29,459 nucleotides of DNA from a virus. The stretch is from positions 1 through 29,459 of IMG/VR virus record IMGVR_UViG_3300016476_000088; one strand, written 5' to 3'. The notes below the pieces were generated by a model. The model did no database searches and was not told the origin of the DNA. It saw only the letters and a list, made by a program, of their open reading frames with translations. This document shows positions 1 to 29,459 of this stretch, piece after piece; positions within the stretch are counted from its first letter, which is position 1, and each line of letters begins with the position of its first letter. The position numbers were made by a program, and so were the translations under genes.

Positions 1-22
1 ATTCTCGTTAAACCAGTAGCCG
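1..22. repeat. Terminal 22-nt direct repeat, identical to 29438-29459. Most likely the overlap of a circularised or terminally redundant assembly.
   Basis: attctcgttaaaccagtagccg occurs at both window ends. The minus-strand ORF at 1-689 continues in frame into 29437-29386 once one copy is removed. Confidence 0.85.
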
Positions 23-689
23 TAATAACTTTATTATTCTTTATTAGATCATCACTACCACACTCTGGACAACTGCCCCTATCTTCCCCAAATATTACTC
101 CATAATGTGTTTTAGGTTCAATATGCTGACTTAATGCCTTAAATACCTTTTCAAGTAATACAACATCCTTTTTACAGTATTTAATCATATCCTCCATTGC
201 TTTCTTGTCCTTATGCAATAAAATATCCTTCCATAAACCAAATTCAGTCTTGATCTTTTGACCTATGCCCAAAAAGTCTGCTATGTAATTTAGTCTGTTA
301 GAATTAAATCTAAACTTAGACCTTGCAACCTTTAAAGTATCAATTGTCGTGTATTTAGGGAACATTTCTATTGAATGATAAAGGCATCTGGTTCTAATCC
401 AAGATAAGTCGAATTTATCGCCATTATGCCCGACTAATTCAGTAGCCGTATTTGCCACTTCAATAAACTTTTGGAGCATTGCCTTATCGTTTTGCTTTGC
501 ATCCCAGTTTAAAGAATAGACTTCCTTTTCTTCTTCCCACTTGTAGCAAATGCAGATAATCGCACGTTCTTTGATAATGTTGGAATAGTCGATATTCTTT
601 TTAAATCCAGCTTCCCAGAATAGACCGATGTTAGGCGAAGTTTCAATGTCAAAGAATAGCCTTTTCCTTTGTGTTTTTGTTGTTGCCAT
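1..689 (-). CDS. Stand-alone DEDD 3'-5' exonuclease (RNase H-like, family-B-polymerase-type exo domain) with a C-terminal zinc ribbon. This is the N-terminal 223 codons; the ORF wraps to 29386-29437.
   Basis: Not in the ORF track because it runs off the window edge. My hand translation from the ATG at 689 gives MATTKTQRKRLFFDIETSPN (ExoI), GHNGDKFDLSWI (ExoII), YCKKDV (ExoIII), then CPECG...CKTCN. There is no stop before position 1. Confidence 0.75.
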   Translation of the reverse strand, partial: MATTKTQRKRLFFDIETSPNIGLFWEAGFKKNIDYSNIIKERAIICICYKWEEEKEVYSLNWDAKQNDKAMLQKFIEVANTATELVGHNGDKFDLSWIRTRCLYHSIEMFPKYTTIDTLKVARSKFRFNSNRLNYIADFLGIGQKIKTEFGLWKDILLHKDKKAMEDMIKYCKKDVVLLEKVFKALSQHIEPKTHYGVIFGEDRGSCPECGSDDLIKNNKVITATGLTR

Positions 690-703
690 ATGTTTTTTGT
701 TGG

Positions 704-1306
704 TTATGCAATTGAGTTTAAAATAAGGTCTGCTTCCTCCTCTCTACGCTTGACCAAACCATCGAGTCCTACATTTTCCCAAAGTCTTTTACTTCGTTCT
801 ATTTGATCTGCTATTCCTTCGTAATCTTGTTTGGCAACTAAATCAACTATTGCCCTCATTTCCTTTCTTCTATCCCCTTCTAATTTATTGCCTCTATTAT
901 ATATCATCGAAACCAGCGCGCCCCTTGTATCTTCATTTAACGTGTCGAGTTCTGGGTATATTGCCTTAGTTAGTTTATAATATTTAGGAATTGACTTATT
1001 AACGAACACATCGTATGCAAAATTGTATGGAATCCTAACTTGTAGTATTTCGCCTCTCATCATCGGTTTAACCGCTTCGCCTTTTATTCCGATAACCTTT
1101 CTTAGTGCGTGTAAGAAATTTAAATTCAAGCCATCCCAATCGCTAAAGAATTGTTTTTCAGTTACATAACCGCAATCGTAGCCAATCCCAATCGTACAAC
1201 CAGAATCGCCACCTGCCCATATAGGCTTTTGGTATTTCTTGTCATAGACTTGCCTACCGCCAATCTCGTGCTTGATTATCATTTCTATTGCCTTCTTGGA
1301 GATCAT
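704..1306 (-). CDS. Endolysin, lysozyme-like (T4-lysozyme/GH24-like superfamily)
   Basis: KHEIGG...TIGIGYD, ALVSMIYNRG and GLVKRREEEADL resemble the lysozyme motifs EG..TiGyG, aL.s..fN.G and gL..RR..E. It is the last gene of a cluster of membrane proteins. Confidence 0.7.
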   Translation of the reverse strand: MISKKAIEMIIKHEIGGRQVYDKKYQKPIWAGGDSGCTIGIGYDCGYVTEKQFFSDWDGLNLNFLHALRKVIGIKGEAVKPMMRGEILQVRIPYNFAYDVFVNKSIPKYYKLTKAIYPELDTLNEDTRGALVSMIYNRGNKLEGDRRKEMRAIVDLVAKQDYEGIADQIERSKRLWENVGLDGLVKRREEEADLILNSIA

Positions 1307-1389
1307 AACATTACATTTATGAAATAAACCATACTAATTACCCAAAAAAGTAACCCAATACCTAAAGCGTTTCTTTCGTTGTTTTTCAT
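1303..1389 (-). CDS. 28-aa single-TM peptide in the lysis cassette
   Basis: Hand-translated as MKNNERNALGIGLLFWVISMVYFINVML. It has ATGA overlaps with both the upstream gene (1386-1389) and the downstream gene (1303-1306). It is below the track's length cut-off. Confidence 0.45.
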   Translation of the reverse strand: MKNNERNALGIGLLFWVISMVYFINVML

Positions 1390-1589
1390 TTGTTAGACCA
1401 TTTATCTATTGAAGCAAATCCCATACAAGCACAAACCAACCAAAAAACAAGGTCAGCTAAATGCTCATTAATATTTGCCTTAAATACGAATGTGCCGAAT
1501 AAACATAAAGCGCCTATTGTCGCAATAACTCTCTTATGGCTTATTGCTCCATTCTCACCAGCCAACATATTAAAAATAAACTGCTTCAT
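1386..1589 (-). CDS. Holin-like protein with two predicted TM helices
   Basis: Hydrophobic segments VIATIGALCLFGTFVF and LADLVFWLVCACMGFASI with a charged C-terminus. It lies just upstream of the lysozyme. Confidence 0.55.
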   Translation of the reverse strand: MKQFIFNMLAGENGAISHKRVIATIGALCLFGTFVFKANINEHLADLVFWLVCACMGFASIDKWSNK

Positions 1590-1590
1590 A

Positions 1591-2124
1591 TTAAAACTTT
1601 TTATAGTAACCTAAAGAATATCCGTTCATTGTAGCATTTGCCGTAAATAAGGTGTTTTTAGCCGTTTTAAATGCAATTGAACCTCCTATACCAATTCTTC
1701 CGTTATAGTGGTTTAAATCGCCTATAAACCCCAAATAGAGTTCATTTTTAGGCTTTCGATCATTAAAAATCGTTTTATAGATCACTTTTTCGTTTATTTG
1801 AGCCATAAACGACCTGCCAATGATTGAATTATTACTGATTGTGTCTTGAATGTATGCGTATCCTAACGAATCAATGCGCATAGTGTCCGAATAGACCTTT
1901 ACTTGGTTGTAGTCTTTAACGATTTCTACTGTGTCCGTAAATTCTATAAAGAATGTGTCTAAAACGACAAAAGGGATTGATTCCCCTTTAATATATTTAG
2001 TGAATGTTTTTTCTTGGTAAACTGTGTCCGTTACCACTATTGGATCGACTTTAGTCGAAGTTGCGTCATCAAAGATGAAAAAGATAAGAACCGCTATTAA
2101 CAAGACGATTACAAAATCTTTCAT
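1591..2124 (-). CDS. N-terminally membrane-anchored, beta-rich lysis-cassette protein (spanin-like candidate)
   Basis: N-terminus MKDFVIVLLIAVLIFFIF is a signal anchor with no lipobox Cys. The C-terminus ...ATMNGYSLGYYKKF ends in Phe with alternating aromatic residues. It sits between two small TM proteins. Confidence 0.4.
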   Translation of the reverse strand: MKDFVIVLLIAVLIFFIFDDATSTKVDPIVVTDTVYQEKTFTKYIKGESIPFVVLDTFFIEFTDTVEIVKDYNQVKVYSDTMRIDSLGYAYIQDTISNNSIIGRSFMAQINEKVIYKTIFNDRKPKNELYLGFIGDLNHYNGRIGIGGSIAFKTAKNTLFTANATMNGYSLGYYKKF

Positions 2125-2297
2125 TACTTAAATCTTTTGGCAGCCTTAATGTAATACCTAATGGCAAAAATACCAGAAATAATAGCAATCAAACTCGCTA
2201 TCAAAGAAACTATGGGTTGTACGTTTACAACACTAATAAATGCGGATGTTCCGCTAACGATAGTTAATAAGTCCGAATGATTGCTATTATGTACCAT
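2124..2297 (-). CDS. 57-aa single-TM protein (holin/antiholin-like)
   Basis: Hand-translated as MVHNSNHSDLLTIVSGTSAFISVVNVQPIVSLIASLIAIISGIFAIRYYIKAAKRFK. It has TAATG overlaps at both ends (2297 and 2124). Confidence 0.5.
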   Translation of the reverse strand: MVHNSNHSDLLTIVSGTSAFISVVNVQPIVSLIASLIAIISGIFAIRYYIKAAKRFK

Positions 2298-2440
2298 TAC
2301 GCTTCTTTTTCTTCTGTTTGTGAATTTTGCTCTTGCGCAATCTTACCCAAAAACTGCAATAACGGAAGTCCGTAAGCAGTAGGGATTGTTTGAATAAAAG
2401 CCTCTAAATCCTTTACTTGTTGTTCTGTTAGTTGTAACAT
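2297..2440 (-). CDS. 47-aa hypothetical protein
   Basis: Hand-translated as MLQLTEQQVKDLEAFIQTIPTAYGLPLLQFLGKIAQEQNSQTEEKEA. Its stop overlaps the next ATG (TAATG). It fills an otherwise empty gap on the coding strand. Confidence 0.4.
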   Translation of the reverse strand: MLQLTEQQVKDLEAFIQTIPTAYGLPLLQFLGKIAQEQNSQTEEKEA

Positions 2441-2478
2441 ATGTTTATAGGTTTATACAAATATAGTTAATTCCTTAT

Positions 2479-2793
2479 TTATTCAGCAATTATTTCTTCT
2501 GGAGCTGGTGGAACTGGTGGAACATAATCTCCAGTTATAGTCAAATTAAGTTGAGTTGCTACCCAATCCCAAGCGTATGAGTCTACTTCCCATTGTGCAT
2601 ATGCTTCTCCAGTCATTGTTAAATTACCTTGTGCTACTTGAACATCTAAATTACCATCTTCTTTTAATGTCTGTAAAGAATAGTAAAAAGTTGCACTTGT
2701 GCCTAAAGTTACATTTACTGCATAAGCGTTTAATACTTTAGCTTCTAATACTTGTCCATTATCCCAAATTGATACTGGTTGAATTGTTTTCAT
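2479..2793 (-). CDS. Hypothetical small structural or fibre-associated protein with a Pro-rich C-terminus
   Basis: ORF-track protein on the coding strand, located after the fibre genes. I recognised no motif. Confidence 0.4.
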   Translation of the reverse strand: MKTIQPVSIWDNGQVLEAKVLNAYAVNVTLGTSATFYYSLQTLKEDGNLDVQVAQGNLTMTGEAYAQWEVDSYAWDWVATQLNLTITGDYVPPVPPAPEEIIAE

Positions 2794-2810
2794 TTTATTT
2801 TATTTTATTT

Positions 2811-3428
2811 TTAAATTGGAGTATAAGTTCCAGTTGGAGATGTACTATATGCTAATCTTAAAGTTGTACCACTTCCAAATCCGTCAATTTTATCTATTGT
2901 AATATTGTTTGAACTATTATTAGGTATTGCAAAAATACCAGCAGGTACACTTGGAACTGGACCAGTTACGTTAGAGTAAATATCTTGACCATAAGAAGTG
3001 ATAACTGCACCGCTAATTCTAATATATTGAGAACCTAAATACATAGTATCGTTATTAACTACACCGCTATTTAAACCAGCACTATTAAATAATAACTTTA
3101 CATAAACAGTGTATGAGTTATAATTGTATAAAGTACCAATTGCAGAAGCATTACCACTTGTAACTGGATATAAACCGCTTGATACAGTAAACACAACACC
3201 AGCAGAAGGAGCAGTTAAATCCGCCTTATAAACTAACTGATTTGATGCCTTAGAAGCATACCCAGCGTTTGATGTATTTATATTAACGTACGTATTAGCA
3301 TCTGTCTTAGTAATACATTCATTAGAAGCAGGAATAGAAGTCTTAGCAGTAAATACTCCAGTATTAACCGCATCTTGAAGATTGTTAAAGGTAACTGTTT
3401 GATTACTTGCTAATGTACTCCAAGGCAT
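2811..3428 (-). CDS. Hypothetical tail-fibre-associated protein (possible distal receptor-binding or accessory protein)
   Basis: Translationally coupled (TAATG at 3428) to the 1311-aa fibre gene. Its Ser/Thr/Asn/Gly-rich composition is typical of fibre tips. Confidence 0.4.
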   Translation of the reverse strand: MPWSTLASNQTVTFNNLQDAVNTGVFTAKTSIPASNECITKTDANTYVNINTSNAGYASKASNQLVYKADLTAPSAGVVFTVSSGLYPVTSGNASAIGTLYNYNSYTVYVKLLFNSAGLNSGVVNNDTMYLGSQYIRISGAVITSYGQDIYSNVTGPVPSVPAGIFAIPNNSSNNITIDKIDGFGSGTTLRLAYSTSPTGTYTPI

Positions 3429-6400
3429 TATAATAGTTTTTTAATAAGTTCTTCTAATTCTGCTATTCTATTTTCAAGACTTGCAATCTTAGCAGTATGA
3501 ACTTGAGTATAAGACAAATTTAAGAAACCATCATTACCTTCCGTTACTGCACTTGGCAAAATTTCTTGTAAATCTTGTGCGTAGTAACCTAATTCCTCTT
3601 TGTCATATTTAACGTACAATTTAGGCTTAATTGATTCAATTCCTTTGATTGTAGGGTTGTCTGTTATTTCTTTCTTTAAACGCTTATCTGAACTTTCAAA
3701 GAATGCAGTTGCGGTAATAGATACAGTAGACACAACAGATGTTAAATTAAATCTTATTACTTCTGTATTTGCAACATAAAAAGCGTGTCTACCACTATTA
3801 CTACCGCTTGTATGATATTGTAAGTCATAAGCTGGTCCAGCCGTAAATCCTTGAATAGTTGAACCACTATTAAAAATAAATAGTTTTACCCCAGCATCTG
3901 TATAACCAGTTGAATATTCGTTAGGGAACCTTATTGTAGTAAATCCACTTGAAAGAGCAGATTGACCACTTGAACTTCCTCCTGCTAAAATTACATTGCC
4001 ATTAACTTGTAACCTACCTAACCCATTGTCCGTTCTTGTACCTATTAATACATTATTACCTTGTGAGTTTAAAGATAAAGGTCTACCACCCCAAGTTTGA
4101 ATCCATCCGTCAACACCATTTTCAAAACCCATTGAAAATTTATCAATACCTCCACTTGCTGGAGAAGCACTACCATTAAAAGCAATAATACCCCCACTTG
4201 TTATACGCATTCTTTCGGTAGAAGATGTACCAAATATTGCGTTACCATTAGCATAATTATAGAAGTATGAATCAGTCCCAATTTCTCCCAACATTAACCC
4301 TTTATCGCCTCCACTTGTAGTTGTTGTGTTAGTTATATTTATTCTACTATCAGTACCATTGTTTCTGTAAAATTCAGAAGCATAGTTAGCAGAAGAAGAT
4401 ACAGTTAATGCGTTATTTGGCGAAGTTGTTCCGATTCCTACATTGCCACCAAAATAAGTTATACCACCATTAGGTTGTATTTCTAATCTTACCTCTGTCG
4501 CTGAACTTCCCCATTTTACTGCATCCAACTGCATTGAAGTTGTACCACCTTGAACAAATCGTATAGCAGCGTCTGTACTTACTCCATTACCAAACAACCA
4601 CCTACCAGCTAATCCATCAGCTTGTCCTAAATAAGAACCATTAATTTGAAAATTAGTACCAGCCGTTACACTACTTGAGAATGTAGCAGCACCAGTAGAG
4701 GCGATTGTAAGTCTTGTAGCACCAGCAGTAGTAGAAGTAGTACCAGTTAAAAATAATAAACTACCAGCTTCGTGAGCAATAATGCTTCCAGTATTACCAG
4801 TTGTTGCTAAAAATCTTAACGCTGGGTAATCGGTTGCACCTAAATTTAAAGCGTATTTCCAACCACCATAACCAGCGACAGATTGAAAAATATCATTTTT
4901 TGCATAAGGAGTATCAGTACCAATTCCTACGTTGCCAGAAGTTGCTATTGTTACCGCCCTTGTTGAGTTAGGCCAGAAGCTAATAGGCACACCAGAAGCT
5001 CCATATAATAATACTTCATTAGGTGCAATATCTGCGGAAGCATCTGGAATACCGATATAACCTTTGTAAAAACCAGTTGGATAATAATCGCAACCAGCAC
5101 CATATCCGGTTGTACCAGTACTTATCATCCTCATTGGAGCAGCACCAGAAACATCTAATTTTGAAACTGGGTTACTTGTTCCTATTCCTACATTACCAGA
5201 AACTGATATTCGCATCTTTTCTCCATCCGAGGTATTAAATACTAAAGGATGTGCAGACTGTGAACCAATAACTACTGCATCCCTAAATGATGGGTTTCCA
5301 ACAGTTGAACCACCTATACCAAAGTATCCAATTGCAGTTGTCATAGCACCACTCATTATAATACTATTATATGAAGTAGTTGCAGTTAATGGTTGATAAA
5401 ATCTTGTATTATAAGTATTGTTAGATGAAAAAACATCTAAAGCATAAAGGCTACCTGCGGGGTTATTAATAGCTACATATCCTCCATTATCATTAATAGA
5501 ACTATTCCCTATTGTAGAAGCAGCAGTAAATTTAGGTAAATAGTTTGTAGTACCAGTTCCAGTTACTGGATTAGTTAAAGCGTTTTGCTTATTGTTAAAA
5601 GTATTCCAATCAGTAGAACTTAAATATCCACTCGTAGTACTATTTGCTAAAGATATTGAAATAACATTTGAAGATATGCTTAATGGGCTTGAAGCACTTG
5701 TTATTCTATTAGTATATGCAGTATCCCAGTTTGATTGTGATGCCGTAGTAGGTATAGAATATCCAGCGGTAAAAGTAACCGCTAAAGTACCAGAACTTGT
5801 AATTGGAGAGCCAGTAACAGTTAATCCAGTTGGTACTGACATTCCCACACTCGTAACAGTCCCTAATGGATTTGATGCCCAAGATAATGTAGAACCATCT
5901 GTTGTTAAAAATTTACCAGCATTACCAGTTTGTGTTGGGAAATTAGCTACCCAAGTATATGCATCATCCCAATTGCTTTGCTTTACGTTTGTAGGCAAAG
6001 AATATCCAGATGCAAAACCTAAAGCCAATGTACCACTTGAAGTTATAGGATTACCGCTTACACTAAATCCAGTCGGAACAGATAAATCAACACTGGTAAC
6101 AGTTCCAACACTCCAGCTTCTATCTGCACTTAAATCGTAAGCAGTTCCATTTATAGTTAAACTTCTCGTTGTAGGTACTGGAGTATATCCCAAAGCAGTA
6201 GGTATGCTCTTATTCTTCCATAGGCTTGTTGCACTATCCCAAAATATACCTTCGTTATTAGATACGCTTGTAATTGAAACATCGTGTAATTCTTCTAACT
6301 CATATCCGTTTTGAATCTTTACAAATATAGAACCATTACCACCAGCTTTCTTAATCACATAACCGATTAAAACTAAGTTAGCTGGAGCAGTAGGCTTAAC

Positions 6401-7363
6401 GTTGGTAAATGTACCAGCAGTCGCACCTAAATAAAGAGCATCCCCTTCATTGAACGCTAAAGTATTTAATCCGTTTACCATTCCACTTATCGTAACAAAA
6501 CCATCAGATCCGTGAGGAATTGTTTCAGTTACGACACCAAAAGTTACGCTTGAAGTTGATTCTAAAGTATTTGAAGCTAAAGCAACCGAAGGTAATTGAC
6601 CAGTTGAACCAGTTACATAAACCACTTGACCATCTGTTAAAGTTGATCCAGTACCATTATGAATTAATGCTCTTTGTTCTTGACCTATTTGTAAGGTAGT
6701 ATCTCCATCGCCATCTATTAATTGTAGCGTTCTATATTCACTATCCCAAGACAAAGTACCAACAGTTGTAGGCACACTTGAAGGAGTTAAGTTAAATTGA
6801 CTGTAATCAGCTTTTATTCCGTAAGTACCTAAGTCTACATTCCCAGTTGCGCCAGTATAAGGCACTAAACCGTTTAAAAAACTTGTAGTTGGTATAGTAT
6901 ATCCACTTGCTAAAGATAAAGCCAAAGTACCGCTTGTAGTGATCGGATTGCCACTTATAGCTAACCCAGTTGGTACAGTCATATCTACCGAAGTAACTGT
7001 TCCGTTTTGACCATTTGATTTTTGCCAAGTACCGCTCCCGTATAAAACCCAATCTCCTATGTTAAAGCTAATTGGACCAGCACCAAAGTCTACTGTTCCA
7101 GCTACGTTACACAAATACATATCTCCAGCATCGCCAACACCATTTGTCAAAGTAGGCGTGTTAGTAGCAGCGTTCCAAGTTCCCAAATAAGTTACAACCG
7201 AAGCTGGTAATTGAGAAACTGGGACTTTACCACTTGAATCTAACGTAGCGACACCATTTGCTCCGCCTAAAGGTACTGAATCGACAACCCCAGCAGTTCC
7301 AGTAAGGACACCATTAAGATTACGAACTTTAGCACCAGATGTTATAACTATTTGATTTGACAT
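3428..7363 (-). CDS. Tail fibre protein with a C-terminal intramolecular chaperone (peptidase S74) autoprocessing domain
   Basis: - N-terminus GGANGVATLDSSGKVPVSQLP...YLGTWNAATNTP is a widespread fibre motif.
- Three repeats of 45-50 aa begin GTVTSV..VPTG..SG.PITSSGTLA.
- Several (E)RMRI..SGNVGIGT..P motifs are present.
- C-terminus SSDKRLKKEI...LGYYAQDLQEILPSAV...IASLENRIAELEELI matches the S74 signature (Ser of SD at 3689-3691). Confidence 0.85.
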   Translation of the reverse strand: MSNQIVITSGAKVRNLNGVLTGTAGVVDSVPLGGANGVATLDSSGKVPVSQLPASVVTYLGTWNAATNTPTLTNGVGDAGDMYLCNVAGTVDFGAGPISFNIGDWVLYGSGTWQKSNGQNGTVTSVDMTVPTGLAISGNPITTSGTLALSLASGYTIPTTSFLNGLVPYTGATGNVDLGTYGIKADYSQFNLTPSSVPTTVGTLSWDSEYRTLQLIDGDGDTTLQIGQEQRALIHNGTGSTLTDGQVVYVTGSTGQLPSVALASNTLESTSSVTFGVVTETIPHGSDGFVTISGMVNGLNTLAFNEGDALYLGATAGTFTNVKPTAPANLVLIGYVIKKAGGNGSIFVKIQNGYELEELHDVSITSVSNNEGIFWDSATSLWKNKSIPTALGYTPVPTTRSLTINGTAYDLSADRSWSVGTVTSVDLSVPTGFSVSGNPITSSGTLALGFASGYSLPTNVKQSNWDDAYTWVANFPTQTGNAGKFLTTDGSTLSWASNPLGTVTSVGMSVPTGLTVTGSPITSSGTLAVTFTAGYSIPTTASQSNWDTAYTNRITSASSPLSISSNVISISLANSTTSGYLSSTDWNTFNNKQNALTNPVTGTGTTNYLPKFTAASTIGNSSINDNGGYVAINNPAGSLYALDVFSSNNTYNTRFYQPLTATTSYNSIIMSGAMTTAIGYFGIGGSTVGNPSFRDAVVIGSQSAHPLVFNTSDGEKMRISVSGNVGIGTSNPVSKLDVSGAAPMRMISTGTTGYGAGCDYYPTGFYKGYIGIPDASADIAPNEVLLYGASGVPISFWPNSTRAVTIATSGNVGIGTDTPYAKNDIFQSVAGYGGWKYALNLGATDYPALRFLATTGNTGSIIAHEAGSLLFLTGTTSTTAGATRLTIASTGAATFSSSVTAGTNFQINGSYLGQADGLAGRWLFGNGVSTDAAIRFVQGGTTSMQLDAVKWGSSATEVRLEIQPNGGITYFGGNVGIGTTSPNNALTVSSSANYASEFYRNNGTDSRINITNTTTTSGGDKGLMLGEIGTDSYFYNYANGNAIFGTSSTERMRITSGGIIAFNGSASPASGGIDKFSMGFENGVDGWIQTWGGRPLSLNSQGNNVLIGTRTDNGLGRLQVNGNVILAGGSSSGQSALSSGFTTIRFPNEYSTGYTDAGVKLFIFNSGSTIQGFTAGPAYDLQYHTSGSNSGRHAFYVANTEVIRFNLTSVVSTVSITATAFFESSDKRLKKEITDNPTIKGIESIKPKLYVKYDKEELGYYAQDLQEILPSAVTEGNDGFLNLSYTQVHTAKIASLENRIAELEELIKKLL
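5714..5863 (-). repeat. Fibre protein repeat 3 (aa 501-550, GTVTSVGMSVPTGLTVTGSPITSSGTLAVTFTAGYSIPTTASQSNWDTAY)
   Basis: Protein-level repeat. The DNA copies have diverged. Confidence 0.8.
5957..6106 (-). repeat. Fibre protein repeat 2 (aa 420-469, GTVTSVDLSVPTGFSVSGNPITSSGTLALGFASGYSLPTNVKQSNWDDAY)
   Basis: Protein-level repeat. The DNA copies have diverged. Confidence 0.8.
6875..7003 (-). repeat. Fibre protein repeat 1 (aa 121-163, GTVTSVDMTVPTGLAISGNPITTSGTLALSLASGYTIPTT)
   Basis: Protein-level repeat seen directly in the translation. Confidence 0.8.
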
Positions 7364-7375
7364 ATATTTTATTTT

Positions 7376-8068
7376 TTATTGAAGCAATGCTCTTACGAAC
7401 TCCCCTGCTTCTAATGCTCTACTAAATGTTAAAACCCCAGTTGATGAAACCCACTTCACTTCTTCATCAATTGGAGTGCCAGTTGTTATAATTGTTTGAA
7501 CATCAATACCACCCCTTGAAACATACAAGCAAGAATAACCAATTGCATCTACCCAAGTTATTGTTGTTTCTCCACCTATTGCCGTATATCCTTTGCTCTT
7601 AACTGGGTTTGCACCAACTATAATTACTCCTTCTGGGTTCACTGTTGTTCCAGTTATATTATAAGCACCAGTACCTTGTAGGCTCACGTTGTAAGTCGCT
7701 ACATCTTTGTATGGCGCATTGATAGCTATGTTAGTAATATTTGCCGTTCCGCTTATAATAGACAAGCCATCAACTCCGTTATCAACAACGAACTTAATTT
7801 CTATTGGCTCACGTGCCAACTGTTTTTCAAGCATAAATAAGTATGAAAATCCAGTCAAAGTGATTAAACCATCACAAGATAAAGTCCAACTGGCAACATC
7901 GTTCTTATATTCACGAAACCAAGCGCTTGATTGAGAAGTAACCTCTTTTTGGTCTACAACAACATCAAACGTACAATTTGTACTACAAGCAAATTCGACA
8001 TCGACCTCTGGATCTACGTCTGTTCTATGCCAATATAAAACCACATTTTTTCCTATTACTGCTGCCAT
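7376..8068 (-). CDS. Tail/baseplate structural protein. The N-terminal half looks tail-tube/Dit-fold-like.
   Basis: Located between the 735-aa tail protein and the fibre. The N-terminal pattern (GKNVVLY...FACSTN...VTSQSS...SWTLSCDG) parallels the major tail protein (GRDYILL...VACLTSN...ATSKCG...TIECEG). Confidence 0.45.
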   Translation of the reverse strand: MAAVIGKNVVLYWHRTDVDPEVDVEFACSTNCTFDVVVDQKEVTSQSSAWFREYKNDVASWTLSCDGLITLTGFSYLFMLEKQLAREPIEIKFVVDNGVDGLSIISGTANITNIAINAPYKDVATYNVSLQGTGAYNITGTTVNPEGVIIVGANPVKSKGYTAIGGETTITWVDAIGYSCLYVSRGGIDVQTIITTGTPIDEEVKWVSSTGVLTFSRALEAGEFVRALLQ

Positions 8069-8085
8069 ATTACAAATTTAACAAA

Positions 8086-10293
8086 TTATCCGTATGCCTC
8101 CAATATTACACCACTTGAACTGATTTTAAATGCTCTAAACGATGTATCAGTAGTCATTACCTTCCACCACAAAGAAGCACCATTAAATGTAGTTCCTAAA
8201 GTTTCATTTACATAATAAACATCTCCAATCGAAGGTGCGCCAATATTCTCCAAGTAAATTATATTACTTGTAAGAGGAGCAGCATATGCTTCTTCTTTAG
8301 TTAAGAATCCATTAGACCTAAAGTGTCCATATCCAGTTTCAGTTGTTGACAAATTATTTGTGTCATAAATAGTTGTCATAGTAGTTTCAATGTTATCTGG
8401 ATTAACATCTAATAAAGTAGCGCTTATTACATCATTTGGCAAATCCATTGTAGAATTACCGATTATGTATTTTTTATTGCTAACGCTAATTTGAGAAGGA
8501 TCAGTATCAGATGCGGTTATCATCATAGCACCACAAAATCTGCCGTCTGTTGTTTCCATACCCATAAACGAAGCATCTAAATTAATTATATTTTTATTTA
8601 ATACGTTAGAGTATTGTTTTACAACTAATTCGCTTAAACTTCTATAAGTTTCATCTTGAAATTCTTGTCTATACCAATTCTTTAATATTGCACCAGTAGA
8701 ATCGCTTAAAAATCCTTTGTAACTATAAAAACCATCATTTACGTCATTGAATCCCATAGGTAATTCAATTTCTAATACATATTCTTCTGTATCGTTAATA
8801 AAACTTTCAGTTGTTACCTCCTTAAAAAACGGAACAATAACTAAATGAAAATTATTAGCTTCAATAGATGCAACTGTTGTTTTCCAGTAAGAAACAGTTG
8901 TTTCATTTACAATTAATTCAACTACTAAATCTCCACTTGCAGGTGCTGGAGGTGTTTCTATATTAACATTTGCTCTTGGGTTATCGCCATCAAATGCTTC
9001 ATAATAATATTCATCTGCGCTTCCAGTAGCAATTACCCATTTATTTTCCCAATTTAAATAGTAATCATCTGTTGCGGTATTTATTTGAACTTTTAATAAA
9101 AAAAGAGCATCTGGACCACTTGCTGGTGTTCCTAAACCAACAACATCAAAATTTATTTTTAGTACTTCATTCAACCCAATATTAGGTAAATTTAAAGGAG
9201 CAACAGTTGCATAATTTGGACTTGTTGGAGGTGCTAACATTATCCAAGAATTAAATTTCCTATCTGGATATGATTTTATGTATATCGTTCCACCATTCCT
9301 TGATGCAATCCAACTATAAGCGTTACCTTCCGTTGGGCTTACTACTGTGTAGTTCTTTAAGTCCCAGTTTGTTATGTAATTACTTGGATATTCAATTACT
9401 TTGTTAAATCTAATCTTATTATATCCTTTTCTAATTAGTTTAAACTGGCTATTGTCTACAAAGAATAAGCCGCTTGTATTATTAGTAAAGCCTTCAATAT
9501 TACCAGTTAAATCTTGCGTAAATCCACCGAAAACTGTTCCATTTGATAAGTAAACAGTTGAGTAGTAAGAATCTTGCGCAAATTGAGTTAAAGGCACAAT
9601 ATAAAAGTTACCTCTTGACTGAAACAACCTTGCGCCAAAAGACTTTACTATTTGAGTTAAAACATCAAGACAATTTGTTGGTTCTTGATTGTCATTAACA
9701 AAAGTTGCATAATTAGCATATGTTTGGTTCAAAGGATCTGCTGCCACATTATCATCTCTATTGTTCATTCCTTCTGCATAAAAGCTAATTCCACTAATTA
9801 TGTTATATGTTAAAGGATATTGTAGCTTTGACAAGCAATTTGATATGAATGTAATTAATGTATCAGTATCTACTAATGTGTAATCAGTTGGCAAATACAA
9901 AGGTATTCTTTCAAGCATACCTAATCCATCAATAGCATTAAATGCTAATTGTTTTCTACCAGTTGAAAATAAATATTGAACATTATCACTTAAAACCCAA
10001 CCTTGCCAATCTAAGTTTGATTCACTAAATAGTCTTACAAAGTATTTACGATCATCTAAAGTCGTGAAGTCTGGCATATTTTCTACATCATCAGTTACAT
10101 CTATTGCTACATTTAACTGGCTTACATAAATAGGCTCAAATGCATTATCGCTTCTTGGGATGTATTGCATTTGCATACTTACACAAGGATATTCTATTAT
10201 ATCTCCAACATATCCATCTTCATAAATATTTAAAATGCTTGTTACATCTGCTTTTGTTGCGGAAGTAATTCTATATTTAATTTGATATGCCAT
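8086..10293 (-). CDS. Large distal tail/baseplate structural protein (in the Dit/Tal position downstream of the tape measure)
   Basis: Call rests on its 735-aa size and its position: it is coupled (TAATG at 10293) to the tape measure gene. I recognised no catalytic motif. Confidence 0.5.
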   Translation of the reverse strand: MAYQIKYRITSATKADVTSILNIYEDGYVGDIIEYPCVSMQMQYIPRSDNAFEPIYVSQLNVAIDVTDDVENMPDFTTLDDRKYFVRLFSESNLDWQGWVLSDNVQYLFSTGRKQLAFNAIDGLGMLERIPLYLPTDYTLVDTDTLITFISNCLSKLQYPLTYNIISGISFYAEGMNNRDDNVAADPLNQTYANYATFVNDNQEPTNCLDVLTQIVKSFGARLFQSRGNFYIVPLTQFAQDSYYSTVYLSNGTVFGGFTQDLTGNIEGFTNNTSGLFFVDNSQFKLIRKGYNKIRFNKVIEYPSNYITNWDLKNYTVVSPTEGNAYSWIASRNGGTIYIKSYPDRKFNSWIMLAPPTSPNYATVAPLNLPNIGLNEVLKINFDVVGLGTPASGPDALFLLKVQINTATDDYYLNWENKWVIATGSADEYYYEAFDGDNPRANVNIETPPAPASGDLVVELIVNETTVSYWKTTVASIEANNFHLVIVPFFKEVTTESFINDTEEYVLEIELPMGFNDVNDGFYSYKGFLSDSTGAILKNWYRQEFQDETYRSLSELVVKQYSNVLNKNIINLDASFMGMETTDGRFCGAMMITASDTDPSQISVSNKKYIIGNSTMDLPNDVISATLLDVNPDNIETTMTTIYDTNNLSTTETGYGHFRSNGFLTKEEAYAAPLTSNIIYLENIGAPSIGDVYYVNETLGTTFNGASLWWKVMTTDTSFRAFKISSSGVILEAYG

Positions 10294-11816
10294 TAGTTGC
10301 CTCGTCTTATGTTTAAGTTATTATTTGCTCTTTGAGTAGCTAAAACCAAATCAGAACCTTTAAGTATAAATTCACCTATAAAATTACCACCTCCCATTGA
10401 TAACCCACTTGTATTAACACCTGCTGGTATTGGTGCGCCACCAGTTATTGCAGCCATAATTGTTTGAAATAACAATGCTTGAGCAACCATTGAAGCTAAT
10501 TGTATTATAATTTGCTTAAATGCCAATTCCAATGCTTTGCCTACATCCTCGCCAATAACCATTGCTTGAATTACACTATCAAAAGCTGGTGCAAGTAAAT
10601 TTGTTATTTCTTGCGTTTGTTTTAATTGAAAATTAAATAATTCTTGTGCTTTAGCAAGTCTTTCCATTTCTAATGCTCTTTCAACTGCGTCAACGCCATT
10701 ATAATTGCCACCAAATGTTTGTGGTGCAGATGGAATTGTAGGAGTTTGAGGCGTATCCATTAAAACTGGGTTAGTTGCATCTGGTGCTAAAGGTCTTGCC
10801 TGACCTCCTATTCTCTGTATATTATCTGCAATTTGCTTTGTTGAATTAGCTAATTGTTTAGCACCCTTATCTAACTTAAAGAATGGATTATCTAAAGCTA
10901 ATGTTATAGTGTTATTTAATTCTTTATTTAAACTTATAATACTACTTCTTAAACCTAATGCAGCATTTCTTGCATCTATATTTGCGTTTTTTGCTTTAGA
11001 TACAGAAGCAGCTTGTACTATTGAAGCATCGGCATAACCATTAGACATTTTAGAAGTCATTTCTAAAGTCTGATAGTATTCCCTTCCAGTTTGTAAAATC
11101 TTTTTATTTGCGTCTGCTAAAGCTATTGTCTTATTAGCAATTTCGTCAATATATCTTGAAGTTATTGCTTGTGCAACTAATGCTTTTGTATATAAATCAA
11201 CTGCAAGTCTTGCTTGATCCACATTTGTAATTGTAGAAGCGTATGCAGCATTTACTTTACTTAATTCATTTTTTACTGCATTTAATGCCTCTGCCCTTCT
11301 TTCATCACTTACACTTGCATTTTGTGTAATATTTAAATATGCTTGTAATCTTATACCAGTTTCACTTGCCTCTGCTCTCGCATCTTTTAACCCTTGTGCA
11401 AATTTTTCTTCTGCTTTTGTAGCTTCATTAGTACCATTAATAAAATCTGCTATTTTAGGACCAAATGCGACAATAATAGAAGAAACTGCACCTAAAGCTA
11501 AACCTATACCAGCTGGTCCCATTAAACCACTCGCCATTGCCTTTAAAGCACCACCAGCACCACCAGCCTCTTTGCTTAGTCTTTGGAATGATTCAAGTAA
11601 AGGGTTTAAGTTGTTTGCAATACCTATAAATCCGTAAGGAGCATCTTGCGCAACCCTTGATAGGTTTGTTAAAGCGTTGGTAGCTTGATTGCTTGTGCTT
11701 GGCAACGTTTTAAATGCATTACCTAACTTTTGAGTTTCGGTAACTGTTTGTTGGATATTTTGTACCGCTTGTTTATTGTCAGCGGTTATCGTAATTTTTA
11801 ACGTTTCTTGTGCCAT
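10293..11816 (-). CDS. Tape measure protein
   Basis: 507 aa, helical and Ala/Gln-rich with Gly-rich hydrophobic segments (GGAGGALKAMASGLMGPAGIGLALGAV). It lies immediately after the G/GT chaperone pair. Confidence 0.8.
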   Translation of the reverse strand: MAQETLKITITADNKQAVQNIQQTVTETQKLGNAFKTLPSTSNQATNALTNLSRVAQDAPYGFIGIANNLNPLLESFQRLSKEAGGAGGALKAMASGLMGPAGIGLALGAVSSIIVAFGPKIADFINGTNEATKAEEKFAQGLKDARAEASETGIRLQAYLNITQNASVSDERRAEALNAVKNELSKVNAAYASTITNVDQARLAVDLYTKALVAQAITSRYIDEIANKTIALADANKKILQTGREYYQTLEMTSKMSNGYADASIVQAASVSKAKNANIDARNAALGLRSSIISLNKELNNTITLALDNPFFKLDKGAKQLANSTKQIADNIQRIGGQARPLAPDATNPVLMDTPQTPTIPSAPQTFGGNYNGVDAVERALEMERLAKAQELFNFQLKQTQEITNLLAPAFDSVIQAMVIGEDVGKALELAFKQIIIQLASMVAQALLFQTIMAAITGGAPIPAGVNTSGLSMGGGNFIGEFILKGSDLVLATQRANNNLNIRRGN

Positions 11817-11820
11817 TTTA

Positions 11821-12485
11821 TTATTTTACTCCATACAACTTTAATGTCCTTGCCAATTGTTCATCTGTTAGTTTAGGACTATCATCTACTTCATCCGTTT
11901 GATCACTCGGTAAAGGAAAAAACGCCTTTAAACTCTTAGGACTTTTTTCGTTAGTATTTGCTTTATATATCAAATAACTAATCATCCTTGTTCTTTCCCA
12001 CTCCCTTATTTCCTTGTTCTCGTAAGCCTTTTTATATAATAAAAATTCTCGCCACGTCAATTGCCAAAACTCGTTAATCGTTAAGCCAACTTCAATAGCG
12101 AGAATAATTATTGAGTCCCAACTATAAAACCCTAATTTTTTTTTTCATCCGTCCCCTTATCTGGCTTTAGGTCTGGAGTCATTGAGTCTTGCATATATTG
12201 CATAAACGCAACCAATTGACCATCCTTTGCAGATAACCCACCAACTTCGTCAATCCATTCGCAAACTTCAAACTCTGCGAAGTCAATAGGCTTTTTAAGG
12301 CTCTTATATCCACTTTCGGCTGCGGCTTGAACAATATGAACAATGGTGTCCAAATCATAAATCCCGCTTGACAAAACTTCAATTAACTCCATTAGGTTTT
12401 TATTCTCTAACTCGCAAAATCGTTTCATCGCCCAAGTTCCCCACTTAAGAGGTATTGTGTTGTTGTTGGTCTTAAGTTCAAACAT
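11821..12485 (-). CDS. Tail assembly chaperone, -1 frameshift-extended (gpGT-like) product
   Basis: The -1 frame is open from the A10 run to the stop at 11821. It reads ...KLGFYSWDSIIILAIEVGLTINEFWQLTWREFLLYKK..., and the track's 79-aa ORF is its tail. The coordinate arithmetic (codon phase 2 to phase 0) fits a -1 shift. Confidence 0.65.
12132..12485 (-). CDS. Tail assembly chaperone (gpG-like, frame-0 product)
   Basis: Located between the major tail protein and the tape measure. It ends ...KGTDEKKN* within an A10 run. Confidence 0.7.
   Translation of the reverse strand: MFELKTNNNTIPLKWGTWAMKRFCELENKNLMELIEVLSSGIYDLDTIVHIVQAAAESGYKSLKKPIDFAEFEVCEWIDEVGGLSAKDGQLVAFMQYMQDSMTPDLKPDKGTDEKKN
12136..12145 (-). 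promoter_or_regulatory. Slippery homopolymer (A10 on the coding strand), the candidate -1 programmed frameshift site
   Basis: Coding-strand sequence is GAT GAA AAA AAA AAT TAG. The downstream ORF is in the -1 frame and has no ATG start of its own. Confidence 0.65.
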
Positions 12486-12500
12486 ATGTTTTTATTTTAT

Positions 12501-12941
12501 TTATACAGTTTCAGTCTGCGTCAAAGGAGGAGTAGTTACTACGAAAGTTGCAGTAAATTTAACATCATCCTTATCATCAGCAGTTACACCAAAATCGCTA
12601 ATAAAAACTTGTCCGCTATAAGTAATATCTCCAGCACTTGGAGTTGCCTTACCCATCTTAATATTGAAAGATGTTTTAGCAGCGTGTGCAGCATACAATT
12701 GTTGGTAGCTATCTTTCGCTGGAGTTCCAGTTTCGTCAATCGCAAAACCTTCACACTCAATTGTTTGAGAAAAAGAAGGACTTGGAGTGTAAGAATCTCC
12801 ACACTTAGAAGTAGCATCAATTGTACCTAAAGTTGATGTAATTGAGTTAGATGTCAAACAAGCTACTGGCTTGAAAGTTGCATCTCCGTCTATGTCAGCT
12901 AATAGGATATAATCTCTACCGCTTACTTTTGTTTCTGCCAT
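12501..12941 (-). CDS. Major tail protein (TP901-1/phi13-like tube protein)
   Basis: 146 aa in the canonical position upstream of the chaperone pair. It has the tube-protein pattern and there is no sheath gene nearby. Confidence 0.7.
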   Translation of the reverse strand: MAETKVSGRDYILLADIDGDATFKPVACLTSNSITSTLGTIDATSKCGDSYTPSPSFSQTIECEGFAIDETGTPAKDSYQQLYAAHAAKTSFNIKMGKATPSAGDITYSGQVFISDFGVTADDKDDVKFTATFVVTTPPLTQTETV

Positions 12942-12952
12942 TGTATTTAATT

Positions 12953-13360
12953 TTAAATTTGAGTTATAGTTATGTTATAAGTTATTAATACTCTAAAAAC
13001 GTTATCGGTCGGGTTTAAGCCATCTAAATTCCTAATGCTCTCAACACTTAAACTTGAAGCAGTAAATCCGTTTGCCAACGTTATTGTTGTATCCGAGTTT
13101 ATTGCGTTCAACACTAAATCACTTATCGCTTCCGCACGTTTATAGCCAAAGTTAGCATTTTTTGTAATAATATCAACTGTTATTGAAATACTATTAGTAA
13201 ACCCAGTTTTACCTTGTTCTTGACTTGATGTTCTACCAGTCATAACGATGTATTCATCTCCTGCGCCTTCTGGTGCAAAACCATCATAAACGACCAATCC
13301 ACTTGCACTTGTCAAGTTGGTATAAAACCATTTCTTTATTTCTATATTAGGATTAAGCAT
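12953..13360 (-). CDS. Tail completion/terminator-like protein (DUF3168-like)
   Basis: Call rests on its position between the gp10-like protein and the major tail protein, its size, and the pattern VVYDGFAP....EYIVM. Confidence 0.5.
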   Translation of the reverse strand: MLNPNIEIKKWFYTNLTSASGLVVYDGFAPEGAGDEYIVMTGRTSSQEQGKTGFTNSISITVDIITKNANFGYKRAEAISDLVLNAINSDTTITLANGFTASSLSVESIRNLDGLNPTDNVFRVLITYNITITQI

Positions 13361-13769
13361 TTAATAACTTTTTTACTCTTTGAATTAATTTAGGCTTTTC
13401 GGCTTCATACGAAGGTATCAAAAATGGTTGTGGTCTTATATTTATTTTTCTTAATCCTTTACCTTTAAATACACGAGCCAACTCGTCATATCCAGCTGGT
13501 ATAGAAACACTTGCACCAGTCCCAAATTCAATATAAGGCGCATATTTTGCCTTTGCCTCTACCTCGTATGTTAAGTCAGTTATTGGGTTTATAACTATAC
13601 TTCCTCTTAAAAAACCTAAATCTATTGGAGCAAGTCGCTTGGCACTGGATAAAATTGTTAAAGAAGATGAATTAATTTCATCCGCTAAATCTTGCTTTAA
13701 ATTCTTGTCTATCTTTTCTAAAGCATCTTTTATCTCTTTTATACCAGTTAGACTTAAACCAAATGCCAT
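13353..13769 (-). CDS. HK97 gp10-family head-tail joining protein
   Basis: AKRLAPIDLGFLRGSI...AKYAPYIEFGTG matches the gp10-family signature (AP.dTG.Lr.SI ... YA.yVEfGT). Confidence 0.8.
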   Translation of the reverse strand: MAFGLSLTGIKEIKDALEKIDKNLKQDLADEINSSSLTILSSAKRLAPIDLGFLRGSIVINPITDLTYEVEAKAKYAPYIEFGTGASVSIPAGYDELARVFKGKGLRKINIRPQPFLIPSYEAEKPKLIQRVKKLLNA

Positions 13770-14110
13770 TATCGGTAAATTATTAGTTCCAAAAATCTAT
13801 GTTGATTCTCTACATCCTTAATAGAATGGATAGTATAACGCACATTTTCAACCTCAACTTCGTAATCATTTTGTATAGTAACACCATAACGTATATAAAG
13901 CCTTTTTCTTTGATCAAATTGTAATTCAGACTCATCTATTGCACGGGACTTATTATCTGGTCTTAAATCGCCCCAAACAGTCGTTTGTAGAGCAAATGAG
14001 GTTGTGTATCCACCTTGCCCATCGCTAACACGAGTTGCAGCGTAAATTTTGACCTCACGAGTCATTGTGTTTGCGTCAATATAGTTTGCTTTCGCTTTTC
14101 CTAACTTCAT
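13769..14110 (-). CDS. Head closure / head-tail adaptor protein (Phage_H_T_join-like)
   Basis: Call rests on its size, its position and the pattern TVWGDLRP...RLYIRY...YTIHSI. Confidence 0.7.
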   Translation of the reverse strand: MKLGKAKANYIDANTMTREVKIYAATRVSDGQGGYTTSFALQTTVWGDLRPDNKSRAIDESELQFDQRKRLYIRYGVTIQNDYEVEVENVRYTIHSIKDVENQHRFLELIIYR

Positions 14111-14111
14111 A

Positions 14112-14654
14112 TTATAAAATTGGGCTTATTCTTGTCCATCTTTGGCACGCCTTCCACGCTTTATTACAAATACCAGTGTCGCTATCCAACCCTCTATTCT
14201 CGTAATCGTAGCTAACTTGGTCTAAAATAGCTAATTTAAGATCTGTTGGGATAGTTGTATAACCAGCCTCATAAGTAGCCTTTAAATTGCCGTAATGCGG
14301 GTAAGCTAATTTAGGGAACTCATCTCCGATTAATTGTAGGTTTGTTCCAGTAATTTCTAAAGCGTTTTGTTCCATATCGAACAACTGAAACGTGCTAATG
14401 TCAATTGGACCAAAAGGTATGTCAAAATCTCCGCTAATATTGTTAAAATAAGTTGTTACATCTTTAGGAATCAAACTTAACCCAGTTGCCACCTCGATAG
14501 CTTCCCTTGCTTGTGTTATCATTAAAGTGATTAATGTATCATCTGCGTTGGTTGTTACCCTACAATAGTTTTTAGCTTCTGCAAGTGTAACTGGTTCAAC
14601 TATTGGCGCAATAGGTACTGCGCTAAAGTCATTAATATAATTGGAATAAGCCAT
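14112..14654 (-). CDS. Head-tail connector protein (gp6-like)
   Basis: LAEAKNYCRVTTNADDTLITLMITQAREAIEVATGLSL is the typical gp6-like connector N-terminal motif. Confidence 0.75.
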   Translation of the reverse strand: MAYSNYINDFSAVPIAPIVEPVTLAEAKNYCRVTTNADDTLITLMITQAREAIEVATGLSLIPKDVTTYFNNISGDFDIPFGPIDISTFQLFDMEQNALEITGTNLQLIGDEFPKLAYPHYGNLKATYEAGYTTIPTDLKLAILDQVSYDYENRGLDSDTGICNKAWKACQRWTRISPIL

Positions 14655-14676
14655 ATACTTCTTTTTACAAAATTAC

Positions 14677-15327
14677 TTAATTATTCTTATTCTTTCTATT
14701 TTTTGCTGCAATGCTTAATTTAAGCCTCCATTCATCAGTAATTACCCTTGCTTTTAGCTTTTGTCTATGTTCTTCACTTAATCTACGACCACTCATTGAT
14801 TCACTAATTTTATTTTTAGTTTCATCTGTTCTTTTCAATCCTTTCCTTGCTTTACTTAATTTTTCTTTCCATTCATCACTTTGCTTTTTACCCCTATTGC
14901 CATTACCAAGTTTTATCCTTGATTCTTCTGTTAATATTCTTTCTTTGTTATATTTAATAACGGCATCAATGGCATTTTGATTTGCTTTTCTGCCTTTTAA
15001 AGCATTACTTATTTTTTTCTTGCTTTCTTCACTATGTCCACCACTAAAATCATTTGTTTTAACTAAAATACAATTTAATCCGTTTTTACTTGTCGAATCG
15101 TACATTTCTTGAAAATACCTTTCCAACTTGTTTAAATCATCTTTAGAACATTCAGCTATCAATTGAAACTTATGATTTTCAACTCCATACTTAACCAATG
15201 AATTATAAATTCTTGGTTGCTCTTTGCACTTCAATAATTTGTAGTGCCTTAATCTTCTTGCATAGTCAATAGTTTGACCAATATAAACTTTACCTTTTGG
15301 GTTTGTTATTTTATATATTCCTATCAT
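14677..15327 (-). mobile_element. Free-standing GIY-YIG homing endonuclease gene with NUMOD3-type repeats
   Basis: GIYKITNPKGKVYIGQT...R...Y is the GIY-YIG motif. Repeated S.E.K.K.S...KG/R units are NUMOD3-like. It is inserted between the capsid and connector genes. Confidence 0.85.
15266..15318. repeat. 53-nt segment about 90% identical to 29135-29187 (5' ends of the two GIY-YIG genes)
   Basis: tcaatagtttgaccaatataaactttaccttttgggtttgttattttatatat versus tcaatagttgatccaatataaattttaccttttggatttgttattttatatat. Confidence 0.8.
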
Positions 15328-15359
15328 AAAAAAGGGGTGCAGCTTTTATACTACACCCC
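15328..15359 (-). terminator. Rho-independent terminator downstream of the major capsid gene
   Basis: Minus strand reads GGGGTGTAGTATAAAAGCTGCACCCC followed by TTTTTT. The U-tract directly abuts the endonuclease ATG. Confidence 0.7.
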
Positions 15360-15396
15360 AAAGATAGGATATTTACTTTAACATTAAGATTATATC

Positions 15397-16491
15397 TTAA
15401 GCAACATTGCCCATATCAGCATAAATTGCACTTGTAGTAAGCATGAGATTGATGTCTTCGTAGCACTCTATTCTCGCAGTTACCAAGTTCTTTTGGAAGT
15501 TATCTCCATTCTCGTAAGAGAACTCGATAGCTAAACCTTCAACTTCAACACGCTCTAAGTAGCTTGAATCGAAGATCAATACTTTGTCATCAGTTACCCA
15601 AGATGCAGATACAACTGGAACACCCCAGATTGTAATACCGCCGTTAGGAGAAACTACAACAGATCCGTTACCAGCATAGTAACCAGCAGCAACAGTAGCT
15701 TTCAATAATCTACCCATTTGAGTTTGAGATACTAAAGCGTAAGAAGGAACGAAGTTTGCAGTCTTTTGGTTACCGATGTAATCGATCAACTGTAATAAAT
15801 CGTTAGTTTCAGAAGTTGTTGTAGAACCAGTTGCAGCACCAGATACAGTAGAGAAGAAAGCAGCGTTCTCAGCTTTGAAGAAATCTCTTTGTAACATTCT
15901 TGGTAAAGTTTGAGTCATAAAAGGTAAAGACTTCAACATTTGCTTAGAGAATGTAGAGAAACCAGCTAAGTAGTCGTTTACAACTTTAACTTCAGTCAAA
16001 GAGTAGTTGTTCTCGCCTTTATCAGCACCTTCTGTTTGAGCAGCGATGTTGTTAGTCAAACCGCTATTCTCACGATAGTAAACATATAGACCGCTTTCGC
16101 TTCTTACAGTAGGGATTAAATCTCTAAAGTTTAAAGACTGAGCAGGTTGAATTGCTGGGTTTGGAGCGTAAGACGCTTGTGCATCTCCAGTTAAGTTACC
16201 AGACAAAGTCATAGTCTTAACATCGCTTAAATCCAAACGATACTTACCATTGTTCTTTAAAGACTTTTCCATTGCATCGAAGTTGCCATCTAATTTCTCT
16301 AAGATAACTTCGTCAATGTGCTTAACTTCTTTTTTAGCAGCTTTCTTTTGAGCAGCTAATTGAGAATCGATTTGTTTTTGTAACTCATCTTTTACAACAG
16401 TTACTTGTGCAGCTACCTCTTTAATTTGAGCTTCTGCGTTAGCTTGAAAAGCTTTAAGGTTCTCTGCCATTTCGTTGATTAAATTTTCCAT
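15397..16491 (-). CDS. Major capsid protein (HK97 fold) with an N-terminal coiled-coil delta-like region
   Basis: 364 aa, located directly after the prohead protease. It has a coiled-coil N-terminus and is followed by a strong terminator. Confidence 0.85.
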   Translation of the reverse strand: MENLINEMAENLKAFQANAEAQIKEVAAQVTVVKDELQKQIDSQLAAQKKAAKKEVKHIDEVILEKLDGNFDAMEKSLKNNGKYRLDLSDVKTMTLSGNLTGDAQASYAPNPAIQPAQSLNFRDLIPTVRSESGLYVYYRENSGLTNNIAAQTEGADKGENNYSLTEVKVVNDYLAGFSTFSKQMLKSLPFMTQTLPRMLQRDFFKAENAAFFSTVSGAATGSTTTSETNDLLQLIDYIGNQKTANFVPSYALVSQTQMGRLLKATVAAGYYAGNGSVVVSPNGGITIWGVPVVSASWVTDDKVLIFDSSYLERVEVEGLAIEFSYENGDNFQKNLVTARIECYEDINLMLTTSAIYADMGNVA

Positions 16492-16493
16492 TT

Positions 16494-17240
16494 TTACTTT
16501 TTAAATAGATTGTTAAATTGTTTAATTGCCTTCAATACTTCCTCGTTATTCTTTTCTTCAACCGCTGGTGTCGGCTCAACTGCTTCTGCGGGTTGAGTGA
16601 TAGTTTCAGCAACTTCCAAAGCCAATAACTCGGCTTGTATTTGTTTTATTTGAATCTCCATCAAAGCGAATGTGTCATCTGTAAAAGTTCCACCTCTAAA
16701 TGCCTTGATTAAGTTTTCTAAACGCAAAGATAAAGTTTCCTTAGTTTCTTTAAATTCTCCCTTGAAACCCAAAGTTGGAGTTTCTGGGTTAGCACCCCAT
16801 AATACCGCTGAACCTTCATAAAGTTTTAATTCAGTGATTGTACGAACTCCAGTTTGACTATCGTATTCTGATTTGATTGTACTAAAACCAATTGAGTGTT
16901 GATTGATTAAACCAGCTTCATACAATTTGATTGCATCTTCGCCACATTCAGTTTCTACTAAGTCAGTTACCGCTACAAGCATATCGCCTTCAATGTACAA
17001 TTCTTTAGGCTTACCTAAAGTATGCGCCATATCTGCTTTGTGATCAACTAAAGACCAAACCATATTTTTACCTAATGGTCCACGTTCAGCAATTGTCTTA
17101 GTAAATGCAGAAGCAACAATAATATCATTGTCTAAATCAAGGTTACCTATTCTTGACCAACAAGCCTTTACAGTTCTTGTTTCTGGTGCAATATCTATGA
17201 TTGTACCATCTGCGCTTTTTAATGTGTAATTTTTACTCAT
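16494..17240 (-). CDS. Prohead serine protease (HK97/S78 family) with a C-terminal helical extension
   Basis: DLDNDIIVASAF, LVDH, HSIGF and LYEGSAVLWGANP match the S78 family pattern. Confidence 0.8.
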   Translation of the reverse strand: MSKNYTLKSADGTIIDIAPETRTVKACWSRIGNLDLDNDIIVASAFTKTIAERGPLGKNMVWSLVDHKADMAHTLGKPKELYIEGDMLVAVTDLVETECGEDAIKLYEAGLINQHSIGFSTIKSEYDSQTGVRTITELKLYEGSAVLWGANPETPTLGFKGEFKETKETLSLRLENLIKAFRGGTFTDDTFALMEIQIKQIQAELLALEVAETITQPAEAVEPTPAVEEKNNEEVLKAIKQFNNLFKK

Positions 17241-17262
17241 ATAACAAAGTTATTAATTTTTT

Positions 17263-18144
17263 TTAATCTACTAACAAATCTCTAATTAAGTTAGAAATTT
17301 GCATCAAGGCAACATTATTGATTAAATTCCAGACTAAACCCATATCTCCCATTGGCGGATTATCTTGTAATCTTTTTGGTTTGCCATTGGTATCTCTAAC
17401 CGCTTCGTAGCCTAACGTACAACGGCAATTGATAACATCGCCAGCTGATCCGCTTGGATCGCAAGGATGTAACATTTGCTCAAAACCTCCGTTCTTAGTT
17501 TTAACATTAAATTTTTCATCGTAAGGTATTTTAACTCCATCCATATGATAATGATCAAATTGATCACGAGGTACACGTCTTGTTCTATTATCTTTTGCAG
17601 CAATCCATTCCTTCATAGTTACTAACCCAGTTGCAGCAGTTCCTACCATTGAACCAATGTTCGCTGCCCTCCCAGTTTCAGTCCTTGCAATCATCTCTGC
17701 TCGATAATCGGTAATACCAGCCGTTCTTAATAGCTTGATTGTTTCTTGCATTGTCAAACCTTCTTCAACCGACTTAATCAAATATTGCTGAATTTGGTTC
17801 TTTGTTGTTTGTGTAATCTCTGCGGCTATATTGTCCAATCCTTTTAGTTCAAGGTAAGTAAGCATCACATAAGTAAATAAATCCGTTTGTTTGCTTTTAA
17901 ATTCTTGTGGACCACAATAACCCTTTACCGACTTTGATACGTTCTTTTCTGCTATTTGCGCCATCTTAACACCCATTGCAATATGTAATTGTTGGATTGT
18001 CTTTTTGATGCCTTTGTCGCTGATTGCGTTCATATCTTGCGTGTCGCAATAAACGTTTACCTGCCTTTGTAATTCTTTCTTGAACTTAGGCGAGTATGTT
18101 TTTAATGCGTTAGCATAAAGTTTTTTGTAATCTTGCCAGATCAT
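17263..18144 (-). CDS. Minor head protein, Mu F / SPP1 gp7-like
   Basis: ARTETGRAANIGS...WIAAKDNRTRRVPRDQFDHYHMDG...INCRC are the Phage_Mu_F hallmarks. Confidence 0.8.
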   Translation of the reverse strand: MIWQDYKKLYANALKTYSPKFKKELQRQVNVYCDTQDMNAISDKGIKKTIQQLHIAMGVKMAQIAEKNVSKSVKGYCGPQEFKSKQTDLFTYVMLTYLELKGLDNIAAEITQTTKNQIQQYLIKSVEEGLTMQETIKLLRTAGITDYRAEMIARTETGRAANIGSMVGTAATGLVTMKEWIAAKDNRTRRVPRDQFDHYHMDGVKIPYDEKFNVKTKNGGFEQMLHPCDPSGSAGDVINCRCTLGYEAVRDTNGKPKRLQDNPPMGDMGLVWNLINNVALMQISNLIRDLLVD

Positions 18145-18515
18145 TTATTTGGATTGTATGCCCAATTCTTTAAGGATATATCCCTTTTAGAAGGACAAGT
18201 TTTATTAACTGGTTCTCCTTGCTCCATATTTTTCATCCTACTAACAAAGCTAATCGTTCTATTTGCCGACTTAACTTCATTTGCACCCCAATCTGCCTTC
18301 TTTGTACTCAATAGCTTTAAGTTCCTATTGATCGGGCTTCTATCCAAAGACGCTAATTTTGAACACTCGGTCTTTGACCAAGCCTCTAACTCCGAATAAG
18401 ACATATTTACTGTGTCGTGGTATTTAGCGTAAACTTCATCCACAATCTCGCTTAAGTCTTTTTTTAACTCAACTTTAAGATCAAACAATAAATCTAAGAT
18501 GTCTTGACTATTCAT
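18141..18515 (-). CDS. DUF3140-like small protein inside the head morphogenesis module
   Basis: MSYSELEAWSKTECSK...LLSTKKADW...VKSANRTISFVSRM resembles the DUF3140 pattern as I recall it (M...EL..WL.T..S...iL.KKk.D....v.syv.Rh). Confidence 0.35.
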   Translation of the reverse strand: MNSQDILDLLFDLKVELKKDLSEIVDEVYAKYHDTVNMSYSELEAWSKTECSKLASLDRSPINRNLKLLSTKKADWGANEVKSANRTISFVSRMKNMEQGEPVNKTCPSKRDISLKNWAYNPNK

Positions 18516-19887
18516 TTGGTATGTTTAAAGGTTGAAAATCATCTGGAGTCTGTAAGTTAGATGGGATGTATAGCTTTTCCATTTCTGCCTCATCAACGTA
18601 TGGAGGTATTTCTAATCCCATAATATCCATCTTTTGCTTAGGAGCAATCCACCACGCTTTATCTAACCAATCTACTTGCTCTGCTTTGTTAGCTTCTAAT
18701 TCTCCGTAAACAGTAGCATCGAAGTCCACATAAATATTTGTGCCTCTATAACCCCAATCAGAATGTAATTTTCTGTTTAGGTTATCTCTAATACCAGTAA
18801 GCAAAGGAATAGCACAACGTAAAGTCAATGCTTTTTCTCCTTCTCTTTGGTTATTATAAGTCTTGTTATCGCTATCGTTTAAAAGTTGAGCAGGTACTCC
18901 GTAAATGTTACAAAGCGCCTTCATATCCCACTTTTCACTTTCTATGATGTCTAATTCAACTGGACTTAATCCGATTTGCTTCCAATCTACCTTGTAACCA
19001 CTTACCGCAATAGAATTAAAATTAGCTGAACCACCTTTTTCACTTACCGCCTTTTTAAGCGCTTGTGCTTGTTGTGTACCGCTAATTGGATCAAAGCGTT
19101 CATCATTCATAAAAAGTACTCCAGCTGGACCACCATTCTGGAAGGAAGCAACTGCTGCAGTCTTCGCTTCGTTCGAACGAGTCAAGTTTTTCGCCGCAGC
19201 CATCAAAGGAGATTGACCATATAGTTGATTCCCAGTTGTATTCCATTGTGGGTTAAAGTATTTATCTTGAAGAATTTCTTGTTTAGTAAAGTTCCAAAGT
19301 GGACCATAGTTCAATTGGTAACCTGCAATTGTTGGAGGGAAGTTTTGTATGTCAGCTAATACGTACATATATTGAGAAGGCAATACATACATTTCGTAAG
19401 GTTTCCCAGTATTATTACCGCCTTCAATCATCTTTGCGTAAATGAAAGAATTACCAGTAATCAACTTAAACGCACACCACGCTTCCACGAAATCGCCAAA
19501 TGTATCTTCTCCGTTAGGATATTTCAATAACTCATTTAATCTTGCATCGCCAGTATATAATTCAAAAGCCTTTTTATGTAACTTTTCTATATCTTTCCAG
19601 TTTTCAATCTTATCTGGTTGGCTCATTAAAGCCTTGTATTTTTTAGCAGCTACTTCATCAACTACCTTGTAAACGTGGAATGGTGCAAGTTTTGCTTTAT
19701 CTGTAATTAACTTTACAATTGAGTAAACAATATCGTTTGCAGAATATCCATCACGAACAAAGCTAATGTTATCGCCTCCTTGCCAAGTTACAATCCCTTG
19801 CTGGATAGCTACTTGTCCATTGAAAGGTATTTGTGGTAAAACAGTAGATAGTTTTTGTCTTTTAGTAAAAAAGTCAAGTAATCCCAT
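18508..19887 (-). CDS. Portal protein
   Basis: 459 aa, located directly downstream of the large terminase and upstream of the MuF-like protein. Confidence 0.85.
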   Translation of the reverse strand: MGLLDFFTKRQKLSTVLPQIPFNGQVAIQQGIVTWQGGDNISFVRDGYSANDIVYSIVKLITDKAKLAPFHVYKVVDEVAAKKYKALMSQPDKIENWKDIEKLHKKAFELYTGDARLNELLKYPNGEDTFGDFVEAWCAFKLITGNSFIYAKMIEGGNNTGKPYEMYVLPSQYMYVLADIQNFPPTIAGYQLNYGPLWNFTKQEILQDKYFNPQWNTTGNQLYGQSPLMAAAKNLTRSNEAKTAAVASFQNGGPAGVLFMNDERFDPISGTQQAQALKKAVSEKGGSANFNSIAVSGYKVDWKQIGLSPVELDIIESEKWDMKALCNIYGVPAQLLNDSDNKTYNNQREGEKALTLRCAIPLLTGIRDNLNRKLHSDWGYRGTNIYVDFDATVYGELEANKAEQVDWLDKAWWIAPKQKMDIMGLEIPPYVDEAEMEKLYIPSNLQTPDDFQPLNIPNE

Positions 19888-19922
19888 TATATATGAATTT
19901 TAACAAAGTTAGATAATTTATC

Positions 19923-21089
19923 CTAAAATACCGACACTTCAAATTTTGGCTTATTAAAGTGTGTGTAAACGGCATATCTACAAGCATCAATAGCATCATC
20001 ATTTGCCTTGACTGGTTCTTCTATGATATTGTCGTTTTTATCTTTCTTCCATTTGTAGGACTGAAACTCACGCTTTAAGTTTTGACTATTGTAGTGTATG
20101 TTTATTGGATAAGACTTCATTTTCATAATCCCCGCCCATACATCCTTAACCGCTGGTTTAATGTTAAACCCTTGTCGGTATAGTTCCTCAATACTTTTAG
20201 GTTCAGCAGCATCCGCATATATTGTTGCACGTTCTGGTAGCTTCTCTCTAATAAGTCTTGCCAAATCACTTAACGTTAGTCCGCTTTGGTAAATTATCTC
20301 CTCAAAATAGTTTTGCCCTTCGTGATGCGTTACCTTGACTAATGCTGCTGGATGCACATAACCAAAGTCCAAACCATAGAATACATCCCCATCTGGCGCT
20401 TGGTCGTATTGCTTCCATTGAGTATATATAAGTTCTTTTGCTGCTCCTCTTTGCCCTAATCCGTACACCTTCCACATAAAGTCGTCTGGTAGGTCTTTGT
20501 ATTGCTCAATATTCCTTATTTGGCTTTCGCTTAGGTTAGATATGTTATTTAGATAAGTAGAATGGATGCGCTTGTTATTTGGATCATCCGCTACATCGTA
20601 AACCCAAGACACGAAGTCGGCAGGGTTCCAGTCTAAGAACACTTGTCCAGTTGTACGAATCAAAAGCTGGTCATAAAGCGCCTTACTAATAAGGTTTGCC
20701 TCGTTTACAAAAAGAATATCTCTCGCTGGTCCTTTTGCTTTATCTGGATCTTCAAGACCAAATAACTCTATGTATGAACCATTTTTAAACGTATAGATAA
20801 AATCGGTGTATTTAAAGTCGGCTTCATCCCATATACCCCATTGTTCCATTATGCCTTTAAAGTCCCTATAAACACCCCTTTTAATATGTGGTAGTGAGTG
20901 AGAAACGCACGAAATACGAATCTTTGGCGTAGTTAATGCTATGTGAATCAATAGTTGAACAACAGAATACGACTTTGAACTTCTTGATCCACCCTCGTTG
21001 CATATTACTGGATAACCAGCCTCGTATGCTTTCTTATTAGCATAAAATACTGGTGTAGCCTTAATCTTCAATTGGCTTACAATCTGCAT
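19923..21089 (-). CDS. terL: Terminase large subunit
   Basis: Walker A-like NEGGSRSSKSYS and Walker B-like ILFVNEAN. The C-terminal nuclease-like motifs are LDFGY and DDAIDACRYA. Confidence 0.9.
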   Translation of the reverse strand: MQIVSQLKIKATPVFYANKKAYEAGYPVICNEGGSRSSKSYSVVQLLIHIALTTPKIRISCVSHSLPHIKRGVYRDFKGIMEQWGIWDEADFKYTDFIYTFKNGSYIELFGLEDPDKAKGPARDILFVNEANLISKALYDQLLIRTTGQVFLDWNPADFVSWVYDVADDPNNKRIHSTYLNNISNLSESQIRNIEQYKDLPDDFMWKVYGLGQRGAAKELIYTQWKQYDQAPDGDVFYGLDFGYVHPAALVKVTHHEGQNYFEEIIYQSGLTLSDLARLIREKLPERATIYADAAEPKSIEELYRQGFNIKPAVKDVWAGIMKMKSYPINIHYNSQNLKREFQSYKWKKDKNDNIIEEPVKANDDAIDACRYAVYTHFNKPKFEVSVF

Positions 21090-21408
21090 CTGGTTCTATT
21101 GTGATTTGCACATTACCCTTAATGTCAGCGGTTATGTCTGTTGATTGCTTTGGTTTACCTTCTAATCGGTCTACTACTGCCTCGTATGCTCTTTGATCGC
21201 CTTTTAACGCTTTGGCTATCATTTGCATATCCATTAACTCAAGAACAGTAAATTCTTCTTCTTCGCCAGTTATAGGGTTGCGTTTCTTTTGCACTAAATC
21301 TAATAAACGCTTTAATCTTGTCTTACTATGTTCTGTTCCTTTAGGTTTACCAGCAGGATTCCCGCTTACTCCTTTAGGAAATGGTTTTAAATTTTGTTCG
21401 TTCGCCAT
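21061..21408 (-). CDS. terS: Terminase small subunit-like protein (DUF5681-type GNPxGKPKG motif)
   Basis: FPKGVSGNPAGKPKG...ALKGDQRAYEAVVDRLEGKP. It lies immediately upstream of TerL and overlaps it. Confidence 0.65.
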   Translation of the reverse strand: MANEQNLKPFPKGVSGNPAGKPKGTEHSKTRLKRLLDLVQKKRNPITGEEEEFTVLELMDMQMIAKALKGDQRAYEAVVDRLEGKPKQSTDITADIKGNVQITIEPDADCKPIED

Positions 21409-21429
21409 ATTCTTTGAATTTTCACTGAA

Positions 21430-21864
21430 TTACAAAGATACGCCACAATTAGGGCAAACTTTGCCTTTTTTAGTATTATCAATTGATTTTGGTTCTTCTA
21501 TCGTTGGTACAAGGAAATTTACATTCATCCCCCAATTACTCAAATCTTCTAACTCCCAATCTTCATTTGCTATAATATCCATATCCCAAGTTCCAAAATG
21601 TGTGTTATCAAGTACTAATATTTTTTTCTTTTGCTTCTCGGTTAAATCACGCATTACGATAACTGGCACATCTTGTATCCCTAACTCTAAACACACTCTA
21701 TAACGTTGATTCCCACCTAATATTACGTTATTCTCATCTAAAATTAACGGCTTAGCTTGTAATAGAGTTGGATCTTCGCTAATAGACTTTCTTAGTTTAG
21801 CAAACTCCTCTACATCAATCTTTCTTGGGTTCTTAGGATTTGGTTTGATTTCGTTGATGTTCAT
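21430..21864 (-). CDS. ParB-like nuclease domain protein
   Basis: I.PNPKNPRKI...LIL.ENNVILGGNQRY is the ParB N-terminal/sulfiredoxin-like motif. There is a single C-terminal CPNCG pair. Confidence 0.75.
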   Translation of the reverse strand: MNINEIKPNPKNPRKIDVEEFAKLRKSISEDPTLLQAKPLILDENNVILGGNQRYRVCLELGIQDVPVIVMRDLTEKQKKKILVLDNTHFGTWDMDIIANEDWELEDLSNWGMNVNFLVPTIEEPKSIDNTKKGKVCPNCGVSL

Positions 21865-22058
21865 TATCTGTTTTTTGTTGGTGTTCTTATTGATGCAGCT
21901 TGTGGCACTTCGTTTACTTTTAGGCTTTCAATACCTAAAGACTTAGCACATTGCCAACATTTTACTTTATGCTTTGGCAACTCGGATTCCCATACAAAAT
22001 CTTCCGTTAGCCTTCCGCATTTACATAAATAGCTTCTTTTACAATATGTGTCTTTCAT
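21864..22058 (-). CDS. Small zinc-ribbon protein
   Basis: CKCG...CWQC Cys pairs. It has TAATG coupling on both sides. Confidence 0.5.
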   Translation of the reverse strand: MKDTYCKRSYLCKCGRLTEDFVWESELPKHKVKCWQCAKSLGIESLKVNEVPQAASIRTPTKNR

Positions 22059-22177
22059 TATCTTCCTTGTTTACGATATGGTTTAACTGCCTTGTCCTTT
22101 GGACCGCTTGTCTTTTTGTACTTTCCACACTTCCTTTTACCGAATGATACTTTGTTTGAACTGCTAACTTTTGCCAT
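22058..22177 (-). CDS. 39-aa highly basic peptide
   Basis: Hand-translated as MAKVSSSNKVSFGKRKCGKYKKTSGPKDKAVKPYRKQGR. Its stop overlaps the next ATG (TAATG). It is below the track's length cut-off. Confidence 0.4.
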   Translation of the reverse strand: MAKVSSSNKVSFGKRKCGKYKKTSGPKDKAVKPYRKQGR

Positions 22178-22334
22178 TATAATTATTTATTAAGTCTGCC
22201 ATAAAATCGAACGCTTCTTCCTTTGTTTCTCCAAATATGTAATGCTTTACTCCCTCTATTACGCAAGTGTAACAAAAATAGCCGTTTATCTCCTCCTCTT
22301 GGCAAGTATCAAATATGTTGGATTGTAAAGTCAT
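22164..22334 (-). CDS. 56-aa hypothetical protein
   Basis: Hand-translated as MTLQSNIFDTCQEEEINGYFCYTCVIEGVKHYIFGETKEEAFDFMADLINNYNGKS. It has an ATGA overlap with the ninG-like stop. Confidence 0.4.
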   Translation of the reverse strand: MTLQSNIFDTCQEEEINGYFCYTCVIEGVKHYIFGETKEEAFDFMADLINNYNGKS

Positions 22335-22690
22335 TTATAACGTTCTATTATTTCTTCTAATTCACTTCTGGTCCATTTCTTTACTCTATTATTTACCGCC
22401 TCAAACTCTAATTCTTTAACCGCCTTTTCTCCTATTCTTTCAACTAATCCTATTCGGTACATTGCTTGGTTTCCGTGTTTATACATATTGCATCCAGCGC
22501 ACTGAAGATGGATATTCCATTCATTAAACCTTAAAGCACTAAAACCTTTTACACTAAAATAATGTCCAGCTTGGTTGCCATTCATACTTCCGCAACTAAT
22601 ACAAGGCAATCCTTCATCCCGTTTCCTTATGTAACTATTAACTACCTTTTGGGTTTTCTCTAATAGTTTTGGTAAAGGTATTAATGGCAT
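22331..22690 (-). CDS. ninG: NinG/Rap-like recombination endonuclease
   Basis: CISCGS...AGHY...LRFNEWNIHLQCAGCNMYKHGN...Y matches the lambda NinG family pattern. Confidence 0.75.
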   Translation of the reverse strand: MPLIPLPKLLEKTQKVVNSYIRKRDEGLPCISCGSMNGNQAGHYFSVKGFSALRFNEWNIHLQCAGCNMYKHGNQAMYRIGLVERIGEKAVKELEFEAVNNRVKKWTRSELEEIIERYK

Positions 22691-22705
22691 ATGGCAAAAT
22701 TAGGC

Positions 22706-22903
22706 TTACTTTTTCAATCTAACAACACATTCCCTATTTTGGTAAACGTATCGCTTTTTGTTTATTGGATTAATGTATTTCATAATTGTTTTGTAGTCAG
22801 TACCTATTGTTCTAATGGCTTTGGCTATTGATCTAAAGTGTATTTCTTCCTTATTGTCTAAAAATATTAATCTTATCTCTATGTTGTTGTTAATCCCAGT
22901 CAT
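22706..22903 (-). CDS. Orphan NUMOD1/IENR1-like helix-turn-helix protein (homing-endonuclease DNA-binding module without a nuclease domain)
   Basis: FRSIAKAIRTIGTDYKTIMKYIN fits the F.S..eAar.lG.....I..yi pattern found in the C-terminal DNA-binding domains of GIY-YIG and HNH endonucleases. Confidence 0.45.
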   Translation of the reverse strand: MTGINNNIEIRLIFLDNKEEIHFRSIAKAIRTIGTDYKTIMKYINPINKKRYVYQNRECVVRLKK

Positions 22904-22986
22904 ATCACTAATTTAAAAAATCCCCCACCTTTTCGACATAACTAACACCCCTATTAATTAATGATTAAATGTGGTGAGGGATAAGT

Positions 22987-23712
22987 TTATAATTGATTTT
23001 GTAAAAATAAGTATAAAACGTATCGCTTACACTCATTTTTTATAAATATTTCATTATTTAATTTATCTAAATCTCGTGGATGTTTAGCTATTGACTTATA
23101 ATGCGCTATAATCTTATTTTTTATTTGGTCAGCCTTCTCCTTGCTTAAATTTTCCTTATTTAACACCTTACGCTTCCATAATACATCAAAAGCCATCGTA
23201 TTTAGCAATTCCCAGCCTTTTTTAGCCGACTTCTCCCAGTTTTTATACAAAGCCTCAATAATCTCGTCATCTTCCAATTTTGGTACTTCTAATGGCGCAG
23301 GTTCAACATATGTCTTTTTTCGTACTTGTACCGCTATTGGTTTATAAGCTGCCATCACATCGCCAAAGAATTTAGGAGTAAATGTGATCGCCTTGTCCAC
23401 CGAAAGTTTACCCATTGCGTAAAGTTCAAAAGCTACTCCAAGTTCTTTTAGCTTAAACTGTCCGTAATTATTTATTACAAATTCACATAAAAACTGAAAT
23501 AACTCTATTGTAGGTACTTGACATCCGCTTAATGCTATGCAAGTCTTTAAATGCTCTTTAACCTCAATTGGAGAACAACGACTAATACCCATTGTTTCTA
23601 ATGCCGAAACGACTTTTAACTCATCTGGTTCGAGTTTATTATAAATCTCTAAGGGCATTGTATTGTTGCTCAGCGTAAGTTGGTTTGCGATTGTTGCTAA
23701 TTCCCGTTGCAT
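22987..23712 (-). CDS. Hypothetical replication-module protein, partner of the replisome organizer
   Basis: ORF-track protein. The annotated start overlaps the upstream gene by 74 nt. The alternative start MPLEIYNK at 23658 overlaps by only 20 nt. I recognised no motif. Confidence 0.5.
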   Translation of the reverse strand: MQRELATIANQLTLSNNTMPLEIYNKLEPDELKVVSALETMGISRCSPIEVKEHLKTCIALSGCQVPTIELFQFLCEFVINNYGQFKLKELGVAFELYAMGKLSVDKAITFTPKFFGDVMAAYKPIAVQVRKKTYVEPAPLEVPKLEDDEIIEALYKNWEKSAKKGWELLNTMAFDVLWKRKVLNKENLSKEKADQIKNKIIAHYKSIAKHPRDLDKLNNEIFIKNECKRYVLYLFLQNQL

Positions 23713-24364
23713 TCAATTCATTTTTAAGTGTGAAAAATCCTTTCCATCCTTTTGCCATTGATTGTTCTATTATTTTAATGGCAATTCCTTCTTCTCCATT
23801 TGATAAATTTACTAAGTCTTTTAAAGCAGCTTGTTCGCTTTGTGGAGTTGCGTATGTAAACTTAAATTGTTTTTTCTTATAATCCTTCCACATTGCCCAA
23901 TAATTTGAAAATTCTTCAGTTTCAAAAGGTAGCATTACCATTACCTTAACCTTATCCATTTCCTTATCCTTATCCATAACCATATCCTTGTCCCCTTGCA
24001 AGGGGCTTTCAAGGGGCTTAAAGTTCTCAATTTGATCTTTATACCTATCTAAATTTTTTATTATTGATGTGTGCGCTTTATTGTTTTCACTTAATCCACT
24101 TGGATATTGAAATTCAATAAAACTTGGTATAAACCATTTTGTCCCATTATCTAAAGGAATGATTTTATCTCCAAAAAATGATAAAGCCTTTTTTTCATCT
24201 AATTTTTCGCCAATCCTAATTTCAGCAACTTCTATGTCTACTTGCCAAATACCAGAATGATCGCAATCATCGCAAATGTATAACCAAAGTAGCTTGTAAG
24301 GGGCTTTCAAGGACCTTATAAATGGTTTTTTCCATTTTTCAGTATCTGTAAATCTCTTAGCCAT
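23639..24364 (-). CDS. Replisome-organizer-like replication initiation protein: two domains joined by a low-complexity KD/M linker
   Basis: The N-terminus FTDTEKWKKPFIRSLKAPYKLLWLYICDDCDHSGIW resembles the phage replisome organizer N-domain. The C-terminus is W..W..YKKKQFKF...II.QSMAKGWKGFF. The linker DNA carries the repeat cluster. Confidence 0.6.
   Translation of the reverse strand: MAKRFTDTEKWKKPFIRSLKAPYKLLWLYICDDCDHSGIWQVDIEVAEIRIGEKLDEKKALSFFGDKIIPLDNGTKWFIPSFIEFQYPSGLSENNKAHTSIIKNLDRYKDQIENFKPLESPLQGDKDMVMDKDKEMDKVKVMVMLPFETEEFSNYWAMWKDYKKKQFKFTYATPQSEQAALKDLVNLSNGEEGIAIKIIEQSMAKGWKGFFTLKNELNATGISNNRKPTYAEQQYNALRDL
23950..23978. repeat. Cluster of CCTTATCC / TTATCCAT repeats (DnaA-box-like) inside the organizer gene linker
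   Basis: CCTTATCC begins at 23950, 23962 and 23968. TTATCCATT is at 23952-23960, TTATCCTTA at 23964-23972 and TTATCCATA at 23970-23978. The last matches the TTATCCACA consensus at 8 of 9 positions. Confidence 0.6.
23992..24005. repeat. Perfect 14-bp palindrome CCCCTTGCAAGGGG
   Basis: Read directly from the sequence. It is a GC-rich island in AT-rich DNA, adjacent to the repeat cluster. Confidence 0.8.
24000..24019. repeat. Tandem AAGGGGCTT iterons spaced 11 bp apart (24000-24008 and 24011-24019). The first lies within the 15-mer AAGGGGCTTTCAAGG (24000-14).
   Basis: Read directly from the sequence. Confidence 0.75.
24298..24312. repeat. Distal copy of the 15-mer AAGGGGCTTTCAAGG. With flanks it is a 20-mer with one mismatch: 24293-24312 versus 23995-24014.
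   Basis: Read directly from the sequence. Both copies lie inside the organizer gene. Confidence 0.75.
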
Positions 24365-24370
24365 AAAAAT

Positions 24371-24425
24371 AAAAAAGCCCCATCAAATCCCTCCTATGTT
24401 GCAGATAGGAGTTCATCTCAAGGGC
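24371..24425 (-). terminator. Structured intergenic element (hairpin plus GGGGC-T6). It may be a terminator or a 5' leader.
   Basis: On the minus strand the stem is CTCCTAT/ATAGGAG (24391-24411) with loop CTGCAAC. A GCCC/GGGC closing pair follows, then TTTTTT. The geometry is not canonical. Confidence 0.3.
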
Positions 24426-24468
24426 AATAAGTTCTTAATAGGTCTGCAACACCTAATGCAAATATACA

Positions 24469-24663
24469 CTAAACCATTGAATAAGTAGCTATGTGCTTAT
24501 TATTTTTTAACTTGACAATCGTGGTTTTTATGTTCATACCATCGTTTCTAAGGTCTGCTATTCTTGCAGCTAAACGGAAACATCCGAACTTATTTAATGC
24601 TTGGATTGCAGTTAGGCTTTTGCCTTTTTCTAAATGTCTTTGGATTTGTGTTGTTTGGCTCAT
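24469..24663 (-). CDS. Small helix-turn-helix DNA-binding protein (HTH_39-like)
   Basis: LEKGKSLTAIQALNKFGCFRLAARIADLRNDGMNI fits the pattern G..lT...A...fG..RLaaRI.dLR..G..I. Confidence 0.6.
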   Translation of the reverse strand: MSQTTQIQRHLEKGKSLTAIQALNKFGCFRLAARIADLRNDGMNIKTTIVKLKNNKHIATYSMV

Positions 24664-24668
24664 AGTAG

Positions 24669-24860
24669 TTAATTATTTATTCTAAAATTATGTCCGAAAT
24701 ATTCCATTCCTTGTGTATCTCCATATCCTAATTCTTCTAAAAAATCTTCTAATTGTGCATCTGACATAGTATATATATCAGCTATTTTTTTAGATAATTC
24801 TTTAGTTGCAAGTAATATTGCTTGTTCCCTTGTTATATCAATTGTTGATTTCCATCCCAT
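24669..24860 (-). CDS. Hypothetical protein
   Basis: ORF on the coding strand. I recognised no motif. Confidence 0.4.
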   Translation of the reverse strand: MGWKSTIDITREQAILLATKELSKKIADIYTMSDAQLEDFLEELGYGDTQGMEYFGHNFRINN

Positions 24861-24908
24861 ATAGATAGTTTTAAAAGCGCTTAACGTTTTCGCCCAACGT
24901 GGGGGTTT

Positions 24909-25187
24909 TTAGAATGGTAAATCTGTTTTGTGTTCTTCGTGTTCTTGTTGGTTTACTGCATATTCTTTCTTAGTAAATGCATACTCCTTACCACGACCAC
25001 AATAGTTTTTCTTTTTCTTTTCGGCTCTTTCTTCAACGGATTGATTGTTCCATACATTATGAGTATTTCCTTTATCGTCTACATCTTTTAAGTAGTCCGT
25101 AGCGATGTTTGCGTAGTGTTTTACTCCGTTTTTAGTTTGAACTGGCTTCCAGTTGATCTCCTCTTGGCAAATGTTTAATACTAACAT
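24909..25187 (-). CDS. Hypothetical protein ending in an SSB-like C-terminal tip (…TDLPF)
   Basis: The acidic tail EHEEHKTDLPF resembles the bacterial SSB DDD(I/L)PF tip. It lies in the recombination module near recT. Confidence 0.4.
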   Translation of the reverse strand: MLVLNICQEEINWKPVQTKNGVKHYANIATDYLKDVDDKGNTHNVWNNQSVEERAEKKKKNYCGRGKEYAFTKKEYAVNQQEHEEHKTDLPF

Positions 25188-25189
25188 AA

Positions 25190-25357
25190 TTATTGGTTTT
25201 TGTTTATTAATGTTTCTTCAATTTTGTTTTGTGTTTGTAAATCTTCTTCTAATTCTTCTTCATCTTCTTCTTCCCAATCGCAATGTTCTAAGCAATCTGG
25301 GCAAATATCTATTTCTGGGTAATTAGTGTGCGCACCGCAACAAGTTGAAAATGGCAT
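25190..25357 (-). CDS. 55-aa Cys-rich, strongly acidic protein
   Basis: Hand-translated as MPFSTCCGAHTNYPEIDICPDCLEHCDWEEEDEEELEEDLQTQNKIEETLINKNQ. It fills a gap on the coding strand. Confidence 0.45.
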   Translation of the reverse strand: MPFSTCCGAHTNYPEIDICPDCLEHCDWEEEDEEELEEDLQTQNKIEETLINKNQ

Positions 25358-25359
25358 AA

Positions 25360-25602
25360 TTAATTATTAAAGTTTTCAAATTCTTCCGTTAAATCAGCTA
25401 ACCTTACATATGGTATTGTTTCACGTTTAGGTTGAACTAATAATTCTGGAAAGTGTTTACGTTTGTGGTTTTTTAAATGTTCTTTGGCAATATTTAGCTT
25501 CTCCATTATTTCTCTTGCGTTGTGCGGATTGCTTGTTTCAAACTTATATTCCCAAAATTTAACATTTTCTCTTAGATCCCATAGTTTTTGTAATGGTGTC
25601 AT
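25360..25602 (-). CDS. Hypothetical protein
   Basis: ORF on the coding strand, with an ATGA overlap with recT. Confidence 0.4.
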   Translation of the reverse strand: MTPLQKLWDLRENVKFWEYKFETSNPHNAREIMEKLNIAKEHLKNHKRKHFPELLVQPKRETIPYVRLADLTEEFENFNN

Positions 25603-26309
25603 AAAGATTGTTTTTTCTTAGTAAATAATTTAGTTATTTCTTTATCGACTAACTGTTGGTTTAAAGTGTAAAGTTCAGCTAATTCATTTGTATTTACGCA
25701 TAAATCAATAGCTAATTCTAAATCTTCTAAATTATCGTGCGATTTAATATACGAAGGCTTTTCATCGCTTTGTGCCATTTCATCTCCAGTATAAAGACCA
25801 CTTAAATCTTGTGGATATGCCTTGCGTAAAGCTAAAGCCTCTGCAACCTTAGATAGCATAGTATGTGGCATTTTTGCCCATAGTCCCATTGGTTTGCCAT
25901 CGTTTGTTCTTTGTACGTACTCATCCCAATAAGCTACTCCAACTGCCGCTTCGTATCTAAGATCGTTATGGAATCTAAATACCGATACCTTACAAGATAT
26001 TAACTTGCCGTCTTTTTCATCAAAGATAGGCTCTGATTGACCGCCATAGTTACCGCTACGTTCTGCGATTACTCGGAATCCGTCAATACTTGTTTGAATG
26101 GTCATCTTTTTAGTCCACCCAGTAGGAGTCTTTACGTTCCTATGAATGCAATAGATTTGTCTTGATAATGCATCCAAGCCAGTTCTTTGTGCTTGGTAAA
26201 GAAAGAGTTTTAATTCATCAACTGTTGCCTCTGGTGCAATCTGTGATTTGATTAACTCGACTTGATCCTTTGTGTAGGATAATTGCTGCTTTTTAGCTAC
26301 TTCGTTCAT
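25599..26309 (-). CDS. recT: RecT/Bet-family single-strand annealing recombinase
   Basis: LFLYQAQRTGLDALSRQIY, SIDGFRVIAERSG, VAYWDEY and MLSKVAEALALRKAYPQDLSGLY are RecT-family hallmarks. Confidence 0.85.
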   Translation of the reverse strand: MNEVAKKQQLSYTKDQVELIKSQIAPEATVDELKLFLYQAQRTGLDALSRQIYCIHRNVKTPTGWTKKMTIQTSIDGFRVIAERSGNYGGQSEPIFDEKDGKLISCKVSVFRFHNDLRYEAAVGVAYWDEYVQRTNDGKPMGLWAKMPHTMLSKVAEALALRKAYPQDLSGLYTGDEMAQSDEKPSYIKSHDNLEDLELAIDLCVNTNELAELYTLNQQLVDKEITKLFTKKKQSL

Positions 26310-26360
26310 ATTGGTTTGTTTTAGAGTTTAAAATTAAGGTCTTTTCTGTTAATAACCAAA

Positions 26361-26798
26361 TTAAACTAAGACATTTAAGTTGAAAACATCCTTTTTTATT
26401 GAATCGTCAAATTTGTTGGTTAATTGACCTTGAATCTTTTGGATTGAGTGTAAAACAGTTGTGCGATCCCTATTGAAGATTTTACCTATTTCTTCCCCAT
26501 TTAACTCTGTTTTGTCTTTAGTTAAATACATCGCCATTTGTCTTGCCAATGCTACTTCATCGCCTCTGTATTTGCTCATTAATTGTCCATAACTGATTTG
26601 GTAGTATTCGCATACCTTTTCAGCGATTGTAATTGCGTACTCTTTTTGTTCTTGTTTGTCCATTCTGATAGTTTTTATGTTTAAATGTTTGTCTAATAAA
26701 TCCTTTAATTTTTCTATTTCTTTCTTTAGCGCTTTGTTCTTATCTCGCAAAACCTCTATTTCAAGTTCTGCCATATACGCTTTGTGTACTTCTTTCAT
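26361..26798 (-). CDS. Coiled-coil protein with a DnaA C-terminal (domain IV) DNA-binding domain
   Basis: EYYQISYGQLMSKYRGDEVALARQMAMYLTKDKTELNGEEIGKIFNRDRTTVLHSIQKI aligns by eye with E. coli DnaA [60 protein letters not shown]. There is no AAA+ domain. Confidence 0.8.
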   Translation of the reverse strand: MKEVHKAYMAELEIEVLRDKNKALKKEIEKLKDLLDKHLNIKTIRMDKQEQKEYAITIAEKVCEYYQISYGQLMSKYRGDEVALARQMAMYLTKDKTELNGEEIGKIFNRDRTTVLHSIQKIQGQLTNKFDDSIKKDVFNLNVLV

Positions 26799-27094
26799 TA
26801 AAAATGCATTAAGTTGATTGGTAACATAAATTGTTCTGTAATCTCGTAAAGGTCAAGTATGATAAAATGATAGCTTTTAAGGATTCTACGCTGGATCTGG
26901 TTCATTCTGGCAATCTTGATCAATATATCTTCTTCGCTTATCATTGTCCTTGTAGTATCAAGACCTTGCCTCCATAACGATAAATCGCCATCAAATATTG
27001 CTTGTCTTCTTTGCGCTTCCTTTAGAAGTTTCAGTAGTAATGTTGCCCTTTGGTGCAACTTTAACTGTTTCTCTTGGTAGATTAGTTTGCTCAT
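26798..27094 (-). CDS. Hypothetical helical protein with an uncertain start
   Basis: TAATG coupling to the DnaA-IV gene supports the 3' part. The first ~104 nt overlap the RHH ORF in another frame. An internal Met at 26944 is an alternative start. Confidence 0.4.
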   Translation of the reverse strand: MSKLIYQEKQLKLHQRATLLLKLLKEAQRRQAIFDGDLSLWRQGLDTTRTMISEEDILIKIARMNQIQRRILKSYHFIILDLYEITEQFMLPINLMHF

Positions 27095-27209
27095 ATTGTT
27101 TTAGGATTTTATAAATTAACTTACTAAGTGTGATTCCTTTTGAGTCTGCTTCTCTTTGCAGATTAGTCTTGATTTGTTGGCTTATTAATGCCGTTACTAT
27201 TGTTTTCAT
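26991..27209 (-). CDS. Ribbon-helix-helix (Arc/CopG-like) DNA-binding protein
   Basis: KTIVTALISQQIKTNLQREADSKGITLSKLIYKILKQY fits a strand-helix-helix layout. The C-terminal tail is low complexity and overlaps the next ORF. Confidence 0.5.
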   Translation of the reverse strand: MKTIVTALISQQIKTNLQREADSKGITLSKLIYKILKQYEQTNLPRETVKVAPKGNITTETSKGSAKKTSNI

Positions 27210-27330
27210 ATATTGCTTTTATTCCTTCTGCTAATTCTTTACAAGCTACTACTGTTTCTTTAACGTAGCCGTTTGGCATTGCTTTTAATTGCGTATCTAA
27301 TGTATAGATAAAGGTTTCTATTGCATCCAT
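27163..27330 (-). CDS. 55-aa hypothetical protein
   Basis: Hand-translated as MDAIETFIYTLDTQLKAMPNGYVKETVVACKELAEGIKAIYENNSNGINKPTNQD. It has a TAATG start overlap. Its 3' end overlaps the RHH start by 47 nt. Confidence 0.35.
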   Translation of the reverse strand: MDAIETFIYTLDTQLKAMPNGYVKETVVACKELAEGIKAIYENNSNGINKPTNQD

Positions 27331-27476
27331 TATATATCTTTATTAATTGTGATTAAAAAGCACAAGAACATAATGTGATGGTGTTCAGTTGTGCCAAGTG
27401 TTAAATAATTAAACTTTCTTGTTGTTTTTGTTTTGTAGTAGCCAAAGGCTAACATTGGGTAAGTTTTGATGTTCAT
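27330..27476 (-). CDS. 48-aa hypothetical protein
   Basis: Hand-translated as MNIKTYPMLAFGYYKTKTTRKFNYLTLGTTEHHHIMFLCFLITINKDI. It has an ATGA overlap at the start and a TAATG overlap at the stop. Confidence 0.35.
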   Translation of the reverse strand: MNIKTYPMLAFGYYKTKTTRKFNYLTLGTTEHHHIMFLCFLITINKDI

Positions 27477-27619
27477 ATTTTATTGTTTTTAGGTTTTTTG
27501 CTAACTGGTGGAGGTGGCGGAATTCTATTACTATTACTTTCAATTAAAATTTTCCAATTAAGTAATATAAATACAAGTGAACATACTAAAAATACAATCA
27601 TAAATAATAAGTAAATCAT
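27473..27619 (-). CDS. Small single-TM protein with a PPPPP/basic tail
   Basis: MIYLLFMIVFLVCSLVFILLNW...RIPPPPPVSKKPKNNKI. I prefer the Met at 27619, which is 2 nt after the upstream stop. The track start at 27664 lies inside the upstream small ORF. Confidence 0.45.
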   Translation of the reverse strand: MIYLLFMIVFLVCSLVFILLNWKILIESNSNRIPPPPPVSKKPKNNKI

Positions 27620-27621
27620 AA

Positions 27622-27750
27622 TTAAATGTTTTGAAGGATTGCGGTAATAATAAATGCCACGCATACAATGATAAATGCGTACATAGGCTTAATGCTTTCT
27701 TGTTGGTAGCGTTCGTTAGCCTTTTCTTGTGGTGTTTTTAGTCTGTTCAT
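27622..27750 (-). CDS. 42-aa single-TM protein, the first gene after the control region
   Basis: Hand-translated as MNRLKTPQEKANERYQQESIKPMYAFIIVCVAFIITAILQNI. Confidence 0.4.
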   Translation of the reverse strand: MNRLKTPQEKANERYQQESIKPMYAFIIVCVAFIITAILQNI

Positions 27751-27774
27751 ATTGGTTGTTTTGGTTTATGAAAT

Positions 27775-27808
27775 CAAAGATAGTGTAAAAACTTATAACT
27801 TTATCAAA
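27775..27808 (-). promoter_or_regulatory. Candidate Bacteroidota-type promoter (-33 TTTG, -7 TAnnTTTG)
   Basis: On the minus strand TATCTTTG (27782-27775) lies 24 nt upstream of the ATG at 27750. TTTG is at 27808-27805 with a 22-nt spacer, slightly long for the family. Confidence 0.3.
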
Positions 27809-27847
27809 CAAAGCAATTATTTTTTATAATTGTGATGAACGGCAAAT

Positions 27848-27878
27848 AATAAGGATAAATGGTAATATTTTCCTTATT
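27848..27878. promoter_or_regulatory. Inverted repeat AATAAGGA-N15-TCCTTATT in the control region
   Basis: Read directly from the sequence. The left arm with its flank contains TTATCCTTAT on the minus strand (27858-27849), identical to 23964-23973. Confidence 0.4.
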
Positions 27879-27906
27879 TGCATGAATTTTTCCAATTTTT
27901 CATGCA
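27879..27906. promoter_or_regulatory. Inverted repeat TGCATGAA-N12-TTCATGCA (operator candidate)
   Basis: Perfect 8-bp arms read directly from the sequence. It lies upstream of the promoter candidate. Confidence 0.4.
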
Positions 27907-27935
27907 TTTTATGATATGCTTTTGTCCAGTTTATT

Positions 27936-27972
27936 AAAAAAAACGCCACCCCAATAAGACTAAAGGGATGGC
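27936..27972 (-). terminator. Rho-independent terminator (second of a tandem pair)
   Basis: Minus strand reads GCCATCCC-loop-GGGGTGGC (8 bp with one G.U) followed by TTTTTTTT. Confidence 0.65.
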
Positions 27973-28000
27973 TTACCAATATGAACTATGCAAATATATA

Positions 28001-28027
28001 AAAAAACCCCAGCTTTTTACACTGGGG
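28001..28027 (-). terminator. Rho-independent terminator (first of a tandem pair)
   Basis: Minus strand reads CCCCAG-TGTAAAAAG-CTGGGG followed by TTTTTT, 18 nt after the stop at 28045. Confidence 0.7.
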
Positions 28028-28044
28028 AACATATGAACCAACAA

Positions 28045-28314
28045 CTATTTTGATCCATCTTGAAGCGGAACATTATTCGAATTATCTACCCTCCTATAAC
28101 CTTCTTTCCACAAAATCTTACATAAAGTTACACTTTTGTCCACAATTGCTTCCTCGCTATCGTCTGGGTAAAGCAGATGTAAACACTCGTGCAAGATAAT
28201 CTCCATATGTTTTTTGCCTTTTAGTCTTGGATCAAGATAAACAACGCCATCGCTATCAGCCATTCCATATGCCTTTTCACGACCTAATTTCTTATGTACA
28301 ACCTTAATCTTCAT
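28045..28314 (-). CDS. Small HExxH zinc-metallopeptidase-like protein
   Basis: ILHECLHLL contains HExxH in an 89-aa protein. It is the last gene before the tandem terminators. Confidence 0.45.
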   Translation of the reverse strand: MKIKVVHKKLGREKAYGMADSDGVVYLDPRLKGKKHMEIILHECLHLLYPDDSEEAIVDKSVTLCKILWKEGYRRVDNSNNVPLQDGSK

Positions 28315-28495
28315 CTTTCATATCTAATAAGTCAAGTCTATCAACTTCTTTAAATAATATTATTTCGCCACCACGAATCTTGCCTAACGCTATTTTTATA
28401 TCCTGCTCGATATCGTAAATGTCTTGCAGCTTATTAACCAACCAAGTTTCTTGCTCGGATGGTTTTAGTTTGTTGAAATTTTTTGGGTATCTCAT
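28304..28495 (-). CDS. Hypothetical protein
   Basis: ORF on the coding strand, overlapping both neighbours. Confidence 0.4.
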   Translation of the reverse strand: MRYPKNFNKLKPSEQETWLVNKLQDIYDIEQDIKIALGKIRGGEIILFKEVDRLDLLDMKDED

Positions 28496-29205
28496 AATAA
28501 AATTAAATTTGTTTTATTTATTGAATTTGAATTTAACATATTTTTTAAAGTGCTATAATTATAGTTATACATTTCAGCAGCTTCTCTTATAGAGTAATTA
28601 AATACGCCATTTTCTAAATTTAAAACTTGTTTACTTGATTTATGATTTTCTCCTTTTACTGCTATTGATTTCATTAATTTTCTTTGTCTAATCTTCCATT
28701 CCTCACTTCTTTTAACACCATACATAGGGTTTAATTCACCTTTTAAGAATTCTATACCTTTATTCCAAGATGGTTTATTTTTTCTTGGATGTTCATTTAA
28801 TTTCCAGTAATCCTTACTTTTTTTAGATAATATCTGTTTTTGCTTATCTGATATTACCTTATTTTTATGCGACAATCCTATTTTCTTTTTAGTTTCATCA
28901 GACATATTAGTATATGTATCATCAATTTTTGGCAATGAAAGATTTAGTCCATTTTTACCAATTACATCATACTTTTTGCCATATATGAATTCATACTCAT
29001 TTCTATCAATTTCATCGCACATATATACTATTTCAAAAGTATGATTTTCAAAACCATATTTTTTTAATGAATGATATAGTTTTGTTTGATTAATACATCT
29101 TAAATTTTTATATTTTGACTTTCTACCGACTAAATCAATAGTTGATCCAATATAAATTTTACCTTTTGGATTTGTTATTTTATATATGTAAGTTATTCTA
29201 CCCAT
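28492..29205 (-). mobile_element. Free-standing GIY-YIG homing endonuclease gene with NUMOD3-like repeats and a C-terminal NUMOD1-like HTH
   Basis: YIYKITNPKGKIYIGST...R...Y is the GIY-YIG motif. The C-terminus is FNYSIREAAEMYNYNYSTLKNMLN. It is paralogous to 14677-15327. Confidence 0.85.
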
Positions 29206-29386
29206 TATGTATTTGTTCTAACTTTTTAAGATAAATAATAGCATCTTGTAATTCTTCTCTTAAATGTGTTATCCATTGAGCAGTTGTTAAATCCTTACGA
29301 TCCATAGTTGTACCATAAGTTTCTAAACCTTTTGCTTCCCTTTGGCGCATATCTTCTATTACTTGTGTTAGTACTTCGCTATCCAT
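29198..29386 (-). CDS. Small MazG-like / dNTP pyrophosphohydrolase-like helical protein (tentative)
   Basis: GLETYGT...W..HLREELQDAIIYL resembles the G..kYG...EE..D...Y pattern of small phage MazG-like proteins, as I recall it. Confidence 0.3.
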   Translation of the reverse strand: MDSEVLTQVIEDMRQREAKGLETYGTTMDRKDLTTAQWITHLREELQDAIIYLKKLEQIHNG

Positions 29387-29459
29387 TATTTATCAGTTTT
29401 AGAGTGAAATTTATTACAAGTCTTGCACTTATATTGGATTCTCGTTAAACCAGTAGCCG
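29386..29459 (-). CDS. C-terminal end of the wrapped exonuclease ORF (...TATGLTRIQYKCKTCNKFHSKTDK*)
   Basis: The frame is continuous with 1-689 after collapsing the 22-nt duplication. The stop at 29386-29388 overlaps the next ATG (TAATG). Confidence 0.75.
   Translation of the reverse strand, partial: ATGLTRIQYKCKTCNKFHSKTDK
29438..29459. repeat. Second copy of the terminal 22-nt direct repeat
   Basis: Identical to 1-22. Confidence 0.85.

Follow-up and report, generated by a model that had tools for sequence, protein, structure and literature searches.

A putative iteron-type replication origin embedded in a replisome-organizer-like gene of a phage

The locus analyzed in our study lies within a 29.5-kb stretch of viral DNA (29,459 nt in total, referred to as the window). 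It centers on a putative replication initiator gene whose 3' end overlaps a second reading frame, and the following genes and DNA elements were delimited:

23639 to 24364, minus strand: putative initiator (replisome-organizer-like) gene from the list of open reading frames, 241 aa, in which a disordered repeat linker connects a winged-helix-like N-terminal domain to a helical C-terminal domain
24020 to 24364, minus strand: coding region of the N-terminal domain (residues 1-115, AF2 model), presumed to bind the iterons
23639 to 23929, minus strand: coding region of the helical C-terminal domain (residues 146-241; helices 150-167, 174-187 and 192-205), a presumed adaptor to replisome-loading factors of host or phage
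23989 to 24019, no strand assigned: main iteron cluster with two exact copies of AAGGGGCTT (24011-24019 and 24000-24008) and an inverted degenerate unit (23989-23997) in 11-bp phase
24287 to 24317, no strand assigned: auxiliary iteron cluster with AAGGACCTT (24309-24317), AAGGGGCTT (24298-24306) and AAGTAGCTT (24287-24295) in 11-bp phase
23936 to 23988, no strand assigned: hexamer tract (AWGGWW)x9, free of C on the sense strand and encoding KDMVMDKDKEMDKVKVMV
24029 to 24068, no strand assigned: low-stability AT-rich patch where the 26- and 40-mers of lowest stability in the gene are located, a candidate unwinding region
22987 to 23712, minus strand: conserved downstream partner gene, 241 aa, overlapping the 3' end of the initiator gene by 74 nt

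In 57 of 80 related loci the partner gene keeps its offset (+647 to +662), and it had no match in Pfam, PHROG or NCBIfam. In proteobacterial relatives a DnaC-like ATPase occupies its position. Besides this overlapping gene without a family match, the neighbours of the initiator gene in the window comprise RecT, a DnaA domain-IV protein, HTH_39 and NinG. Searches with Pfam, PHROG and NCBIfam revealed neither a helicase nor a helicase loader beside the initiator gene, and no helicase, primase or polymerase is encoded in this window. In Geobacillus virus E2 the next gene after the organizer encodes a DnaB-like helicase. A conserved terminator-like structured element is located directly upstream of the initiator gene.

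The original prediction had called the encoded protein organizer-like, and this label holds at the level of remote homology. No Pfam, NCBIfam or PHROG model matched the N-terminal domain directly, and the window protein had no Pfam match at E <= 1, Phage_rep_O included. Using deeper alignments, hhalign linked the N-terminal domain to the N-domains of DnaD-like/replisome-organizer proteins (PHROG 1701 and 6251) with 94.6% probability (E = 7.1e-8, 109 colinear columns), which would place it in this superfamily at the remote-homology level only; shallower alignments gave 0.3% and 16% for the same comparison. The AF2 topology of the domain is H21-32, E39-41, H44-51, H57-67, E69-71, E76-78 (pLDDT 73.8), and residues 118-140 of the linker are disordered in the AF2 models. 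Foldseek returned no significant match for the full-length and the N-domain models. The top of the non-significant N-domain list, used qualitatively only for the prevalence of winged-helix folds, consisted mostly of winged-helix DNA binders such as CRP, MarR, ETS and plasmid Rep. A sequence search of the PDB gave a LAGLIDADG match only (E = 0.017), which we judged to be spurious.

The C-terminal domain showed a weak match to PHROG 678, described as 'replication initiation O-like' (E = 3e-4). A DnaB_2 or DnaD_dom C-terminal domain was not matched in the window protein; a DnaD C-terminal domain is present in a Firmicutes-type member, L119. The family comprises 8085 clusters at 50% identity, many members of which match residues 1-140 only and carry swapped C-termini, so that the C-terminal domain is interchangeable among family members. 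The remote organizer homology of the N-terminal domain, the lambda-O position of homologues and the DnaD C-domain in one member suggest that the gene encodes a replication initiator.

In the window the exact 9-mer AAGGGGCTT occurs three times compared to 0.21 copies expected (0 of 100 shuffles gave three), and all three copies fall within the minus-strand gene at 23639-24364. When one mismatch was permitted, the window count was 8 with 6.2 expected, which is not significant. Therefore, the signal consists of the exact, clustered copies. The original prediction had listed two iterons one helical turn apart, a distant recurrence of the iteron and a 14-bp palindrome, and all of its repeats were found in the sequence where it had placed them. 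The two iterons at 24000-24008 and 24011-24019 are 11 bp apart, the third copy lies at 24298-24306, and the 26 nt around it (24293-24318) are 88% identical to 23995-24020. The palindrome, CCCCTTGCAAGGGG at 23992-24005, is part of the main cluster. Since degenerate units at 23989-23997, 24309-24317 and 24287-24295 keep the 11-bp register, each cluster reaches three units.

The main cluster sits between the N-terminal domain and the disordered linker. The auxiliary cluster is located 287/298 bp from it (about 290 bp upstream) within the N-domain coding region and lies 48-80 nt into the initiator coding region. No further iteron-like arrays were found in the whole window. Single-stranded DNA folding of the iteron and linker region gave z = -0.29 and no structure past the small palindrome, and scans for sigma-70 promoters and terminators remained at chance level. 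A long-range RNA stem joining both clusters was ruled out, as the upstream cluster is direct in the window and inverted in other relatives.

Among 79 related viral contigs, AAGGGGCTT was counted 174 times inside the homologous gene and not once in 401 kb of flanking sequence, and the main cluster was present in nearly all of them. The codons of the main cluster are frozen among relatives (AAG 34/34, CCC 32/33, CTT 29/30, AGC 32/32 and CCC 33/33), and its third-position identity of 0.82 compares to a maximum of 0.70 for any other window of the gene. Against these frozen synonymous sites, the 2-bp spacers between the units and the residue encoded there are hypervariable. Moreover, the translations KPL, xSPL and KAPY of the 9-mer occur together in a single gene, the last of these in the auxiliary cluster and in the third frame. 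Distant relatives carry the auxiliary cluster in inverted orientation (AAGGGGCTTacAAGGGGCTT on the sense strand), and in one clade it has been lost. Synonymous-site conservation among relatives, which had been proposed as a check on the original prediction, thus turned out strongly positive. Frozen synonymous sites, variable spacers and the use of three frames and both orientations point to an element that acts at the DNA level, and on this comparative evidence we conclude that the 9-bp word at 11-bp intervals is under strong DNA-level selection and is not a peptide repeat.

Constraint on the DNA was also observed in the adjacent linker tract, which at 23938-23993 is the best-scoring tandem repeat in the whole window. 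A perfect run of 5-10 hexamers is present in each of the 34 non-redundant relatives, with lysine encoded by AAG in 145 of 145 cases, compared to 29% outside the tract. Variation is restricted to A/T at the W positions and leads to K/M and D/V swaps, and the third-position identity amounts to 0.86 versus 0.56 in the remaining gene. In other branches of the superfamily the linker is built from different hexamers or repeats, for example (CAGGAR)n and (GAAAAA)n. One could regard all of this as low complexity of the protein only, with a KPLxSPLQG motif and a flexible linker that arose by replication slippage and have no function as DNA. Peptides like KPLTSPLQGAKDKDKD are indeed widespread in the family, and a tract length of 5-10 hexamers is what slippage predicts. 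However, the 9-mer in its three frames and both orientations yields the unrelated peptides KPL, SPL, APS, KGL, RGF and GAS, intergenic arrays occur, and synonymous codons are frozen next to a hypervariable spacer residue. The K/M and D/V swaps are radical for the protein and conservative (A/T) for the DNA. Slippage without a DNA function is already contradicted by the frame and orientation data, and we consider it extremely improbable.

The original prediction had interpreted the linker tract as host DnaA boxes. On this reading the TTATCC-bearing hexamers would be bound by the host DnaA and/or the DnaA domain-IV protein of the phage, and the origin would be DnaA-dependent. The phage protein is well founded (gene at 26361-26798, 145 aa, Pfam Bac_DnaA_C, E = 8.5e-23), and the tract is constrained at the DNA level as described above. 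The CCTTATCC units are located at 23950-23957, 23962-23969 and 23968-23975, and TTATCCATA (23970-23978) is the sole match of at least 8/9 to the DnaA-box consensus TTATCCACA in this region. In the whole window, 6 matches with at most one mismatch compare to 9.7 expected, so they are not enriched. Per tract, 0.82 matches of 8/9 were observed and 0.45 expected; 26 of the 34 relatives keep one and 8 have none, and a 9/9 match to the consensus was absent from all 34. Such 8/9 matches are expected as a by-product of an (AWGGWW)n tract, which weakens the DnaA-box interpretation. Furthermore, the letters conserved per hexamer are A..GG.. and not the ACA half of the box, and the DnaA domain-IV gene is missing within 3 kb in more distant relatives that retain iterons and hexamers. 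The different linker repeats of other branches also speak against boxes. An oriC-type, DnaA-dependent origin was rejected, as no conserved cluster of TTATCCACA matches (at most one mismatch) was found, and we regard DnaA boxes in the linker as improbable.

With regard to unwinding, the AT-rich stretch that had been placed at about 24045-24070 is present, although the effect is modest and its position differs a little: within the gene, stability is lowest for 26-40-mers that begin at 24029-24039, at a distance of 10 bp from the iterons, and these belong to the 0.2-0.6% least stable of the whole window. The patch is short (the genome has 66% AT), and its synonymous sites show no extra conservation. 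At the equivalent position a GC dip of 0.06-0.13 is seen throughout the superfamily, high-GC loci included. Cumulative GC and AT skew are monotonic across the window because all genes lie on one strand; therefore, skew cannot place the origin here.

The most AT-rich and least stable DNA of the window is found at 27.5-29.2 kb, as might be expected if the origin were elsewhere and the repeats were initiator or regulator sites that control expression by autoregulation, a transcription roadblock or handcuffing. An auxiliary cluster so close to the start of the gene, which is optional and flexible in orientation like the operator-type half-iterons of plasmids, would fit such a function, and the terminator-like element directly upstream of the gene suggests tight control of expression. 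Nevertheless, in lambda, SPP1 and TP901-1 the origins defined by experiment lie in exactly the place of the main cluster, and the window has no other iteron-like array. Besides, regulation and origin function are compatible, since the same iterons serve both purposes in plasmids and in lambda. We therefore consider purely regulatory sites with an origin elsewhere unlikely, albeit the strongest of the alternatives.

The 9-mer is not confined to close relatives. Across 146 unique organizer ORFs the 9-mer was seen in each of the six frame-by-orientation classes, with 437 units in 128 kb of organizer ORF compared to 22 in 1,059 kb of flanks and a unit spacing of 11 bp in 180 of 193 cases. The array is found at the same domain boundary in superfamily members from Bacillota to Myxococcota, and a second cluster at a distance of 243-298 bp is common. 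Genomes with AAGGGGCTT were assigned to at least 10 phyla and range from 36 to 73% GC, and 147 of 200 loci with a motif pair lie in genes with an identifiable organizer N-domain. In Shigella phage 75/02 Stx, and likewise in a Klebsiella lambdoid element, a proteobacterial homologue with the same iterons takes the lambda-O position, with DnaC as the next gene; the signature is also present in Shiga-toxin phages of E. coli/Shigella and in Acinetobacter and Klebsiella prophages. In the Pan5 clade, ATCCCCCAT/ATGGGGCAT takes this place with unchanged phase, and the iteron word changes together with the N-domain clade (Pan5/L329). The organizer phages SPP1, TP901-1, Gamma, Geobacillus E2, phiCD505 and Tritos lack the 9-mer, so that not every member of the superfamily carries this word. 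Arrays were also seen outside organizer genes, such as an intergenic array of 12 units beside hsdR in Shewanella. A nucleotide search of GenBank phages retrieved only Pseudanabaena phage Pan5, over the N-domain alone. The plasmid collection gave few prophage-like matches and no small plasmid with this gene as replicon. In the searchable literature, which leaves out most subscription journals, we found no prior description of a shared 9-mer origin.

We tentatively propose that AAGGGGCTT, in 11-bp phase and mostly present as two clusters separated by 240-300 bp, may be a shared origin determinant of pan-bacterial phage and prophage organizer genes, kept over at least 10 phyla and 36-73% GC; we see this as possible at somewhat less than even odds. 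The initiator proteins that carry the word have diverged until only profile-profile comparison links them, and the word appears to be written into the initiator linker in whatever frame and orientation fits.

Iterons are ordinarily replicon-specific. One word kept across phyla is atypical for initiator-specific iterons and could point to a shared host factor. The array might be read not by the phage initiator but by a host factor that bacteria widely share, which would explain why it is kept from Bacillota to Proteobacteria and Bacteroidota. The occurrence of the same word in so many phyla over this GC range, its association with two only remotely related N-domain families and the arrays outside organizer genes are in line with this. 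On the other hand, most motif-pair loci (147/200) belong to organizer N-domain genes and much of the remainder fits chance, as we estimate about 70 random matches in 596 Gb. The shift of the word with the N-domain clade in Pan5/L329 and the other repeats used by many organizer genes further argue against a host factor, and we know of no universal bacterial DNA-binding protein with AAGGGGCTT specificity. Overall, we consider recognition by a host factor quite unlikely.

An architecture of the lambda/SPP1/TP901-1 type, selection at the DNA level and an initiator-type gene together favour an embedded origin. The original prediction had compared the locus to lambda O and SPP1 G38P; the conserved DNA element at the domain boundary of an initiator-like gene bears this out on comparative evidence, in contrast to the DnaA-box part. 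We propose, with a probability of roughly 70%, that the region serves as a phage replication origin of the iteron type and lies within the gene of its own initiator. Binding of the iterons by the initiator is presumed from the modelled winged-helix-like topology and the co-variation of the word with the N-domain clade. In such an origin the N-terminal winged-helix-like domain would occupy neighbouring units along one helical face, from where it may extend over the adjacent AAGG/ATGG hexamers and form a loop with the auxiliary cluster. The nucleoprotein complex formed in this way would destabilize nearby low-stability DNA, for which 24029-24068 is the best candidate, and the exchangeable C-terminal domain together with the product of the overlapping downstream gene would recruit the host helicase and replisome. 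The disordered linker of the protein would then essentially be translated origin DNA, as in lambda O and SPP1 G38P.

The origins of uncultured phages have almost never been mapped, and in the present family, which is very large, unannotated and without a Pfam model, a likely origin can be recognised by a sequence signature. An origin of this kind would explain the odd 'low-complexity' linkers of these initiators and would show how domains can be shuffled, namely at a DNA junction that is conserved. Because iterons are normally specific to their replicon, a word common to several phyla would be unexpected. If it is indeed shared, the code of initiator-DNA recognition would be unusually frozen, origin and N-domain would form a portable cassette onto which host-specific C-domains are swapped, and thousands of phage origins would be predictable from sequence alone. 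The lambdoid replicons make the idea directly testable in E. coli. In practice, it could help to predict origins in metagenomic phages, to design replicons derived from phages and to confer phage resistance through origin decoys.

Similar arrangements have been described for several replicons. Lambda iterons are about 19 bp long, and the 9-bp units with an 11-bp period of our locus are shorter. In lambda, iterons and an AT-rich tract are located in mid-O, and the repeat number varies between relatives, which alters the length of the protein linker (PMC7466680). As in our locus, the direct repeats lie mid-gene between an N-terminal DNA-binding and a C-terminal recruitment domain; the adjoining AT-rich tract may have its counterpart in the modest low-stability patch described above. 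Among lambda/Stx variants the homologue of the present system takes the O position ahead of DnaC in Shigella phage 75/02 Stx. Unlike lambda O, the protein described here has no Pfam Phage_rep_O match. Further differences are the second cluster about 290 bp upstream, the constrained hexamer tract, an AT-rich patch on the N-domain side of the iterons and an iteron word common to several phyla.

In SPP1, oriL lies inside gene 38, gp38 binds the repeats and the AT-rich part is the unwinding element (PMC6316719). Gene 38, whose PHROG-derived annotation is 'DnaD-like helicase loader', shows the same order of N-domain, direct repeats, AT-rich low-complexity linker and C-domain. However, the N-domain of G38P escapes the profile HMMs built here, its GAAACGACAC-like repeats are unrelated to AAGGGGCTT, and SPP1 encodes its own loader and helicase next door, which the present phage does not. 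Likewise, rep (ORF13) of TP901-1, annotated in its record as 'replication protein, experimental', is a replication protein gene with direct repeats mid-gene, visible at gene nt 300-340. These repeats are reportedly needed for replication, a result attributed to Ostergaard et al. in 2001. TP901-1 differs from our locus in N-domain and repeat sequence and has no AAGGGGCTT.

Iteron plasmids (RepA, pi, TrfA) share helically phased direct repeats, winged-helix initiators and extra inverted or auxiliary sites for control with the present system, and a plasmid Rep-DUE complex (8ac8) was among the weak Foldseek matches of the N-domain. With 17-22 bp their iterons are longer, and they are highly specific to the replicon and located outside the rep gene, whereas the units described here are 9 bp long, lie inside the gene and are common to very distant hosts.

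The original prediction placed a replication origin inside the gene of a replisome-organizer-like initiator protein, and all of the repeats, the palindrome and the iterons listed for it were found at their positions. These features are read from the antisense strand of an open reading frame of 241 amino acids (23639-24364, minus strand):

23950-23957, 23962-23969 and 23968-23975, plus strand: CCTTATCC units
23970-23978, plus strand: TTATCCATA
23992-24005, plus strand: palindrome CCCCTTGCAAGGGG
24000-24008 and 24011-24019 (11 bp apart), then 24298-24306, plus strand: AAGGGGCTT iterons
Near the gene start, gene sense: upstream cluster, AAGGTCCTT-ga-AAGCCCCTT-ac-AAGCTACTT
Codons 116-125, gene sense: main cluster, AAGCCCCTT-ga-AAGCCCCTT-gc-AAGGGGACA

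Over the 29,459 bp there are three copies of the exact 9-mer compared with 0.21 expected; none of 100 shuffles reached three, and all the copies lie within 307 bp. When both clusters are read in an 11-bp register each contains three units, and the 26 nt at 24293-24318 are 88% identical to 23995-24020. The second-best tandem repeat of the window, TATTACGTTGATTCCCACCTAA x2.2 at 21699-21746, lies within a gene with a ParB_N domain. A related GTTGATTCCC repeat was found at 19223-19244 near the large-terminase gene, and both may be pac-type packaging or ParB-related sites.

A scan of IMG/VR yielded 80 related loci with 56-85% amino-acid identity. In 79 of these the exact 9-mer was present 174 times within the homologous gene, which adds up to 59 kb, and not once in 401 kb of flanking sequence. 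Synonymous-site conservation was examined by aligning the codons of 34 sequences with identities below 95%, and the iteron codons proved to be frozen: K116 is AAG in 34/34, P117 CCC in 32/33, L118 CTT in 29/30, S120 AGC in 32/32 and P121 CCC in 33/33 sequences. Over the whole gene, CCC, AAG and AGC are used at 25%, 38% and 25%. Mean third-position identity was 0.82 for codons 116-124 and 0.86 for codons 125-140 compared with 0.56 in the rest of the gene, where no 9-codon window exceeded 0.70. Variability in the region is highest for the residue whose codon spans the 2-nt spacer, which can be E, I, T, A, S, N, D or K. Moreover, the three copies of the 9-mer in one gene are read in three frames, AAG-CCC-CTT giving KPL, nnA-AGC-CCC-TTg giving xSPL and aAA-GCC-CCT-Tac giving KAPY. 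In distant relatives the upstream cluster is inverted with position and register unchanged, so that AAGGGGCTT-ac-AAGGGGCTT encodes IRGLQGAYK; one clade has lost this cluster. We also considered a repeated peptide as the selected unit, which explains neither the location nor the frozen codons, the free spacer, the third-position identity, the frames or the orientation. As judged from these alignments, selection on the 9-mer array acts on the DNA and not on the protein.

The sequence 3' of the iterons is similarly constrained. On the sense strand, C-free AWGGWW hexamers form a perfect run of 5-10 in all 34 non-redundant relatives. Since the tract varies only by A/T at the W positions, leading to K/M and D/V swaps, and its Lys codon is AAG in 145/145 cases (29% elsewhere), constraint is stronger on its DNA than on the peptide. 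The AAGG/ATGG with which the iteron starts recurs in each hexamer, and the tract may provide low-affinity extension sites; homogenisation by slippage is a possible alternative. In low-GC proteobacterial relatives with a (QE)n linker, CAG made up 77% within the tract and 29% outside in sequences that are not independent of each other, and this preference was absent at higher GC. The predicted AT-rich stretch beside the iterons was recovered as a patch of low stability. Within the gene, stability is lowest in the 26-mer from 24039 and the 40-mer from 24029, at a distance of 10 bp from the iterons; among all such stretches of the window they are in the top 0.2-0.6%. GC content dips by 0.06-0.13 at the equivalent position across the superfamily, also at loci with more than 55% GC. 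This gives modest support for an unwinding element next to the iterons. GC skew was monotonic over the window and places no origin.

The linker had further been proposed to carry host DnaA boxes, which was not borne out. The region contains one match to the DnaA-box consensus at 8 of 9 positions, and the window has fewer box-like matches than expected (6 compared with 9.7). Among the 34 relatives none has a 9/9 match and eight are without any 8/9 match. Random AWGGWW arrays by themselves yield 0.45 matches per tract, where 0.82 were observed. The phage-encoded DnaA domain-IV protein does exist. Its gene (26361-26798, minus strand) encodes 145 amino acids with a coiled-coil-like N-terminus and a Bac_DnaA_C match (E = 8.5e-23); an AAA+ part is lacking. 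The gene is restricted to the close clade and absent within 3 kb in distant relatives that keep both iterons and hexamers. Instead of belonging to the origin, the protein may act as a competitor or regulator at DnaA boxes.

To follow the iteron word beyond these relatives, AGCCCCTTNNAAGCCCCTT was searched in IMG/VR and in GTDB with each species represented by one genome, which gave at least 120 matches each; by our estimate about 70 random matches are expected in 596 Gb. Of 200 loci classified among the matches listed, 118 are in or next to a DnaD-like/organizer-type gene, 29 are in or next to a window-type gene and 53 are neither; these last are a mixture of intergenic arrays, short ORFs and apparent chance matches in housekeeping genes. 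The 146 unique organizer ORFs contain 437 exact units in 128 kb compared with 22 in 1,059 kb of flanks, an enrichment that is inflated because the loci were picked by one motif pair; this selection did not extend to the additional units and second clusters. All six orientation-by-frame classes were seen among these ORFs (KPL, SPL, APS, KGL, RGF and GAS peptides), and spacing within clusters was 11 bp in 180/193 cases. A second cluster is common. Its distance is about 280-298 bp in the window type (287/298 in the window) and in the DnaD-like type (loci L082-L326) mostly follows a ladder of 233, 243/244, 255/256, 266/267 and 276/277 bp, chiefly 243, 255 and 267. The ladder suggests a spacing or helical-phase constraint between clusters; subfamily structure together with the way degenerate units are counted may be an alternative cause.

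Host isolates among the matches listed include Clostridium, Salinicoccus, Rhizobium, Acinetobacter, Citrobacter and Labilithrix, and MAGs include members assigned to Bacteroidota, Planctomycetota, Nitrospirota, Acidobacteriota, Synergistota and others, with uncertain assignment of phage contigs. Organizer-domain E-values at host-named loci ranged from 1e-14 to 1e-78. In Shigella phage 75/02 Stx the homologous gene occupies the position of lambda O (cII, a hypothetical gene, the homologue, then DnaC) and contains four iteron units, with no other in 6.6 kb; a Klebsiella lambdoid element has the same gene order. The word is not universal, as the organizers of Gamma, Geobacillus E2, phiCD505, Tritos, SPP1 and TP901-1 have other repeats. 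In the Pan5 cyanophage clade (loci L081 and L329) boundary and phase are the same and the unit sequence is ATCCCCCAT/ATGGGGCAT, the flanks changing symmetrically from AAG..CTT to ATG..CAT. Such co-variation of site and initiator clade would be expected for an initiator-iteron pair. In gene Pan5_50 of the cultured Pseudanabaena phage Pan5, annotated as 'hypothetical protein', similarity is confined to the N-domain, where identity is 57% at the amino-acid level and 71% at the nucleotide level over 260 nt; a KD linker and an unrelated C-domain come next. Shewanella holmiensis (locus L256, 1679-1807) and S. marisflavi (locus L266, 2478-2585) carry tandem arrays in which 11-bp units of the AAAGGGGCTTC type are repeated about 10-12 times. 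The former is intergenic and adjoins type I restriction hsdR with no organizer gene nearby, and no organizer-type ORF overlaps the latter.

The initiator protein had no match in Pfam, NCBIfam or PDB sequences, and its C-terminal third weakly matched PHROG 678 'replication initiation O-like' (E = 3e-4). The family comprises 8085 clusters at 50% identity (E <= 1e-3), many members of which align to residues 1 to ~140 only, which indicates swapped C-termini. Different E. coli phage initiators (records H24-H30) share ~83% amino-acid identity with the query searched against phage records over ~29 residues, from the iteron/(QE)n linker to the start of the C-domain and excluding the N-domain. In the one inspected, TRITO_36 of Escherichia phage Tritos, this stretch comes directly after a linker that is different, and the gene lacks the exact 9-mer. 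Domains may have been swapped by recombination at a junction marked by this stretch. In AlphaFold models the N-domain is built as helix-strand-helix-helix-strand-strand, residues 118-140 form a disordered linker and the C-domain is helical. Foldseek on these models found no significant neighbour; the top, non-significant ranks were mostly winged-helix DNA binders. Profile-profile comparison of the N-domain family (172 sequences) with the N-domains of the PHROGs 'DnaD-like helicase loader'/'replisome organizer DnaA-like' (95) gave 94.6% probability (E = 7.1e-8) over 109 colinear columns, and was not recovered with shallower alignments. This link justifies the label 'replisome-organizer-like' in the sense of remote homology only.

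A downstream gene (22987-23712, minus strand; 241 amino acids, without family match) overlaps the last 74 nt of the initiator gene (23639-23712) in another frame. As this offset is kept in 57/80 loci and the initiator tail (residues ~218-241) is the least conserved part (amino-acid identity ~0.27), the overlap seems to be constrained by the downstream gene. On the other side, between an HTH_39 gene and the initiator start, lies a conserved structured element (24365-24455, minus strand) without Rfam match. Hairpin 1, TAGGT[GTTGCAG]ACCTA, is accompanied by hairpin 2, CTCCTAT[CTGCAAC]ATAGGAG, inside an outer stem GCCC...GGGGC that is followed by a U-run and resembles a terminator. The two 7-nt loops are perfectly complementary and co-vary in relatives (six variants), as do both stems. 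The element could control initiator expression as an attenuator or terminator, or serve beside the origin as a signal for single-strand priming.

Similar arrangements have been described for experimentally defined origins. Lambda carries iterons and an AT-rich tract in the middle of O (PMC7466680), and oriL of SPP1 lies within gene 38, where repeats are followed by an AT-rich stretch encoding a low-complexity linker (PMC6316719). Mid-gene repeats are also visible in TP901-1 rep. Because the window locus has the same anatomy as these three, we favour an iteron origin bound by the N-domain of the initiator. The predicted origin within the initiator gene is thus supported by DNA-level conservation, this architecture and remote homology, whereas its DnaA-box part is not. 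The N-domain would bind the iterons, with unwinding and origin firing presumably taking place at this site, and host functions for replisome loading would be recruited by the C-domain, probably together with the overlapping downstream gene. Compared with the known cases, the window locus differs in its short 9-bp units at 11-bp phase, in a second, orientation-flexible cluster and a constrained hexamer tract, and in the reuse of one iteron word over very distant hosts. This cross-phylum word sets the locus apart from known in-gene origins and makes it worth testing.
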